Origin: Candidatus Poseidoniales archaeon
Lineage (GTDB): Archaea; Thermoplasmatota; Poseidoniia; Poseidoniales; Thalassarchaeaceae
Direction of reading: 5' to 3'
Assembly: GCA_003602515.1 (NCBI GenBank)
Contig: QQSB01000002.1
Span: 6,296-70,015 of the forward strand
Length of the DNA stretch: 63,720 nt
Positions 1 through 63,720 of this stretch are shown piece after piece. Each line of letters starts with the position of its first letter. Position 1 is the first letter of the stretch. Under the pieces are notes generated by a model, which did no database searches, had not been told where the DNA came from, and worked only from the letters and a program-made list of their open reading frames with translations. Made by a program: the position numbers and the translations under genes.

Positions 1-176
1 ATCCATAGTGCGAGTAGGGTGATTGATAGAGCACCATAGAGAGTAAGTATCGCCATGGTGGTCTGTTGCATCGTTCCCAGCGGGCATGAGAGACTTTTGA
101 TGGCTTCTGCTATGCCTACCCTTCAGAGGGTCATTATTGGCGGAGTTTTCCACTGCCAGAAACGAGTCTCTGAAAC

Positions 177-1346
177 TCACTCTAGGTCCTTAACCGAGTA
201 GGCTTGCACTCCAAGCTTCAGAGATTGTGCCCCTACTGTCTTGCCGACTACTACATTGATTCCTGCGCCGGAGGCGAGTTCGTGAATCCTGTCGGTGACC
301 TTGCCTGAGAAGACTAGTCCCTGGGCTCCATCGGAATCTCCGAGGGCCGCTTCGAGAGCCTTGGCTCCGACTGGGTCGGATCCACTGCCATCCGAGAGGA
401 CTATCACAGCGTGGTTCGCCTTTAGACCGTCCATCATTGGTGCCCAGCCCTTGATCTCGTCTGGGGCCTCCAATGACGCCTTGCCCTTTCCGACCGCTTT
501 GTCATCGTCCTTCTGTATCTCGGTCTGTATCCGGGCGACCGCCTTCGTAGCGGTCTCCTTCTGACCAAGGCACTTCGTCACTACCTTGCCCTCCAGGTGC
601 TCTACTTCCCTGCTCTGAGGAGCAAAGGCGACGTGCGTAAGGGACTTGCCCAGCGTTCCGCTGATTTCCATCAACAGCAGCTTGCCTCCGCGATCCCCGT
701 CCAGGAATGCTGTAACCGTCTTCTTCTTGGAAGCTAGTGCGGCCAACTCCGGCTTAATGCCGGACCCCATGGTCGCAATCGCGTTTTTGATCCCAAACTT
801 CAGTAGATTCCGGACATCGTTCCTTCCCTCGACGATGATTATCGAATCCGAGTTCTTCACGTTAGGTCCTGCGGTCATCTCCTCAAATTCAACCTCAGTA
901 TCCAATGTCAGAACTGCCTTGACCTCGTCGAGGATATTCTTCGACTCGCCGGAGGCGGAGTTCACAATATCCAGCAGAAGCTGCTTGGCTCTGTCTATGA
1001 CGTGGTCCCTCTTTGCAGATCTGATATTCTCGATCTGCTTGACCTTGATCACTGCTTTGCATGGACCAATTCTGTCTATCGTCTCGAGCGCGGCTCCGAT
1101 TACTGCGGTGCTGACTTGGTCTATCGAAGATGAGACTTCGATAACTCCCTGTACGCGGCCCTTGTGGTTGTTCAGATTGACATCCACGTGGCCAATTCTT
1201 CCTGTTCTCTGGAGCTTCCTAAGTTGGAGCCCCTCTCCCAGGAGTCCTTCGGTCTGGCCGAATATGGCACCGACGACGTCTTTGCGTGCTACGGTCCCAT
1301 CGACTCTAATTGTTGCGTGTATTACGTATTTTCCTTCACTTGACAT
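177..1346 (-). CDS. dnaG: archaeal DnaG-type primase (Toprim protein)
   Basis: N-terminus KYVIHATIRVDGTVARKDVVGAIFGQTEGLLG is typical of archaeal DnaG. Toprim motifs IIVEGRNDV and DGDRGG are present. The ORF-track start at 1355 is TTG, so the first in-frame ATG at 1346 is preferred. Confidence 0.85.
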   Translation of the reverse strand: MSSEGKYVIHATIRVDGTVARKDVVGAIFGQTEGLLGEGLQLRKLQRTGRIGHVDVNLNNHKGRVQGVIEVSSSIDQVSTAVIGAALETIDRIGPCKAVIKVKQIENIRSAKRDHVIDRAKQLLLDIVNSASGESKNILDEVKAVLTLDTEVEFEEMTAGPNVKNSDSIIIVEGRNDVRNLLKFGIKNAIATMGSGIKPELAALASKKKTVTAFLDGDRGGKLLLMEISGTLGKSLTHVAFAPQSREVEHLEGKVVTKCLGQKETATKAVARIQTEIQKDDDKAVGKGKASLEAPDEIKGWAPMMDGLKANHAVIVLSDGSGSDPVGAKALEAALGDSDGAQGLVFSGKVTDRIHELASGAGINVVVGKTVGAQSLKLGVQAYSVKDLE

Positions 1347-1375
1347 ATTATTCAATTCCTTTGCTCATCGGCCCC

Positions 1376-1398
1376 AAACGGGGGCCCAGCCCCCGTTT
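1376..1398. other. perfect 9-bp GC-rich hairpin in the dnaG / 1545-ORF divergent spacer
   Basis: AAACGGGGG (1376-1384) pairs with CCCCCGTTT (1390-1398) across a 5-nt loop. A second hairpin, GGGCGC-AGG-GCGCCC, lies at 1426-1440. Confidence 0.6.
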
Positions 1399-1544
1399 TC
1401 GCCATTTTGGCAGGGGGGGTTCGGATGGGCGCAGGGCGCCCGGGAGTGGCTGATTAGCAATACATCCGGCACACGAGGTGTTCATGAATGCTCCTATTTG
1501 TCTTTGAGTATGGTTTTGACCTAATACCTAGTCGTTAAGGGCGG

Positions 1545-2051
1545 ATGCCCCACGTGAGGGGCATGGTAGCAGAGGTTTGGTCTGAGAACGATCGTTCGAG
1601 GGTTTTCTTGAATGCATCTAGGCTTGCCCTGAAGGATGGTCAATTATCGAATGGAGAGAAGAGGATTCTAGTGAAACTCGCCCATGCATTGAGCCTTGAA
1701 GATGGTGAGCCGAAGAGGATCTATGATGCAATTCTGTCTGGCGAGTGGGAAGAGATTACAGGGGAAAAGATAGAGAAGAGCGAGATGAGGTTGGTCTACG
1801 GCCAGGTTCTCGAAGCTATGCTTATTCACACTGACAGGTCGGATGACGTATTGGCACAAATAGCGTATCTGAGGAAGATGTTCCTGATTGAGGATGCCGA
1901 GCATCGAGCTATTGCGAGGAGCCTAGACAGGCAGTTAGAAGAAATCGTACATAGATCATTCATCGACGAATACAGAATGCGGCTAAATGACTCGGTAGAC
2001 AGCCTGCGCGATATTTTCGATAGTGTCAAAATACTCTCTAGGAAGCAGTAG
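1545..2051 (+). CDS. hypothetical protein, TerB-like helical domain
   Basis: 168-aa ORF. DGQLSNGEKRILVKLAHAL and a second helical repeat resemble the TerB / DjlA N-terminal fold. The alternative ATG at 1563 sits in the same hairpin as the first ATG. Confidence 0.5.
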   Translation: MPHVRGMVAEVWSENDRSRVFLNASRLALKDGQLSNGEKRILVKLAHALSLEDGEPKRIYDAILSGEWEEITGEKIEKSEMRLVYGQVLEAMLIHTDRSDDVLAQIAYLRKMFLIEDAEHRAIARSLDRQLEEIVHRSFIDEYRMRLNDSVDSLRDIFDSVKILSRKQ

Positions 2052-2056
2052 TCCAG

Positions 2057-2707
2057 ATGAGTTCCGAGCGTATTCTGGACGAGTTCCTTGGAGAGCAGCC
2101 CAAGAGGGTGCACAAATCTCATCGTAATCTAGCAAAAATTGTGCGAGAGGCATACCCGATTGGTGTACCAGCGATGATCATGAAGTCAAGCACTGATCGT
2201 CTTGGCAACTCTGCTGGGTATTCATTCCATCTTGGCACGCCGGATGAGATTCTGAGAAGGATCGCGTCTTGGCTGATTACCGAAGCGGGAGAGGAACAAC
2301 GGGTCTTGTGGAAACTGATACCTCTTCTCTGGAAAAGGCATGGGAGAGAGGACGTCGCACTCTCGGCTTTGCTCCTGGCGAACTTGGATAGCGATAGTGC
2401 CGGAGTAGATCCATGGGCTGTTCTAGCATCCTCAATCAACTCCACTGAGCCGGCCGAGGCTCTTCTTCTTAGTATCGAGGAGGTTTTTCGTGCGGGCCAT
2501 AAGAGACCAAGTGACGAGCTTCTGAAATCATGGTGTGAAGGGCGTTTGGTAGAGTCTCACCTAGCTCTAATCTCAACATTTGCAGCGATTAACTCCGATA
2601 GGAAGATTGGAGGCGACGTAATCGCACAACTCGTCAATGTGAAGGTCCCTGATGGAGATTCTCTTCTAGGCAGGATAAGAGACAGAGTGGCATCGGGAGT
2701 ACCATAG
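2057..2707 (+). CDS. hypothetical protein, possibly a HEAT/AlkD-like helical repeat protein
   Basis: 216-aa ORF starting 5 nt after the previous gene. LWKRHGREDVALSALLLANL and DPWAVL weakly resemble DNA alkylation repair (AlkD-like) proteins. Family assignment is uncertain. Confidence 0.4.
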   Translation: MSSERILDEFLGEQPKRVHKSHRNLAKIVREAYPIGVPAMIMKSSTDRLGNSAGYSFHLGTPDEILRRIASWLITEAGEEQRVLWKLIPLLWKRHGREDVALSALLLANLDSDSAGVDPWAVLASSINSTEPAEALLLSIEEVFRAGHKRPSDELLKSWCEGRLVESHLALISTFAAINSDRKIGGDVIAQLVNVKVPDGDSLLGRIRDRVASGVP

Positions 2708-2738
2708 CACTAATTCATCGGTAGCCCCTCTGGAGATC

Positions 2739-2948
2739 ATGGTCGAGAGGTTGCTACCATCAGATGACCCGGTAGCAGAGGAAGTCCTGGAGTGGACAAT
2801 TAAGAGGGATGCCGAGGACATTACCCAACTGATGGAGTGGCTTGGGGAGACCTCTGCGAGGAAGGATCGGGAGATGCTGATAAACAGGGCATTGGACCTG
2901 ATGGAAGAGATTAATCACGCCTTGAGGCGTTTGGACGAGTTGAGGTAG
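2739..2948 (+). CDS. small helical hypothetical protein
   Basis: 69-aa ORF tightly packed between neighbours (3-nt gap to mobA). Charged helical composition. No recognisable motif. Confidence 0.4.
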   Translation: MVERLLPSDDPVAEEVLEWTIKRDAEDITQLMEWLGETSARKDREMLINRALDLMEEINHALRRLDELR

Positions 2949-2951
2949 AGG

Positions 2952-3512
2952 ATGCGCTCTCTGTTGCTGGCAGGAGGTAGGTCCTCGCGAATGGGATGTG
3001 ACAAGGCATTAGTGGAGATAGATGGATCCGCCATGATAGAGAGAGCGGCAATCTCGCTCGCCACTGCCAACCTAGAGCCGATTAGGATTGCAGTCGCGCA
3101 ACCCGAGGACGTTGAGGAATACGGCTCGGCCATTGGACCTGATCTGGACATAGAGTGGGTTCTCGATTCGATGACCCATGCGGGCCCAATTGATGCCATA
3201 GAAGAGGCCCTCCTCGATCCGGAGTGCGAAGGTGGGTTACTCCAATTAGCCACAGTGGACTATCCATGGGTATCTTCGGATCTTTTCGTCTCTCTCCAAG
3301 ACATGCTCGGTACTGATGATTGCCTGATCATGCCCCATGATGGGGAGAGGGGCCACCCCCTGCTTTCTTTGATTCGGACCAAGGAAGTACTCGAGATTAT
3401 CGAAGGCGACAGGCGTCCTCTCCAGGTGCAGTTCGCTGAAGTCAAGCATTCTCTTCTAATGGAGGACCCTGCAGTCCTTCTGAATGTGAATACTCCAGCT
3501 GACCTAGAGTAA
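2952..3512 (+). CDS. mobA: molybdenum cofactor guanylyltransferase
   Basis: N-terminal LLLAGGRSSRMGCDKALVEIDG matches the MobA nucleotidyltransferase signature. Confidence 0.8.
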   Translation: MRSLLLAGGRSSRMGCDKALVEIDGSAMIERAAISLATANLEPIRIAVAQPEDVEEYGSAIGPDLDIEWVLDSMTHAGPIDAIEEALLDPECEGGLLQLATVDYPWVSSDLFVSLQDMLGTDDCLIMPHDGERGHPLLSLIRTKEVLEIIEGDRRPLQVQFAEVKHSLLMEDPAVLLNVNTPADLE

Positions 3513-4139
3513 TATCTGTCCGGTGCAGAGTAAATCGATTACCCGGGGGTAGAGGGTGTGCTCGACTTGCTTGACCCTCTCCTGAAGGGAGGTCACATCA
3601 TCGCCAGCCATCACTGGGACTTCCATTTGTGCTAGGATGGGTCCGGTATCGACTCCCTCGTCGACCAAGTGCACTGTACACCCAGTTATCGGGACACCTG
3701 CTGAGAGGACATCTCGATGAGCATGGGCTCCGGGGAAATCTGGTAGCAATGATGGGTGTACATTGACTATCCTTCCCTTCCATTTCCCTACGAACGAAGG
3801 AGTTAGTATCCTCATGTAGCCGTTGAGGACTACCAGTTCCACATTAGAAGACTGAAGCTTTCTTTCGATAATTTCTTCATGTACCAGACGACGATCTGGG
3901 GCAGGGAGATCAGTGGGCAATGGAATGCCCTTGGACTCGATTTCCGATTTCCTCCCGTGCTCTAGTCCTCCGGCACCTTCGCTATCTGCCAGAACTAGAA
4001 CTGTCTGATGACAGCGGGGCTCTTCCGATTGGAATTTCAGCAGAGAGGCGAGGCCGGACCCCCCTCCGGAGATTAGTACTGCTAATCTGATAGGGTCTTC
4101 GATGGAGCCGACTCGGGGGAGTACGAAGGAGGCTCCCAT
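3504..4139 (-). CDS. purN: phosphoribosylglycinamide formyltransferase
   Basis: LAVLISGGGSGL, NGYMRIL and NVHPSLLPDFPGAHAHRD plus GCTVHLVDEGVDTGPI are PurN motifs. The 3' end overlaps mobA by 9 nt (convergent). Confidence 0.85.
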   Translation of the reverse strand: MGASFVLPRVGSIEDPIRLAVLISGGGSGLASLLKFQSEEPRCHQTVLVLADSEGAGGLEHGRKSEIESKGIPLPTDLPAPDRRLVHEEIIERKLQSSNVELVVLNGYMRILTPSFVGKWKGRIVNVHPSLLPDFPGAHAHRDVLSAGVPITGCTVHLVDEGVDTGPILAQMEVPVMAGDDVTSLQERVKQVEHTLYPRVIDLLCTGQILL

Positions 4140-4184
4140 GCTCTCGTGACGAGGAGTTCTGGCTTGAGTCTTCGGTAATTACAG

Positions 4185-4198
4185 TTAAAGGAAATATT
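4185..4198 (+). promoter_or_regulatory. TATA-like box for the DUF454 gene (leaderless-type spacing)
   Basis: TTAAAGGAAATATT is centred about 27 nt upstream of the ATG at 4219. Confidence 0.4.
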
Positions 4199-4218
4199 CG
4201 GAGGGGTTCTTTGCATAC

Positions 4219-4710
4219 ATGGAGAGAATCGAGAGTCTCGACGAGATCGTCGAGAGGTACTGTGTGTCTAGCAATCCAGTTCTAAGGCGGCTGTATTTCG
4301 GTCTCGGACTGCTATTTATTGGGTTCGCAATCATTGGAATATGGGTCCCCGGGTGGCCGACGATCTCATGGGCAGTACCGGCCGCCTTCCTATTCTCTTA
4401 CTCAAGTGAGAGGATGTTCAGGTGGACGATGACGAATCGCTTCTTCGGATCTGCGATGTTCGAGTACTATGCAACAGGAAAGACGATTCCAAGACACGCA
4501 AAATCTGGGATAATTGCACTGATAGCACTCATGTCAACCATGTCTGCGGTCTTCGTTTGGTATGTTTCGACCTTGGGGGACGGGGTGTTCTTCGAACCCT
4601 CTTCCTGGGATGGGGCAGACCCCGGATTCGGCTCTATCACCATCATCCTCGTGGGAATCGTGGGTGTTTGGTATGTCGCGTCAAAGGTAAGCGTGAGAGA
4701 TGTTGGCTAA
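4219..4710 (+). CDS. DUF454 (YbaN-like) membrane protein
   Basis: LYFGLGLLFIGFAIIGIWVPGWPT followed by further TM helices is the typical YbaN/DUF454 layout. Confidence 0.6.
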   Translation: MERIESLDEIVERYCVSSNPVLRRLYFGLGLLFIGFAIIGIWVPGWPTISWAVPAAFLFSYSSERMFRWTMTNRFFGSAMFEYYATGKTIPRHAKSGIIALIALMSTMSAVFVWYVSTLGDGVFFEPSSWDGADPGFGSITIILVGIVGVWYVASKVSVRDVG

Positions 4711-4755
4711 CTGAAACTATTTTGCATGTGACCATTACCCCTACGCCAGAGTCAC

Positions 4756-5898
4756 ATGGATTTCGATACAATCTCCGTAAGAGGAAAAAGCAAACCAGAC
4801 CCAACAACAGGTGCGATAGTCCCGCCAATCTACCAGACTGCAACGTACGTTCTGGAGGAAATAGGAGTAGACAAGGGGTTCGACTACACTCGTTCTTCTA
4901 ATCCCACTAGGCAGGAGCTAGAGAATCATCTCGCAGCCCTAGAGGGAGGGAAGCATGGGATTGCATTCTCAAGTGGGATGGCCAGTGCTGACAGTTGTAT
5001 GAAGCTACTAAGCCAAGGGGATCACGTCGTTTGCTGTGATGACGTGTATGGGGGTACTGCAAGGCTGTTTAACAAGCTCATGACAAACTATGGGGTTGAA
5101 TTCACCTACGTCGACTCTCAGATCGCATCGAATGTTGAGGATGCGATTCGCCCGGAGACCAAGATGGTGTGGGTGGAGACTCCTACTAACCCGCTCCTAA
5201 AAGTCACAGACCTCGAGGCGGTGGGAAAGATCGCGAAGAGCCACGATCTTCTATATGTGGTAGATACCACATTCGCGACCCCGGTGTTCCTCCGACCGCT
5301 GGAGTACGGGGCCGACTTGGTGCTTCACAGTACGACCAAGTATCTGAGTGGCCACAATCAGATAATAGGTGGCGTGATTGTAACCGATCGAACTGATTTA
5401 TTCGAACGCCTGAAGTACATCCAGAAGAGCGTCGGCGCCGTTCCAAGCCCCTTCGACTGCTGGCTTGTGATAATGGGCCTCAAGACCCTGCATCTGAGGA
5501 TGCAGCGGCACTGGGAGAACGCAGAGAAGATCGCGGCCTATCTGGAAGGGCATCCCAAGGTTTCGAAGGTGGTCTACCCCGGATTAGAATCCCACCCTAT
5601 GCACGAGGTAGCTAAGGCCCAGATGAAGGGTTTCAGCGGAATGATATCCTTTGAGCTGGAGGGTGGCCTGGAGGCCGGTAAGAAGCTGATGAATTCCGTC
5701 GATTTGTGCCTACTTGCTGAGAGTCTCGGTGCTGTCGAGACCATGATAACACACCCAGCCACGATGACTCACGCCGAGGTCCCTCGGGAGGAGAGGCTGG
5801 CAAGAGGTTTCGAGGATGGGCTAGTTAGACTATCAGTGGGCATAGAGGATCCAGGCGATCTGATTGAAGATCTGGAGATGGCCTTCGAGAAGGTGTGA
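4756..5898 (+). CDS. Cys/Met-metabolism PLP-dependent enzyme (cystathionine gamma-lyase/synthase family)
   Basis: STTKYLSGHNQIIGG holds the PLP lysine region. The N-terminus GAIVPPIYQTATY is also characteristic. 380 aa. Confidence 0.85.
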   Translation: MDFDTISVRGKSKPDPTTGAIVPPIYQTATYVLEEIGVDKGFDYTRSSNPTRQELENHLAALEGGKHGIAFSSGMASADSCMKLLSQGDHVVCCDDVYGGTARLFNKLMTNYGVEFTYVDSQIASNVEDAIRPETKMVWVETPTNPLLKVTDLEAVGKIAKSHDLLYVVDTTFATPVFLRPLEYGADLVLHSTTKYLSGHNQIIGGVIVTDRTDLFERLKYIQKSVGAVPSPFDCWLVIMGLKTLHLRMQRHWENAEKIAAYLEGHPKVSKVVYPGLESHPMHEVAKAQMKGFSGMISFELEGGLEAGKKLMNSVDLCLLAESLGAVETMITHPATMTHAEVPREERLARGFEDGLVRLSVGIEDPGDLIEDLEMAFEKV

Positions 5899-6936
5899 TC
5901 AATCCCAATCGTCAGGTTCCCAGCCGTTCTCCCTGAGCCAATCGTCGTTGTAGAACTTGGAGAGGTATGGGTTTCCAGCATCTGGTAGGACCGCTACAAC
6001 CATCGCGCACTCTCCATTTTCATCTGCCTTCTTGGCAATGTCGATTGCCACCTTAATCGAACCGCCGCATGAACCCCCGCAGAACATTCCTTCCTTCCTG
6101 GCAAGCGCCCTCGCCCATTGGAAGCACTCGCCGTCATCCACTTGGTGAATCTCGTCTATCACCGAGAAGTCGGTTGCGGATGGGATGAAATCCTCTCCGA
6201 AGCCCTCGACCTTGTACGTTTTCGGCTCTCCCATGGTCCCTTCTTCGAACCATTCTTTGAGGATCGATCCAACGGCGTCGACTCCAATAATCGTGGGTGG
6301 CGCAGAGTCGTTTGAATCAGCCATCTCCTTGAGCGCCTTGGATGTCCCGGATATCGTCCCCCCGGTCCCCATAGTGGCTACGAAGTGGGTTATTTGACCC
6401 TTGGTCTGCTCCCATATCTCCGGTCCGGTAGAGAGGTAGTGGGTCAACGGGTTTGCCTCGTGCGAGTATTGATCAGGATACCACGCCCCGGGGATCTCTC
6501 GTGCCAATCTGGCCGCCACCTCATAGTAAGAACGGGGGTCCTCCTTCTCTACAGCTGTGGGACACACGTGGACCTCGGCTCCCATGGCCCTGAGGAGGTC
6601 TATCTTCTCCTTGCTCATCTTGTCTGCCATGGTGAAGATGCATCGGTACCCCCTCTGCGCTGCAACCATCGCTAGTCCGATTCCAGTATTGCCGGAAGTC
6701 CCCTCTACAATCGTACCACCTGGCTTCAGGAGGCCCTTCTCCTCAGCATCCAGAACCATCTGCAATCCGATTCTGTCCTTTATCGAGCCGCCGGGGTTGC
6801 ACCTCTCTAGCTTGACCCAGACGGAGGACCTCTCTAGGCCCTCTGTAATCCTATTCAACCTAATCAGAGGAGTGTTGCCAATGGCTGAGACCAAGTCATC
6901 ATAGGTATTTGAAGGGAGTCTGGAGGGATTGGTCAC
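5899..6936 (-). CDS. cysteine synthase / cystathionine beta-synthase family (PLP, beta-family)
   Basis: GNTPLIRLNRI, KLERCNPGGSIKDRIG (PLP lysine) and GTSGNTGIGLA are present. Confidence 0.85.
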   Translation of the reverse strand: MTNPSRLPSNTYDDLVSAIGNTPLIRLNRITEGLERSSVWVKLERCNPGGSIKDRIGLQMVLDAEEKGLLKPGGTIVEGTSGNTGIGLAMVAAQRGYRCIFTMADKMSKEKIDLLRAMGAEVHVCPTAVEKEDPRSYYEVAARLAREIPGAWYPDQYSHEANPLTHYLSTGPEIWEQTKGQITHFVATMGTGGTISGTSKALKEMADSNDSAPPTIIGVDAVGSILKEWFEEGTMGEPKTYKVEGFGEDFIPSATDFSVIDEIHQVDDGECFQWARALARKEGMFCGGSCGGSIKVAIDIAKKADENGECAMVVAVLPDAGNPYLSKFYNDDWLRENGWEPDDWD

Positions 6937-6969
6937 AATGGGGCATCGAGCCCCGCTGTATGATGGTTT

Positions 6970-7359
6970 TCACTGAGTATTTCGTTTGGAGCTGTAGTAG
7001 GCCCAGCCAGCAAGGGGGAGGCTCCAGAATATTCCCCCTAGCAATCCTAGTAAAACCAAAAATGCAAGTGTTGTAAAATCGGAGTTTGGTGCTCCGAAAG
7101 TGGCACCTAGGAGAGGTAAAATGAACGTCATAGTGGAGACTGGAATCAAGGCCTTAAGACTCGGGTCAAACCAACCCATGAATTGTGAGGTTTTCTTAAC
7201 TGAGAATGCAGATAGGAAAATCATCCCGATGAAGACGGCAATAGCTGCTCCAAACGAAGGCGGTTCAAGCCCGCCCACGATCATAATCAGTGACACTAGT
7301 ACGGCCAATACTGCTCCTGTGGCGGAACCGCCGGCCAAAGTTTGTTTCCAGTCCATCAT
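6970..7359 (-). CDS. hypothetical membrane protein
   Basis: 129 aa with four hydrophobic helices. 5 nt downstream of purH on the same strand. Confidence 0.5.
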   Translation of the reverse strand: MMDWKQTLAGGSATGAVLAVLVSLIMIVGGLEPPSFGAAIAVFIGMIFLSAFSVKKTSQFMGWFDPSLKALIPVSTMTFILPLLGATFGAPNSDFTTLAFLVLLGLLGGIFWSLPLAGWAYYSSKRNTQ

Positions 7360-7364
7360 CCTAC

Positions 7365-8948
7365 CTAGTGTCTGAAAAGGCGGGTACCTGTAAATAGCAT
7401 TGCCATCCCAAACTCATTCGCAGCATCAATTACCTCGTTGTCTCGTATTGAGCCACCAGGCTGTACCACACTGGAAATGCCAATCTCATTTGATTTATCG
7501 ATACCATCACGGAACGGGAAGAATGCGTCGGAGACCATCATTGCTCCGTGCGCCCTGTCACCGGCCCTCCTAGCAGCGATTCGAACGGCCTCCACACGGC
7601 TTGTCTGTCCTGGTCCGATACCCACGGTTGCGAAACCTGTTTCTGTCTTGCTAACTAGGATGATTGCATTGGATTGGACTTCTGCTATGACAGATGTTCC
7701 GAACCTCGCTAGTTTGAGGTCCTCTTCATCAAGAGGTCTTACGGTTACGGAGCGAGCATTCTCCCAGTCTATGCTAGGGGACCCCTGGACCTGAGATAGC
7801 CAACCTCCTTGCACCTGACGTATCGATGGTTCCTCCGGGTATCCTCCCAGTGGTTCCAGAGTTAGCATCCTCCTGTTCTTGCTCTCAGCGAGAAGATCCA
7901 ATGCCTCGGTCTCGTAACCGGGCGCGATCATGCACTCGAAGAAGTGCTTACCAATTGCCTCTGCAGTTTCTTTACCCACGACCCGATCGAAAGCGATAAC
8001 GCATCCGAACGCACTCTCGGGGTCGCTTGCCAATGCGTTTTCCCAAGCAGAAACCTGGCTATCTGCGACTGAGGCACCACAGGGGTTTGTGTGCTTGATC
8101 ACCACACAGGAGTGCGATGCGAAATCGCATGTCTGGCTGAGGGATCGGGCGAGTCTGAGAGCGGCATCGAGATCTAGGTAGTTGTTGTAGGAGAGAGGTT
8201 TGCCTCCGTGCTGGATCGCTGCTGAGAGTCCTGATGAGGGAACCGAGGCTGGGAAGAATGAGGCTGGTTGATGGGGATTCTCCCCGTACCTCAATTCTCG
8301 ACCCTCTCGGGTTGAGATGTGTATCCTATTTGGAATTGTTTTATCGGAGAATCTGCTCGATAGTTCGTTAGAAACAGCGCTGTCATAGGCAGCCGTGGAT
8401 TGGAATGCAGATAGAGCTAGTTCCTTCCTCATTTCCATCCCTACACCAGATGGGCTTCCATTGGAATCCGAAAGGGCTTGTAAGACCGATTCATACTGCT
8501 CTGGAGCTGTTACTATGATTACATCTGCATGATTCTTGGCTGCGGATCTGACCATTGTGGGCCCCCCTATGTCAATCATCTCAATGAGTTCCTGATCGCT
8601 CGCAGGAGGCTCTCTTGCAGCTGTGTCTTCGAACGGATATAGATTGACGCAAACCAGGTCGATTCCCGCATAGCCCAGCTCAGACAGGGTCTGCATATCA
8701 GTGTCAGATTCGCGTCTGACAAGTATGCCCCCATGGACAGCCGGATGGAGTGTTTTCACCCGGCCATCGAAAACCTCCGGGTGTCCGGTGACCTCGGATA
8801 CGTCAGTGACTTCGATCCCAGCCTCCCTGAGCTTAGAGGCGGTCCCCCCTGTAGAGATTAGCTCCCAATCCATCGAATTCAAGGATTCGGCCAGTTCCTC
8901 GATTCCTGTTTTGTCCCAGACGCTAATCAACGCCCTTGGTCGCTCCAT
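7365..8948 (-). CDS. purH: bifunctional AICAR transformylase / IMP cyclohydrolase
   Basis: ALISVWDKTGI, GRVKTLHP and VKHTNPCG, plus the C-terminal DAFFPFRD and VVQPGGSIRD. Confidence 0.9.
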   Translation of the reverse strand: MERPRALISVWDKTGIEELAESLNSMDWELISTGGTASKLREAGIEVTDVSEVTGHPEVFDGRVKTLHPAVHGGILVRRESDTDMQTLSELGYAGIDLVCVNLYPFEDTAAREPPASDQELIEMIDIGGPTMVRSAAKNHADVIIVTAPEQYESVLQALSDSNGSPSGVGMEMRKELALSAFQSTAAYDSAVSNELSSRFSDKTIPNRIHISTREGRELRYGENPHQPASFFPASVPSSGLSAAIQHGGKPLSYNNYLDLDAALRLARSLSQTCDFASHSCVVIKHTNPCGASVADSQVSAWENALASDPESAFGCVIAFDRVVGKETAEAIGKHFFECMIAPGYETEALDLLAESKNRRMLTLEPLGGYPEEPSIRQVQGGWLSQVQGSPSIDWENARSVTVRPLDEEDLKLARFGTSVIAEVQSNAIILVSKTETGFATVGIGPGQTSRVEAVRIAARRAGDRAHGAMMVSDAFFPFRDGIDKSNEIGISSVVQPGGSIRDNEVIDAANEFGMAMLFTGTRLFRH

Positions 8949-8990
8949 GAGGAATGCGTGTGTGCGAGAGGCTTGAAGTTTCGCGGTTGG

Positions 8991-10556
8991 CTATTCGCCT
9001 CTCGCTGAAATGACCTGATCTATCCTTAGCATTCCCATTGCCGTCTCTGTGGCTGCCTCGAGAGAGTTCTCTATCACTGACCTAGGATGCCAAACGCCAT
9101 CTACCTCCCAAATCTTCCCATCTTGCGAAATGCCGACTGGAATCTCACTAAGCGGAATTGATCTGAGTTCCAGGACCCTGTCTAGTGTTTCGCCGCCTGC
9201 ATTCTCGACGAGAGTAGCTGGAATTGTCTCCATCGCCCTGGCGAATGCCTCCATTGCTAGCCTCTCCCTTCCTCCTTCACTCTCGGCCGCTGTCCTAACT
9301 GCATGGGCAATCCTACTGTGGGTCGACCCAGCTCCCGGTAGCACATCCTCAGCTAAGGCCAACGATGTTGCCCTTAGGGAATCGTGAAGTCCACGGATTA
9401 CCTCCTCCGTCCCAGTCTCACCTGCTCCACCAACCTCGATCGTGACAATGGATGGTTTTCGGCATCCCTCAATTCTGATCACGTCTTCCACCTCGTCCGT
9501 AGATTCCTTCCTGATCCATGATGCATGCCCACAGAATCCCAAGTCTGCCTCTTCAATGTCTAGGGGGCTTTCGACGATTCTCGAGCCGGTTGCATCGGAG
9601 GCGTTTCTCAGCTCTGAGGAATCCAGTTTCTCCACGACTAGGATTCCATTTTCGCATAATGTGTGGAGGATGTCCTTGTCGATCTCTCCAGAGCATAGGA
9701 CCACTCGGGCACCTGACTCACTTATGCCACGAGAAATCTCCGACTTTCTGTCATGCTCCGCTCCTATGAACGAGTCTAGAGCGTCTGCACTGGTAATCCT
9801 CAATTCCGCGTCCCTGACCATCTCTCTGATCTTGATATCCCCATCCAAGCAGACGACCTTTGCATCTCGGACATCGTTAGGTAGATCGTTCATTAGCACC
9901 CTCCTACGGATTATTACTCCCTTGACCAATCCCGAGTCCTTCACTCCGCCAGTTCCTGTCTTGAACATGGACACGTGTTGCGCGAGAGCCTCCCCTCGAT
10001 TCTCGAGAACGATGTTTAGAGCCTCAACGATAAGTGGGGAGAATACCTCGAGGGCAGATTCTGCTACCTTTCCCCGAAGTGAGGTTTCTGCCACTGCCAG
10101 GAGCTTGTCGTCATCGGTTACGGAAGAGTCTTTTTCGATTTGTGAGGCTGCTGCTTGTAGGGAGATTTCGTATCCATCGATCAGGGTGAGTGGGTGAAGA
10201 CCCTTCCTGAAGAGGTTGTTCGCCTCTATCAATAGTGATCCGCAAATCAGCATCCCAGTGGTGACTCCGTCCCCGCAGTCCTCCTCCTGGGACTCCGCCA
10301 TTGAGACCATCATTTTCGCAGCAGGGTGCTTGACTAGAAGCTCGGCGACGATCTTCGCTCCGTCATTGGTGACAGCGGTGGTCCCATCGGTCTTGTAGAG
10401 CATCTTGTCAAGTCCACGGGGCCCGTATGTAGGCTTCAGGAGGTCTGAGAAAACTCTGGCCGCTATGATTAGTTTCTCCTGTACGTCGGTGCCGCTAGTT
10501 ACCTTGGTGCTCTGAGAGGCGATTTCGACCTTCGGCTTGTCCGAGCCCTCACCCAT
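8991..10556 (-). CDS. ths: thermosome subunit (group II chaperonin)
   Basis: TYGPRGLDKML, TNDGAKIV, HPAAKMMV and CGDGVTTG. The ORF-track N-terminal 24 aa are unlike chaperonins, so the ATG at 10556 (MGEGSDKP) is preferred. Confidence 0.85.
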   Translation of the reverse strand: MGEGSDKPKVEIASQSTKVTSGTDVQEKLIIAARVFSDLLKPTYGPRGLDKMLYKTDGTTAVTNDGAKIVAELLVKHPAAKMMVSMAESQEEDCGDGVTTGMLICGSLLIEANNLFRKGLHPLTLIDGYEISLQAAASQIEKDSSVTDDDKLLAVAETSLRGKVAESALEVFSPLIVEALNIVLENRGEALAQHVSMFKTGTGGVKDSGLVKGVIIRRRVLMNDLPNDVRDAKVVCLDGDIKIREMVRDAELRITSADALDSFIGAEHDRKSEISRGISESGARVVLCSGEIDKDILHTLCENGILVVEKLDSSELRNASDATGSRIVESPLDIEEADLGFCGHASWIRKESTDEVEDVIRIEGCRKPSIVTIEVGGAGETGTEEVIRGLHDSLRATSLALAEDVLPGAGSTHSRIAHAVRTAAESEGGRERLAMEAFARAMETIPATLVENAGGETLDRVLELRSIPLSEIPVGISQDGKIWEVDGVWHPRSVIENSLEAATETAMGMLRIDQVISARGE

Positions 10557-10607
10557 GATTACTTTCGGCGTGAGTGCTTGACATGAATGCTTTGAGGGTG
10601 CAATTAG

Positions 10608-11609
10608 ATGAGTTCGGGAGCAATCCATACGAATGTCTATGACAGCCGTAAGTCAGGAAGTTTTGTGATTAATCGATCATTCTCGGTCATTTTCATTTCC
10701 AGTATGCTGGTTCTTTGTGGTATTTCTCCCAGTGGTTCGGCTCAAGTTCTGCCTGAAACCGATCTCGAGTGCGATGACTCAACGGAAATTGATCTCTCGG
10801 ACGGGGCCGGTAGTTCTGTTATCAATTGTGAACTAACTAATCCGACTGCTTTTGCTGAGAAGGTTGAGTTGACCTATCAGAGCGGGGCTCTGGATACGGC
10901 TGGCCCGGGGAGCGTGACTGTTGAAGGCGGGCAGACCTCGACTTTCCAGATTGTGATAGCCTCTTCCTCGGGGCAGTCAGCTGGAACTTACGAGGTCAAC
11001 GTAAGTGCGGTGGTGACCGAGTGGAACGGGGTTCCAGTGAGTATTTTCGGGTTCTCGGACGAAGAGGGGGTCGAAGTAGAGGTACTCCCCTACACGACTT
11101 GCTCTTCTTCGCGACCCTCGGCAATCTTCGCTGAGGCTGGCGAGGATGTGGCCTTCTCGGTGGTTTACAGCTGTGATAGCAACGAGGATATCAGCATGTC
11201 AATCTCTCTGCATCTGCTGGAGAAGGGCAGCTCGCAAGAGGGAATGTGGCCATCGGGTTTCAATGACATGTCGGTGGGTGGCTGCAATATCCAGAATCCG
11301 ATGGGTTCTGTAAGCTGCGATTTCATCCTGACCACGCCTTCCAACCTCCAAGAGAAGTGGGAGGGATGCCTGATCGTGGTGGATGAGGTTAGCAACCCGG
11401 GATGGTCCTGCTCGAGTGATTTCGCGTTCCCTCTAACTGTGAATGAGAGGGAGACCGTGGTTCCCTCAGTCGGAATTGACGTGAATGGAACTATACTGGA
11501 GGAACTGGGTGTCACAGAGGAGAATCAGGTTTACTTCATCGGAGGCGGTGCTGGACTAGTCGTTCTGTTGATTTCTCTGATTGTGATTCTGAGACGTCGT
11601 CGTAGCTAG
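10608..11609 (+). CDS. secreted / membrane-anchored surface protein (hypothetical)
   Basis: N-terminal signal-like segment FSVIFISSMLVLCGISPSGSAQV, a Cys-containing beta-rich body, and a C-terminal TM anchor GLVVLLISLIVILRRRRS. Confidence 0.55.
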   Translation: MSSGAIHTNVYDSRKSGSFVINRSFSVIFISSMLVLCGISPSGSAQVLPETDLECDDSTEIDLSDGAGSSVINCELTNPTAFAEKVELTYQSGALDTAGPGSVTVEGGQTSTFQIVIASSSGQSAGTYEVNVSAVVTEWNGVPVSIFGFSDEEGVEVEVLPYTTCSSSRPSAIFAEAGEDVAFSVVYSCDSNEDISMSISLHLLEKGSSQEGMWPSGFNDMSVGGCNIQNPMGSVSCDFILTTPSNLQEKWEGCLIVVDEVSNPGWSCSSDFAFPLTVNERETVVPSVGIDVNGTILEELGVTEENQVYFIGGGAGLVVLLISLIVILRRRRS

Positions 11610-11653
11610 CTTTTCTTGCATATGTTCTGTTCAGAAAACTATCCTAGCAAAAG

Positions 11654-11663
11654 AAAGTATATG
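11654..11663 (+). promoter_or_regulatory. TATA-like box upstream of selO
   Basis: AAAGTATATG is centred about 28 nt upstream of the TTG start at 11687. Confidence 0.4.
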
Positions 11664-11686
11664 CTAGTATTGTTGGACAACTTCAA

Positions 11687-13240
11687 TTGTCCAATGCATT
11701 ACAGGAGACTGTGGCAAAGAAGTCGTTAGGGTCGTTAAATTGGGTCAGTCGATTTCTAGACGAGACCCCTGGAGACTCAATGTTTGGAGGAGCATCCAGG
11801 CAGGTTCCGGGAGCGTGCTGGTCTAGAGTGAAGCCTGAGCTCATGCCAGATACCAACATTAGGCTGTGGTCAGCCGAGATGGCTGCTGAACTAGGAATCG
11901 AGGTGGCTGATGCCGACTATCTCGGGGGGAGTAAATTTACTGAAGGAATGGATCCCTATTCACAGCGATACGGGGGCCATCAATTTGGAACCTGGGCAGG
12001 ACAACTTGGAGATGGCAGAGCGATTACCATAGGCGAGGTAGATACTGGGAGAGAGGTACTGGAGCTACAACTCAAGGGATCAGGAGCAACTCCCTACTCA
12101 CGTTTTTCCGATGGGAGAGCAGTTCTGCGCTCCTCAATTCGTGAGTTTCTCTGCAGCGAGGCTATGCATCACCTCGGCGTTCCGACAACCCGGGCACTAT
12201 CCCTAGTGACAACAGGAGAAGACGTTGTACGTGATATGTTGTATGATGGAAGACCGGCCCCCGAACCCGGCGCGATTGTCTGTAGAGTGGCTCAGAGTTT
12301 CATTCGATTCGGGAGCTTTCAGATCCACACAATGTCTGGGGATCAAGGTACGCTTAGAATCCTGGTTGACCACACAGTGAAGCGTCATTTCCCCGGTCAG
12401 GGTAGTGATTCTGATGAGGGGCTAATCGAATGGCTAAAGCAGATAGCAGATAGGACCGCGCTAACAATCGCCCATTGGATGAGAGTCGGCTTTGTGCATG
12501 GTGTGATGAACACGGATAATATGTCCGTCCATGGTCTTACCATTGATTATGGCCCATATGGCTGGCTAGAGGACTTCGATCCGAATTGGACGCCGAACAC
12601 GACTGATTCCAGTAGTAGAAGATACAGATTTGGTAATCAAGCTCAAATCGGAGCGTGGAACTTTGCCCGCCTGCTGGATTCAATTGCCCCCTTGATGGAG
12701 GAGCCAGAAAGGCTGTATGAGGCTCTAGAATTCTACTTCGAGGCGTATAAAGAGCATAATGGCCGAATGTGGGCTGGAAAGCTTGGTTTGGAGGGTTTCA
12801 ATGCTGGAGATGAAGGCCTAGTCACAGAATTGACATCAATTTTGCAGAGAGTCGAGACGGATATGACGATATTCTTCAGGATGTTATCTACGATTAGGAG
12901 ACCCGATGTCGATCATCTGAGATTCGCATTCTACAATGAAGATACGATTCCAGAAGACGAGTGGAACGATTGGCTTGGCAAATGGTGGGATAGGGTGAAC
13001 GAGAAGCCCGATCGGGAAAAAATGAGAAGCTCCAATCCGAAGTATGTTCTGAGAAATTGGATGGCTCAGTTAGCAATAGATGCCGCAGAAAAAGAAGACT
13101 ATTCAGTTGCCATAGAACTCTATGAGTTGCTGAAAAGACCCTATGATGAGCAAACGGAGTTCGAGAGTAGGTGGTTTAACAAACGCCCGGAATGGGCTAG
13201 GCATCGAGTTGGTTGCTCGATGCTTTCTTGTTCGAGTTAA
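11687..13240 (+). CDS. selO: SelO/YdiU family protein adenylyltransferase (pseudokinase fold)
   Basis: YSQRYGGHQFGTWAGQLGDGRAI, LQLKGSGATPYSR, DGRAVLRSSIREFLCSEAMHHLGVPTTRAL and HGVMNTDNMS. The start is TTG. Confidence 0.85.
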   Translation: MSNALQETVAKKSLGSLNWVSRFLDETPGDSMFGGASRQVPGACWSRVKPELMPDTNIRLWSAEMAAELGIEVADADYLGGSKFTEGMDPYSQRYGGHQFGTWAGQLGDGRAITIGEVDTGREVLELQLKGSGATPYSRFSDGRAVLRSSIREFLCSEAMHHLGVPTTRALSLVTTGEDVVRDMLYDGRPAPEPGAIVCRVAQSFIRFGSFQIHTMSGDQGTLRILVDHTVKRHFPGQGSDSDEGLIEWLKQIADRTALTIAHWMRVGFVHGVMNTDNMSVHGLTIDYGPYGWLEDFDPNWTPNTTDSSSRRYRFGNQAQIGAWNFARLLDSIAPLMEEPERLYEALEFYFEAYKEHNGRMWAGKLGLEGFNAGDEGLVTELTSILQRVETDMTIFFRMLSTIRRPDVDHLRFAFYNEDTIPEDEWNDWLGKWWDRVNEKPDREKMRSSNPKYVLRNWMAQLAIDAAEKEDYSVAIELYELLKRPYDEQTEFESRWFNKRPEWARHRVGCSMLSCSS

Positions 13241-13288
13241 TCGGTACCATGATTGTCGCCTAATCAAGGGTGCAGACTGGTGGAATTA

Positions 13289-13615
13289 TTACCCTAGGAT
13301 AGTGATCATCCATCTGAGAGAAAGCGACGATGTGACTCCTATGATCAAGGATGGGACCGTTGCAAAGTCGCATACTGCGCTGTAAAAGTAGAATAGCGCG
13401 AGAGTCAGCAGGAGGGAGGTCCCGAAGTCGATCGCCTGGCTCCTACCTAGTCCAGAGTTATTGATGACATGATCCCTCTCCCTTATTGCGAACACCATAG
13501 CGACTAGCGTAGCCAACAAAATTGCGTGGCCAACCACCCAACCAATCGAGTCTCCAAAGACGGAGACCAGGTCATCCTGGAATGTGCCTAGGATGGTGGA
13601 GGCGAGGTCGAACAC
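13289..13615 (-). CDS. small hypothetical membrane protein
   Basis: 108 aa with about three hydrophobic helices. Confidence 0.4.
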   Translation of the reverse strand: MFDLASTILGTFQDDLVSVFGDSIGWVVGHAILLATLVAMVFAIRERDHVINNSGLGRSQAIDFGTSLLLTLALFYFYSAVCDFATVPSLIIGVTSSLSLRWMITILG

Positions 13616-13674
13616 AGGACTAGCGGGTATGCGGATATTCTTGAATCACTCGCACTGGAAAGGAGCCGTGGGCA

Positions 13675-14526
13675 TCACTCGTATCCTAACTTCAGGTGGG
13701 CGTTACCAAACCTCTCCTCGTACGCATCCATTACTTGGCTTGAGAAGTACTCCTCCCACTTGCGTAACTTTCCGGTCGAGATGTGCGGATTGGAGGCTAT
13801 TTCGTCTGCTCTCATCCTGTTCAAATCATGGCCCTTAGCAATCTCAAGACAAGTTGAGATCGAGGTTTCTGGGATCCCTATCCAACGGAACAGCTTCTCG
13901 AATGAACCATCGAAATCTGCTACTAGGTCCTCCATCTTGATGGTCAAGACGTTGTCTCTCTCCTTCCAGCCGACCATCTCGTCAATGGTGATTCTTGCGA
14001 AACCATCCATTTCGAAGATTAGCCCCTCGTCCTGTCCGAGCCCTCTTATCCTCTCCTGATACGATACCCCTCCCAGGCTGGATACGAAGGACTCTCGGGT
14101 CTCCAAGTCTCTATGAGCAAGGGGTAGCGGGACCTGAGGATGGTGATATCCGGGCTTAGAGAAGTCCGAATTAACGCACCACAACTCAGAGCATCTCTGG
14201 TGATATAGAAAACCGGATACGATGACATCTCTTGGATCTCGGATTATCCTGACTCCCCTCCTTCCAGACTGTAGAAAGGCATCTGTCGTGGTTCCGTGAA
14301 TGACGTGAAGGAGATCTGTCTTCGATGCGATGTCCTGTGCGATCCCCATCTCGCTATTGTACCTCCAGCCGATTCTCTCGGTCGATTCCATCAGCACCTT
14401 CCTGCATAGGACGGTCGCGACCTTGTGGTGAGTCAGGATGAATGCAGGCTCTGCAGGCTTGCTCCCCAAGGCCCTCCTTACGCTCAAGACCATCTGCTTC
14501 GCTGTCCAGAGTCCCGGTATGTACAC
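13675..14526 (-). CDS. PAPS-dependent sulfotransferase (family-1-like)
   Basis: HHKVAT (5'-PSB-like), RIIRDPRDVIVSGF (3'-PB) and C-terminal GKLRKWEEYFS. Confidence 0.75.
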   Translation of the reverse strand: MYIPGLWTAKQMVLSVRRALGSKPAEPAFILTHHKVATVLCRKVLMESTERIGWRYNSEMGIAQDIASKTDLLHVIHGTTTDAFLQSGRRGVRIIRDPRDVIVSGFLYHQRCSELWCVNSDFSKPGYHHPQVPLPLAHRDLETRESFVSSLGGVSYQERIRGLGQDEGLIFEMDGFARITIDEMVGWKERDNVLTIKMEDLVADFDGSFEKLFRWIGIPETSISTCLEIAKGHDLNRMRADEIASNPHISTGKLRKWEEYFSSQVMDAYEERFGNAHLKLGYE

Positions 14527-14583
14527 GAATATCCCATCTATCCGTCCTGATGATTCAGAGATGAATGAATCGGTGTGAGACTA

Positions 14584-15816
14584 CTATAGAAGAGAACGTA
14601 GCCTCTCGTCCAGTTGTGAGGCGTAGTTCTCCGAGCTGAGACCTAGTTCTACGATTCTGGAAAGCCCGGATTCGGCCCATCTTGCCCTTATATCGGGGTC
14701 TCTTGCTTGCATCAACGCTTGCCTCCAATCGTCAAAGTCACCTCTAGCAACCAGCCTGCCGTTGACTCCGTCTACTATAGTGTCCCGATACCCGCCCTCA
14801 TCGACGAAAACGGGTGGCGCCCCCAGAGCCATAGACTCAATCGGGGTGAGTCCGAACGCCTCGCCGTGTGCCAGACCTATCACCGCCGTGGATCTCTTCA
14901 TCAGGATAGCCATCTCGGTGCTGTCTAGGTTAGATAGGACCTGTACATCGACTCCCAACCTCCTCCCAAAGGACACGAGGTCCTGGTTCTCCGTCCCGCT
15001 ACCTCCCCCAACTAGGACCAAATCTAGGTCGCATCCGACAATATGCTCGACTGATTCGTAAGCACCCTTGAATCGACTTAGATTTCCGACGGTCACGACG
15101 TATTCTGATTCGTTTGATCCTCTCAGTCTGTCGATGACTCGATCTTCGCCGGGAGATTCCTCTCTCTGGAATTCAGACAGGTCAACTACTGGGAATAGTA
15201 CCTCGCCCGTGATTCCATATTCCTCCATTAGTTTACTCGCAGAGTAGTTAGAATTGGCGCTAATGATCCACTTCTCGTTCTGGTTGAATCCTTTGAATGA
15301 AGAAATTATTCTCCTTTTGTGGTAGACCTGCAAAGCATGGACGACATGAGCCCGCCACATACCAGAACCATCGCTATTGAGGTGGCTCACGCTGTCGAAA
15401 ATCCCTGATTTAGATTCTAGGAAGTGAAGATGGAGCGGCTTTGAATTGGGAACCAAGGAGACGAAGTCCATTGATCCGGCTCCAGTCGTGAGATGGATTG
15501 CATCTGCCCATTCGATGGCATGACTGATTCCTTCTAGGGCCTCCCATGCCTTCTTTGACGATCTATCCTGCTTCGCCGATATCTCGTTCCAAATCCCACC
15601 CTTCACCTCCCATTGTCTATCAGGACAGATTACTTCCACACCGAGAGACTCTATTTTCACGCGTTGGCTATCCAGTATGTTGAGGCAGCAGAATTTCACC
15701 TCGAATTTCCTGCTCAACTCAGGGAGGTTGCGAAGGAGGTCTCGAGCCGCCCCCCCATTCCGTACCATGGCTGCCTTGGACACTAGGAGCCTGGTTGCGC
15801 GTCCCTCCATGACCAT
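14584..15816 (-). CDS. GT4-family glycosyltransferase
   Basis: C-terminal GEAFGLTPIESMALGAPPVFVDEGG (E-x7-E region) and a GT-B layout. Confidence 0.8.
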   Translation of the reverse strand: MVMEGRATRLLVSKAAMVRNGGAARDLLRNLPELSRKFEVKFCCLNILDSQRVKIESLGVEVICPDRQWEVKGGIWNEISAKQDRSSKKAWEALEGISHAIEWADAIHLTTGAGSMDFVSLVPNSKPLHLHFLESKSGIFDSVSHLNSDGSGMWRAHVVHALQVYHKRRIISSFKGFNQNEKWIISANSNYSASKLMEEYGITGEVLFPVVDLSEFQREESPGEDRVIDRLRGSNESEYVVTVGNLSRFKGAYESVEHIVGCDLDLVLVGGGSGTENQDLVSFGRRLGVDVQVLSNLDSTEMAILMKRSTAVIGLAHGEAFGLTPIESMALGAPPVFVDEGGYRDTIVDGVNGRLVARGDFDDWRQALMQARDPDIRARWAESGLSRIVELGLSSENYASQLDERLRSLL

Positions 15817-15871
15817 CCGGGTGCCAATTCTGGTTTTTCGTTGTCGGTTCAGAAGAAAGTGTCGAAATCTC

Positions 15872-16546
15872 TCAATTTGAGTATCCGAATAGCTCGAAGT
15901 CTTTCTCGTACCTCTTTGATGCTAAGGCCCTGGTTTCATCCGAGAATAGATCAGAGGCTGTTCTTCCTGATGACTTGTTCAGCATGGGAAGCTCTGCGAA
16001 GTCGTACCTTTCCCTTATCTCTTCAAAGTCCGATGGGAGATTCTCGAACTTTCCTATGAAGTCGATCTTCTTTCCCGAGGCGAAGACTATCTTGTTTTGA
16101 GCCTTGAAGTGCCTGTCGCACAGTATGTCTGGAATCTTCGATACCTTGCGGACAAACTCTTCGAAAGAATCGTCGTTTTTCAGGTACCCGAATAGATAAT
16201 TAGAGAACATGAACTTTGATTCGTCCACTTTGTTGAACTTTGCACGGTAGCAAGAGGCGAGTCTCTCATACGGGTCACGAACGATTGCAAAAGAAAAATA
16301 CGAGGTTTTCTTCTTGGGTATCCTTCTGTGAGAGAGATGGGATGTGTGCTGGTGGATCTGAATACCTTCGGGTGGAGAGCCGTAAATGGAGGTCTTAATC
16401 GACGAGCATGCCGATTTTGCCACACTGGCGAACACTACCTCCTTTTCGTCTAGGATGATGTAGTCGGGAGAGTCCAGTTCGCCTCTTATGACTACACTCG
16501 CCATGTCCCTAAGGAAGTGATACGTGTTTTTCAGAGAGATTTTCAT
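15872..16546 (-). CDS. sulfotransferase (family-2 / carbohydrate-sulfotransferase-like)
   Basis: ASVAKSACSSIK (5'-PSB) and AIVRDPYERLASCYRAKF (3'-PB). GC is low on hand-counted lines, about 40-47%. Confidence 0.7.
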   Translation of the reverse strand: MKISLKNTYHFLRDMASVVIRGELDSPDYIILDEKEVVFASVAKSACSSIKTSIYGSPPEGIQIHQHTSHLSHRRIPKKKTSYFSFAIVRDPYERLASCYRAKFNKVDESKFMFSNYLFGYLKNDDSFEEFVRKVSKIPDILCDRHFKAQNKIVFASGKKIDFIGKFENLPSDFEEIRERYDFAELPMLNKSSGRTASDLFSDETRALASKRYEKDFELFGYSN

Positions 16547-16690
16547 TTATCCTCCTCCGATGAAGTCATGAACCCCATAATAGGCATGCTATCCAAGAGG
16601 CGGGAATGGTCCGTTTTATGACTATGCTTGGCAAAGACCAGGTCGCCGATGATGAAAGTGAAATGATATGCCCCTACCGGAACAGCGAGG

Positions 16691-17596
16691 GTGTTGAGTG
16701 TGGATGTTTTCTTGATAGGGGTTCCAAAGGCCGGAACCACATGGTTGTCAAATATCCTAGATCAGCACCCTGGAGTTGTCCTTTCAGAACCCAAGGAGCC
16801 GAACTTCGTTGCTTCTCACAAAGGGACCTTCGAGAGGGACGAGGGTGAGCCTGATTGGTCCAAGTACGATGGTTTCTTCTCAGGAGATGGGCTGAAGATG
16901 GATGCATCCGTCCACACCTTTTCCTGTCCGATCGCACCAGAGAGGATAAGATCAAACTTCCCAGATGCTAGGTTCATTCTCTGTTTGAGAGAGCCCGTTT
17001 CTAGGACGGTGAGTCACTGGAACATGGTGCGAAGCACGGGTGAGGATCGAGAGAATGACAGGGATTGGAGTACTTTCGAGAAGGCTTGGTTGGACGATTC
17101 ATTACGTGTAGACTCATTATACGGGAGTTCAATGAAGGAATGGTTGAGTCATTTTGACCTAGATAGATTCGTGATTATCGATAGCTCTAGGATGAGGTCA
17201 GAGCCCATGGCAGTAGTGAGAGAGGTGGAGAGTTTCCTAAGAATCGAAGAATGGGACTACGACGTGAACATGGATAGGCACGCGAACCTAGCTTCGAGCA
17301 ATCGTAAGACCACAGCAGTCGGTACTTTGGTGAAGCTCATCTTCTCACTGATTCCCAAGTTTGTCAAATCTCCAATCGTAAAATCTCTGCAAAGGAGAGA
17401 CTGGAATATCTACAGATTGCCTGTATTGAGCGCTGAAGAAGAATACATACCGCTAGGCGATCATCATTACTCTACATGTGGTGAGGAATTATGCGACGAA
17501 ATTTCCCTGTTCGGGAGCTTGACTGGTTTCGACCACTCAGACTGGGAGAGTCATATGCGAGATAGGTTTGAGTCGGGTTCCGAGAGGAGCGAGTAG
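16691..17596 (+). CDS. PAPS-dependent sulfotransferase (family-1/3-like)
   Basis: Canonical FLIGVPKAGTTWLSNIL (5'-PSB) and LCLREPVSRTVSHW (3'-PB). GTG start. Confidence 0.8.
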   Translation: MLSVDVFLIGVPKAGTTWLSNILDQHPGVVLSEPKEPNFVASHKGTFERDEGEPDWSKYDGFFSGDGLKMDASVHTFSCPIAPERIRSNFPDARFILCLREPVSRTVSHWNMVRSTGEDRENDRDWSTFEKAWLDDSLRVDSLYGSSMKEWLSHFDLDRFVIIDSSRMRSEPMAVVREVESFLRIEEWDYDVNMDRHANLASSNRKTTAVGTLVKLIFSLIPKFVKSPIVKSLQRRDWNIYRLPVLSAEEEYIPLGDHHYSTCGEELCDEISLFGSLTGFDHSDWESHMRDRFESGSERSE

Positions 17597-18518
17597 TTTG
17601 GTAACACCTGCAGATGCTGAGTGGCTCATATCGAGAGCTGGGTTGCAGGGTCTGGATTCTATTGCCCCTCTGGATGGGGGTTGGGATAATACCAACTTGC
17701 AATTGATGCTGGAGAGTGGTTCTTCCTTCGTCCTGAAGGCATGGTACGCAAATACAGTCGAGGAGGTCGGCAGAGTAATCGCACGCCATGTTCACCTGCA
17801 TGAGCATGGAATCCCTACCACCGTCCCAATAATGCTCACTGATGGTTCGCTGATGGCCATCAAGGACGGGGTCGCGTGGACCCTACTTCCATTTGTCAAG
17901 GGAGGAATACTGGGGCTAGACGAGGCTTCTGTGCGTAGCCTTGGGGAAACCCAAGCCAAGATGCACCTCATTCCAGGAGCAGACTGCTTCCCCAAGAGTT
18001 ACAGGATGGGGTTCGAGTTGTTCGAAGAGGTGATTTCCCTATCCTCCAGGATGGGAGTGTCGAACCCGTTCGTCGAAATGCTGTCTTCACGGATTGCCGA
18101 GACTAAGTCAGATTTCCCCTCGGACCTACCAATGGGAGTCCTACATGGCGATTTATTCCCAGACAATGTGATTGGGAGCGGGGGGGGAGTATCTGCTATT
18201 CTCGATTTGGAAGAGGCCTGGATCGGCCCGATGGCATTCGACCTTGCAATGTCATGCGTGGGCTTCGGATGGGATGGAAATGTACCGGTTTGGAGTCGTT
18301 GGAAGGCCCTATTCGATGGATATCAGAGTGTGAGGAGACTCAGCCAGAAAGAGGTTGATTGCCTCCCATTTCTTCATCAATTTGCCACGCTATGTATAGC
18401 CTCCTGGAGGTTCTGGAAGCACAATCTAAGGGAGCCTGACGAGATTCTCTCCAACAGGTACGTGGAAATGGTTGATAGACTAAGCGTGGAGATTGATTTT
18501 TCCGAGGTCTTAGGATGA
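17568..18518 (+). CDS. APH-fold kinase (homoserine kinase type II / aminoglycoside phosphotransferase family)
   Basis: VLHGDLFPDNVI catalytic loop and ILDLEEA. The ORF-track TTG start overlaps the upstream gene by 29 nt. An in-frame TTG at 17598 is an alternative start. Confidence 0.65.
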   Translation: MSRVPRGASSLVTPADAEWLISRAGLQGLDSIAPLDGGWDNTNLQLMLESGSSFVLKAWYANTVEEVGRVIARHVHLHEHGIPTTVPIMLTDGSLMAIKDGVAWTLLPFVKGGILGLDEASVRSLGETQAKMHLIPGADCFPKSYRMGFELFEEVISLSSRMGVSNPFVEMLSSRIAETKSDFPSDLPMGVLHGDLFPDNVIGSGGGVSAILDLEEAWIGPMAFDLAMSCVGFGWDGNVPVWSRWKALFDGYQSVRRLSQKEVDCLPFLHQFATLCIASWRFWKHNLREPDEILSNRYVEMVDRLSVEIDFSEVLG

Positions 18519-18982
18519 GTGGATTGGTGCACTCGATCAACATCAGCTCCGGCGGGGTACCCAAGAGAACCGTTGATTCCGCCAAGATCGGTAAGAAGGG
18601 GGTCGAAGGCGACTTCAACCGGTTCCGAGACGGACAGGGGGGGGATCTCGATAGAGCGGTCTGCATCTTCTCCCTCGAGCGGATCGAGGAACTGAAGTCG
18701 GAGGGACACCCCATAGAGGTCGGTTCGACTGGCGAGAACCTGACGATTCGTGGAGTCGAGTGGGACTCCCTAGTTGAGGGGGCGAGGCTGGAGATTGGTG
18801 ACGTCGTCTTGGAGCTCAGCGAGCCCTGTGCGCCTTGCTCGAAGATAGGCGAGTCGTTCATCGATAGGCGGTTTGGTAGAGTCGATCACGTCCAAGAGTT
18901 CGGTTGGTCGAGGTGGTTAGCGCGCGTTGTACGGGAAGGTACGGTCTCGATTGGTGATTCCGTGAATATAGTTATTACTTGA
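18515..18982 (+). CDS. stand-alone MOSC domain protein
   Basis: GENLTIRG and the invariant cysteine context EPCAPCSKIG. Its ATG overlaps the kinase TGA (ATGA). Confidence 0.75.
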   Translation: MSGLVHSINISSGGVPKRTVDSAKIGKKGVEGDFNRFRDGQGGDLDRAVCIFSLERIEELKSEGHPIEVGSTGENLTIRGVEWDSLVEGARLEIGDVVLELSEPCAPCSKIGESFIDRRFGRVDHVQEFGWSRWLARVVREGTVSIGDSVNIVIT

Positions 18983-19000
18983 AACCGCTAGAATTCCACC

Positions 19001-19918
19001 ATGGTAACAGTTACCGATAGCTGGATGTTACGAAGAGGCGGACGAAGGCTGGGGTTTGTTGAGAGGCTCTCACGAGGCTGGAAGATGACGAAACTCGGGA
19101 TGGCAGTGGTCAGGGCTGATCCAGAGTTGATGGTCTACACCTTTCTTTCTGCCGTATTTTCTCTGGTAGCGATCGGTGCGGCTGTCTCCGGCTCGGTCGG
19201 CCTAGATGTAATCGCCTCAGACCCCGAGTGCGTAGGTGAAGAATGCGGTAGCGAATTGGTTCTCGCTCACGCGGCAATTTGGTTCATCTTCTATCTGGTA
19301 GTATCTGTAATCACGGTCTTCTGGAACGCTGCAATCATCGCAAGCGCCTACGAGCGCCTCAGTTCGGGGACTAACCCAAGCTTCTCCTACGGCATAGGGC
19401 AAGCGATCAAGTGCCTCCCCCAGATTCTGGTTTGGGGCATAATTGCAGGCACGGTCGGGCTTTTCATCCAGGCCCTCGAGGGCCTTGCCCACAGCGAGGA
19501 CTCGCCCCCGCCGCTCAGGTTAATTGCAGGGCTGGCTAGTTTCATCATAGGGATTGCTTGGTGGATTGTCACATTCTTCGTGATTCCAATGATCGTCCTA
19601 GAGAGGGCAGGAGTCCTTGATGGCATGAGTAGGAGTACTGAGCTGTTCAAGAGAACTTGGGGGGAGGATGTGGCGTCTCATGTATCAACCGGGCTACTGA
19701 TGCTTCTCTGCATATTACTTCTCTTTGCAGTATCCACCCCTCTAATGATGGTGGGTGACATTGGCCTAATCCTTGGATTGATTATCCTAGCCGTGGGTCT
19801 GCTATTCACAGTTCTCTTCTTCTCGACTGTTGAAGCGGTTAGCAGGGCGTCACTGTTTTACTATGCGAAGACAGGTCAGATGCCTCCGATGGCTGCTAAG
19901 GTCGGGATAAGGTTCTGA
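19001..19918 (+). CDS. multi-pass membrane protein (DUF6159-like)
   Basis: RLSRGWKMTKLGMAVVRADPELMVY followed by about 6 TM helices. Confidence 0.5.
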   Translation: MVTVTDSWMLRRGGRRLGFVERLSRGWKMTKLGMAVVRADPELMVYTFLSAVFSLVAIGAAVSGSVGLDVIASDPECVGEECGSELVLAHAAIWFIFYLVVSVITVFWNAAIIASAYERLSSGTNPSFSYGIGQAIKCLPQILVWGIIAGTVGLFIQALEGLAHSEDSPPPLRLIAGLASFIIGIAWWIVTFFVIPMIVLERAGVLDGMSRSTELFKRTWGEDVASHVSTGLLMLLCILLLFAVSTPLMMVGDIGLILGLIILAVGLLFTVLFFSTVEAVSRASLFYYAKTGQMPPMAAKVGIRF

Positions 19919-20137
19919 GTGATATAATGGCCAATAGCGGTTCCCCTGGTGCAGATCTAATCGAAGAGTTGGTTGTAGTGGTCGCTGATAATATCCCTGA
20001 AGGCCACGAAGACGGAGTGTGGAGGGCCTTCCGAAGGGCCTTTGCAGTCTGCTTGCCGTTACTCCCTATCGGATACCTGGCAATGTGGAAGTTAGGATAC
20101 CTCTGAAATAGGCTGTCGTAAGCCCGCTGACTCACAA

Positions 20138-20222
20138 GCAGAGGTACCCGAGCGGTCAAAGGGGCTGGGATGAGGTCCCAGTGCGTAGTGCTTCGCAGGT
20201 TCGAATCCTGCCCTCTGCACCA
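20138..20222 (+). tRNA. tRNA-Leu (anticodon GAG), class II with long variable arm, CCA encoded
   Basis: Hand-folded cloverleaf. Acceptor GCAGAGG/CCTCTGC. Anticodon stem CTGGG/CCCAG with loop ATGAGGT (U33, GAG, G37). 13-nt variable region. T arm GCAGG-TTCGAAT-CCTGC. Discriminator A, then CCA. Confidence 0.85.
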
Positions 20223-20825
20223 TTACTGGAAGGCTATCCAAATTGCCACTGCAAACAGAGATGTCCCCATTAACCTGTTGAGAGCTACAGCCGAAGTAGG
20301 AGTCGAAAAGGCCCTTCTAAGAGCGGTTCCAAATGCCGCCCACGACATTACAGCAGGGAGTCCGAACATGACATTTAGGAGGACGAGGAGTGCCTTTCCG
20401 ACGAAACCAGAACCGAATACTGTTCCGAATGTGGTCATCAGTACGAGGAAGTGGATCCATGCCTTGCCGTTCACGAACTGAATCGCGACACCCGTGGAGA
20501 AACCGAGACGCTCATTCTCCTGTGATCCATTATCCAAAGGGTCAGATGTCGCGATTTTGTATGAAAGGTAGGCTATGTACGCGGCCCCGATGTATGTCAG
20601 AATTTCGAAGAACTCCTGGTTGTCCTCTATGAAGACGGTGGCACCTCCCACGAATAGGCCTAGGACGGACCACCCGACTGCCATACCAGAGATTAGCGTC
20701 AGCGTCCCCTTGAATCCATGTTGAGAACCATGAGCTGCGCACAGTACGTTGTTTGGGCCTGGGCTGAAGCACATAGGGATAATGAACACGAGAGTCGCGA
20801 TCAGGAGTCCATCCATGCCAATCAT
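20223..20825 (-). CDS. LysE/RhtB family amino-acid exporter
   Basis: N-terminal FSPGPNN motif, about 6 TM helices, 200 aa. Confidence 0.75.
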   Translation of the reverse strand: MIGMDGLLIATLVFIIPMCFSPGPNNVLCAAHGSQHGFKGTLTLISGMAVGWSVLGLFVGGATVFIEDNQEFFEILTYIGAAYIAYLSYKIATSDPLDNGSQENERLGFSTGVAIQFVNGKAWIHFLVLMTTFGTVFGSGFVGKALLVLLNVMFGLPAVMSWAAFGTALRRAFSTPTSAVALNRLMGTSLFAVAIWIAFQ

Positions 20826-20829
20826 CCAT

Positions 20830-22038
20830 TCACGATTGGCTTTCTATCAAAGCCTGTTCAATGTCGGACCAAAGGTCTTCGACGTCCTCTAATCCGATGC
20901 TCATCCTGACGAAACCCGGTATGATTCCCGCCTCTAGCCTGACTTCCTCAGGGACAAACATATGGCTTGTGTTGAAGGGGCAGGTTACTAGGCTCTCGAT
21001 GCCACCTAGGCTTGTTGCCTCGAAGATAATCTCCAGTGCACGGATGAATCGCATTGCACTCTCATCACCGCCCTTCACTGCGAAGGACAACATGCCGGTC
21101 CCCTTTGGTGCTATTCTCTTAGCAACCTCATAATCAGCGAAACTCGGAAGAGAGGGGTGGTTAACGCTGACTATGGCTGAGTGCCCCTCTAGTCTCCGGG
21201 CAATTTCAGAAGAGTTAGAGGCGTGGATTGGCATCCTAGCATGGAGTGTCCTCATCCCCCTTTCCAGTAGGTAGCACATTTGTGGATCTGCGGATCCTCC
21301 TAGTTTGGTTTTAGCTTCGAAGACGCCTTTGATCAAGTCCGCTCTGCCCACGACGATACCGGCTGTTAGGTCTGTATGGCCATTCAGGAATTTTGTCCCA
21401 GAGTGAATCACTAGATCAAAGCCCATTGAAATTGGGCGGCAAGCCCATGGGGTTGCAAACGTATTATCGACGATGGAGATAAGTCCGTGCTTCTTGGCGA
21501 GTGAGGCCATCGCATCAAGATCGCAGACCTTGAGGACCGGATTGGTGATGGTCTCTACATAGAGCAGCTTAGTATTCTCATTTATCGCGGCCTCAAAGGA
21601 GCTGGGGTCCCTGATATCTGCCATGGTGACATCGATCCCGAACCTAGGTAAGTATGAGGTCATCAGGCCATATGTCCCTCCATAAATATCGGCAGACGTT
21701 ACTATATGATCTCCTTTGGAAAGAAGCGAGAGTAGTGTGGAAGATATTGCTGCCATCCCACTACCGAATGCCTCACCATCCTCCGCACCTTCAAGAGAGG
21801 CTACCTTGGCAGCTACTGCCTCTGAATTCACGCTAGAGTATCTGCTATACATCAGAGTGTGTTGAGCACCTTCGGCCCACTTTCTATATCGCTCGTCCGA
21901 TAGTTGATAGGTGGAGGTGGTGAAAATTGGTGTAACAGCCGAGCCCTCCAGATTATTGGTCCCAGACCAGACAGCCTTAGTGGAAAACCTGCGTTCAGTG
22001 AACTTGTCATCCATGACACGGGATTGGCCAGTTAGCAA
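20830..22038 (-). CDS. Cys/Met-metabolism PLP enzyme (O-acylhomoserine sulfhydrylase / methionine gamma-lyase family)
   Basis: HSGTKFLNGHTDLTAG holds the PLP lysine. The start may be the internal ATG at 22014 (MDDKF). Confidence 0.85.
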   Translation of the reverse strand: MLTGQSRVMDDKFTERRFSTKAVWSGTNNLEGSAVTPIFTTSTYQLSDERYRKWAEGAQHTLMYSRYSSVNSEAVAAKVASLEGAEDGEAFGSGMAAISSTLLSLLSKGDHIVTSADIYGGTYGLMTSYLPRFGIDVTMADIRDPSSFEAAINENTKLLYVETITNPVLKVCDLDAMASLAKKHGLISIVDNTFATPWACRPISMGFDLVIHSGTKFLNGHTDLTAGIVVGRADLIKGVFEAKTKLGGSADPQMCYLLERGMRTLHARMPIHASNSSEIARRLEGHSAIVSVNHPSLPSFADYEVAKRIAPKGTGMLSFAVKGGDESAMRFIRALEIIFEATSLGGIESLVTCPFNTSHMFVPEEVRLEAGIIPGFVRMSIGLEDVEDLWSDIEQALIESQS

Positions 22039-22047
22039 TAATGGTGC

Positions 22048-23163
22048 TTATTCCATACCTAAGGCGTGAAGCACCGATTTGATATTCGGTTCGACCACTA
22101 CTGACTTCGCCTTTGCATTCTCTATCGCAATACCCGGATCCTTCAGACCATGCCCGGTTACTGTGACCACCACGGTCGAGCCTTGAGTAATCTGTCCCCT
22201 TGCATGACTCTTGACGATACCGGCAATTCCGGCGGCAGATGCCGGTTCGACGAAAATCCCCTCTGTTCTGGCAAGCATCCTGTGGGCATCTAGGATTTCA
22301 TCATCAGATACAGTATCGATTTCTCCTGATGATTCCTCAGAGGCCCTTACCGCCTGTTCCCAACTCGCTGGATTTCCTATTCTTATTGCCGTTGCCACGG
22401 TCTCCGGGGATGTGACAATATGGCCCTTCACTATGGGGGCCGAGCCCTCGGCCTGCCAACCCATCATCCTCGGTAGTGAAGTGGATTTTCCAGACTCCTT
22501 ATACTCGTTATACCCCATCCAGTAAGATGTGATGTTGCCCGCGTTTCCAACCGGTAGGAAGTGCATATCAGGTGCATCTCCTAGCTCGTCACAGATCTCG
22601 AAGGCGGCTGTCTTCTGGCCTTGGATTCTGAAGGGGTTTATACTGTTGACAATCTCTATGTCATCTCTCATTCCCAACTCCCTTACCAACTCCAACGCGT
22701 CATCGAAGTTGCCCCTAATCTCGATTGTCTTGGCACCATGGATTAGGGCTTGAGCCATCTTCCCGTAGGATATCTTTCCCTCTGGGATCAGGACCACGCA
22801 CGTCAACCCGGCTCTGGCGGCGTAGGCCGCTGCAGAAGCGCTGGTATTTCCGGTGCTAGCACATACTATTGCCCGGGCGTCGTTCTCCACTGCCTTAGTC
22901 ACGGCCATTGTCATCCCTCGATCCTTGAACGAGGCTGTGGGGTTGAGTCCCTCATATTTTACGAATAAACTGAATCCTCCCCCCATTGCCTGGACTAGAT
23001 TGTATGATTGGATTAGGGGCGTGTTCCCCTCATTCAGAGAGATGATGCAGGTGTCTTCAGAAACTGGTAGGAACTCCCGGTACCTATGAATGACCCCATG
23101 GCCTCCCATGCTTACGGCTGTTGGTGAATACTCCATGAACCTCCCTATTGGAGCGAGCAGCAT
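22048..23163 (-). CDS. thrC: threonine synthase
   Basis: HRYREFLPVSEDT..LNEGNTPLI, FKDRGMT (PLP lysine) and GNTSASAAAYAA. The start could be an internal ATG (23136 or 23109). Confidence 0.85.
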   Translation of the reverse strand: MLLAPIGRFMEYSPTAVSMGGHGVIHRYREFLPVSEDTCIISLNEGNTPLIQSYNLVQAMGGGFSLFVKYEGLNPTASFKDRGMTMAVTKAVENDARAIVCASTGNTSASAAAYAARAGLTCVVLIPEGKISYGKMAQALIHGAKTIEIRGNFDDALELVRELGMRDDIEIVNSINPFRIQGQKTAAFEICDELGDAPDMHFLPVGNAGNITSYWMGYNEYKESGKSTSLPRMMGWQAEGSAPIVKGHIVTSPETVATAIRIGNPASWEQAVRASEESSGEIDTVSDDEILDAHRMLARTEGIFVEPASAAGIAGIVKSHARGQITQGSTVVVTVTGHGLKDPGIAIENAKAKSVVVEPNIKSVLHALGME

Positions 23164-23176
23164 GGAGGGTTATGTT

Positions 23177-23878
23177 CTATTTTGAGCCTATTCTTCCGGC
23201 AATGGATAAGCAGGATGCCACCACAGGACCGATTGCTATTGCGAAAAGGATCGTCCCGAAACCGAAGGTTCCTCCAAGGATTACTCCGATGATTAGTACT
23301 GAGGTTTCCAAGGTGATTCTGACCCTGCCAATTGGGACCCCAGTGACCCTCTGCAGGCCAGTCATCCATCCATCTCTCGGTCCGGGACCAAGGTTTGCGG
23401 TCAGGTACATCGAGCTACCGATACCCACTAGTATTATTCCTGAGGAAGCCATTAGAATTGAGCCAGCGAAACTCTCAGGCTGGGGTAATATTGGTACCAT
23501 GACGTGAATAGTGAGAGCGATTATGATAGCATTCAGGATTGTTCCGATTCCTGGAATTTCCTTGATAGGGATCCAAAGAAACATTACTACTGCACTTACG
23601 ACGAGCGTTGCCTCTCCTATAGTCCAATTTTGGACGAAGATCGAGATTCCTTCGGCCAAGACTGTCCAGGGAGTATTTCCAATCCCTGCTGCAATCAGAA
23701 GCGAGTCTCCCAATCCGAACAGAAACTCGCCAATTACTAGGATAGCCATCGTTGACCGCTTTGGCTTCAATGACATTGGGTCTGGGGAACTCCACCAGAC
23801 AGTCGGTACCTTCTTTGCCGGTCGAAGGATTTCCACTAATCCCATGTACCACGAAGAGCGTCTCAGCCTTGAACCCAA
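23177..23878 (-). CDS. YczE/YitT-like membrane protein
   Basis: FLFGLGDSLLIAAGIGNTPWTVL and multiple TM helices. The start is uncertain (the ATG at 23845 would avoid overlap with cutA). Confidence 0.5.
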   Translation of the reverse strand: MGSRLRRSSWYMGLVEILRPAKKVPTVWWSSPDPMSLKPKRSTMAILVIGEFLFGLGDSLLIAAGIGNTPWTVLAEGISIFVQNWTIGEATLVVSAVVMFLWIPIKEIPGIGTILNAIIIALTIHVMVPILPQPESFAGSILMASSGIILVGIGSSMYLTANLGPGPRDGWMTGLQRVTGVPIGRVRITLETSVLIIGVILGGTFGFGTILFAIAIGPVVASCLSIAGRIGSK

Positions 23879-24177
23879 TCGTAGTATTCTTTTGTGGAAT
23901 CAACGGCCCACCAGAAGATCGCTGGGACGTCATAGGAATGTTCGGATTTTATTTTAGAGATTAATTCGTCTTTTTTAGATTCGGAGGTTCTAATTTGAAT
24001 ATCCCATTCGGGAGTATTATGGATTTCTCCTTCCCATCTGTAAACTGAGTTCGTTCTCTTTATGTCAACGCAAGCTGCTAGATTGGAGTCGATAATTGAT
24101 TGGCACCACATACCTACTTCGACATCATTCATTTCACCGGAGAGGGTTGTCTGCACTATCCACACGGTTCCGCTCAT
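23863..24177 (-). CDS. cutA: divalent-cation tolerance protein CutA
   Basis: LAACVDI..VYRWEGEI..E and SYDVPAIF motifs. The internal ATG at 24177 (MSGTVWIV) gives the normal size of about 104 aa. Confidence 0.75.
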   Translation of the reverse strand: MSGTVWIVQTTLSGEMNDVEVGMWCQSIIDSNLAACVDIKRTNSVYRWEGEIHNTPEWDIQIRTSESKKDELISKIKSEHSYDVPAIFWWAVDSTKEYYDWVQG

Positions 24178-24253
24178 GGCGGCTCGTAGTATCGATAACA
24201 GAAGAACCCCATGGCATAGTTTGAATGATGATGCCCCTCCCAACCAAATCAAG

Positions 24254-25612
24254 ATGGAAGGTTGGGAAGGCCCGATAGATACAGGAGAGGTCCCAGAGGA
24301 TGGCTCCTACTTCGATGTCATTGTTGTTGGGGGTGGGCCAAGCGGCTCTGCTGCTGCCTCATACAATGCAATGAATGGCTGCAAGGTGCTTCTTATTGAG
24401 AAGGAAGTTTGGCCAAGGGACAAGGTTTGCGGGGACGCTGTGGGAGGGAAGTCTCTGTCTCACGTGAAGGAGCTAGGTGTGAAGGAGATGGTCGAATCGA
24501 CCCCTCACTTCATGGTTGACTCGATCGTATTCGGATCTGCAAATGGGAACACTGTCAAGGTGATGCTCCCCCAAGATGACTTCGAGAAGAAGATGGCTGG
24601 CTACTCGCTACCAAGAAAGCAATTTGACTACATGATGTTCAAGAGGGCCACAGAGATAGTCACTGAGTCTGGAGGTTCGGTGATTCAGGGATTCAATGTG
24701 GAGGAGGTTCAGGAGGAGGATGGGAAAATTACGGGAGTAACTGGGAGTTTCGGAGGGAGATCCTCAAAGAGTCCGACATTGGGTTTCACTTCCGCTCTCA
24801 CGATTGGCGCTGCTGGTTACAGGTGCCCAGTAGCCACGAAGTTGGTAGAAGGGGTTCACGGAGAGCCGATGAGGGATGACGATCACTACTGTGGAGGATA
24901 CAGAGAATACTGGGAGGGTGTGGGCGGTTTCGAGGGAAGCAGTGGACCGATTGAGATTCACTTCATAGAAGGGGTGATCCCCGGTTACTTCTGGCTATTC
25001 CCCGTCCAAGAAGGAGTGGTTAATGTCGGAATCGGAATGGTAATCTCTGAGCAGAGGAAGCAGACTGGAGCCAGCAAGTCTCTGAAGAAGAAACAGCGTT
25101 GGGTAATCGAAAACCATCCGGTTTTCAAAGAGCGTTTCAAGGATGCGAGGATAGTTGAGGGATCGCAGAAGGGATGGCAGCTACCGTTCGGTTCACCCAG
25201 GAAGAGCCCCCCCTCCTACCAACCGAGGAGAACCGCTGGTGCGGGTGTGATGTGTGTGGGTGACGCGGCTAGCCTAGTCGACCCTTTCAGTGGCGAGGGC
25301 ATTGGAAACGGTCTATTGTCCGCCAAGATGACATCGAAGTACTTCGACAAAGATTCTCATGCCGATGGTTTTCCCGAGGACCAAGCTATCGAGTACATGA
25401 ACGACCTATGGGGTACACTGGGTAAGGAATTGACCAACTCTTACAGACTCCAGAAGGTGGTAAAGTGGAAGAGGCTGATGAACTGGTTCGTTGGAAAGTC
25501 ATCTCGCAAGGAGGAGATGGGTGATATGCTGACGGGAATGATCGCCGACAAAGAAGCCCAGAAGGCACTCTGGAGTCCTTGGTTCCTATTCAAGACTATA
25601 TTGTTGCCATGA
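24254..25612 (+). CDS. geranylgeranyl reductase family flavoprotein
   Basis: FDVIVVGGGPSGSAAA FAD motif, CGDAV and VGDAASLVDPFSGEGI. The long ORF-track N-terminus (from 24062) overlaps cutA and is rejected. Confidence 0.8.
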   Translation: MEGWEGPIDTGEVPEDGSYFDVIVVGGGPSGSAAASYNAMNGCKVLLIEKEVWPRDKVCGDAVGGKSLSHVKELGVKEMVESTPHFMVDSIVFGSANGNTVKVMLPQDDFEKKMAGYSLPRKQFDYMMFKRATEIVTESGGSVIQGFNVEEVQEEDGKITGVTGSFGGRSSKSPTLGFTSALTIGAAGYRCPVATKLVEGVHGEPMRDDDHYCGGYREYWEGVGGFEGSSGPIEIHFIEGVIPGYFWLFPVQEGVVNVGIGMVISEQRKQTGASKSLKKKQRWVIENHPVFKERFKDARIVEGSQKGWQLPFGSPRKSPPSYQPRRTAGAGVMCVGDAASLVDPFSGEGIGNGLLSAKMTSKYFDKDSHADGFPEDQAIEYMNDLWGTLGKELTNSYRLQKVVKWKRLMNWFVGKSSRKEEMGDMLTGMIADKEAQKALWSPWFLFKTILLP

Positions 25613-25624
25613 TGTGGTAGGAAC

Positions 25625-26410
25625 GTGGAAAGCGGATTGGACGAGTCACTCGATGGAATCGCTGCCGTGTTCCTGGATCTTGATGGAACCATATACCTCG
25701 GAGACGGTCTAATCGAGGGGGCTTCTCAGTTCCTTGACAGATTGGAGCAACATGGAATCAGGAGATTCTTCCTCTCGAATAACTCTAGTAAGTCGGTGAG
25801 CCAATATCTGGAAAAGCTTAGGATAATGGGCATCGACGCTACCGAAGGAGAGATTTTACTTTCTACTCACGATTTGATTTCTTGGCTATCCGACGAGGGG
25901 GTAGTAGACACTTTCCTGGTAGGGACAGAGGGAATGAGGGAGATGCTCGAGAGTAGTGGTTTTAGCACCGTCTCAGATGATCCTGAGTATGTGGTTCTCG
26001 GTTATGACACTGAGATAAATTACGATAAGCTCGCCACGTCTTCCATTCATCTGCACAACGGGGTACCCATGGTTGCGAGCCATCCTGACATGGTGTGTCC
26101 TTCCCCAGTTGGTGATCTCCCAGACACGGGTGCATACATGGCTCTATTCGAGGCTACTACCGGTGTGAGGCCGAAGCATGTCTGTGGGAAGCCCAACAAG
26201 GGCATGATCCTACACAAGATCAAGGAGATTGGTATTCAACCGTCCAATTGCGCCATGGTAGGAGATCGCCTGTATACCGATATGGAGATGGCAGATAGAG
26301 CGGGTGTTCACGGCATACTTGTGCTCTCAGGTGAGGCAACAAGAGAGGATTTGGATCTGAGTAATCTGAAGCCGTCTCTGGTGGTGGACTCAGTCGCATC
26401 TCTGCTTTGA
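25625..26410 (+). CDS. HAD-superfamily subfamily IIA phosphatase (NagD-like)
   Basis: FLDLDGTIY, FLSNNSS, GKPN and MVGDRLYTDM. GTG start. Confidence 0.75.
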   Translation: MESGLDESLDGIAAVFLDLDGTIYLGDGLIEGASQFLDRLEQHGIRRFFLSNNSSKSVSQYLEKLRIMGIDATEGEILLSTHDLISWLSDEGVVDTFLVGTEGMREMLESSGFSTVSDDPEYVVLGYDTEINYDKLATSSIHLHNGVPMVASHPDMVCPSPVGDLPDTGAYMALFEATTGVRPKHVCGKPNKGMILHKIKEIGIQPSNCAMVGDRLYTDMEMADRAGVHGILVLSGEATREDLDLSNLKPSLVVDSVASLL

Positions 26411-26419
26411 GTAGGTATG

Positions 26420-27193
26420 TTAATTCCTCAATTTTGACATTCCGCCATCGAGGTGTAGGACCTGCCCAGTCATATTGTCAGGGGCTGAAGTCAAGAGCCA
26501 GTGAACAGAGTTGGCAACCTCTTCAGGCAGGTTGATTCTCCTGAGGGGGATCATGCCGACAGCGGCTCTCTTTGAAGCATCAGGAGAGGTAATCGGGGCA
26601 GATAGTCTGGTATCTGTCAGCCCTGGAGCGACAACGTTGACTCTAATCCCTCTGCGTGCGTATGTGGATGCTGCTGAACGTGCCATCGACTCGACCCCTC
26701 CCTTGGCCGCAGACACGGCCTCGTGATTGACAAGCCCTAGGCTACCTGCCACACTGGACGTGAATACAACTCGTCCTCCCCCATTTCTGAGCATCTGCTT
26801 GCACGCTACAGATAGCGTGACGAAAGCACTTGTCAAATTAGTCCTGACGACCTCTTCGAACGACTCCAGACTCATCGCATGGGGAGGTCTGACCGCGAAT
26901 GATCCGACCATGTGTGCGACTCCATCTAGTCTACCATCTCCGACTTTGATCGCGGCTAGAACGGCTTCTTTGACCAATTCCTCATCATTAGCATCCCCAA
27001 CAAAAATATTATCGATGTCTGAGAGCAAGTCGGACATGCGCTCTTTGTCTCTGACCAGAACTGAGACCCTATGTCCACCGTCAACCAGTTTGCGGCACAC
27101 CAACATGGCGATATCGCTACTGCCGCCGACAATCAGATAGGAGCCCACGATGTACCCTACCCCTGATTGGACGTTCTTGATTCTGACACCCAT
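26420..27193 (-). CDS. short-chain dehydrogenase/reductase family protein (atypical active site)
   Basis: SSVAG, RVNVVAPG and a Rossmann N-terminus. Aligned by eye to FabG, the YxxxK tyrosine position reads V (VSAAK). Confidence 0.7.
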   Translation of the reverse strand: MGVRIKNVQSGVGYIVGSYLIVGGSSDIAMLVCRKLVDGGHRVSVLVRDKERMSDLLSDIDNIFVGDANDEELVKEAVLAAIKVGDGRLDGVAHMVGSFAVRPPHAMSLESFEEVVRTNLTSAFVTLSVACKQMLRNGGGRVVFTSSVAGSLGLVNHEAVSAAKGGVESMARSAASTYARRGIRVNVVAPGLTDTRLSAPITSPDASKRAAVGMIPLRRINLPEEVANSVHWLLTSAPDNMTGQVLHLDGGMSKLRN

Positions 27194-27334
27194 GAAGCCA
27201 GTTGTCTCTCTAACTTAGCCCAAAGTTCGCTATTATCCACATCTTCCATGAGGTCGGTTTTCCAAGTAGAGGTATATACTTCTGTTTTTTACAAACGGGC
27301 TAGAAATTCATTTTTCCCCTTACAACCGGACACA

Positions 27335-27347
27335 ATAGTATATATTT
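27335..27347 (+). promoter_or_regulatory. TATA box of the proteorhodopsin gene
   Basis: ATAGTATATATTT is centred about 28 nt upstream of the ATG at 27369, implying a leaderless or near-leaderless mRNA. Confidence 0.5.
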
Positions 27348-27368
27348 GCGAGATTACGCGAATTGAAT

Positions 27369-28178
27369 ATGGATAACGTCCTAAGGAGTAAAAATGGAAA
27401 AGCAAGAGGGCTTGCAATCGGTACATCGATAGCAGTCGGAGTCGTAATGATGCCAACAGTGGCAGCAGAGACTCAAATCCTCGCTGAAAACGATTGGGTG
27501 GGAATCAGCTTCTGGATAGCAACAGCAATGATGCTAGCCTCAACTGTATTCTTCCTTGTCGAGAGACAGAACGTGGATGACAAGTGGAAGACCTCCATGA
27601 CAGTGGCCGCACTGGTCACTGGTGTGGCATGGTACCACTACACATACATGCGCGAAGTCGCTGTAATGGATGGCGGTGGATCGCCACTCGTCTACAGGTA
27701 CATCGACTGGCTGATCACCGTACCGCTACAGGTTGTAGAGTTTTACCTGATTATGGCAGCAATCGGAGCAGCTACCTTCGCTATGTTCAGGAACCTAATG
27801 GCAGCATCAATCGTGATGCTCGTAGCTGGTTTCTTCGGCGAGTCAGGAGCATGGGATCTCTTCGGAGGCACAAGCACCGAGATCTGGTGGGTCATCGGAA
27901 TGGCAGGATGGGGTTACATCCTCTATGCACTCTGGGGAGGCGATGTCAAAGAGGCATCCGAGACCGGCAGCGATGGTGTGCAATTTGCATTCACCTCAAT
28001 GAGGTGGATCGTGTCAGTTGGGTGGGCGATCTATCCAATCGGCTACATGATGGGTAACGACATGATCTCCGGCTTCGACGTCGACGACATGAACATCATC
28101 TACAACATTGCTGACTTGGTGAACAAGACTGCATTCGGTATGATGGTATGGTACGCAGCTACCATGGACTCGCAATAG
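27369..28178 (+). CDS. proteorhodopsin (light-driven proton pump type)
   Basis: WYHYTYMRE (H75 equivalent). YRYIDWLITVPLQVVEF gives D-T-E at the 97/101/108 equivalents and Q at the 105 tuning site. Retinal lysine lies in NIADLVNKTAFGMMVW. N-terminal signal-like segment. ATG at 27369 is preferred over TTG at 27363. Confidence 0.9.
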   Translation: MDNVLRSKNGKARGLAIGTSIAVGVVMMPTVAAETQILAENDWVGISFWIATAMMLASTVFFLVERQNVDDKWKTSMTVAALVTGVAWYHYTYMREVAVMDGGGSPLVYRYIDWLITVPLQVVEFYLIMAAIGAATFAMFRNLMAASIVMLVAGFFGESGAWDLFGGTSTEIWWVIGMAGWGYILYALWGGDVKEASETGSDGVQFAFTSMRWIVSVGWAIYPIGYMMGNDMISGFDVDDMNIIYNIADLVNKTAFGMMVWYAATMDSQ

Positions 28179-28199
28179 GTCCTCAATAGCCAAACGCAA

Positions 28200-28233
28200 T
28201 CTCCGAGCGGTCGAGAAATCGGTCGCTCGGAGA
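28200..28233 (+). terminator. 15-bp GAAA-capped hairpin 22 nt after the proteorhodopsin stop
   Basis: TCTCCGAGCGGTCGA-GAAA-TCGGTCGCTCGGAGA has 13 Watson-Crick pairs plus 2 G-T pairs and is followed by a T-containing tract (AAATTCTTTATCC). Confidence 0.5.
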
Positions 28234-28302
28234 CCCAAATCAAATTCTTTATCCTCTGATGGATAAACACCCATTCATAAGTGGACTGACTGAGATAGGG
28301 AT

Positions 28303-28920
28303 ATGACAATACAGATCAAATCACCTGGAAAGCCTGCTGAAATAGATGCTGATGCCTTTCTGCCAACGGAAAGTGGAAACTTCAGAATACGAGTAACTGT
28401 TGATGACAATGGTCTGGAGCACTGTCTGGTGTATACCGGAGATTTAACAGGGGAAAATCCCCCTTTGATTAGAATTCACTCTGAGTGCCTGACTGGGGAT
28501 GCGTTCGGATCTCTAAAGTGTGATTGTGGGCCACAACTCAGAGCCTCCATGGAGAGGATCCAGCAAGAGGGACACGGGGCAGTAGTCTACTTGAGACAAG
28601 AGGGGCGCGGAATAGGGCTCAATTCGAAAATTAAGGCATATGCTCTCCAGGACTGCGGATACGATACTCTGGATGCCAATCTGGCACTTGGCCTGCCTGC
28701 AGATGGGAGAACATATGGAATAGCGGCTAGGATGTTGAAGGAGGCAGGAGTTAGAAAGGTCAGGATCATGACAAACAATCCTCTCAAGATCCAAGGACTC
28801 AAAGATAATGGAATCGAAGTGGTAAATAGAATCTCACACATCAGTGGAATCTCGGTCGAGAACTTAGACTACCTGAAAACCAAGCGAGAAAGAATGGGTC
28901 ATATCCTGGAATTAGAGTGA
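28303..28920 (+). CDS. ribA: GTP cyclohydrolase II
   Basis: IHSECLTGDAFGSLKCDCGPQL zinc site and YLRQEGRGIGL. Confidence 0.85.
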   Translation: MTIQIKSPGKPAEIDADAFLPTESGNFRIRVTVDDNGLEHCLVYTGDLTGENPPLIRIHSECLTGDAFGSLKCDCGPQLRASMERIQQEGHGAVVYLRQEGRGIGLNSKIKAYALQDCGYDTLDANLALGLPADGRTYGIAARMLKEAGVRKVRIMTNNPLKIQGLKDNGIEVVNRISHISGISVENLDYLKTKRERMGHILELE

Positions 28921-28966
28921 TTTAGATGGAAAATTCAAAAATTAAAGTTTTTGCGAGGGAGCAATC

Positions 28967-29431
28967 ATGACTCTAAAGGTCGGCGAAAAGGCCCAGGATT
29001 TCGAGCTGGAAACTAGCGAGGGGGATGTCTTTCGACTAAGTGACCTCGAAAACGAATGGAAAATAGTATTCTTCTACGCTAAGAGCGGTTCCCCTACCTG
29101 CAAGAGGGGTTGTCTAAACTTCAAGGAGCAATACGACTTGTTCCGATCTTTGACCCCCCCAGTCGAAGTAATCGGGATAAGCCAAGACTCGGTAAATCAG
29201 CACATGGAGTTCAAGAAAGAATTGGGACTTCCCTTCGCTCTACTATCCGATCCCGACAGAAAAGTAGCTGAGCAATTTGGCGTCCCCGTACACCTGGGAG
29301 TATTCCCTGCCAAATCCTCATACGTCTTGGGGCCAGACAACACAGTACGACACGTGTATGACTGGTTGTTCAGACCAAGAAAGCATGTAGCCAAGATTAT
29401 TTCGGCTCTATCCGAATCAGGAGTTGAATGA
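28967..29431 (+). CDS. bcp: peroxiredoxin (Bcp/AhpC-TSA family)
   Basis: FFYAKSGSPTCKRGC peroxidatic Cys region and LSDPDRKVAEQFGV. Confidence 0.7.
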   Translation: MTLKVGEKAQDFELETSEGDVFRLSDLENEWKIVFFYAKSGSPTCKRGCLNFKEQYDLFRSLTPPVEVIGISQDSVNQHMEFKKELGLPFALLSDPDRKVAEQFGVPVHLGVFPAKSSYVLGPDNTVRHVYDWLFRPRKHVAKIISALSESGVE

Positions 29432-30798
29432 TTATGGATTGGGACCAGATTCTAAGCGAATCAGGGCTCTCGAATAGAGAGATATCGGTAATTCACACCC
29501 TCTCTGGAAAAAAAAGCATGCGCGCCAGTCAAGTTGCTAAGGAGCTTGGTACTACCAGGCTTGAGGCGTACAAATCACTCGAGGAACTGCAGGGACTCGG
29601 ACTGGTTTCTGTGATAGCGGATAGGCCAATGAAGTTCTCATGCCCTAGAATCGACAAGGCGGTCGAGCATCTGATTGAGATTCGCAAGGGACAGCTGATG
29701 AGAATCGAAAGGGGCTACGATGAGATCCAGTCAGGTGTCGAAAAATCGAACTACGAGTATGAAGAAGTAGAAGATGACGATAGTCCAAAGTTCACAATCC
29801 TAAAGGAGAGGGTTAGGATTCTCAACAGGCTAGAGAAAATGGCAGAAAACTCAAATGAAGACTTGGTGATCATTGTCGGACGTTTCGGCATTCTACCCCT
29901 GTTTAGAAGTGGTACGATCACATCAATCAATGAAGCCTCCAAGAGAGGCGTCAGGATCAGAATTCTCGCGCAGCTAGACAAGAGGACTATTCGTTTCTAT
30001 CGTGACATCCACGAGTCAATAGAAGTCCGTCACTCTGATGACCTGGACGCACAGGGGGCCGTAAGGGACCAAAACGAAGTCATCCAATACCTAAGCTCAG
30101 ACGAGAATCCGGTCGGAAAGGGTAAGAATGACGCCGCCCTAGTGATTGAATCTAGCCAATTCGCAGAGAATCAGAGAAATTTGATAGAGGCAATCTGGGA
30201 AGAGTCCCTTCCCTTCGAGACGGCATCGAACAGGTTCACTGAAGAGAAGATAACAGACCCGCTGAAGCTGACACTCAACGAAGGTTCATTCCTCGAGAAA
30301 ATCAGAGATGTCCTGATGATAGAGGCCGAGATCCCCGAAGATGACACTCCCTTCAACATCAACTCTTTCCTTGCTTCCGGGCTAGAGATCAGCGATGCAA
30401 GGAAGAAATTGAACCAAGGTGGCATTGGAAGCCTCGAGGCATTCGGGATAGACCTAGCATCACTGATGAGGCAAGTGGGAAACAGGGTGGGAGAGGAGCT
30501 AGCTTTCAGCCTGAGGGGGATAGACCAGGAGATCGAGTTCCTCAATGAGATGATGGACTGGTGGGAGCATGCTGGCTTGGGGACCCTAAGCTACGAACTG
30601 GAGCCTGAATTCCACATCAATGTCCAGTTCACAGAGCTTCCCGAGGGTGAGGGGCTCCCCATTTGGGCCCTGGATGATGGAATCATCGAAGGCGCCCTGA
30701 AGGCCAGATACCCAGAAGGAGGGGACGTCGCAGTCCACAGAGAGGTGATCTCCAAGGATCCAGAGGCACTTCACAAGTACAATCTCATCATGGCATAG
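29428..30798 (+). CDS. TrmB-family transcriptional regulator with an extra C-terminal V4R-like domain
   Basis: N-terminal wHTH LSNREISVIHTL..MRASQVAKELGTTRLEAYKSLEELQGLGLV, then a TrmB-type middle domain. The C-terminus VGNRVGEELA..WWEHAGLGTLSYE..IIEGALKA resembles V4R but lacks its cysteines. Its ATG overlaps the bcp TGA. Confidence 0.6.
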   Translation: MIMDWDQILSESGLSNREISVIHTLSGKKSMRASQVAKELGTTRLEAYKSLEELQGLGLVSVIADRPMKFSCPRIDKAVEHLIEIRKGQLMRIERGYDEIQSGVEKSNYEYEEVEDDDSPKFTILKERVRILNRLEKMAENSNEDLVIIVGRFGILPLFRSGTITSINEASKRGVRIRILAQLDKRTIRFYRDIHESIEVRHSDDLDAQGAVRDQNEVIQYLSSDENPVGKGKNDAALVIESSQFAENQRNLIEAIWEESLPFETASNRFTEEKITDPLKLTLNEGSFLEKIRDVLMIEAEIPEDDTPFNINSFLASGLEISDARKKLNQGGIGSLEAFGIDLASLMRQVGNRVGEELAFSLRGIDQEIEFLNEMMDWWEHAGLGTLSYELEPEFHINVQFTELPEGEGLPIWALDDGIIEGALKARYPEGGDVAVHREVISKDPEALHKYNLIMA

Positions 30799-30836
30799 GC
30801 TCAAGATTTAGTCAGGCAGAGTATCTTTGCTCTCAC

Positions 30837-31736
30837 TCATTTTTCAGGTGTCCTCAGGCCGAGGACGAGTGCTGGAGTATTTTCTCTGTATTGTTGGTAG
30901 TCGGGATTGTCTCCCCACTTGGCTAAAGCGCGCTCGTCGAGAATCGGGATCCCGCTAATACGAGTTAGGAGTATGAATATGAAAATCGGCGAGACCCATG
31001 CTATCATCTCCAATCCCCCAAAGCAAGACACTCCGAAGAGTGCGATACCGGTCCAGAGGAGAATCTCACCGAGGTAGTTGGGATGACGGGAGCGGGCCCA
31101 AAGGCCTTGGTCAATCCATCTATCTCGATTTTCTGGCTTGGAATTGAATGTAGTCTTCTGTGCGTCTGCCACTACTTCAATCCCGAATCCAATCAGCCAT
31201 AATGCCATTCCTATTCCATCCCATACCGAAAGATCCGGTGCTGGCCCGGATTGGGTGTTGATTACAATCACCACGCTCATCGTAAGGAATACCCAGAGTC
31301 CCTGTAGGGTCCATGGAATTATGAATCGTACCGGGGAGGTCTTCAAACTGTCAAATCGTCCATCCTTGCCAGTTCGATGGATCCGTAAGAAGAGGAAACC
31401 TGAGAGTCGTAAGGACCAGATGATAGTCAGTATGCTGACTATCCACTCCCTCGGACTCGGAGGCTCTGAGAGAGCGCCTGCCCATAGGCTAAAGACGACA
31501 ATAGCCAGGAACGTCACCCCTCCGGTGATGTCGAAGAATCTCTCTGTTTGTTTTGCCGATGCAGGAACCCATGACAACCACTGAACCCCGAGGGCAATCG
31601 CAGCACAGATTATCGTCGCTGAAAATCCGCCGATATCGACCGAGTTGATACCGATAGCACTTGCAACTAGGGACATGATGATGAGGACGCTAGCCACGAC
31701 AACAGCCCCCCTAAACAGATCTTCGGAGGACTCCAT
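30837..31736 (-). CDS. DUF1295 / steroid 5-alpha-reductase-like membrane protein
   Basis: RSRHPNYLGEILLWTGIA motif and multiple TM helices. Confidence 0.7.
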   Translation of the reverse strand: MESSEDLFRGAVVVASVLIIMSLVASAIGINSVDIGGFSATIICAAIALGVQWLSWVPASAKQTERFFDITGGVTFLAIVVFSLWAGALSEPPSPREWIVSILTIIWSLRLSGFLFLRIHRTGKDGRFDSLKTSPVRFIIPWTLQGLWVFLTMSVVIVINTQSGPAPDLSVWDGIGMALWLIGFGIEVVADAQKTTFNSKPENRDRWIDQGLWARSRHPNYLGEILLWTGIALFGVSCFGGLEMIAWVSPIFIFILLTRISGIPILDERALAKWGDNPDYQQYRENTPALVLGLRTPEK

Positions 31737-31871
31737 GGTAGTCCGTACTAATGGTGGTTCATAAGGTGGCTTTCCCGCTCAACGAGTGTGCTTCATCAGG
31801 ATAGATGAGTGGGTACTGGAATAGGAGAAAGTAAAACACTCATTCATTAATGGATAGACAAGCCTAGAGAC

Positions 31872-32825
31872 ATGAAGAATAGCAGAATGATTATGCCATT
31901 GATCGTAGGAATGTATGTGACATTTACAATTGGAGCAATGTCACTAGCCCCAATCGTAGCGGCAGATGAAGCTGAAGATATACCAACGAACGCACAGAAC
32001 ACAGGGGTGCATGACTCACTAGTCGCTGCCCTTGCACATGCAGACCTAGTGACAGCACTGCAGGCGGATGGGCCGTTCACGGTATTCGCACCGACTGACG
32101 CGGCCTTCACGGCAGCGGGAATCGACCTGTCGACATTCGACACGGATGACGAGATCGCAGCCCTTGCTGACATCCTGACATACCACGTCTACGTGGGCTC
32201 AGTGGCATCCTCGGCTGTAACAGACGGCTTGACCGTCACCATGCTGAACGGCGACGAAGCCACCTTCACGGTGGCTGACGGAACCGTCATGATCGGCGAG
32301 GCGACGGTTACGCTAGCTGACGTGCCAGCCAGCAACGGAGTCATCCACGTGATCGACAAGGTCCTCATGCCACCGGCTGATGTAGTGGAGCCAGTAATCC
32401 CAGATGGTTGCGACTACGTCATCGGAATAGGTGATGATGGGCTCGCATACGACAATACCGACCTGTCCATCGAAGTCGGGCAGACCGTCTGCTGGATTTG
32501 GCAGGACGAGTCCATGGCCCACAACGTGGCTGAGATTGCTAACGAGGGTGATACCACCAGGATGATCGGTGGCCTCTACAGCGGTGAGTCGATGTCCACG
32601 GTAGACTACAGGGTCACCTTCGATGAGGACGAGACCTTCCACTACATCTGCGAGCCACATGCCACGATGGGCATGGCAGGCAAGATCACGGTGGGTACGG
32701 GAGTAACCGAGGTTGTGACTCCAGAGCCGGTCGAGGAAGAGGACAACAACACGCCAGGGTTCACTACACTGCTAGTGGCACTGGCCGTTATGTCCGCAGT
32801 ACTCGTCACCAGAAGGAAGGCCTAG
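31872..32825 (+). CDS. secreted FAS1 (fasciclin) - cupredoxin fusion with PGF-CTERM anchor signal
   Basis: FAS1: GPFTVFAPTDAAF and NGVIHVIDKVLMP. Type-1 Cu ligands: MAHNV and YICEPHATMGM. C-terminus: NNTPGFTTLLVALAVMSAVLVTRRKA. Confidence 0.75.
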   Translation: MKNSRMIMPLIVGMYVTFTIGAMSLAPIVAADEAEDIPTNAQNTGVHDSLVAALAHADLVTALQADGPFTVFAPTDAAFTAAGIDLSTFDTDDEIAALADILTYHVYVGSVASSAVTDGLTVTMLNGDEATFTVADGTVMIGEATVTLADVPASNGVIHVIDKVLMPPADVVEPVIPDGCDYVIGIGDDGLAYDNTDLSIEVGQTVCWIWQDESMAHNVAEIANEGDTTRMIGGLYSGESMSTVDYRVTFDEDETFHYICEPHATMGMAGKITVGTGVTEVVTPEPVEEEDNNTPGFTTLLVALAVMSAVLVTRRKA

Positions 32826-32915
32826 GTGATTGAATGAATCTGCCCCTGAAGAAAGTGAAGACCAGTTCTAGGCTAGATTGGTTTGCTTTGTTCTAGGGGC
32901 GATAAGTGAGTTTCC

Positions 32916-32972
32916 CTGGAAGAGAGTGGAAAAATCTGGGTTTTTTAACCCAAATATCCCACTCTCTTCCAG
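32916..32972. repeat. nested inverted repeat (long hairpin) between the cupredoxin gene and the MMPL gene
   Basis: The outer perfect 14-bp arms are CTGGAAGAGAGTGG (32916-32929) and CCACTCTCTTCCAG (32959-32972). The 29-nt spacer itself folds as TGGGTT-TTTT-AACCCA. Confidence 0.7.
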
Positions 32973-33033
32973 CGTACTCCAACACTCAACACCATCCAGA
33001 GAATTAGATAAACTCGGGTTGTCGGGGGCCGCC

Positions 33034-35259
33034 ATGGAAGGAGCGTTGTCGAGAGCTGGCAGATCTATCCACAGAAATAGATCTGTCATAGTTGCGGTTT
33101 CGCTTGCAACTGTATTGGTCTCTGTGTTTCTCATCACTCAGGGAAATGAATTCGAGGATGGAAACTCGCCCCCTACCTCGATAGAGTCTGGAAGAGCACT
33201 GGAGCTAGTTAGCGAAGAGCTTCCGGTAGTTTCTACGAACAGCGTGAACTACATTTTCACGCATGAGTCACTCGAGTGGGACGATCCCGCGTTTGAACAG
33301 GAGGTGAGGGAGTCCCTCATGGGACTGGATGAGATATCCCTTGGAGTTCTTGAAATCAGCCTGCCCTATGACAATCCTGAGGATCAATTCCACTTAGCTC
33401 GCCACGTTTCCATGGATGGGCACAGAATAGCCGCATTTGTGGAGTTCAACGGCACCGAAGAGGAGATTGCCAAGGAGATATCTCACATCAAAAATGCTGT
33501 TGATAGCGAACAGATGGAGATTCTTGTCACTGGTAGTCTCATTATCGATTCTGACTTCGACCGAATGCTAGAGGACGATCAAATCAGGGCTGAGATTATT
33601 GGAATCCCACTTTCGATTATTATCCTACTATTCGTCTTCAGGACTATTGTTGCATCGCTGCTACCGATGGCTGTAGCAATGTGCATGTTCCCCATGGCTA
33701 CCGGGCTATCTTTCTACATCTCTCGTTGGTTCTCCATGACCCAGTACTCGGTGTCGATGATCTCTCTCATTGGGATTGCAGTTTCTATAGACTACAGTCT
33801 GTTCATGATTAGCAGATTCCGTGAGGAGCTCGGCAAGGGTCAGGACGTGGAGGGAGCATTAGCAACGATGATGTCAACTGCAGGTCGGGCCATACTGTAC
33901 TCTGGAGCTACTGTCGCAGTGGGTCTGTGTACTCTTTTCTACTTCACAGCGACGCATATGCCATCAATGGGCATGGGTGCATTCCTAGCTGTTCTGGGGG
34001 CTCTGATATACTCGCTGACCCTGCTACCCGCCTTGCTTTCACTCGTCGGGCATAGGATAGACAGCTTGCCCGTCCCGTTACCATGGGGGGACGGAGAGGG
34101 TCGATTCTGGGAGGAGTTCTCTACGAAGGTGATGAAGAACCCAATGAGATGGCTGGTTCCTTCGATGGGTGTCCTACTGCTAATGGGGGCACCTTTCCTA
34201 CATGTGCAGTTGACCGCAGGAGGTCTGGACACACTCCCCCCAGATCTTGAGTCAAGACTGGCGTACGAGATTCTAGAGGAGGAGTTTCCCGCATTCACCG
34301 CCTCAAGCGTCCCGTTGGTAATAGTCTTCGATGACGGTCAAGAGCCGTATTCCAGAGCACTCGCAGTCTCAGTCTCAGAAATGTGCCAGAATGTGGCGAG
34401 CGTTGAGGGGGTCATCAGCGTGGAACATCCCCTCTGCAATCCCTCTTTGTTCGACACAGAAATTGATCAATGGCCTCAGGAGTACAGAGTCGCTTGGTTG
34501 ACCACTGTCTCAAACTCAGTTGCTATGATCAACGTACCAATTGAGTATCCTAGTGGGAGTGACGAGGCAGAGCAGTTGATCAAGGACATTAGGGCATTCA
34601 CATCAGTGAGCGAGGAAGAGGTCCTAGTGGGTAGTTGGACTTCCTACGAAGTGGATATGAAGGATCATCTGCGAGAGAGGATTCCAGCGGCTCTTGCATT
34701 CGTTCTAATTGTAACCATGGTACTGGTGTGGTTCCAGGTACACTCTGTTCTGGTGCCAATAAAGGCGGTACTCATGAACATCCTCTCAATAACCGCTTCC
34801 TTCGGACTGATAGTTGTTGTATTCCAAGATGGTCTGTTAGCCGGTCCACTGAACTTCACTCCACAACCACTGGATCTGATGGTCCCCCCGCTGGTGTTCG
34901 GAATCGCTTTCGGCCTCTCTATGGATTACGAAGTATTGATGCTCTCCAGGATTCATGAGTCTTGGCTAGAGACCAAGGATAATACTCGTGCCGTTTCAGA
35001 GGGTTTGCAGGCTTCTGGTAGGTTGATTACTGGTGCTGCAGCAATCATGATTGCAGTCTTCTCAGGATTCATCTTCGCAGACGTGATGATCATCAAATCA
35101 ATTGGTTTTGCCTTGGCCGTTGCGGTTTTCGTAGACGCTACCATCGTGAGGGCGATAGTCGTACCTTCGGCTATGAGGCTGATGGGAAGAGCCAATTGGT
35201 GGTCCCCGGATTTCACGCGCTCCCGCAAAAACAAAGACGAGTCGCTGGTTAACCAATGA
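33034..35259 (+). CDS. MMPL/RND-superfamily membrane transporter
   Basis: Two 6-TM bundles separated by soluble loops. AVSIDYSLFMISRFREE and GLSMDYEVLMLSRIHE are the duplicated MMPL motifs. ATG at 33034 is preferred over the ORF-track start at 32878, which runs through the hairpin. Confidence 0.8.
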   Translation: MEGALSRAGRSIHRNRSVIVAVSLATVLVSVFLITQGNEFEDGNSPPTSIESGRALELVSEELPVVSTNSVNYIFTHESLEWDDPAFEQEVRESLMGLDEISLGVLEISLPYDNPEDQFHLARHVSMDGHRIAAFVEFNGTEEEIAKEISHIKNAVDSEQMEILVTGSLIIDSDFDRMLEDDQIRAEIIGIPLSIIILLFVFRTIVASLLPMAVAMCMFPMATGLSFYISRWFSMTQYSVSMISLIGIAVSIDYSLFMISRFREELGKGQDVEGALATMMSTAGRAILYSGATVAVGLCTLFYFTATHMPSMGMGAFLAVLGALIYSLTLLPALLSLVGHRIDSLPVPLPWGDGEGRFWEEFSTKVMKNPMRWLVPSMGVLLLMGAPFLHVQLTAGGLDTLPPDLESRLAYEILEEEFPAFTASSVPLVIVFDDGQEPYSRALAVSVSEMCQNVASVEGVISVEHPLCNPSLFDTEIDQWPQEYRVAWLTTVSNSVAMINVPIEYPSGSDEAEQLIKDIRAFTSVSEEEVLVGSWTSYEVDMKDHLRERIPAALAFVLIVTMVLVWFQVHSVLVPIKAVLMNILSITASFGLIVVVFQDGLLAGPLNFTPQPLDLMVPPLVFGIAFGLSMDYEVLMLSRIHESWLETKDNTRAVSEGLQASGRLITGAAAIMIAVFSGFIFADVMIIKSIGFALAVAVFVDATIVRAIVVPSAMRLMGRANWWSPDFTRSRKNKDESLVNQ

Positions 35260-35260
35260 C

Positions 35261-36301
35261 GTGGTCGGAGACTCAGGCGATTCGGGAATAATATTGGTTA
35301 CGGGTGCCAGTGGGTATATTGGAAGCCACATCGTAGCAAACCTACTGTCCAAGGGGATGAGTGTTAGGGCCACAGTGAGGGATTCGTCGGATCCTGAAAG
35401 AGTGGAGCACCTCGAATCCTTGTCGGTCTCTGAAGGCGGGAACTTGGAGATTGTAGAGATGGACCTCCTCGAGAACGAATCGGTGCATAACGCCGTATCC
35501 GGTTGCGAGTCAGTGATTCATACGGCAGCGGTCGTAGTGCTGAAATCAAAGAGGGCTCAGGAGAAGATCGTCGACCCCAGTGTGGTGGGAACGAGGAACG
35601 TCCTCGATGCGATTGATTCTACGGACAGCGTGAAGTGCCTTGTTCACACCTCCTCCACCGCTGCAATTAGGCCTAGTTCGTGGGAGGATGGTCAAACACT
35701 GACCACAGAGACTTGGGCGGATGACGCGACAATTGAGGAAAACCCGTACGGCCTAGCGAAGTATAGTGCTGAGATGTTGGTCAGGGACTGGCATTCTTCG
35801 AAGGAGGGTTCGGTTCGGATGGTTACAATCAACCCGTGCGTCGTTCTAGGTCCACCGCTATCTAAGAGACATCTCGATGGTAGTCCATCGTTTCTGATGA
35901 TGCTCCTTAGGCGAGAAATCCCCTTCGTGATTCCCATGCACATCAGCATAGTGGATGTGAGGGACGTAGCCGAGGCTCACGTCAGGGCGCTGACTAAGGG
36001 AGAGGATGCCGGGAGGTATCTAGTCGTCTCTGGTCAGATGTGGTGGAAGGATATCGCCAGGACAATAAATGCAGACAATCCATCATTGAGGGTACCCATG
36101 CGCCAAATCCCGTACTGGCTCTCTCTCATTGTCTCGTTCTTCCATCCAAGGGTGAGCCTGTCGTGGGCGAGGATGCACTTGGGCAAGAGGCTGTTTTGGG
36201 ATGCGTCTCCTGCCAAGAGAGATCTGGGTATGAACTGGAAGGAGCCGAGTGAATCGGTCTTAGACACCATACCCCCAATCCTAGAGAATGGGTGGAAGTA
36301 G
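35261..36301 (+). CDS. NAD(P)-dependent extended SDR (epimerase/dehydratase, aldehyde-reductase-like)
   Basis: ILVTGASGYIGSH and YGLAKYSAE (YxxxK). GTG start 2 nt after the MMPL stop. Confidence 0.75.
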   Translation: MVGDSGDSGIILVTGASGYIGSHIVANLLSKGMSVRATVRDSSDPERVEHLESLSVSEGGNLEIVEMDLLENESVHNAVSGCESVIHTAAVVVLKSKRAQEKIVDPSVVGTRNVLDAIDSTDSVKCLVHTSSTAAIRPSSWEDGQTLTTETWADDATIEENPYGLAKYSAEMLVRDWHSSKEGSVRMVTINPCVVLGPPLSKRHLDGSPSFLMMLLRREIPFVIPMHISIVDVRDVAEAHVRALTKGEDAGRYLVVSGQMWWKDIARTINADNPSLRVPMRQIPYWLSLIVSFFHPRVSLSWARMHLGKRLFWDASPAKRDLGMNWKEPSESVLDTIPPILENGWK

Positions 36302-36308
36302 GTGGGCT

Positions 36309-38765
36309 CTATTGGTCGTACATCTCAGACTCTAAGGCCTCGTCCTCGTACCTGCCGGATTCTTTCATCCACAGGAAAAGTCCAACGAATGATGCCAGTA
36401 GGAAAATGGTGACCCCGAATGCCACTACTGGAATAATGACCGACTTGGCCTTCGCGGATATTGCCGAGTTCTCCTCGTAGGCTGGAATCATACTCTCGTC
36501 GTAGACCGGCCTGACCATCAAGAGGTCGAAGGAGGAGTCCGGGTCATACAGGTCAGATGGCTGTGCTGGATCTAGGTCGGAGTACCCGTCATACCTCAGA
36601 GGTACCTCTACTGTCTGCTGCTTGGATACATCCAGCGTGAGTAGAACATCGAATGTGTAGGGGACCCGGGGCTCCATGAACTCGGACCCGGAGAGTATCC
36701 CAGTGACCGGTAGAGAGACAGCAGTCCCTGTGACGTCGAACTCGGCCCACTCCCCCCAGTGCTCTGGTTCTACTTCCAGGACGATGTGGATAGTGTCACC
36801 GACGACCGTTCCCTGGCCCTGGGCATCGTCATCGCCATCGGAGCCGAGATCGACGTTCGGCCTAATTTGCGCGACTTGGGCCGTGTTAGAATCCCAATCT
36901 AGCGAGCTGAAGGCGATCTGCATCTCATAGGTTCCATTCGGCACCCAGACATAGTGCCTGTCCTCGGTCGCATAGGTTCCGAAGGTGCTTGTCGGGCCGT
37001 TGTTGAAATGGCTCCACTCGCCCTTCCATGCGTGTCTGAGTTGGTCTGTCTTCAGCGGTAATTCACGTGTGTCCATTATTTTCTCATAGTGATCGTATGC
37101 ATCCCACACCGTGACCTGTGGGAAGTCCAGGAAACCGTCTTCGTTCGGATCCCTCATCACTTGCAGTGTCCGAGAAAGTGCCAATGCTCTATCGGTATCG
37201 ACCAAGCCATGGCCGACCCTCCAGTCATGGCATCTTTCTGTCTGCTCCGAGACGTAGCAGTCATCAGGAATATCATTGCAGGGATCATCGTCATTGCCCT
37301 CCTCGCAGGAGTTGCGGAGAGTCTCGTAGTGAGAGGTCAGTTCCAAGATCAACTCTATCTCGTGCACTCTCGATTCGTTCCTATCCTCCCAGTCATCGAA
37401 TTGGATCCCTTTCGCAGTGTCGTTGAAATACAGGCTTTCCAGGTGGTCGTGATCTTCGGTTTGGTAGTCTGCAACCCCAAGAGATGGTGCCGCTGCTAGC
37501 AGTAGAGTCGCTATTCCCCCTATGTGCGGCGTGGCCATGCTCGTTCCAGAGATGGCCATGTAGTACAAATCGCCCTGGGTCCTTGTCGAAGCGTCAATTG
37601 CCGTCGCCCGGGGTGCTGTTGCCCAAATGTTCCTGCCAGGTGCACCGATATCCGGCCAAGTGTGCTGTTGCGTCATCCACCCTCTGCTGGAGAAAGAGGT
37701 CACGGCGTTCCCTTCATGCACCAACGCGGCAACCGAGATTGCAGATGGGGTGTTGGCGTACACGTTTGTCCTGAGATCGTCCTCAGACTCCCCCCCACTA
37801 CCGCCGCTGTTGGAGGCTGCGAAAATTACGGCTACATTGTTGTCGTAGGTGAGCATGTCAGTCAGTAATGTGACAGCATTGGAAGGGTTGTAATCCCCGT
37901 TGGTGCCCCAAGAGTTGGAGACTACTCGAATATTGTACTGGTTTAGCCCTGGCCTGCTGTGCTCGTATGTCCACTCCAGTCCCTGCACAGCGGCGAAAAT
38001 GGAAGCGCCGTCGCCCGTACCCAAGGCTACTATGGTTGCTCCCTTCGCAGTGCCGAGTCTCCTGCCCCCGGAAGCGTCGCCGTTTCCTGCGATTGTCCCT
38101 CCGACGTGAGTGCCGTGGCCGCTGGATGTGTCCGAGTTACAGTTGGGAGCGTCGACCCAAGCTAATCCAGTCCACTTTGCCGACCAGATTAGCTTCTCAC
38201 CCGTCCAAGGCTCTCCGCAATCGAAGTCTGGATGCTCTCCATCTACCCCTGTATCCAGATCCACCGCTGTAGCGCCCTTTCCATCGTACTCCGAGAATGA
38301 AAGGTCGCTCTCGGTCTTGACCACCCCGTCTGTTCCGATTATCGCTCTATGCCAAGCCAAGCTGGCATTGACCCACCTGACCGTCTCGTGCATCATTGAT
38401 TCGTAGTCGTCCTGATCCCCGGGAAGATAGAAGTGCTCTATGGGGACGTTTGCCTCGATGTGGCTCACGAATGATCTTGTGGAAAGCTCCGCTATTTCCT
38501 CGCCGCTACCTGTAATCAGGCCACCATGTAGAATGCTCATCTTCGAGATTACTTCAATTCCAATAGATTCTACTCTCTCCCAGGTATAGTCACCTGGTGA
38601 ATTGTGGAATTGTACTATTGCCTCTATGTTCTCTTCCGAGTCCAGCACGGATAGTAGTTCTGAACTCATCTTCGAGGTGTTGATTGTCTGTGACTGTTCT
38701 ATCACTCCAATCGATCCTGGGGCGCTGATAATCAACACCACCAGCAGTAATGGGACGTATCTCAC
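36309..38765 (-). CDS. subtilisin-like (S8) serine protease, secreted, C-terminal TM anchor
   Basis: Catalytic triad contexts VDLDTGVDGEHPDF, SGHGTHVGGTIAG and SGTSMATPHIGG. Signal peptide MRYVPLLLVVLIISAPGS. C-terminal TM helix. Confidence 0.85.
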   Translation of the reverse strand: MRYVPLLLVVLIISAPGSIGVIEQSQTINTSKMSSELLSVLDSEENIEAIVQFHNSPGDYTWERVESIGIEVISKMSILHGGLITGSGEEIAELSTRSFVSHIEANVPIEHFYLPGDQDDYESMMHETVRWVNASLAWHRAIIGTDGVVKTESDLSFSEYDGKGATAVDLDTGVDGEHPDFDCGEPWTGEKLIWSAKWTGLAWVDAPNCNSDTSSGHGTHVGGTIAGNGDASGGRRLGTAKGATIVALGTGDGASIFAAVQGLEWTYEHSRPGLNQYNIRVVSNSWGTNGDYNPSNAVTLLTDMLTYDNNVAVIFAASNSGGSGGESEDDLRTNVYANTPSAISVAALVHEGNAVTSFSSRGWMTQQHTWPDIGAPGRNIWATAPRATAIDASTRTQGDLYYMAISGTSMATPHIGGIATLLLAAAPSLGVADYQTEDHDHLESLYFNDTAKGIQFDDWEDRNESRVHEIELILELTSHYETLRNSCEEGNDDDPCNDIPDDCYVSEQTERCHDWRVGHGLVDTDRALALSRTLQVMRDPNEDGFLDFPQVTVWDAYDHYEKIMDTRELPLKTDQLRHAWKGEWSHFNNGPTSTFGTYATEDRHYVWVPNGTYEMQIAFSSLDWDSNTAQVAQIRPNVDLGSDGDDDAQGQGTVVGDTIHIVLEVEPEHWGEWAEFDVTGTAVSLPVTGILSGSEFMEPRVPYTFDVLLTLDVSKQQTVEVPLRYDGYSDLDPAQPSDLYDPDSSFDLLMVRPVYDESMIPAYEENSAISAKAKSVIIPVVAFGVTIFLLASFVGLFLWMKESGRYEDEALESEMYDQ

Positions 38766-38898
38766 AATTCTCCGCTCACGTGATGTAATTTCAACAAAAC
38801 CCTTTGTCGGATCTAATTTGTTTGGTCATCGGGTTCATAGATACCGATTCCAACGATAATCCGTTCAACTGATGTAGGGATGGCTCGGCCGCTACATC

Positions 38899-40344
38899 AT
38901 GAGAGTCGTCGCACTCAGTATTGTTTCCCTACTGATACTAACTTCAGTGAGCGGGTGCTTCGGCGAGGACAAAGAGGTCATTGAGGAGCTAGATTTGTTC
39001 GATACACTCTGCTCGGAACAGGGCGGCTCGATAAGCAACACTACATGGTACCATTTCGCTAACGCGACGGATGCAACGCTAAACCCAGAAGTCGGCAATC
39101 TGACAGACGGTAACGCTCCAGTATGTGCGATTGGAACATACTATGGGATAGGTTTCTCTACCTTTGAGCCTACTATCGGAATTACATCACAGGACAACCT
39201 GTACATGAGCAGCTGGGGCAATGGAGTTGCTGGTTCTACGGCGATTGTGCAGTGCAGTGGCCTAATTGGAATGACCAATATTTCGGAATACACGTGCCAA
39301 GACGTGTACAGTGCACTGTTACCAGTACCCAACAGTAATGATCCGTACGTGTACGTCGATCCATGGACTGATCGTATCATGAAGTTCGACATGCATGCGC
39401 TTCTCGGCATGACTGTCGAATGGTCTGACAACGAGGGCGGGTCATGGATAGGTCCGACCCCTGCAACGGGTTGGTCGGTTCAAGATCACCAGACGATCGC
39501 TTCCTCACCCTACAACGCTCTTTTCCACGAAACCACTTGGGTGTTCTGCGTGAACGGGAACTATCCATACCCCGTTTGCTCGACCAGCAATGACGGGGGG
39601 GCGACATGGGGTCCGGAGGTTCCGGGTGCACCGACCGACTGCAATAGCGGAGGTTTGACCGGTCACATGGTTGGTTCAAACAATGGGAACTTCTACCGGG
39701 GGAATCCCGGTTGTAACGGAGAAGGATACTCGATTTACAAGAGCACCAATGGAGGCCTCACCTGGTCCGAGCACCCACTTCCGACCGAAACCACCGGAAC
39801 TGCACAGACTTGGAACTTCGAGGAGGCCCAAGTTTACCCCGATGAGGATGACAACGTCCATGTGATGTGGATAGGTTCTGACAACATGCCATACTACAGC
39901 TATTCAACAGACGAAGGGGGCAGTTGGAGCGCCCCACTAATGATCGCCCCCCCTGCTGGGTTGAATGGAACAGGCTTCCCGGCGATTGCTGCCGGAGACT
40001 CAGGCATGGTGGCATTCGCGTACATCGGAGATTCGGGCGGAGACAATTGGAATGGGTACATCGGGATGATTACTGATGCATTCAGCCCAATGCCACTAAT
40101 CACGACGGTGCAGGTCAACGAGGTGGGAGACCCATTGGATACTACAGAAGACTGCGGATACAACAGATGCGGGGGCTTCGGGGACTTCATCGACATACTA
40201 GTCGATAGTCACGGTCGTCCGTGGTTCGGTCTCTCTCACAACATAGTCGACCAAGGGATATACGGGACTATTTCCGTGGGGCCTTCCCTACGAGCTGGTA
40301 TGTCTGTACAGGAAATGCCAATAGGCGGTCCCAGCACCCTATGA
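38899..40344 (+). CDS. secreted lipoprotein with BNR/Asp-box repeats (beta-propeller)
   Basis: Lipobox-like LTSVSGC. Asp-boxes SDNEGGSW, SNDGGATW, STNGGLTW and STDEGGSW. No FRIP sialidase motif seen. Confidence 0.7.
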   Translation: MRVVALSIVSLLILTSVSGCFGEDKEVIEELDLFDTLCSEQGGSISNTTWYHFANATDATLNPEVGNLTDGNAPVCAIGTYYGIGFSTFEPTIGITSQDNLYMSSWGNGVAGSTAIVQCSGLIGMTNISEYTCQDVYSALLPVPNSNDPYVYVDPWTDRIMKFDMHALLGMTVEWSDNEGGSWIGPTPATGWSVQDHQTIASSPYNALFHETTWVFCVNGNYPYPVCSTSNDGGATWGPEVPGAPTDCNSGGLTGHMVGSNNGNFYRGNPGCNGEGYSIYKSTNGGLTWSEHPLPTETTGTAQTWNFEEAQVYPDEDDNVHVMWIGSDNMPYYSYSTDEGGSWSAPLMIAPPAGLNGTGFPAIAAGDSGMVAFAYIGDSGGDNWNGYIGMITDAFSPMPLITTVQVNEVGDPLDTTEDCGYNRCGGFGDFIDILVDSHGRPWFGLSHNIVDQGIYGTISVGPSLRAGMSVQEMPIGGPSTL

Positions 40345-40351
40345 CTCGCAC

Positions 40352-40990
40352 TCAGAATATCTCTGGTACGAGTCCGTATGCCTGGTAAGCAAATCCTGCG
40401 GCGAACGCGAACATCCCGAACCCGCATACCCCGAGGGCGATGCGATAGCCCCTGGGCGAGAGTCTCCCCCTAGTTCGATCGAAGAAGTAAGCGATGGTGA
40501 CCTTCACGATGATGATGGAGATGAGGAATGAGAGAGCATAGGCGACCGGTGCGAGCGGCTCCTCGTCTGCCGCGGCGGCCATCAACGGCCCACCGATGAG
40601 GAACCAGAAGACGTAGACGTTCGGGTTCAGCAGATTGGTCATCACCCCTCTTCTAAATGATCCTGTGACCTCCACCTGTGCAATCTCCGAGTCAGGTGGT
40701 TCTATCCTAAAGCAGTCTATTCCAAACCAAACCAAAAAGCCAGCTCCGAGTAGTGATATCAGGAACAGGATAGAGGGCTGTTCTGCAACCCATCCCGATA
40801 GGAAGACGCTGACGATGATGAGCGGTCCATCTGTGAATATCGGTGCGGATGCGGCTCTTGCCCCTGCTGACCAGCCTCCCGTGAGCGTCTCGCGGATCAC
40901 CATTGTGAGCAGTGGTCCGGGACGGATTCCCTCGAAGAGCCCTAGGGCGACTCCTGCGGCGGCGAGAGCCAGTATGAGGTCGGTCTGCAT
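40352..40990 (-). CDS. LysE/RhtB family exporter (second copy)
   Basis: IRPGPLL near the N-terminus, 6 TM helices, 212 aa. Confidence 0.7.
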   Translation of the reverse strand: MQTDLILALAAAGVALGLFEGIRPGPLLTMVIRETLTGGWSAGARAASAPIFTDGPLIIVSVFLSGWVAEQPSILFLISLLGAGFLVWFGIDCFRIEPPDSEIAQVEVTGSFRRGVMTNLLNPNVYVFWFLIGGPLMAAAADEEPLAPVAYALSFLISIIIVKVTIAYFFDRTRGRLSPRGYRIALGVCGFGMFAFAAGFAYQAYGLVPEIF

Positions 40991-40993
40991 CTT

Positions 40994-41758
40994 CTAGCGC
41001 CTCGATGCTAAGGCTACCTTAGCCAGCAGTTCCAGAACCTCAAGGTAGAGCCAAATCAGAGTAATCATGAGTCCGAATGCGGCCCTCCACTCCAACTGCT
41101 TCGGGGCCCCTCTCTCGACTCCCTTCTCGATGAAGTCGAAGTCTGCAACCAGGCAAAGTGCCCCTATACCGATAACGAAAAGCGAGAAGCCTATTCCAAT
41201 TGGTCCGGAACCGTGTATGTACGGGACGTGGAACCAACCGGTTACCGCACCCAAGAAAGAGAATACGTAGATCATGATGATTGCGAAAAGGGCGGATCCC
41301 ACGGCGATTGCCAGGTTCCTATCCCAACTGATGAGTCCGGCACGATATATTGCGAGCATGCCACCCAGTATCATGAATGTCAGTATGGCAGCGACTATTC
41401 CGATTCCGGGAAGTTGCAGGCCCACCTCGACATACCACGTGAGTCCTCCGATGACCAGCCCCTCTAGCGCTGCATAGGCACATATTAGGGCAGGGTTCTT
41501 GGAACCTGAAAAGATGATTACCATCGCCAAAATGAATCCACCAATTCCACCCAATACGATCAATGGAGATGATTCCGGCATGGAGAATGCGGTTGCTAGG
41601 GCCGTGGTTGCGGTGATGAGGAGGAGGAGTCCCGTCTTCTCTGCCACTCCCTCAATTGTCATCATGTTAGACTCGTAGTCTTCCCACCACGGTGCGCCCT
41701 TGTATGCGGACTTCTCGAAGGTTGAGTCGTTCAATGCTGGGTTACGCGATCTGTACAT
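40994..41758 (-). CDS. Bax-inhibitor-1/YccA-like membrane protein
   Basis: N-terminal SRNPALN motif followed by about 7 TM helices. Confidence 0.55.
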   Translation of the reverse strand: MYRSRNPALNDSTFEKSAYKGAPWWEDYESNMMTIEGVAEKTGLLLLITATTALATAFSMPESSPLIVLGGIGGFILAMVIIFSGSKNPALICAYAALEGLVIGGLTWYVEVGLQLPGIGIVAAILTFMILGGMLAIYRAGLISWDRNLAIAVGSALFAIIMIYVFSFLGAVTGWFHVPYIHGSGPIGIGFSLFVIGIGALCLVADFDFIEKGVERGAPKQLEWRAAFGLMITLIWLYLEVLELLAKVALASRR

Positions 41759-41804
41759 AGTATTGCGTTGGTGTGGTCCTTCTCAAGGGTTGGCATGTAG
41801 TCAG

Positions 41805-44783
41805 CTAGAACATCTCAATCAGATGCTGTCCCGTGTAGCTGCCGGGCTCCTTGGCGACTTCTTCAGGAGGGCCAGTTGCTACTACTTCTCCGCCAAGCTC
41901 GCCACCCTCCGGGCCGAGGTCGATTACCCAGTCTGCACACTTGATGACATCCAAGTGGTGCTCTATGACAATCACAGTGTGACCGTTACGACGTAGTCTG
42001 AGGAGGACCTCTATCAGCTGATGTACGTCGGATAGGGCTAGGCCAGTAGTCGGTTCGTCGAGGATGTAGAAGGTATGCTTTCTGGGAGTCTTATGGAGTT
42101 CTGTGGAAAGTTTGACTCTCTGCGCTTCGCCGCCAGAGAGAGTGGTAGCTGGCTGTCCTAGTCGAATGTAGCCTAGGCCGACGTCGCGGACTGTCTGGAC
42201 GATCTTGTGGATTCTTGGTTGGTTCTCGAAGAACTCGCAGGCTTCGTCCACACTCATCTCCAGTATGTCGTGAATTGTCTTGCCTCTCCACTTGACCTCG
42301 AGCGTCTCTCGGGTGTATCTCTTCCCTTTGCAGACATCGCAAGTCACCCAAACATCTGGTAGGAAATTCATCTCCAGTTTTGTCGAGCCGGCTCCGCTGC
42401 ATGCCTCGCATCTGCCCCCTCTTACATTGAACGAGAACTGACCGGGTTCGTACCCCCTCTCCTTAGACATCTTCGTCTGTGAGAATAGTTCCCTTATCGG
42501 GCCAAAGGCACCCGTGTAGGTTGCAGGGTTGGATCTCGGCGTTCGTCCTATCGGGGACTGGTTGATCACGATGGCCTTGTCCACCATTTCCAAACCTGAA
42601 ATGGAGTCCACCGCCCCTGGTGTTGCGTCAGCCCCATGGAGTTCCCTCAGGAGCGCAGGAGCGAGGGTCTCCGTGACCAATGATGACTTGCCTGAGCCGG
42701 ACACCCCCGTTACCGCCACCATACAACCCATCGGGATTTCTACCTCGATGTCCTGGAGATTGTTCTGCCTAGCGCCCGAGATTGTGACCCATTTGTCCTT
42801 TGTGGGCTCGACCCTGTCATCTGGGATTGGGATGCTTTGTCTTCCCGATAGGTACGCGCCAGTCAGGCTTTCATCATTGGCGAGGAGTTCATCGTAGGTT
42901 CCGTTGACGATCAGCCTACCTCCGTCCTTGCCGGCTCCGGGACCTAGATCTACGAGCCAGTCTGCCTGCTTCATGGTGGCCTCGTCATGCTCAACGACTA
43001 GGAGAGTGTTGCCTAGTTCCGTTAGTTCCCTCAGCGTCTCTAGTAGTCGATCGTTATCTCGAGGGTGGAGTCCGATGCTGGGTTCGTCTAGGACGTACAT
43101 GACGCCAGTTAGGCGGGTCCCAATCTGGGTCGCCAGGCGGATCCTCTGACTCTCTCCTCCCGAGAGGGTATTGGCTCTCCTGTCCAACGTCAGATAGTCC
43201 AGGCCAACCAAGGCTAGGAAGCGGAGCCTAGATTCTATCTCTTTGATTATCTCCTTCCCGATATACATCGACCTTTCATCCAACTTTTCAGTAGCATCTA
43301 ATGTGATGCTGGTGGGGGCTTCCCGTTCCAGCTTCTCCCATGTGCTATCCAAACCACCAAGCCTCCAATTTTGCACCACTGCGAGAGCCTCAAGAACGCT
43401 GCACTTCGATATACCAGGTAGGTTTATTCCTCCCACTGTGACCTTGCATACGGCATCATTGAGTTTGTCACCGAGACAGTTTGTGCATGGCTTGTCGGTC
43501 ATGAAAGAGGAGAGTCGGGATCTGGTTCGCTCCGAGCTCGTGTCCTTGTATGTGCGAGCGAGCCTTGAGAAAACCCCCTCCCATGGTCTGGACATCGTAT
43601 AGGAAGACCCCTTCTCCGAGTTGAATTCGAAGTCAATTGATTCTCCGCCTGATCCGTTTAGCATGATATCCCTGCTATCATCGTCCAGTTCCCCGAAGGG
43701 TACGTCTGTGGGTATGCCGAAGTGTTCGCATGTCTGAGTCATCTGACTGCGGTACCAACCGGACATCATGGATCGTCGGAATGGCCTGATGCACCCTTCT
43801 CCAACAGTCGCGTTTCTATCGATAACCAGCTCATGGGAGAATGACCTCTCGACCCCAAGGCCCTGGCAAGTGGGGCATGCTCCCAGTGGGTTGTTGAAAG
43901 AGAAGACTCGTGGACTCATTTCAGGTAGAAATGATCCGTGAGTGGGGCAGGCAAACTCCTCCGAGTAGGCGATAGTCTCTCCCTCCTCGGTTCTGAATCT
44001 CTGCTCATCCGAGTTGTCAGCCCCTGGTTTGGGAGCGCTGAGGCTCTCCACAGCGACTGACCCTGCTCCAAGTCTCAGGCCTGACTCTATTGCTTCAGTC
44101 AGCCTCTGCCTGTTGGTTGGAGTCAACAGCATCCTGTCGATTCTTACGTCGATATCGTGCCTCAGGTTCTTCTCCAGCCGAGGAGGATCCTCGAAACTCG
44201 CCTCCCTTCCGTTTACCTTACCCGCTAGGTAGCCTTGGTCTACCAATGCGGTAAATAGGTCTGCGTGAGTACCCTTCCTATTCCTTATCGTAGGGCTCCA
44301 GATTGCGATTCCGTGGCCTTCGAAGCGCCATAGGACGTCGTCGACTATCTCCTGCACGGTCCTCTTACTAACCTCACGACCGCATTCGGGACAGTGGGGA
44401 ATGCCCACTCTCGCCCATAGCAGGCGCATGTAGTCCATCATCTCAGTAACCGTGGCTACAGTTGAACGAGGATTGTGGCTACCCTGCTTCTGATCGATAC
44501 TGATGGCGGGAGATAGCCCCTCGATCGAGTCACAATCGGGCTTTTTCATCTGTCCGAGGAACTGTCTTGCATAGGAACTGAGGCTCTCCACGTACCTCCT
44601 CTGTCCCTCTGCATATAGTGTGTCGAATGCGAGGCTTGACTTTCCAGATCCAGACACTCCTGAGATCACTACGAACATCCCCCTTGGGATGCTGACGTCG
44701 ATGTCCTTGAGATTGTGAGTTCGAGCTCCCTTTACTTCTATCCAACCATCCTTGGAGAAGCCATTCTTCTTCTTATCAGACAT
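41805..44783 (-). CDS. uvrA: excinuclease ABC subunit A
   Basis: ARTHNLK, two Walker A sites GVSGSGKSSL, LSGGE signatures and zinc-finger cysteines. ATG at 44783 (MSDKKK) is preferred. Confidence 0.95.
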   Translation of the reverse strand: MSDKKKNGFSKDGWIEVKGARTHNLKDIDVSIPRGMFVVISGVSGSGKSSLAFDTLYAEGQRRYVESLSSYARQFLGQMKKPDCDSIEGLSPAISIDQKQGSHNPRSTVATVTEMMDYMRLLWARVGIPHCPECGREVSKRTVQEIVDDVLWRFEGHGIAIWSPTIRNRKGTHADLFTALVDQGYLAGKVNGREASFEDPPRLEKNLRHDIDVRIDRMLLTPTNRQRLTEAIESGLRLGAGSVAVESLSAPKPGADNSDEQRFRTEEGETIAYSEEFACPTHGSFLPEMSPRVFSFNNPLGACPTCQGLGVERSFSHELVIDRNATVGEGCIRPFRRSMMSGWYRSQMTQTCEHFGIPTDVPFGELDDDSRDIMLNGSGGESIDFEFNSEKGSSYTMSRPWEGVFSRLARTYKDTSSERTRSRLSSFMTDKPCTNCLGDKLNDAVCKVTVGGINLPGISKCSVLEALAVVQNWRLGGLDSTWEKLEREAPTSITLDATEKLDERSMYIGKEIIKEIESRLRFLALVGLDYLTLDRRANTLSGGESQRIRLATQIGTRLTGVMYVLDEPSIGLHPRDNDRLLETLRELTELGNTLLVVEHDEATMKQADWLVDLGPGAGKDGGRLIVNGTYDELLANDESLTGAYLSGRQSIPIPDDRVEPTKDKWVTISGARQNNLQDIEVEIPMGCMVAVTGVSGSGKSSLVTETLAPALLRELHGADATPGAVDSISGLEMVDKAIVINQSPIGRTPRSNPATYTGAFGPIRELFSQTKMSKERGYEPGQFSFNVRGGRCEACSGAGSTKLEMNFLPDVWVTCDVCKGKRYTRETLEVKWRGKTIHDILEMSVDEACEFFENQPRIHKIVQTVRDVGLGYIRLGQPATTLSGGEAQRVKLSTELHKTPRKHTFYILDEPTTGLALSDVHQLIEVLLRLRRNGHTVIVIEHHLDVIKCADWVIDLGPEGGELGGEVVATGPPEEVAKEPGSYTGQHLIEMF

Positions 44784-44834
44784 CGCATCACCTCGGACAG
44801 AGTAAGTAGTCACAGCGTGCTCCTTTCAATCCAT

Positions 44835-46070
44835 TCATGAGTAGGCTTCCCCGAATGTTTCAAGGGTTGTTTGCCTCCCTCTGTTTGCGAACCAGGAAAG
44901 CTTGGCTTCTTCCGGTGAAGAGACCCTTTGTAGCAAATACGACATCGTCTCAGCCAATGTATCGAAAATCGTTGGCTTGCTCTTCATCGCGTTCCTTACA
45001 GTCTCCCTGATCAACCATACTCCCACTGGGGCCCAATAGCCCGGACCGATGTCTCTCCATACCATGCAAGAGCCGGATCTCCCTATTGCCTCCATGTGCT
45101 CTAGAACCGCTAGGCGCGCGGCATAGTATGCACCGGTTATCGAGTGGGCGTATTCGGATCTTGGCTGCATTTCCTCCCAGTCGTCCAGTACCTGACCATT
45201 GGACCCCCATACGGAGCCCCTACACCAGGCTTCTAGCATCTGAAACGCCCAAAGCCCGGGAGCGAGGATGACGTGGAATCTGTTGTCGAGATATGTTTTC
45301 TCGAAAACCATATACTTGTCTAGTGAGGGAAGGTCTCTGACTCTCTCCCAGCACTGCTTCGATAGTGTGTCGTCGGTTGCAGTAATCCCCCATCTAGTTG
45401 GTACCAATTTCCTTTTTCCCTCCTTGCCAAGAAGGCCTGAAGAAAGGATTCTGGATATGTGAGCCTCTCCTATTCCGGAGGAAGTTAGCTCTTTCATGGC
45501 CTCGTTTGCCAGGAGGTCGGTCTCGTTTGCGACTGAGTCAACCTTACTGCTAATACTGGCATGGCTGACGACTTCGGCACTGACCAAGTGACCTGCCGGC
45601 CCTAGGGGGGTGCTCATCGTGTCGAAAGAGGGGGGGCTCCCTATCGGCACTGGGCGGTCGAAGTCAAGTTCGACGTCGACTGCGCTCGACGACATTGCTA
45701 TGACTTGGGTTGCTTCGAGGATATGATTGGTTTCTCGTTCAGTATTTATTGCCATTTTACTGCTGCCAGTGACTAGGTTTGCATGCCTGGCAGCTACCTC
45801 TTCCAGGGGTTTACCGAATAGCTCTGATGGGTCTCCACTGGATATCTTCTCATCCTCTGAGTCCTGAATCCAAGACACACTCGGTCCTGCTCTGATATTG
45901 GGGTACCCGTATCTTCCTACGAACAGAGAGGGGGGGCTCGGGCCCGCCATGTCAGAAAGGATGGTTTCCTCTCTCTGAGGGAGCCTGCGCTTGACCTCGG
46001 ATAGAAGAGGGCACGGTGCGATTCCGCACATGCCCTTGGTGCCCCTGCAATCGATACACTCTGCGAACAC
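44835..46070 (-). CDS. Nre-family archaeal DNA repair protein
   Basis: N-terminal CIDCRGTKGMCGIAPCPLL cysteine cluster. C-terminal PIP-like box QTTLETFG. Confidence 0.65.
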   Translation of the reverse strand: MFAECIDCRGTKGMCGIAPCPLLSEVKRRLPQREETILSDMAGPSPPSLFVGRYGYPNIRAGPSVSWIQDSEDEKISSGDPSELFGKPLEEVAARHANLVTGSSKMAINTERETNHILEATQVIAMSSSAVDVELDFDRPVPIGSPPSFDTMSTPLGPAGHLVSAEVVSHASISSKVDSVANETDLLANEAMKELTSSGIGEAHISRILSSGLLGKEGKRKLVPTRWGITATDDTLSKQCWERVRDLPSLDKYMVFEKTYLDNRFHVILAPGLWAFQMLEAWCRGSVWGSNGQVLDDWEEMQPRSEYAHSITGAYYAARLAVLEHMEAIGRSGSCMVWRDIGPGYWAPVGVWLIRETVRNAMKSKPTIFDTLAETMSYLLQRVSSPEEAKLSWFANRGRQTTLETFGEAYS

Positions 46071-46109
46071 AGGGTGAAATCTGAATCGGGCGCTATTAGG
46101 GTTAATGGC

Positions 46110-47318
46110 TCAGAATAGCCATAGGGCATCGATAGTGTCGCCCTTTTGACAACTCGTATCAGGAGGGAGTAGCGAGAGCCCATTATGCGCAACCATGCTG
46201 TGAATATTCCCACTCCCTTGGTGGGTACTAGTGGATGCAACCAGATTGTTGCCCTCTTGCCTGATTGAGATCCTCCTCATACACAGCTTTCCCGGGGCAC
46301 CCTTGAGTGGCTCCTGCATGGTGACGCGTACCCTGTTTGCCATGCTGGAGCCATTGGCTTCGTCTGAACCCATGCTCTTTGACATCCAAGGTGCGACCAA
46401 GACCGTGAAGACAACATGACTGCTAACTGGATTACCGGGAAGTCCGAAGAGGGGTGTTCCCTTCCAATATCCGAAGAGGGGGGGACCTCCTGGTCTCATC
46501 ATGATCCTCCAGAATCTAATATCGCCTTCCTGCTCCATTATCTGTCGGACGATATCCCACTCTCCCATACTGACTCCCCCACTAGTGATTATCGCATCAC
46601 AAGATCCCGCAGCCTCGTCGAGTGCTTTCCTCAGATCCTCAATACTGTCCCTAATCAGTGCGGATCTCCGTGGAGTCCCCCCCATCTTCTTCACAAGCGA
46701 GGAGATTCCAAATGTGTTGGATTCGTATATCGAGTTCTCCGAAAGGGGCTCTCCCGGAGGCGTCAGCTCATCTCCCACCCCAATCACTGCTATCGAAGGC
46801 GGTCGAACTACGGACACTGTGTCGTGCCCCATTGTTGCTGCAAGGGAGATTGCGGATGGAGTGAGTATGTTTCCAGATCTCAAGGGTCGTTCACCCTCAG
46901 TGAGGTTCTCCCCTCTCTTGCGAATGAAGCCGGGTCTTGCTGGGCCGTTGATCGTGACTGAGCCATCATGAGTCGTTGAATCCTCAATCATCACGATCGC
47001 ATTGGCCCCCTCTGGAATCGGAGCTCCCGTCATGATGCTGCAGGCCTCGCCCTCACCAACTAGTGGGACTTCCGCGGATCCGGCTTGGCTAGTCCCAACT
47101 ATCCTCAATACTGCTCCTGACTCTTGGCAGTCTGCCTCCCTAACGGCCCATCCGTCCATTGCAGAATTGTCGAAACGTGGGTCGTCAACTAAAGAGATGA
47201 GGTCATCGAAAAGTATCCTGCCTGTTGCCTGATCAAGAGGCAGTATCTCTTGATATCTTTCTATGGGTGTTTGGTTCGCTATCTCCAATGCCCGCTCCAG
47301 AGACACACCCTTCTCCAT
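46110..47318 (-). CDS. moeA: molybdopterin molybdenumtransferase
   Basis: NSAMDGWAV, ITSGGVSMGEWD and LPGNPVSS. The internal ATG at 47318 avoids overlap with the divergent TauE gene. Confidence 0.85.
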   Translation of the reverse strand: MEKGVSLERALEIANQTPIERYQEILPLDQATGRILFDDLISLVDDPRFDNSAMDGWAVREADCQESGAVLRIVGTSQAGSAEVPLVGEGEACSIMTGAPIPEGANAIVMIEDSTTHDGSVTINGPARPGFIRKRGENLTEGERPLRSGNILTPSAISLAATMGHDTVSVVRPPSIAVIGVGDELTPPGEPLSENSIYESNTFGISSLVKKMGGTPRRSALIRDSIEDLRKALDEAAGSCDAIITSGGVSMGEWDIVRQIMEQEGDIRFWRIMMRPGGPPLFGYWKGTPLFGLPGNPVSSHVVFTVLVAPWMSKSMGSDEANGSSMANRVRVTMQEPLKGAPGKLCMRRISIRQEGNNLVASTSTHQGSGNIHSMVAHNGLSLLPPDTSCQKGDTIDALWLF

Positions 47319-47367
47319 GGATGTCGAGAAACGGTGGAGTTGAAGTGTCCTTCCCAAAGCGGTCCTC

Positions 47368-48126
47368 GTGGTTTCCACTGAGTTGGTGCTGGTCCTATTG
47401 GCTCTCTTCGTAGTGGCATCACTGTACTCCTCTGTTGGACTCGGGGGGGCTTCAGGATACCTGGCTGTCCTGTCGATGACGACATTCGCAGCATCGGAGT
47501 CTATCTGGCTCAAGCAGTATGCTTGGTCACTGAATCTAATTGTAGCTGGAATCGCGTTCTGGCACTACCACAAATCTGGACACCATGTCAGGGGGCTGTC
47601 GATTCCGTTCATCTCTGCTAGCGTTCCCATGGCCGCCCTTGGAGGTTTCATGCTAGTGGATGGGAACGTGTATGACGCCCTTCTATCTCTCGCATTGATC
47701 GTAGCAGCTTGGAGGTTGGTTTCAGGCGATGCTGGGGTTAGCGAAGCGGTCCGACCCAGTGCTACCAAGGCCGCGGCAGTTGGAGGTGGGATTGGCTTGG
47801 CTAGTGGAGTGATAGGTTTGGGAGGAGGTATCTTCCTTCTGCCAGCTCTAATGCTCGGTAGGTGGGCTACAGCTAAGGAGGCGGCTGCGACAACCTCACT
47901 CTTCGTCTGGTTAAACTCCCTCGCTGGTTTGGTAGGAGCGAGTCTTGCTGGTAGGCTTGACTTGGAACCTGAACTCCTTATCCCATTCTCATCTGTAGTA
48001 CTAGTGGGGGGTTTTCTTGGTTCTAGGTATGGGTCGCGAGTATCGTCCCAGAGTGGGATCCGGGGATTACTAGTAGTAGTCCTGGTACTTGCTGCATCCA
48101 GGAGGATATTCCAGATTCTGGGCTAG
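47368..48126 (+). CDS. TauE/SafE (DUF81) family anion exporter
   Basis: Duplicated 4-TM halves, each with a VGLGGASGY or GLGGGIFLLP motif. Confidence 0.7.
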   Translation: MVSTELVLVLLALFVVASLYSSVGLGGASGYLAVLSMTTFAASESIWLKQYAWSLNLIVAGIAFWHYHKSGHHVRGLSIPFISASVPMAALGGFMLVDGNVYDALLSLALIVAAWRLVSGDAGVSEAVRPSATKAAAVGGGIGLASGVIGLGGGIFLLPALMLGRWATAKEAAATTSLFVWLNSLAGLVGASLAGRLDLEPELLIPFSSVVLVGGFLGSRYGSRVSSQSGIRGLLVVVLVLAASRRIFQILG

Positions 48127-48932
48127 TCTTGCAGGACGTGTCTGACTGCATTATGGAAAATTCCCATCCCTTCCCCCTCTCCATGGGCTGTATCCTCTCT
48201 GGTCCAACTAGGACCGAGCCACGTGGAGTGGTTCGCCTCTGGATGTGGCATCAATCCGAAAACTAGGCCAGATGGATCGCACACACCAGCAACGTTCCTC
48301 CAGCTCTGGTTCGGAGAAATCGGGTAGGGCAGAGTGTCGTCGCCAGAGCTGGGGTATGTGGTGTTTGGGTCCACATATCGTGCTACCAACTGGCCAGAAT
48401 CGGCCCAGCTATCCATCAATTTGGCATTGTCTGTGACGAACTTGCCCTCTCCGTGACGTACGGGAACTCGGATTCGCTCGAGCCCGGTCGTCCAAATGCA
48501 CGGGCTGTCCGGGTCGAACTCCAGAGTTACCCACCTGTTTTCGTATCGACCACTGTCGTTGAGTGCTAGCGATGCGGTCTGAGTCAGGCTGACCTCATCG
48601 TCCCCAGGCAGTAGGCCCATCTTCACGAGGACCTGAAAGCCGTTGCATATCCCTATGACCGGCTTGCCGGAGGACACGAACTCCCTGACCTGTTCCCTTA
48701 GTCCGAATCTGAGTCGATTACCAAGCAGTCTGCCGCTTCCCAGGTGGTCTCCGAATGAGAAGCCCCCGGGGATGGCCATGATCTGGTAGTCGGACAGACT
48801 GGCCTCTCCCCTCACCAGTCTGTTGACATGGACCCTCTCGACGAGTGCCCCGGCCATTTCGAAAACGGCCATTGTCTCGATCTCGCAGTTGATTCCGAAC
48901 CCGGAAAGAACTGCTACCTTTGGCTCCATCAT
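48123..48932 (-). CDS. purQ: FGAM synthase glutaminase subunit
   Basis: GICNGFQVL catalytic Cys and MPHPE. The start ATGATG overlaps the purL TGA. Confidence 0.85.
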   Translation of the reverse strand: MMEPKVAVLSGFGINCEIETMAVFEMAGALVERVHVNRLVRGEASLSDYQIMAIPGGFSFGDHLGSGRLLGNRLRFGLREQVREFVSSGKPVIGICNGFQVLVKMGLLPGDDEVSLTQTASLALNDSGRYENRWVTLEFDPDSPCIWTTGLERIRVPVRHGEGKFVTDNAKLMDSWADSGQLVARYVDPNTTYPSSGDDTLPYPISPNQSWRNVAGVCDPSGLVFGLMPHPEANHSTWLGPSWTREDTAHGEGEGMGIFHNAVRHVLQD

Positions 48933-51900
48933 GCTCCTTCTCCGTGCAGTGTTCCCTTCCATGATTCCCTGAGCTCCCTCATGGATGCGGATAGTATGAC
49001 ATCGCCGTGCCTGCTGAATGAGATTCCATCATCGCTCGACACGTCTCCGATATAGTGGCAGGTGATACCTTCCATGGACTTCTCGAAGGCTTTCCTATCG
49101 TCCGGACTAGTGCTCACCAGTATCCTACCTAGGCTCTCCCCGAATAATGCCCCCCATGTGTCCAGATGGTCGCAGTCCGACCATATTGGGGTGATGTCCA
49201 GCTTCGCTCCCGAATCTGATCCGAAGCAGCATTCCGCCAATGCCACGGCCAGGCCTCCGTCACTACAGTCGTGTGCGCTGGCCACCAGTTCCCTGCTCAT
49301 CGCAGCAGTCAGGGCCCTATAGGCAGTCATATTCCTCTCCGGGTCTATCTCTGGGACGGTCCCACCGATGCCGCCAGCACCATCGTCTCGGAGCATATAG
49401 GATAGTTCGCTGGCTCCGAGTTCCTGGTGCGTCTGGCCGATCAGGAAAATCGCATCACCTGGCTTCTTGAAGTCGGATGAGACGGCCTTACGTACGTCAT
49501 GATGGTTTCCGAGGAGGCTGAAGAGAAGCGTGGGCGGGACGCTGATCTTCTCCCCTCCAAGCATAGAGTCGTTCTTCATGGAGTCCTTCCCGCTGATGCA
49601 GGGAAGGCGATATGCCCTGCATACGTCATCCAAGGCACGATTGGCTCTCACTAACTGGGCGAGTTTATACTTCCCATCGGGAGTCTTGGCCGACTCTATA
49701 GGATCCGGCCAGCAAAAGTTGTCGAGGCCCGAGATGAGGTCCAAGTCCACGCCAACGCATACTGCGTTACGCAGTGCCTCGTCCACAGAGGCGGCAGCCA
49801 TGGCATAGGCGTCTATGTCGGAGTACCTGGGAGCTATGCCGTTCGAAACGACCAGTCCCTGTATCCCACCCTGCAACGGGGCGATTACCGCGGCATCTCC
49901 GGGAGCGTCGCGGTTAACCCCAACGAATGGCTTGATCACGCTCTGGGCGATGACCTCGTGATCGTAAGACCGAACCCACCACTCCTTGCTAGCGACGTTC
50001 GGCCTGGCTAGCAGTCTGCCGAGAGTCGCTCCCATTTCCGAATCGTCTAGGTCGGGCGTCTCGACTGGCAAATGGACGGGGGGCTGCCATTCGGACTCGA
50101 GTATGAGCTGTGGGCATCCATCGAAGAGGAAATTGATGGGCAGGTTGGCGACCGGAGTCTCCCCGTGACGGACAACGAACGCCCCGGAGTCAGTGAACGA
50201 GCCCACTGCGGTGGCCTCCACTTCATGTAGCGCCGCTAGTGACTCGAAATCTGCGCAGTCCTCTGGCCTTATGCCGACAGTCATTCTCTCTTGCGATTCG
50301 GAGACCAGTATCTCCCACGAAGAGAGCCCGGCCTGCTTCAGAGGGACTGCGCCGAGATCCAGGATCGCTCCCCCCGTGAGCTCTGCCATCTCGCCCACAC
50401 TACTGGAGAGCCCTCCGGCCCCGTTGTCCGTGATTACCTGGATAAGCCCCGCATCCCTCGCCTCGAGAATCATGTCAATCATTTTCTTCTGAGTGATTGG
50501 GTCACCTATCTGGACTGCAGAGCTCGGGCTCTCCTCTGTTAACTCAAGACTGGAGAAGGTCGCTCCGTGGATTCCATCGCTTCCGACACGCCCCCCTACC
50601 ATGTAGACAATATCGCCCGGTTGAGGGGTTTTCACATGGCTCTCCCTGCCATCGGCAAGTAAACGCGGCATTATCCCGACTGTGCCGCAGAAGACCAGTG
50701 GCTTGCCGATGTACCGCTCATCGAATACTATTGCTCCATTGACGGTCGGGATTCCTGATTCGTTACCTCCCGACCTGACTCCTGAATGGACTCCTCTGAA
50801 TACTCTCGAGGGGTGGAAGAGACCTGGGGGGATGGTTCCCGAGTAATCTGGTGGGCCGAAGCAGAATACATCGGTGTTGGCAATCGGCCTAGCGCCGAGC
50901 CCCGTGCCGAGTATGTCTCGATTCACCCCCACTATCCCGGTGATTGCTCCTCCATAGGGATCTAGAGCGCTGGGGCTATTGTGGGTCTCGGCCTTGATGC
51001 AGACGCTCCAGTCATCATTCCATGAGATGACTCCGGAATTATCGTGGAAGATGCTTAGCAGCCAGTCTACATCCCCCTGAATGTCAAGGGTGGGTTGCAT
51101 TATGTGGGTCTTGAACAAGGAGTCGATTGTCGAATCCTCACCTGTAACCTTGTCAGTGTGCCTAATTCTGGCTGCGAAAATCTTGTGTGAGCAATGCTCT
51201 GACCATGTCTGTGCGAGGCATTCCAGTTCCGCGTCGGTAGGACGATCCGAGGGGAGGCTCATCGCCTCCCTAGCCGACCTGACCGTGGGATCGCGGTAGT
51301 GTGCTTGTATCGCCCTCATCTCGGCGATGTTGAGCGCCAGAAGTCCCTGCTCGCTGATTGTGATTAGCTCTTCGTCACTGACCTCCAAATCGACTGTTGC
51401 TGGTTCCTGGAAGGTTACTGGAGGCATCTCTGGGAACTCCAGAAGAGGCCAAGACCCTTTGGAACAGTCTTCTCGTCCCGCCACTGCCGCCCTCTCGATT
51501 AGCGGATTGTGAAGGATGGATGCCAAGTCGTTTGGTGAGATTCCAGCTTCAACCCCCCAGAAGGCATAGGTGGTGGATGTAGCTACTATCGCTGATGATT
51601 GGTTTGGAAAAAGAGTCAGCAGTCCATCCAACCCCGCTTGGCCGGAGTTATCCGTAACGCCTGGCTTGAAGCCGATTTGGATTGCTGCTTCTGGTGGATT
51701 CGAGAAAGATTCCAGCATCCTAGAGCTCATGGAGCCGACTTCGATCACCGGATCGGCGAACAAGTCGTAAATCAGGGACTCGGCCTCAATGTCGGAAACA
51801 TCGGATCTGACTTGGTAACCAAGTATTACCCGAACTGATAGCACATCGATCCCATGGTCCACTTTGAGCATCGATCTCACGCTCTCGCCACGTGCATCAG

Positions 51901-51961
51901 GCAATCCATCGAGATCCTTCGTAGTAACTTCGAAGAGCCGGATATTGGTTTCAGTAGGCAT
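48929..51961 (-). CDS. purL: FGAM synthase subunit PurL with an N-terminal tandem PurS-like extension
   Basis: WSEHCSHKIF, ETHNSPS and DCSDGGL. The 1010-aa length is about 250 aa longer than a small PurL. The extension has two PurS-like modules. Confidence 0.9.
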   Translation of the reverse strand: MPTETNIRLFEVTTKDLDGLPDARGESVRSMLKVDHGIDVLSVRVILGYQVRSDVSDIEAESLIYDLFADPVIEVGSMSSRMLESFSNPPEAAIQIGFKPGVTDNSGQAGLDGLLTLFPNQSSAIVATSTTYAFWGVEAGISPNDLASILHNPLIERAAVAGREDCSKGSWPLLEFPEMPPVTFQEPATVDLEVSDEELITISEQGLLALNIAEMRAIQAHYRDPTVRSAREAMSLPSDRPTDAELECLAQTWSEHCSHKIFAARIRHTDKVTGEDSTIDSLFKTHIMQPTLDIQGDVDWLLSIFHDNSGVISWNDDWSVCIKAETHNSPSALDPYGGAITGIVGVNRDILGTGLGARPIANTDVFCFGPPDYSGTIPPGLFHPSRVFRGVHSGVRSGGNESGIPTVNGAIVFDERYIGKPLVFCGTVGIMPRLLADGRESHVKTPQPGDIVYMVGGRVGSDGIHGATFSSLELTEESPSSAVQIGDPITQKKMIDMILEARDAGLIQVITDNGAGGLSSSVGEMAELTGGAILDLGAVPLKQAGLSSWEILVSESQERMTVGIRPEDCADFESLAALHEVEATAVGSFTDSGAFVVRHGETPVANLPINFLFDGCPQLILESEWQPPVHLPVETPDLDDSEMGATLGRLLARPNVASKEWWVRSYDHEVIAQSVIKPFVGVNRDAPGDAAVIAPLQGGIQGLVVSNGIAPRYSDIDAYAMAAASVDEALRNAVCVGVDLDLISGLDNFCWPDPIESAKTPDGKYKLAQLVRANRALDDVCRAYRLPCISGKDSMKNDSMLGGEKISVPPTLLFSLLGNHHDVRKAVSSDFKKPGDAIFLIGQTHQELGASELSYMLRDDGAGGIGGTVPEIDPERNMTAYRALTAAMSRELVASAHDCSDGGLAVALAECCFGSDSGAKLDITPIWSDCDHLDTWGALFGESLGRILVSTSPDDRKAFEKSMEGITCHYIGDVSSDDGISFSRHGDVILSASMRELRESWKGTLHGEGA

Positions 51962-51970
51962 GTTCTCACT

Positions 51971-52330
51971 CTATGCTAGAAAAGCCTCGCTCAATTGCCA
52001 ACCGAGCCATGCTGTTAATGGTGCCAACAGATTGAGTGCGACGTAAACCGCTGCTATCGCTGCACTATCGTCCTTGATGAGTCCGACGGTCTCGACGCCG
52101 AATGTGGACATCGTGGTAAAACCGCCCAATAGTCCGGTTCCGAGGAAAAGTAGTGACTCCGTCTGTAGTGAGGCGGCCATCAGCGCGCCAAGGAGGAAAG
52201 ACCCAGAGAGGTTCACGGCTATTGTCGCCCATGGAATTTCGCCCGTTCCGGAGGGTATCGCTTCCGCTACCCCCCAACGTGCTATCGAGCCGATTGCGCC
52301 TCCCAGACCGACCAGTGCCGCTGGATGCAT
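51971..52330 (-). CDS. crcB: fluoride channel CrcB/FluC
   Basis: GGAIGSIARW and GGFTTMSTF. Confidence 0.85.
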   Translation of the reverse strand: MHPAALVGLGGAIGSIARWGVAEAIPSGTGEIPWATIAVNLSGSFLLGALMAASLQTESLLFLGTGLLGGFTTMSTFGVETVGLIKDDSAAIAAVYVALNLLAPLTAWLGWQLSEAFLA

Positions 52331-52410
52331 GGGGCTGGCGGGAACTGACGGGGCTTCATATTTCTGAGAAGAGGGAAGACTTCACAAACGGGCGAGTACA
52401 GGACTACAGG

Positions 52411-53205
52411 ATGAAAGCGGAGGATGCTTGGGGGCCCAGATGGGTGAACTGCGCACACCCACTATCTCATGAGTTCATGCGTATTTCCAGCGAGAAGCAG
52501 TCGTTGGTGGTACTAGCGGCAGACCTCCCCACAGTAGATGGCATAGTTGAGTTAATCGAAGAGCTGGGAGATTACGTTTGTGCTCTGAAGACGCATGTTG
52601 ACATGGTCGAGGGCTTCAATATGGAGGAGTGGAGAAGAGTGGTGGACGCTACTCGTTCGAAGGGCATGTTGCTTTTCGAAGACCGGAAGTTCGCGGACAT
52701 TGGCAGGGTAGCTCAGACTCAGATGGGGGGTTTGTATGATATTCGTTCTTGGGCTGACTTGGTCACCTCTCATAGTGTCAGTGGCCCGGATGTCATCGAT
52801 GGAATAGCCACGGCCTGGGATGAGGTGGAGAGAATCGGTGGTGTCCTACTTCTGGCTCAGATGTCCAGCTCGGGTAATCTACTAGTCGAGGGGTATACCG
52901 AAAGTACCCTAGACATAGGTAAGGCATCCCCTCATGTGTTAGGGTATATCGGAAATGGGAGTTCTGTTTCTGAGTTGAGAGAGCTTCGTTCTAAGGTCGG
53001 TGATGGTCGAATGATTTGGACGCCGGGTGTAAATTTGAGTGCTGAAGAAGGAATCCTAGGACAAAGGTACGGTCATCCGGTTGAAGCCGTGCTAGCAGGT
53101 TCAGATGCGATCATAGTAGGTTCTGGCATACACAAGTCGGACGATCCGCTTTCTGCAGTACGGGAGTATGCTTCTTCCTCATGGGGAGCATTGCTGGAGA
53201 GGTAG
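52411..53205 (+). CDS. pyrF: orotidine 5'-phosphate decarboxylase
   Basis: LKTHVDMV and FEDRKFADIG. ATG at 52411 is preferred, because the ORF-track N-terminus overlaps crcB on the other strand. Confidence 0.8.
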   Translation: MKAEDAWGPRWVNCAHPLSHEFMRISSEKQSLVVLAADLPTVDGIVELIEELGDYVCALKTHVDMVEGFNMEEWRRVVDATRSKGMLLFEDRKFADIGRVAQTQMGGLYDIRSWADLVTSHSVSGPDVIDGIATAWDEVERIGGVLLLAQMSSSGNLLVEGYTESTLDIGKASPHVLGYIGNGSSVSELRELRSKVGDGRMIWTPGVNLSAEEGILGQRYGHPVEAVLAGSDAIIVGSGIHKSDDPLSAVREYASSSWGALLER

Positions 53206-53206
53206 C

Positions 53207-53446
53207 GTGGCGGTAGCAGGAGACGTGGTAGCGTGGGGCTGCTCCGTGTTGGTGATTTTAGGGCTAGCTTGGTATGTTTTTTACGAGGTTCTGAAGAGAT
53301 GGAGGGTCGGGTTGAGGCTGTCTACATTGGATGAGAGCCTGTTGTACGATGATGGAGTCTCTGTGGAAGTCATAACGGACACACCAATCGGAAGCAGCAT
53401 CGTTGGTGGTGCTGTGGCTGAGTTCGTGGAAGACTCGGGGCCCTAG
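53207..53446 (+). CDS. possible small single-TM protein
   Basis: In-frame GTG 1 nt after the pyrF stop, with TM helix WGCSVLVILGLAWYVFY. Weak support. Confidence 0.3.
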   Translation: MAVAGDVVAWGCSVLVILGLAWYVFYEVLKRWRVGLRLSTLDESLLYDDGVSVEVITDTPIGSSIVGGAVAEFVEDSGP

Positions 53447-54132
53447 ATTTCGACGAACCCGAGGTAGAAAGCTGCACTGAATCCTATCGAGCCGATCATA
53501 GCAAACAGAATCAGGATACGGAATAGTCGCCTCTTCCTCTTTGGCTTGGGCAGTTCTGGAAGGGGCAGTAACGGAGTTGGGGGGGCGTCGATCTGACTTG
53601 GTTCCTCAGAGAGTGGGGGAGTTGGAAGGGGAGGGAGTGGAGAGGGTTCATCCTCTAGGTCGGGGTAGAGGGCATCCAAGTCCGCCAAACCCGGTGCATT
53701 TGGTATGGGTCCGTTCATCAGTACCCACTTCTGATCGATATCCGCCCTAGTAAGAGGGGTGACGAGTACAGAAACCGCGCCAGCAGAATAGGCTGCATCG
53801 TTTGCCTTGCTCAATCTCGATTTGCTTACCACGAAGACGACTCGCGCTTCTGGGTCGCTCTCACGTATCTCCAGTGCTGCGACGTGTCCATCCATCGTTG
53901 GAAGATTCAGGCCCAGGAAGACCATACTTGGCTTCATCTTGACGTAATCGTCCACCGCTTTGTCCCCATCGTTACAGATTTGGGAGGCCCATCCCCTCTG
54001 ACTCATTATCGACTTCAGCCTACTTGCCGTGATTCCATTCTCGTGGACTATGAGGGCAGTCGGCTTGTCTTCCGAAGACATCTGGTGGTCCCACATAGGA
54101 TGGGGGTCAAGAAGGGGCTGGTTGTTAATCAT
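53443..54132 (-). CDS. receiver (CheY-like) domain protein lacking the phospho-acceptor residues, with proline-rich linker and C-terminal TM anchor
   Basis: REC-like ALIVHENG..MVFLGLNLPTMDG..VVFVVSK..VLVTPL. Aligned by eye to CheY, DD reads HE, D57 reads G and K109 reads T. Followed by PLPPLPTPP...KPKRKRR and then a TM helix. Confidence 0.6.
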   Translation of the reverse strand: MINNQPLLDPHPMWDHQMSSEDKPTALIVHENGITASRLKSIMSQRGWASQICNDGDKAVDDYVKMKPSMVFLGLNLPTMDGHVAALEIRESDPEARVVFVVSKSRLSKANDAAYSAGAVSVLVTPLTRADIDQKWVLMNGPIPNAPGLADLDALYPDLEDEPSPLPPLPTPPLSEEPSQIDAPPTPLLPLPELPKPKRKRRLFRILILFAMIGSIGFSAAFYLGFVEI

Positions 54133-55376
54133 GAAAGTAGTTGGTCTACTAACCAGTTAGGATCGAACGGTTCCAAGTCATCATAGCCCTGTCCGGTTCC
54201 AGCTAGTATGATCGGTCGACCGGTGGCATGCGATATCGATAGGGCTGCGCCTCCTCTGGCATCCGTATCGAGTTTGCAAAGAGCAGCGCCATCGAAGGTC
54301 AGCCTCCTCTGGAACTCAATTGCTTGAGTGACTGCATCGTTACCAGCGAGTGCGTCTGCGACGAAGATTACCAGATGTGGTTTGGTTACCCTGTGCACCT
54401 TCTGGAGCTCATCCATCAGGTTGGACTTGTTCTGCATCCGGCCTGATGTGTCGATGATCACGACTTCGTCGCCCCTAGCCTTCGCACTCTCGATGGCATC
54501 CCTTGCGACGGCTGCTGAATCTCCTCCCCTCTGACTCTTTATGCACCTGATTCCCAGTCGATCTGCGTGAGCAGCTAGTTGGTCTATTGCTCCTGCTCTG
54601 AATGTGTCCGCAGCGGCTAGCACCACTCCGTATCCTTGGTCATCCAGCCTCTTGGCGATCTTTGCAGATGTGGTTGTTTTTCCGGTTCCGTTGACTCCGA
54701 CCATCATTATGACCACGGGGGCTCCTTCGGACAAGAAGCTCCTGATCGTTCTATCGAAGTCCCAGTATCCGGCTTTGAGCAGGGACAAGAGCGCGCCCCT
54801 CAGACTCCTCTCGACAACCTCGCTGAGTGGGGCCTTCCTGCTCACTCTAGAGCCGATTAGGTGGGCCCTTAGATTCGTGATGAGTTCGGATGCAGCATCA
54901 TGGCCCATGTCCGATGACAGTAGTTCGTCCTCTAGCTCCTCGAGTATCTCATCCAGAACCGGACCCCCGCTAATGACCATCCCGCCTATGTTGGTTTGAA
55001 ATTCGGATAGGTCGATTTCGAAGGAAACGTCGGATTCTGCTAGTCTTCTTCCTGTGGTTGAGTCCATTGGATTAGTTTTCGGCCGCTTCAGGGGTTCCTG
55101 GGACGATTTTGTGGCTTGCTCCCGTGCGGCCCTCTTCCTCTCCTTGGAGTTGGTGGGAGTAGCGAATGGGTCAGTGATGTCGTCTTCGAAATCGTCCCAT
55201 TCGCTATCATTTTCGATTTTCCCCTCGGGAGCTTTGTCCTCTTCACTCATGCTTCTGAGCGCGGCCTCTCGCTCGGCTATCGCTTTCTCTGCCAATTCGG
55301 AGCCCTCTTCGGTCATGAAGCTAGTATCTTCATCGGCCTGCTTGACCTTCTTTCGGAAGCGATCGAAGAGCCCCAT
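54129..55376 (-). CDS. ftsY: signal recognition particle receptor
   Basis: GVNGTGKTTTSAKIA, DTFRAGA, DTSGR and KLD. Confidence 0.9.
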   Translation of the reverse strand: MGLFDRFRKKVKQADEDTSFMTEEGSELAEKAIAEREAALRSMSEEDKAPEGKIENDSEWDDFEDDITDPFATPTNSKERKRAAREQATKSSQEPLKRPKTNPMDSTTGRRLAESDVSFEIDLSEFQTNIGGMVISGGPVLDEILEELEDELLSSDMGHDAASELITNLRAHLIGSRVSRKAPLSEVVERSLRGALLSLLKAGYWDFDRTIRSFLSEGAPVVIMMVGVNGTGKTTTSAKIAKRLDDQGYGVVLAAADTFRAGAIDQLAAHADRLGIRCIKSQRGGDSAAVARDAIESAKARGDEVVIIDTSGRMQNKSNLMDELQKVHRVTKPHLVIFVADALAGNDAVTQAIEFQRRLTFDGAALCKLDTDARGGAALSISHATGRPIILAGTGQGYDDLEPFDPNWLVDQLLS

Positions 55377-55385
55377 GGAAAGTCC

Positions 55386-55907
55386 TCAGTCATCTAGGGT
55401 TAGTTCGGTTCCCCTCTTTCTTCTCGGCCTTCGTATTGGTTGGCTCACCTGGGCTTCTTCGACCTCATTCTGGCCTTCCATCGTTGGTTCCTGGATTCCA
55501 TTTGCTATCTCATTGAACCTATTCGCTAGAGCTACCACTTGATTCTCGAGCTCGTCATGCTCGTTGGAAACCGAGTCTATGATTCCATTCAACTCGACAT
55601 TCCTGTTTCTGAGGATCTCGAGAGCCTCCGGTCTGGTCTTCTCTGCCTGTACTCTACTTCCTATGTCCACCACTGCACCTGCATCAGCGGGTATGTCTGC
55701 CACAATTTGGACCCCGGCGCCTAAGGGTACCATGGCTCCCTTTGCACCATCGTCTGAGATTGATTGCAGTGCCTCCATAGCGTGCTCCTGTTCGATTTTG
55801 ATTCCCTCTAGATTACGGATCTGCTGGTCTAGAGCTTGGAGGCGCTCTCTATTCACCTCAACCAGTTGGGCCAATCGCTGAAGCTCTGCCCTGTCAGGCT
55901 CAGTCAT
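55386..55907 (-). CDS. pfdA: prefoldin alpha subunit
   Basis: Coiled coil / beta-hairpin / coiled coil layout (VPLGAGVQIVADI..VVDIGSRV). Position directly upstream of ftsY. ATG at 55907. Confidence 0.7.
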   Translation of the reverse strand: MTEPDRAELQRLAQLVEVNRERLQALDQQIRNLEGIKIEQEHAMEALQSISDDGAKGAMVPLGAGVQIVADIPADAGAVVDIGSRVQAEKTRPEALEILRNRNVELNGIIDSVSNEHDELENQVVALANRFNEIANGIQEPTMEGQNEVEEAQVSQPIRRPRRKRGTELTLDD

Positions 55908-55952
55908 GCACCACGGGACGCAGGGGGTGCAATGAAGGCGTCGCTGGTGCAA

Positions 55953-56252
55953 TTATCTCTGATTCTCGTCAGCTGGTAGTAGCATGACCGTCCCAATTAG
56001 GCCGGATAGTACGAATGCCGCCAATGATGCCATGAACAATATCGCCTTCCAAGATCGTGTCTCGTCCAATTCGCTACAGAGTCCCCCATCGGGGGTACTC
56101 ATATTACCGTTCAATGCACGATACTGGAGGTCGCACTCCCTCTCATACTCCCTCACCGCGTCGTCGTGATTTTGCATCGATTCCAAGGAAAATGAAAGGA
56201 GGGCGATTGAGCAAGCTATGAGTATAAATCCCTTGGTGGAATCTGAGAGCAA
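55953..56252 (-). CDS. small two-TM hypothetical protein
   Basis: 99 aa with TM helices at both ends. 1 nt from the upstream gene's stop. Confidence 0.4.
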   Translation of the reverse strand: MLSDSTKGFILIACSIALLSFSLESMQNHDDAVREYERECDLQYRALNGNMSTPDGGLCSELDETRSWKAILFMASLAAFVLSGLIGTVMLLPADENQR

Positions 56253-56253
56253 G

Positions 56254-57138
56254 TCACTCTCCGTCCCAGATTCCTTCGGCTATCATGAACTCCATTACTC
56301 GCTCAGAGACGTTTGCTCGGTTGCCTCCTCGAACCCCTGTGGCGGAAACAGCGAAAACCTCGGCAGGGATGTCTTGGGCTTCCCTCACCTCGTAGCCGAC
56401 CTTGCGACCATAGGATACGGCCTCTATATCTGGCATTATCCAAGCCTCGACATCCTCGTCGGAATACCTGTGCTCGACCATACGCTTGCGGAGATGGGCT
56501 GGGTATGGGTCGGAGTCGGTGACAGGGGTGTCTCGGATCCCGACAATTACTCTCTTGCCCTTGTCTAGCTCTTGCTGGATTAGCCATTCATGCCCCACAT
56601 GAAGTGGTTGCCAGCGACCGGGTAGCAAAACCGCCTTCGGCTTCTCAAATAAGTGCGAGAGCTCCTCGACCATGTCATCCACCTTGTGACCCGGTGCGCC
56701 GCTTGAATCAAGAGTCATGTGTGCGCACTGTGGCTCATCGAATGGGTCAGAAATTCCCGTGAAGTTGGAGATCTCACCCAACCTTGCTTTGGCATATAGG
56801 CCCTTGACATCACGGTCCTCGCATACTTCTAGAGAAGTTGAAACATGCACCATGATCGAATTATGGGGCAGGATTTCGAGAATTCTTTCACGTACGTCCT
56901 CGTAGGGTGTGATGAATGAGCAGATCACGGGGGTATGCTTGGACATCAGTCTAGCCATCTTCGCGATGCCAAGAAGGTGCCTCTCCCTACCCTGTCTTGA
57001 GAAGTCGTTGTTTGAGAAGAAGTCTCTGATCGTGTCGCCATCGAGTAGTTCCGCTCCATACCTCTTTGCCGCTGCCTCTGCTATCGTAGTCTTACCGGCC
57101 CCAGAGAGTCCAATTAGCCAAACCACCTTGTTCCCCAT
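56254..57138 (-). CDS. cysC: adenylylsulfate (APS) kinase fused to a C-terminal HxGH nucleotidyltransferase domain
   Basis: Kinase half: GLSGAGKTT, LDGDTIR, FITPYEDVRE and CEDRDVKGLYAKARLGEISNFTGISDPFDEP. C-terminal half: RWQPLHVGH and VSATGVRGG. An alternative upstream start at 57198 would overlap cysQ. Confidence 0.8.
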   Translation of the reverse strand: MGNKVVWLIGLSGAGKTTIAEAAAKRYGAELLDGDTIRDFFSNNDFSRQGRERHLLGIAKMARLMSKHTPVICSFITPYEDVRERILEILPHNSIMVHVSTSLEVCEDRDVKGLYAKARLGEISNFTGISDPFDEPQCAHMTLDSSGAPGHKVDDMVEELSHLFEKPKAVLLPGRWQPLHVGHEWLIQQELDKGKRVIVGIRDTPVTDSDPYPAHLRKRMVEHRYSDEDVEAWIMPDIEAVSYGRKVGYEVREAQDIPAEVFAVSATGVRGGNRANVSERVMEFMIAEGIWDGE

Positions 57139-57176
57139 TTCCACACCTGAACGACCCGCCGACCCAAGTCGGTCAT

Positions 57177-57977
57177 TTAATCCTGATTCTGAGCCCAAAT
57201 CTCATTCCAATCGGTGCTACACGCAGCCAAGAAGTATGGATTGAGGACATCGCTCACTATGTCATAGTCCAATGGTCGGCAGTCCGGCCCCATTACGAAA
57301 CCGCCGGCTGACTCTACGACCGCGTGGGCTGCTGCTATGTCCCAGCAGGAAGTGGGTCCGAACCTCGGGTAGAGGTCGGCTGTTCCATCTGCGACCACAC
57401 AAGCCTTCAGCGATGAGCCCATTCTGACTAAGTCGTGTCTCCCGATTTGTTCAGCGAACCTTTCGTCTCTTTCCGCTCTATGGCTGCCGCTTGCTACGAG
57501 TCTGATGGGCGTGGTGATTTGTCTGTTCACAGAGATAGTTTTCGAAATTGAGTCCACTATGCGAGATGCCGGTGTTAATTCGCCACCGAGCCACGTTGTC
57601 TTGGAAACCGGGGCATGGACGACTCCGAAAGCGGGTTTCCAGCGGTCCCCGTATCTCTTCATGAGTGCGATGTTTACCGTAAACATCCCGTTACGTTTGA
57701 TGAACTCCTTAGTCCCGTCGAGTGGATCCACCAGCCAGGATGCATCTGAATCCATCGGATCACCGATCCTTCCTTCCTCGGAAACGATTGGAGTGTTGGG
57801 ATCTATCGATGCCAGTCCCCTGACTATGGTATCGTGAGCGGCGATATCAGCCTCCGTGAGTGGTGAGTCGTCACTCTTTGTCTGAACCTCGATGCCCTCG
57901 GAGGATTCGTAGACATCCATTATCGCCTGCCCTGCATCTTCCGCAATACGAGCTATTTCGAGAGGGTCGAATGACAT
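57177..57977 (-). CDS. cysQ: 3'(2'),5'-bisphosphate nucleotidase
   Basis: VSEEG, WLVDPLDGTKEF, MGSSLKACVVADG and WDIAAAHAVVESAGG. Confidence 0.8.
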   Translation of the reverse strand: MSFDPLEIARIAEDAGQAIMDVYESSEGIEVQTKSDDSPLTEADIAAHDTIVRGLASIDPNTPIVSEEGRIGDPMDSDASWLVDPLDGTKEFIKRNGMFTVNIALMKRYGDRWKPAFGVVHAPVSKTTWLGGELTPASRIVDSISKTISVNRQITTPIRLVASGSHRAERDERFAEQIGRHDLVRMGSSLKACVVADGTADLYPRFGPTSCWDIAAAHAVVESAGGFVMGPDCRPLDYDIVSDVLNPYFLAACSTDWNEIWAQNQD

Positions 57978-57988
57978 TGGAGAGGCCC

Positions 57989-58564
57989 CTAGAATTCCTC
58001 AAGATTGTCTGCTGCTTGCTCTAGGTTCGTTCTGGTTTCGTCGTCCAGGTAGAATAGGAATGGGTCCTCATCCCCCATGATATCCTTCCATGAGGACATG
58101 GCCCTAGCCCATATCTCCTCTTTGGAGTTCCAGACCAACATCCTATCTATGAATTTACAATACCTCTGAATCTCCTCGTCATCGGATGCTATGCGTCTCA
58201 GAATCTCGTTGGTCTGAGCTATCACCAGCCCCCATGTCGGATTCAATTTGTATGTAGAGAATGGGTTCCTCTCCTGGTTTACTGTGATGTGGTCCCTCCA
58301 CAAGCCGAAAGTTACGTCGTAAAAGAATCCGACTAGGAGGACGATGGTTAGGACACTGGTTGCGATGCCGAATAATCCGATATATGTCATAGGGATGTAG
58401 AGGAGTGTCTCGTTCGATTCGAATCTCCACGATACGTAAGGCCATACTAGGAGGGTGATTGTGGCTGTCCAGAAGCCCAGTCCGATTATAGCCTGGCTCT
58501 GCTGAATTCGCCAATATTGCCTCATCAGCCACTTCTTCATGTGGGTGACCTCCGGACGTGTCAC
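57989..58564 (-). CDS. hypothetical membrane protein
   Basis: 191 aa with three TM helices and an acidic soluble C-terminal half. No recognisable family. Confidence 0.5.
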   Translation of the reverse strand: MTRPEVTHMKKWLMRQYWRIQQSQAIIGLGFWTATITLLVWPYVSWRFESNETLLYIPMTYIGLFGIATSVLTIVLLVGFFYDVTFGLWRDHITVNQERNPFSTYKLNPTWGLVIAQTNEILRRIASDDEEIQRYCKFIDRMLVWNSKEEIWARAMSSWKDIMGDEDPFLFYLDDETRTNLEQAADNLEEF

Positions 58565-58609
58565 CTTTCAGAATTGCCCATTATAGTGGCGGGTTTACGC
58601 GGTCTATCG

Positions 58610-58873
58610 TCACTCTTCCTCTGCTTTGAGGGCCGAGGACGGTGCTCCGCTGGTACCGAAGTGGGCTTGAACGGCTGGTGCCGACGAACTCCCCGGTTCG
58701 ATTTCTGCAATTCCGTCGACTAGGATGAAACGTCTTGTGACCCTGTGCCTGCTACCGAAAGTTGAGAGGAGGCGTTCCATGGCATCTTCTTCATCAGTGG
58801 CCACAAGATCGACTGAGAATGGTTGGTCCTTCTTGCCTGCTCTGTATGACCCGTGCGCCCTGAATGCCTTCAT
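58610..58873 (-). CDS. rpl18a: ribosomal protein LX (L18Ae/L20A family)
   Basis: MKAFRAHGSYRAGKKDQPFSVDLVATDEEDAMERLLSTFGSRHRVTRRFI matches the archaeal LX pattern. ATG at 58873. Confidence 0.7.
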   Translation of the reverse strand: MKAFRAHGSYRAGKKDQPFSVDLVATDEEDAMERLLSTFGSRHRVTRRFILVDGIAEIEPGSSSAPAVQAHFGTSGAPSSALKAEEE

Positions 58874-58966
58874 GGCGCGGCCGAGATAGGGCCCTGATTT
58901 AACCGAAGCGGGTATCCAGTTCCTCAAGGTTCAAGAGAGCGCCTGTTTGGTTCATTCCGAGTTCGT

Positions 58967-59392
58967 ATGACAGTGAACACCCCAACCGAGGACGAAGGTG
59001 GGGGTCTGCGAGGTCGTTTGGCGGACATTCCTCGGGAGAGGCTGGTGGATGAAGTAGTATCCAGATGGGATGACATGATTCGACTCGAGGGTGAGGTCGC
59101 CAACCTCAGACGTAGGGTTAGGGAGGCGGAATTAGTCTCACAAAGCGGAGGTATCGATGGAACATTGATTGGGGAGCTTGAGGAGAGATTGCGTGTTGCA
59201 GGATCGAAGGTTAGGCAACTGGAGGGAGTCGTGCAGAACGAAAAAGCCCGCAGGGAGAGTGCAGAAGCTGATTCTAGTAGGCTGGCCGAGCTGCAAGAGG
59301 AGAATGCAAGACTCCTGAGAAACGAAGAGGAACTCCTACTTCTGGTGCTAGATATGGAAGCCCAGATTGACAGGCTGGCTTCGGACTCATGA
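58967..59392 (+). CDS. coiled-coil hypothetical protein
   Basis: 141 aa with heptad-rich charged sequence and strong RNY codon bias on the + strand. It competes with a Ser-rich antisense ORF. Confidence 0.4.
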   Translation: MTVNTPTEDEGGGLRGRLADIPRERLVDEVVSRWDDMIRLEGEVANLRRRVREAELVSQSGGIDGTLIGELEERLRVAGSKVRQLEGVVQNEKARRESAEADSSRLAELQEENARLLRNEEELLLLVLDMEAQIDRLASDS

Positions 59393-59409
59393 AATGTGGA
59401 CAAAGGTGT

Positions 59410-59889
59410 TCACTCTTCGGAGTCTTCTTCATTGCGACCGGCGAGGGAGCCGACCGCTCCGAAGAGGTCCGAAATCATGGCCTTAGCGACGGACATTCCC
59501 CCCGATATCACGGGCAGTATGGGATTGGAGTCGTCCGGGAGGCTTGCTTTCTCCCTGATGTCTGGTATGAACGGCTCGATCTCCCTATTGTCAAACCAAA
59601 GAGAGCCGCACTTCAGGCACCCGTCCACTTCTATTGATCCTCCCTGGGTGGTTGTGACTGGACCCTTCACCATCTCTCCATGGCAAGTGGGACATCGGTA
59701 GCCGGCGGCCTGGCCATCAAATACTGATTTCCGAACGTTCCTGAGGTTTGTCTGTCTCATGTTTGTATTCAACCATCGATCGCTTGCTAGGATGCCCCTG
59801 CATGAACCGCAGTAGTGCATGCGCCCCTCCACGACGTCACCCTGTGCCCCCATCTCGGAGTTACAGCAGGGACAGATGGCCTCAGACAC
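59410..59889 (-). CDS. tandem zinc-ribbon protein
   Basis: CPCC..(x)..CGSC and CPTC..(x)..CLKCGSLWFD (TFIIB-type zinc-ribbon pattern), with an acidic tail. Confidence 0.6.
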   Translation of the reverse strand: MSEAICPCCNSEMGAQGDVVEGRMHYCGSCRGILASDRWLNTNMRQTNLRNVRKSVFDGQAAGYRCPTCHGEMVKGPVTTTQGGSIEVDGCLKCGSLWFDNREIEPFIPDIREKASLPDDSNPILPVISGGMSVAKAMISDLFGAVGSLAGRNEEDSEE

Positions 59890-59937
59890 GATAGTCCACC
59901 AAGGGGGTATGGTATGAGTATGCCTGCGTTAAGTTCG

Positions 59938-60735
59938 TCATAGGATGCCGCTAATCAGGTCGGAAAGCACCGCCTGAAGCTCGCTGGCATCATCGTACTC
60001 TTCGGTAATGTTGCCTGTGATGATCCAATCTGCACCAGCCTCGGAGGCTGCTCTTGCAGAATGAGGGTCCCGAATGCCTCCTCCAACGATGATTGGGAGG
60101 TCGCACGATCGCCTGGCCGCCTTGATCAATTCTGGGTTCACTGGGCTCCCGGCACCGCTCCCTGCCTCGAGGTAGACTAGGGCGAAACCTAGAAATTCTG
60201 CTGTCATGGCATAGGCCTCGACTCGCTCCGTTTGATGAGAAGCGATGAGATCGGCCTTCCCGACCTTCCCGGCCTTCCCTCCAGGTTCGCAAATCAAGTA
60301 CCCCATCGGTACGGGTTCTATTCCTGCTTTCTTGACGAATGGGGCGCCCTTGACCTGCTCTCCAATTAGGAATCGCTGGTCCGTCGAATTCATCAGCATC
60401 ATGAACGTTATTCCGTCTGCGGCAGGTGACAGCGCAGCGGCGCCTTGGGGGAATAGGACTACGGGGACCCCCTCCGTATCCTCTTCTACTTCGGAGTCTT
60501 GGCTCGCTGCCCATGTCACTAGTTCCTGCGCCTCCTTGATTGCGACGATAGTGGCATGCACATTGTCCATATCCGTGTCTGAGGATCCACCCACAAGGAT
60601 CATCCTAGATCCTGCATTTACTGCGGCCAAGGCACGATTAGCGGCTACTTCAGGTGTTTGATCGGCGGGGTCTATTACTATCGCGTGTCTGGTGCCGGAG
60701 GACCTGTCGCACATGTATTCCCTGATCACGCCCAT
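59938..60735 (-). CDS. geranylgeranylglyceryl phosphate synthase (PcrB/GGGPS family)
   Basis: VLFPQG, YLEAGSGAGSPV and IIVGGGIRD. Confidence 0.85.
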   Translation of the reverse strand: MGVIREYMCDRSSGTRHAIVIDPADQTPEVAANRALAAVNAGSRMILVGGSSDTDMDNVHATIVAIKEAQELVTWAASQDSEVEEDTEGVPVVLFPQGAAALSPAADGITFMMLMNSTDQRFLIGEQVKGAPFVKKAGIEPVPMGYLICEPGGKAGKVGKADLIASHQTERVEAYAMTAEFLGFALVYLEAGSGAGSPVNPELIKAARRSCDLPIIVGGGIRDPHSARAASEAGADWIITGNITEEYDDASELQAVLSDLISGIL

Positions 60736-60743
60736 GTTCTCAC

Positions 60744-61394
60744 CTACTGTTCAACGGGGTGTATTATTGTATCAACAATAGTCTGAGCTAGTTGTATTCC
60801 TAACTGAACCTCTTCAGAGATGTAAGCAGACGGGTGGTCTCCATTCCATGTCATCTCCTGCAGTGAGACGCCGGTATACTCTGGTTTCTCAAGATCCCAG
60901 ATCTCTGATGTTCCATCAGGTCGTTCCCCAAAAACGGCGGTCTGAGAGGAGTCCCCCGTTCTACAGACCAAGCCATACCATCGTGGCTTTTCCTGTCTGT
61001 CATACCTAAGATCCAATATGTGGTCTGCTTTGATCGAACCCTTCCCCATTGGTCCTGCACCCACGAACTTAGCTTCTCTTTCGGATACCGTTGTTACCCT
61101 CGTCCTGAGTTGGAAGATGCCCCCTCTTTTCGAAAGTTGGATTCCCATGGCTTTGAGAAACCACGAACCTCGGACAGCTGTGGATGTTGGGGTCGGGGTC
61201 TGTGAGGACATTTCCGAAATCCAATGTGGCGGGCACGGAGGCCAAGAGGGGATTAGCCCTGGCACCTCTCCGATTAGGCCAATCTCGGCTCTTTCTGTGA
61301 TTATGGAGAGCTTCGTTTCTGGAGTCACATCGAGAATGTGGTGCCCAATGCATAGCGTTCTTAGAGAGTCACCAAGAATGACAATACTGGTCAT
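60744..61394 (-). CDS. hypothetical protein with degenerate Rossmann-like N-terminus
   Basis: MTSIVILGDSLRTLCIGHHI sits where GxGxxG would be, and KFVGAGPMGKGSIKADHILDL lies in the middle. Its ATG overlaps the ferredoxin TGA (ATGA at 61391-61394). Confidence 0.5.
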   Translation of the reverse strand: MTSIVILGDSLRTLCIGHHILDVTPETKLSIITERAEIGLIGEVPGLIPSWPPCPPHWISEMSSQTPTPTSTAVRGSWFLKAMGIQLSKRGGIFQLRTRVTTVSEREAKFVGAGPMGKGSIKADHILDLRYDRQEKPRWYGLVCRTGDSSQTAVFGERPDGTSEIWDLEKPEYTGVSLQEMTWNGDHPSAYISEEVQLGIQLAQTIVDTIIHPVEQ

Positions 61395-61699
61395 GCAAGT
61401 ACACCAATCGAAGCAGTCCCTTTCACGTTTACAAGAGATAGGGCGTGCACTGGGCAAGCGGGGATACAATGCTCACAGTGTGTGCACTCAGGCTCATCCA
61501 CGATGGCGAGAAGTCCTTCGAGAACTAGTGCATCTACTGGGCACAAAGCAACGCATGCCGCACAGCCAAAGCACCTATCTTCATCTACCTCGAAGATCAT
61601 CTCACTATACCTGGGCATGATGTTGGGAAGGTACCGCCCCATCTCAAAGTTACCCCCCAACCCCTTTGTTTCCTCTCTAGAGAACTTATTTCGGTTCAA
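61391..61699 (-). CDS. 2x[4Fe-4S] ferredoxin
   Basis: CFGCAACVALCP and CTHCEHCIPACP. The true start may be one of the internal ATGs. Confidence 0.8.
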   Translation of the reverse strand: MNRNKFSREETKGLGGNFEMGRYLPNIMPRYSEMIFEVDEDRCFGCAACVALCPVDALVLEGLLAIVDEPECTHCEHCIPACPVHALSLVNVKGTASIGVLA

Positions 61700-61834
61700 A
61701 ATCAGACTCTACTACTATCAATTTATTAGTTTCAACAGCCATCTGAAGGTCTTCAGTTTGCATACTATAATTGTTACATAGATCTAGAATTGACATCGAT
61801 TCTGAATTCTTCCCATTCCACAGGAAACTAAGGG

Positions 61835-63187
61835 GTGGGGGTGGGTGTGATTCATATCCGTCCCCCCGGAACATCGGGCATGGTACTGTACACCGCGGGC
61901 TCTTCGACATCTTATCCAAGCCATTCTCCGGATGGAATCAGACTACACTTTCTAGGTGGAGCACGAGAAGTAGGCAATGTAGGTTGCATAATTGAAGATA
62001 GATCAGGCACCAGGGTTCTCATCGACTATGGCCTAGCTCCAACAAAACCACCCAAGTACCCCTCAGAGGCCCCCCCAGTGAAGCATGCGATAATGACACA
62101 TGCGCATATAGATCACATAGGCATGGCACCGTGGCTCACTAACCACGGTACAACGCTCCATGGTACCGACCTCACCGCCGCTGTTTCAGAAATAATGTGG
62201 GCTGACACGTACAAGGTCTCCGACATCGAGGGGTACCCCCTTGCTTGGGATAAGCGCGACCTGGAGGCAGCTCTGGACTCGTGGGTCCCACACCAATTCA
62301 ATATCTGGTTCGATGTTGGTGATTGGAGATGCAGGTTGCATCCAGCAGGCCACATTCCCGGAGCCGCTATGATTGAGATCCAGACACCTGAGGCCACAAT
62401 CCTTTGGTCTGGGGACATCGATACTCGGAACAGCCCAAACGCACCAAAGGCTATACCGGTGGACTGTGACATACTGTGCCTCGAGGGGACATATGGGGGC
62501 AGGACACACCCTGACAGAGCAGAGGAGGAGGAACGTTTCGTCTCCCGAGTCCTAGAAGTCGTCTCTCGTGGGGGCGTGGCGCTAGTACCGGCCTTCGCTT
62601 CTGGAAGGGGGCAGGACATACTCCGAATTCTCCACAGAGAGGCGCCCGGTCTCGATGTCCACTATGACGGCATGGGCACCAGAGTCACCAGAGAATGGCT
62701 AGGATGCCCTGAGTTCATCCAGGACTCACGTGCTATGGAGGCAGCCTACCGATGGTCAAGGAGGGTCACAGGGAAGTCGGACAGGAAGAAGGCACTGGGC
62801 GCCGACGTGATCGTCACGACAAGCGGTATGTTGGATGGGGGACCGGCTCTATGGTACTTGAACAGACTGAGGCATGACGGTTCCAACGCCATCCTGCTCA
62901 CGGGCTACCAAGCCGAGGGCTCGGGAGGAAGGAGGCTGTTGGAGCTAGGCGCACTCCCCATTTTCGGAAAGCAGACCCGCATTCCACTAGAGATCGACAA
63001 GTTCGACCTATCCAACCACGCGGACCATCCCTCACTTTGCAAATTTGCTAGCGACTGCGACCCCTCACACGTGGTAATATTCCATGCTGACGAGTCAGCA
63101 GCCGAGGCACTCGCAGAGGATATTGGAGTGGAAACGAAGGTCCATATCCCTTCCAATGACGAAACCTTGGAGATTCCCCTAACATGA
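61835..63187 (+). CDS. beta-CASP / metallo-beta-lactamase RNase (aCPSF2-like, no KH domains)
   Basis: HAHIDHIG, GHIPGAAM, the beta-CASP region and the C-terminal SNHAD. Start is GTG at 61835 or ATG at 61880. Confidence 0.8.
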   Translation: MGVGVIHIRPPGTSGMVLYTAGSSTSYPSHSPDGIRLHFLGGAREVGNVGCIIEDRSGTRVLIDYGLAPTKPPKYPSEAPPVKHAIMTHAHIDHIGMAPWLTNHGTTLHGTDLTAAVSEIMWADTYKVSDIEGYPLAWDKRDLEAALDSWVPHQFNIWFDVGDWRCRLHPAGHIPGAAMIEIQTPEATILWSGDIDTRNSPNAPKAIPVDCDILCLEGTYGGRTHPDRAEEEERFVSRVLEVVSRGGVALVPAFASGRGQDILRILHREAPGLDVHYDGMGTRVTREWLGCPEFIQDSRAMEAAYRWSRRVTGKSDRKKALGADVIVTTSGMLDGGPALWYLNRLRHDGSNAILLTGYQAEGSGGRRLLELGALPIFGKQTRIPLEIDKFDLSNHADHPSLCKFASDCDPSHVVIFHADESAAEALAEDIGVETKVHIPSNDETLEIPLT

Positions 63188-63254
63188 TCACGTCTTGAGG
63201 AATGCTGCATTTCTCACGCATTATACATAAGCCGCGGTGTCTCTGGCGCCATCA

Positions 63255-63272
63255 GGTGAGTTGAAACTCACC
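63255..63272 (+). other. 7-bp hairpin upstream of the permease gene
   Basis: GGTGAGT-TGAA-ACTCACC lies 27 nt before the ATG at 63299. A TATA-like TTATACATAA lies at 63221-63230. Confidence 0.4.
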
Positions 63273-63298
63273 ACTACAAAAGAAATAATGGTGAAAAA

Positions 63299-63720
63299 AT
63301 GGAAGCATTAGACAAAATGTTTGGAGTAACGGAAGCAGGGAGCGATGTCAATACCGAGATAAGAGCCGGTGGCGCAACGTTCCTGACAATGGCCTACATC
63401 CTCCTAGTGAACCCGTCAATGCTGTCAGCGACAGGCATCCCCTTCGAGGATGCCCTCTTCGCGACAGCTGTTGCCGCGTTCGTTGGATGCATGGTCATGG
63501 CGTTCTGGGCGAATCTACCCTTCGCTCTAGCGCCAGGAATGGGCCTGAACGCCTACTTCGCGTTCACGGTCGCCGCGCCTTGGGCGATGGCAGTGCCATG
63601 GGAGATCGCACTAGCTGCGATCCTAGTGCAGGGAGTCATTTTCTTGATACTCTCACTGCCCCAGGTAGGCGTAAGGACGGCGATGATCAACGCCATCCCC
63701 ACAGATCTGAAGATAGCCAC
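63299..63720 (+). CDS. NCS2/AzgA-family purine permease (5' part, runs off the window)
   Basis: My own translation reads MEALDKMFGVTEAGSDVNTEIRAGGATFLTMAYILLVNPSML..LPFALAPGMGLNAYF. Absent from the ORF track because it is truncated by the window end. Confidence 0.75.
   Translation, partial: MEALDKMFGVTEAGSDVNTEIRAGGATFLTMAYILLVNPSMLSATGIPFEDALFATAVAAFVGCMVMAFWANLPFALAPGMGLNAYFAFTVAAPWAMAVPWEIALAAILVQGVIFLILSLPQVGVRTAMINAIPTDLKIA

Follow-up and report, generated by a model that had tools for sequence, protein, structure and literature searches.

The four-gene block described here probably fills a fixed 'decoration slot' in Thalassarchaeaceae (MGIIb) as a species-variable cytoplasmic cassette that builds and sulfates a glycan and whose product is displayed at the surface. 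The cassette most likely serves a species-specific sulfated sugar coat and is not a recently imported island. Among the open reading frames of the window, the whole 63,720-nucleotide stretch of DNA analysed, all four genes lie exactly where a first-pass annotation had placed them, and every motif quoted there was recovered:

ST1, 13675..14526, minus strand: 283 aa, soluble member of a SULT-like sulfotransferase subfamily, variant 5'-PSB
GT4 glycosyltransferase, 14584..15816, minus strand: 410 aa, GT-B, retaining, GT4-type
ST2, 15872..16546, minus strand: 224 aa, soluble sulfotransferase of the Sulfotransfer_2 family
Intergenic region, 16547..16690, no strand: 144 nt, divergent, sequence read directly
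ST3, 16691..17596, plus strand: 301 aa, soluble, related to heparan-sulfate 3-O-/N-sulfotransferases

Public gene calls give an alternative ST1 start at Met12 (13675-14493) and start ST3 at 16700. The intergenic region separates the minus-strand run ST2-GT4-ST1, which continues into the small membrane protein gene TM108, from the plus-strand run ST3-APH-MOSC-DUF6159, and presumably carries both divergent promoters. Gaps in the minus-strand run are 55-59 nt, while the genes of the plus-strand run abut or overlap, and a GGAGG Shine-Dalgarno-like sequence lies directly 5' of the ST2 ATG. A membrane-segment check found no transmembrane segment in any of the four proteins, all of which are thus predicted to be soluble. 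Purifying selection on all four genes is strong (dN/dS 0.05-0.23 overall; ST1 0.07-0.08, GT4 0.07-0.09, ST2 0.05-0.06, ST3 0.07-0.23).

Judged from sequence profiles and structure models, ST1, ST2 and ST3 are very likely PAPS-dependent sulfotransferases. The earlier description of three PAPS-type sulfotransferases with a GT4 enzyme is borne out by Pfam matches above gathering thresholds, by PAPS-binding residues that do not vary and by two structure models of high confidence, and their assignment to distinct subfamilies agrees with the finding that the three proteins are mutually undetectable by BLAST or family HMMs. The 5'-PSB Lys and the 3'-PB Arg and Ser are invariant in 56 (ST1), 90 (ST2) and 119 (ST3) homologues, and the significant or top fold matches of the ST1 and ST2 models (pLDDT 91-92) are to sulfotransferases only.

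ST1 matches PF00685 over residues 74-274 (38.5 bits, E 1.1e-9), with motifs HHKVAT (residues 33-38), RIIRDPRDVIVS (93-104) and GKLRKWEEYF (252-261). Its 5'-PSB is a variant, [H/Y]-H-K-x-[A/G]-[T/S]; K35, H77, R96...S104, H109 and W257 are invariant in the 56 homologues. By its sequence, ST1 is placed in an uncharacterised environmental subfamily of considerable size: 537 representative clusters match at E<=1e-30, and [HY]HK is present in 85 of 89 that could be scored. All 56 PDB matches of its AlphaFold model (pLDDT 91.4) at E<=1e-3 are sulfotransferases. The model resembles cytosolic SULTs (SULT7A1, SULT1C1, SULT2B1b) and Teg12/Teg14 (Foldseek probability 1.0, E down to 5e-7), with which ST1 has in common the catalytic His, the RxPxDxxVS 3'-PB and the C-terminal GxxxxW region. 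However, those enzymes carry PKSGTTW in place of the variant 5'-PSB, sequence identity is 12-17% and TM-scores are only ~0.45. That cytosolic small-molecule SULTs are the nearest structures to ST1 is an observation that counts against a glycan acceptor.

ST2 covers the full profile of PF03567 (Sulfotransfer_2; 73 bits, E 5.4e-20), a family of carbohydrate sulfotransferases, with motifs AKSACSS (residues 43-49) and IVRDPYERLAS (88-98). Its invariant residues are K44, R90, S98 and Q150, and 84 of 90 homologues have H146. The top 22 PDB fold matches of the ST2 model (pLDDT 91.8) are all sulfotransferases, though weak, the best being HS6ST (E 0.017, TM 0.38).

ST3 matches both PF00685 (60.8 bits, E 1.7e-16) and PF13469 (59.6 bits, E 6.7e-16), and has motifs GVPKAGTTW (residues 10-18) and LREPVSRTVS (99-108). 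K13, E36, R100 and S108 are invariant in its 119 homologues. Its best PDB sequence match is 3-OST-5 (3bd9, E 3e-13), followed by 3-OST-1/3 and NDST1; ~180 residues align with this group (3bd9, 1vkj, 1t8t, 1nst; E 3e-13 to 1e-6), including the PKxGTT 5'-PSB, the RxPxxRxxS 3'-PB and the catalytic Glu, with which E36 aligns. Unlike the 3-OST/NDST enzymes, ST3 is a soluble prokaryotic protein without a Golgi anchor, identity is low, and a conserved C-terminal extension of ~110 aa has no solved relative. Heparan sulfate is very unlikely to be its acceptor.

The glycosyltransferase matches Glycos_transf_1 (PF00534; 69.3 bits, E 3.8e-19) and PF13692 (E 5e-13), carries the EX7E motif at residues 319-327, and has as top PDB matches the WbaZ-1 mannosyltransferase, MshA, BshA and PimA. 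Among the species loci surveyed, its orthologues are limited to the window's clade, L028 (64%) and L033 (59%); in the remaining species the slot is filled by another GT4, by a GT2 or by a divergent GT-like protein.

We compared synteny across 24 Poseidoniales species representatives, using the APH gene as anchor, so that the recoverable loci are those that keep APH. The slot is framed by, among others, the following genes:

Surface protein, left frame, 10608..11609, plus strand: secreted, acidic, with a C-terminal anchor
TM108 small membrane protein, left slot boundary, 13289..13615, minus strand: 108 aa
APH-family kinase, right frame, 17568..18518 (public start 17598), plus strand: resembles type II homoserine kinase

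In the 24 species loci the frame is constant: thermosome, surface protein, small membrane protein, slot, APH, MOSC and DUF6159. The slot itself (1.3-4.5 kb, 1-5 genes) always contains a single GT2, GT4 or GT-like gene; except in L033, there are also one to three sulfotransferases per species, spanning four Pfam families (Sulfotransfer families 1, 2, 3 and 4). O-methyltransferases of the TylF type or of Methyltransf_24/12 are often present as well. The block had been raised as a possible variable region, and the differing slot contents of these species confirm this. Variation was found between species and not within the one population examined, where the cassette is identical in 10 contigs. The window's cassette is common to its whole clade, with divergence that parallels the flanks, and at least one other lineage (L017/L019) has undergone cassette replacement.

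The surface protein adjoins the slot in every locus that extends that far. The N-terminus carries a signal-like segment and the C-terminus a TM segment, acidic residues outnumber basic ones (43 D/E against 12 K/R), and the mature part contains two sequons; the protein scores 23.6 bits against GG_III-CTERM (cut-off 22) and 66.9 bits against NCBIfam choice-of-anchor T (cut-off 70). By adjacency only, it is a candidate glycan acceptor. TM108, also kept in every locus extending that far, lies 59 nt downstream of ST1 on the same strand and encodes a protein with ~three hydrophobic segments that matched no Pfam or NCBIfam family as a whole. APH adjoins the slot in all 24 APH-anchored loci, matches PF01636 (E 1.3e-25) and falls below the cut-off for homoserine kinase NF003558 (106 bits against 271); it is probably a housekeeping gene outside the cassette.

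Because equivalent slots combine GT2 and GT4 enzymes with methyltransferases (TylF-type and others) and with sulfotransferases from four Pfam families, the acceptor is quite probably a glycan or glycoconjugate. The membership of ST2 and ST3 in carbohydrate sulfotransferase families and the constant proximity of an acidic, sorted surface protein also point to a glycan context. The first-pass annotation had proposed cell-surface glycan or glycolipid sulfation; a glycan or glycoconjugate role stands as the best reading, and a cell-surface glycan and a glycolipid are both candidate acceptors. Under this model, the retaining GT4 would add a sugar, and the three non-homologous O-sulfotransferases would each most likely modify a different hydroxyl or sugar of the same glycoconjugate. 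Since none of the four enzymes has a membrane segment, they would act at the cytoplasmic face, where the likeliest substrate may be a lipid-linked oligosaccharide of the dolichyl-phosphate type or a glycolipid precursor. Sulfation before export would then yield a sulfated glycan at the cell surface, and surface display of the product is a step we somewhat favour. It counts against this model that neither AglB, a flippase, a dolichol-phosphate glycosyltransferase nor a nucleotide-sugar gene was found in or beside the slot. The other sets of glycosyltransferases, sulfotransferases and methyltransferases in the slot would give each species its own glycan chemistry, a diversity that presumably has a selective reason.

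Two genes elsewhere in the window bear on the supply of PAPS:

APS kinase (CysC), 56254..57198, minus strand: with an extra C-terminal nucleotidyltransferase-like domain
3'(2'),5'-bisphosphate nucleotidase (CysQ), 57177..57977, minus strand: equivalog-level assignment

CysC matches PF01583 (E 9.8e-38), PF01467 (E 5.4e-5) and APS kinases in the PDB (E 1.8e-29), and scores 130.4 bits against TIGR00455 (cut-off 138.7). CysQ exceeds the cut-off of TIGR01331 (238.9 against 228.8 bits) and matches PF00459 (E 8.7e-41). The two genes overlap by 22 nt. The earlier suggestion that they feed the cassette holds insofar as both are genuine, but the pair is unlinked, at a distance of 39 kb, and the scanned window ORFs included no ATP sulfurylase. 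CysDN/CysC have been reported as MGIIb-specific, with CysDN elsewhere in MGIIb genomes (PMC6864105). PAPS could thus be supplied by the genome's CysC, with CysDN encoded elsewhere, and the PAP released by sulfotransfer would be cleared by CysQ.

An unlikely alternative is that the acceptor is a membrane sulfoglycolipid resembling haloarchaeal S-DGD and not a protein-linked glycan, with GT4 glycosylating an archaeol-based lipid and the sulfotransferases sulfating its head group. Some members of the GT4 family glycosylate lipids (PimA matches at E 1.7e-5, and there is a weak NCBIfam match to GlcNAc-phosphatidylglycerol synthase), soluble enzymes at the inner membrane face are compatible with this reading, and no oligosaccharyltransferase is nearby. 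However, nothing separates it from the lipid-linked oligosaccharide version of our hypothesis, three sulfotransferases, together with the methyltransferases of other species, suggest a glycan larger than a mono- or diglycosyl head group, and a literature search on MGII sulfoglycolipids found none.

Some haloalkaliphilic archaea use sulfotrehalose as an osmolyte, and it is conceivable, if doubtful, that the cassette makes a small soluble sulfated molecule, such as a sulfotrehalose-like disaccharide osmolyte or a secondary metabolite, with GT4 building the sugar backbone and the sulfotransferases modifying it in the cytosol. All four enzymes are soluble, the ST1 model matches cytosolic small-molecule SULTs and the glycopeptide sulfotransferases Teg12/14, GT4 has weak matches to enzymes with small acceptors (TreT, sucrose-phosphate synthase, MshA, BshA), and the slot is without an export or lipid-carrier gene. 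Yet those GT4 scores are far under family cut-offs, and three different sulfotransferases acting on one small solute would be unusual. An osmolyte pathway is also expected to be uniform, whereas close species swap the GT family, differ in how many sulfotransferases they have and of which families, and add methyltransferases, a pattern typical of surface-antigen loci.

Recent horizontal acquisition of a compositionally foreign island is highly improbable, and for the window's lineage it is largely refuted. The 3.9-kb block does have lower GC than the window (0.497 against 0.524, or 2.7 points; 5.9% of blocks of this length have a GC no higher), with ST2 (0.458), the window's lowest-GC gene, and ST3 (0.481) low. 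Most of the low-GC island of the first-pass annotation nevertheless does not hold up. ST1 (0.519) and GT4 (0.520) are at the gene mean, and 1-kb windows at 12.5-13.5, 23-24.5 and 28-30 kb are equally low. Single 60-nt lines have a GC standard deviation of 0.062, which places the hand counts behind that claim (38-47% against 57%) near sampling noise. GC3 of the four genes (0.55-0.64) is inside the window's 0.58 +/- 0.05 and 1.6 points above the flanks, so the dip comes from the first and second codon positions, an effect of amino-acid content. The tetranucleotide distance (z = 1.1-1.4) is exceeded by several other window regions. Across 23 family loci, slot genes have lower GC than the flanks in all 23 and lower GC3 in 19, and L017 and L019 are a real cassette replacement, with flanks 89-90% identical, ST2 55-58%, ST3 50% and cassette GC3 13-17 points lower. 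In the window's clade, by contrast, three comparisons give the four genes the same dS as APH and MOSC, identities follow the flanks in L012-L016 down to 78%, and the cassette is the same in all 10 population contigs. Neither an integrase nor any other mobility gene turned up among the profile-scanned window genes, and a tRNA-Leu lies 2.5 kb past the slot, behind three conserved genes. The claim of foreign composition is therefore not supported: the window's cassette is vertically descended within its clade.

Sulfation of protein tyrosines by one or more TPST/RaxST-like enzymes, possibly on the neighbouring surface protein, deserves almost no credence, since the faint N-terminal ST3 matches to human TPST1 (E 0.6-0.9) are confined to the shared PAPS loop, ST3 aligns far better with carbohydrate sulfotransferases (180 residues, E 3e-13) and ST2 belongs to a carbohydrate sulfotransferase Pfam family, the mature domain of a secreted protein, constant neighbour though it is, would be out of reach of soluble cytoplasmic enzymes, and the constant pairing with a glycosyltransferase points to sugar acceptors.

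The statement that haloarchaeal glycan sulfotransferases are not well defined is outdated: two N-glycan sulfotransferases of Halobacterium salinarum, Agl30 and Agl31, were described in 2025 (PMC11980604), and no other glycan sulfotransferases from archaea are known to have been defined by experiment. Sulfation there has been deduced to occur on the complete dolichol-phosphate-bound tetrasaccharide (PMC11980604). Two enzymes serve two sugars of a lipid-linked N-glycan, a parallel to the one-enzyme-per-position logic proposed for the cassette. Unlike the window cassette, Agl30/Agl31 lie in an aglB-anchored cluster and one is membrane-bound; they belong to the alkaline-phosphatase/sulfatase superfamily and not to the PAPS-type P-loop fold. 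H. salinarum is thus an archaeal precedent for lipid-linked glycan sulfation by enzymes unrelated to ST1, ST2 and ST3.

In rhizobia, NodH/NoeE with NodPQ sulfate Nod factors to give a sulfated glycolipid signal; ST3 has a faint match to NoeE. The Synechocystis xss (synechan) cluster is similar to the cassette in combining glycosyltransferases with PAPS-dependent sulfotransferases to make a sulfated extracellular glycan (PMC8205485). Unlike these systems, the window cassette is archaeal, is not linked to its PAPS genes, has a single glycosyltransferase and lacks Wzx/Wzy, polymerase and export genes. The O-antigen and capsule loci of bacteria occupy a fixed position between housekeeping genes, with content replaceable between lineages. 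The slot is much smaller than such loci, has no transport or polymerisation genes, and varies between species and not within the population examined, but it resembles them in its fixed place, its lineage-specific content, its GC below that of the flanks and its occasional whole-cassette replacement. By analogy, the best reading of the cassette is as a counterpart of O-antigen or EPS decoration loci.

Three sulfotransferase genes (ST1, ST2 and ST3) lie beside a glycosyltransferase gene (GT4), and together they form a cassette held in a variable chromosomal slot. The four ORFs lie exactly where the first-pass annotation had drawn them, and the motifs it quoted were all found, each with a definable residue position. 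The genes are laid out as follows.

13289-13615, minus strand: conserved membrane protein of 108 aa, after ST1 in the minus-strand run
13675-14526, minus strand: ST1, ORF of 283 aa
14584-15816, minus strand: GT4, ORF of 410 aa
15872-16546, minus strand: ST2, ORF of 224 aa
16691-17596, plus strand: ST3, ORF of 301 aa

On the minus strand, ST2, GT4, ST1 and then the membrane protein gene run head to tail with gaps of 55-59 nt. ST3 is oriented the other way, with a 144-nt divergent intergenic region on its upstream side and the abutting APH, MOSC and DUF6159 genes after it. Public gene calls on identical DNA use shorter starts (272 aa for ST1, 408 aa for GT4, 298 aa for ST3) and start APH at 17598; the overlap of ST3 with APH is only apparent, because longest ORFs were taken. 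No hydrophobic segment was found in any of the four cassette proteins.

By their PAPS-binding residues, Pfam matches and fold, ST1, ST2 and ST3 are predicted to be P-loop PAPS-type sulfotransferases. All score above Pfam gathering cut-offs: ST1 against Sulfotransfer_1 (38.5 bits, residues 74-274 only), ST2 against the whole Sulfotransfer_2 profile (PF03567, 73 bits, E 5e-20), and ST3 against both Sulfotransfer_1 (60.8 bits) and Sulfotransfer_3 (59.6 bits). NCBIfam yielded no model for ST1 or ST2. The catalytic Lys of the 5'-PSB is invariant in each family (ST1 K35 in 52/52 ungapped homologues, ST2 K44 in 90, ST3 K13 in 119), and the 3'-phosphate-binding Arg...Ser pair (R96/S104 in ST1, R90/S98 in ST2, R100/S108 in ST3) is invariant or at least 95% conserved. 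The three are mutually undetectable by BLAST or family HMMs, in agreement with the earlier description of three distinct sulfotransferases.

For ST1 and ST2, homologues were gathered and aligned, and structures were modelled. HHKVAT of ST1, which had been read as a PAPS-binding signature, is a genuine variant 5'-PSB, though it lies outside the Pfam match: the form [H/Y]-H-K-x-[A/G]-[T/S] occurs in all 52 homologues covering the region, the most distant carrying HHKSGTVW or HHKVGTTW. In a profile search of 1.84 billion representatives, 537 clusters matched at E<=1e-30; of the scorable wider relatives, 85/89 have the [HY]HK form. ST1 also has H77, a probable SULT-type catalytic His that is at least 95% conserved and stands 19 residues ahead of R96 as in SULTs, and a C-terminal W257 that is invariant among homologues. 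There was no useful sequence match to ST1 in the PDB; its model (pLDDT 91.4) gave 56 PDB matches at E<=1e-3, every one a sulfotransferase, of the cytosolic SULT type. For ST2, the sequence search of the PDB gave chance matches only, and its assignment therefore rests on Pfam and the fold model (pLDDT 91.8), for which the top 22 fold matches were all sulfotransferases, heparan-sulfate 6-OST first, at weak scores (E 0.017, TM 0.38-0.47). A candidate catalytic His of ST2, H146, is present in 84/90 homologues. The sequence of ST3 matches heparan-sulfate 3-O-sulfotransferases (3bd9, E 3e-13) and the sulfotransferase domain of NDST along some 180 residues, and its E36 aligns with the catalytic Glu of 3-OSTs.

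GT4 is predicted to have the C-terminal domain of a CAZy GT4 (retaining GT-B) enzyme, with a Glycos_transf_1 match (PF00534, 69.3 bits) and an EX7E motif, E319-x7-E327, within GEAFGLTPIES. Its nearest PDB relatives are WbaZ-1, MshA, BshA and PimA. No Pfam match to an N-terminal Rossmann domain (Glyco_transf_4 or Glyco_trans_4_4) was found over residues 1-234 and the PDB alignments with MshA begin at residue 185, which suggests that the N-terminal acceptor domain is divergent.

The fixed chromosomal place of this cluster was first seen on contigs carrying homologues. A survey anchored on the APH gene and annotated by family HMMs and Pfam covered 24 Poseidoniales loci from species-representative genomes, among which the family-level names are Thalassarchaeaceae (MGIIb); it recovers APH-anchored loci only from these 24 species representatives and may have missed MGIIa. 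Slot ORFs in the other loci are longest ORFs, with a Pfam check on part of them. In every locus reaching far enough, the slot, 1.3-4.5 kb in length, sits in a constant frame of AICARFT, thermosome, a surface protein and the 108-aa membrane protein on the left, and APH, MOSC, DUF6159, LysE and Cys/Met PLP enzymes on the right. Each slot holds one glycosyltransferase-like gene and, in all but one, one to three sulfotransferases. Slot contents, by locus (L numbers are our handles for the relatives' loci), are as follows.

Window, L012-L016: ST1-GT4-ST2-ST3
L001, L003: a different GT4, ST2, ST3 and a second Sulfotransfer_2
L004, L011, L026, L027: ST1, a 355-aa protein (310 aa in L011) with a faint GT-B match, and ST2
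L017, L019: Methyltransf_24, GT2, ST2 and two ST3-like genes
L020-L022: GT4, ST3 and one Sulfotransfer_3
L024, L025, L034: Methyltransf_24 and TylF-like methyltransferases (not all in each), GT2 and one Sulfotransfer_2
L030, L032: GT2, Sulfotransfer_2, Sulfotransfer_4 and one unknown
L028: one unknown, a methyltransferase, GT4 and ST3
L031, L035: GT2, a methyltransferase, one unknown and two ST3-like genes
L033: GT4 only

The 310-355-aa protein stands at the usual glycosyltransferase position (L004 10695-11762, minus strand; L011 11149-12081, plus strand). In L004 and L011 it matched no Pfam or NCBIfam family, its only match, a weak one, being 5i45 (E 0.012), the structure of a group 1 glycosyltransferase, and it may represent a divergent GT family. 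Slot ORFs of 240-265 aa without a recognisable family occur at L028 6301-7023, L030 9193-9954 and L031 2923-3720. We considered APH and MOSC as members of the system and rejected them: neither changes as the slot content does, and APH, which stands next to Cys/Met/Thr-type PLP enzymes, is similar to homoserine kinase, so both are assigned to the frame. Distant ST3 homologues (48-60% identity) at L007 3204-4112 and L009 10001-10879 were dropped as slot evidence; they are lone paralogues in unrelated contexts, and at least some of these genomes thus carry extra PAPS-type sulfotransferases outside the slot.

Within the window's clade the cassette has descended with its surroundings. Identities to the window are 94-99% for ST1, GT4, ST2 and ST3 in L012, and 77-82% for the cassette in L015 and L016, where APH is at 78%; cassette identities thus drop in step with the flanks. 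In three pairwise comparisons, dS of the four cassette genes equals that of APH and MOSC, and cassette dN/dS is 0.05-0.23. The identical arrangement is found on ten independent contigs from different samples, one single-cell genome included, and is invariant in the window's species. Together, the flank-tracking identities, equal dS, low dN/dS and ten contigs argue that the cassette is an old resident of this species, fixed in it and functional. In other lineages the slot has turned over. The flanks of L017 and L019 are as close to the window as those of L001 and L016 (thermosome 89-90%, MOSC 90%), and their cassettes share 55-58% identity with the window in ST2 and 50% in ST3, with slot GC3 13-17 points under their own flanks; this is cassette replacement. 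Slot genes have lower GC than flanks in 23/23 loci and lower GC3 in 19/23.

The first-pass annotation described the block as a low-GC island of foreign composition. The dip is much weaker than that. The block has a GC content of 49.7% where the window as a whole has 52.4%, and 5.9% of blocks of this size match that value or fall below it; ST1 and GT4 are at the gene mean, and only ST2 (45.8%) and ST3 (48.1%) are low. GC3 of the four genes (0.55-0.64) falls inside the window's range (0.58 +/- 0.05), placing the deficit in codon positions 1 and 2, where it reflects amino-acid content. Tetranucleotide distance is likewise ordinary (z = 1.1-1.4) and is exceeded around 37-41 kb and 47-52 kb, and the standard deviation of a 60-nt line, 6.2 points, explains the hand counts on which the island had been based. 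No integrase or transposase was found among the annotated slot and flanking genes from 5.9 to 28.2 kb. The window's sole tRNA gene, tRNA-Leu (GAG) at 20138-20222 on the plus strand, lies between DUF6159 and LysE, 2.5 kb past the slot and separated from it by APH, MOSC and DUF6159, and shows no sign of use as an integration site. The idea of a variable island therefore holds between species and fails, in its sense of foreign, for the window's cassette.

A separate insert lies in the left frame. A gene of the SelO/YdiU protein adenylyltransferase family (11687-13240, plus strand) stands between the surface-protein and 108-aa membrane-protein genes, which in 24 other loci lie directly side by side (-14 to +32 nt). 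It is confined to the window, its population contigs and L013, and at that position L014 carries another insert, 1,014 nt long, that contains a TM-rich ORF. With a GC3 of 0.492 (z -1.8), below that of every sulfotransferase-island gene, SelO looks more foreign than the island does.

The PAPS module proposed to feed these enzymes is real in part: APS kinase and CysQ are present, and the window ORFs scanned include no ATP sulfurylase. The two genes overlap by 22 nt.

56254-57198, minus strand: APS kinase (CysC), PF01583 E 1e-37, PDB APS kinases E 2e-29
57177-57977: CysQ, equivalog level

At its C-terminus the APS kinase is fused, unusually, to a further domain of some 130 aa that belongs to the cytidylyl/adenylyltransferase family (PF01467, E 5e-5) and has weak NMNAT/PPAT matches; this may be a minimal sulfate adenylyltransferase or a domain of unrelated function. 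Other window genes related to sulfur or molybdenum are the MOSC-domain gene (18515-18982), a TauE/SafE-family membrane protein resembling sulfite/organosulfonate exporters (47368-48126, plus strand) and the adjoining MoeA (46110-47513, minus strand). CysDN and CysC have been reported as MGIIb-specific, absent from MGIIa, and were read as assimilatory sulfate reduction by Orellana et al., who name neither PAPS reductase nor sulfite reductase (PMC6864105). The sulfotransferase slot gives the PAPS of MGIIb another possible use, and suggests that the MGIIb-specific sulfate-activation genes provide PAPS for sulfation instead of, or alongside, sulfur assimilation.

Since all four cassette proteins are soluble, they must act in the cytoplasm. 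At the inner membrane face, GT4 would attach a sugar to a precursor, either a lipid-linked oligosaccharide or a glycolipid, ST1, ST2 and ST3 would each transfer sulfate from PAPS to a different position, CysQ would remove the PAP, and the sulfated product would be exported and displayed. The acceptor, the lipid-linked stage, display on the surface and the reason why selection would favour diversity are our inferences. The acceptor is read as a glycan mainly because slots mix a glycosyltransferase with sugar-decorating enzymes. A sulfoglycolipid is a rival to that reading, as is a soluble sulfated sugar or metabolite; protein tyrosine, the third rival, is much less likely than either. Sulfation of a lipid-linked glycan has a precedent in Halobacterium salinarum: two N-glycan sugars are each sulfated by an enzyme of their own, probably after the dolichol-phosphate-bound tetrasaccharide is complete (PMC11980604). 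No STT3/AglB, flippase or Dol-P GT turned up in the window ORFs scanned, and the genome may carry AglB at another place; the search of the other window ORFs for AglB, flippase and nucleotide-sugar genes gave an MMPL transporter, an NAD-dependent epimerase that is unlinked (35261-36301) and nothing else. By adjacency alone, the surface protein at 10608-11609 (plus strand) is a candidate acceptor. It adjoins the slot in all loci, is secreted and very acidic (43 D/E vs 12 K/R), carries a GGIII-CTERM sorting/anchor domain and scores just under the cut-off of 70 for NCBIfam choice-of-anchor T (66.9 bits). It evolves faster than its neighbours, with 72% identity where thermosome has 88%.

MGIIb are among the most abundant planktonic archaea and Poseidoniales are uncultured. 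A conserved slot that always holds a glycosyltransferase and nearly always PAPS-type sulfotransferases is a testable handle on the chemistry of their cell envelope. Tentatively, as a reading somewhat more apt to fail than to hold, we propose that MGIIb wear a species-specific sulfated (in some species methylated) glycan coat made by PAPS-type sulfotransferases, the first PAPS-dependent glycan sulfation in Archaea, that CysDN, CysC and CysQ serve mainly sulfation, and that exchange of cassettes in the slot diversifies the cell surface, for example as protection from viruses or grazers. Surface glycans, if that is what the cassettes make, would supply sulfated organic matter to the ocean and would probably help to determine which viruses infect which hosts. 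As a separate observation, a bacteriorhodopsin-family gene (27363-28178, plus strand; PF01036, E 5e-49) fits the reported proteorhodopsin-based photoheterotrophy of Marine Group II.

In the searchable literature we found no paper on this locus or on any archaeal PAPS-type glycan (or glycolipid) sulfotransferase, and nothing specific on MGII/Poseidoniales sulfotransferases or MGII glycosylation islands beyond a single sentence of PMC6864105. The enzymes fall into known families, and automatic annotation already gives related MAG proteins names such as "sulfotransferase family 2 domain-containing protein"; what is added here is therefore context and a hypothesis rather than a system of a new kind. 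In architecture the locus is similar to bacterial loci for O-antigen, capsule or EPS decoration, and in Synechocystis xss, too, GTs occur together with PAPS-type sulfotransferases (PMC8205485). Agl30 and Agl31, the only archaeal glycan sulfotransferases that have been defined, have an alkaline-phosphatase/sulfatase-like fold (PMC11980604), whereas ST1, ST2 and ST3 are unrelated to them and of the predicted P-loop PAPS type, so the slot enzymes would represent a second, independent archaeal enzymology.
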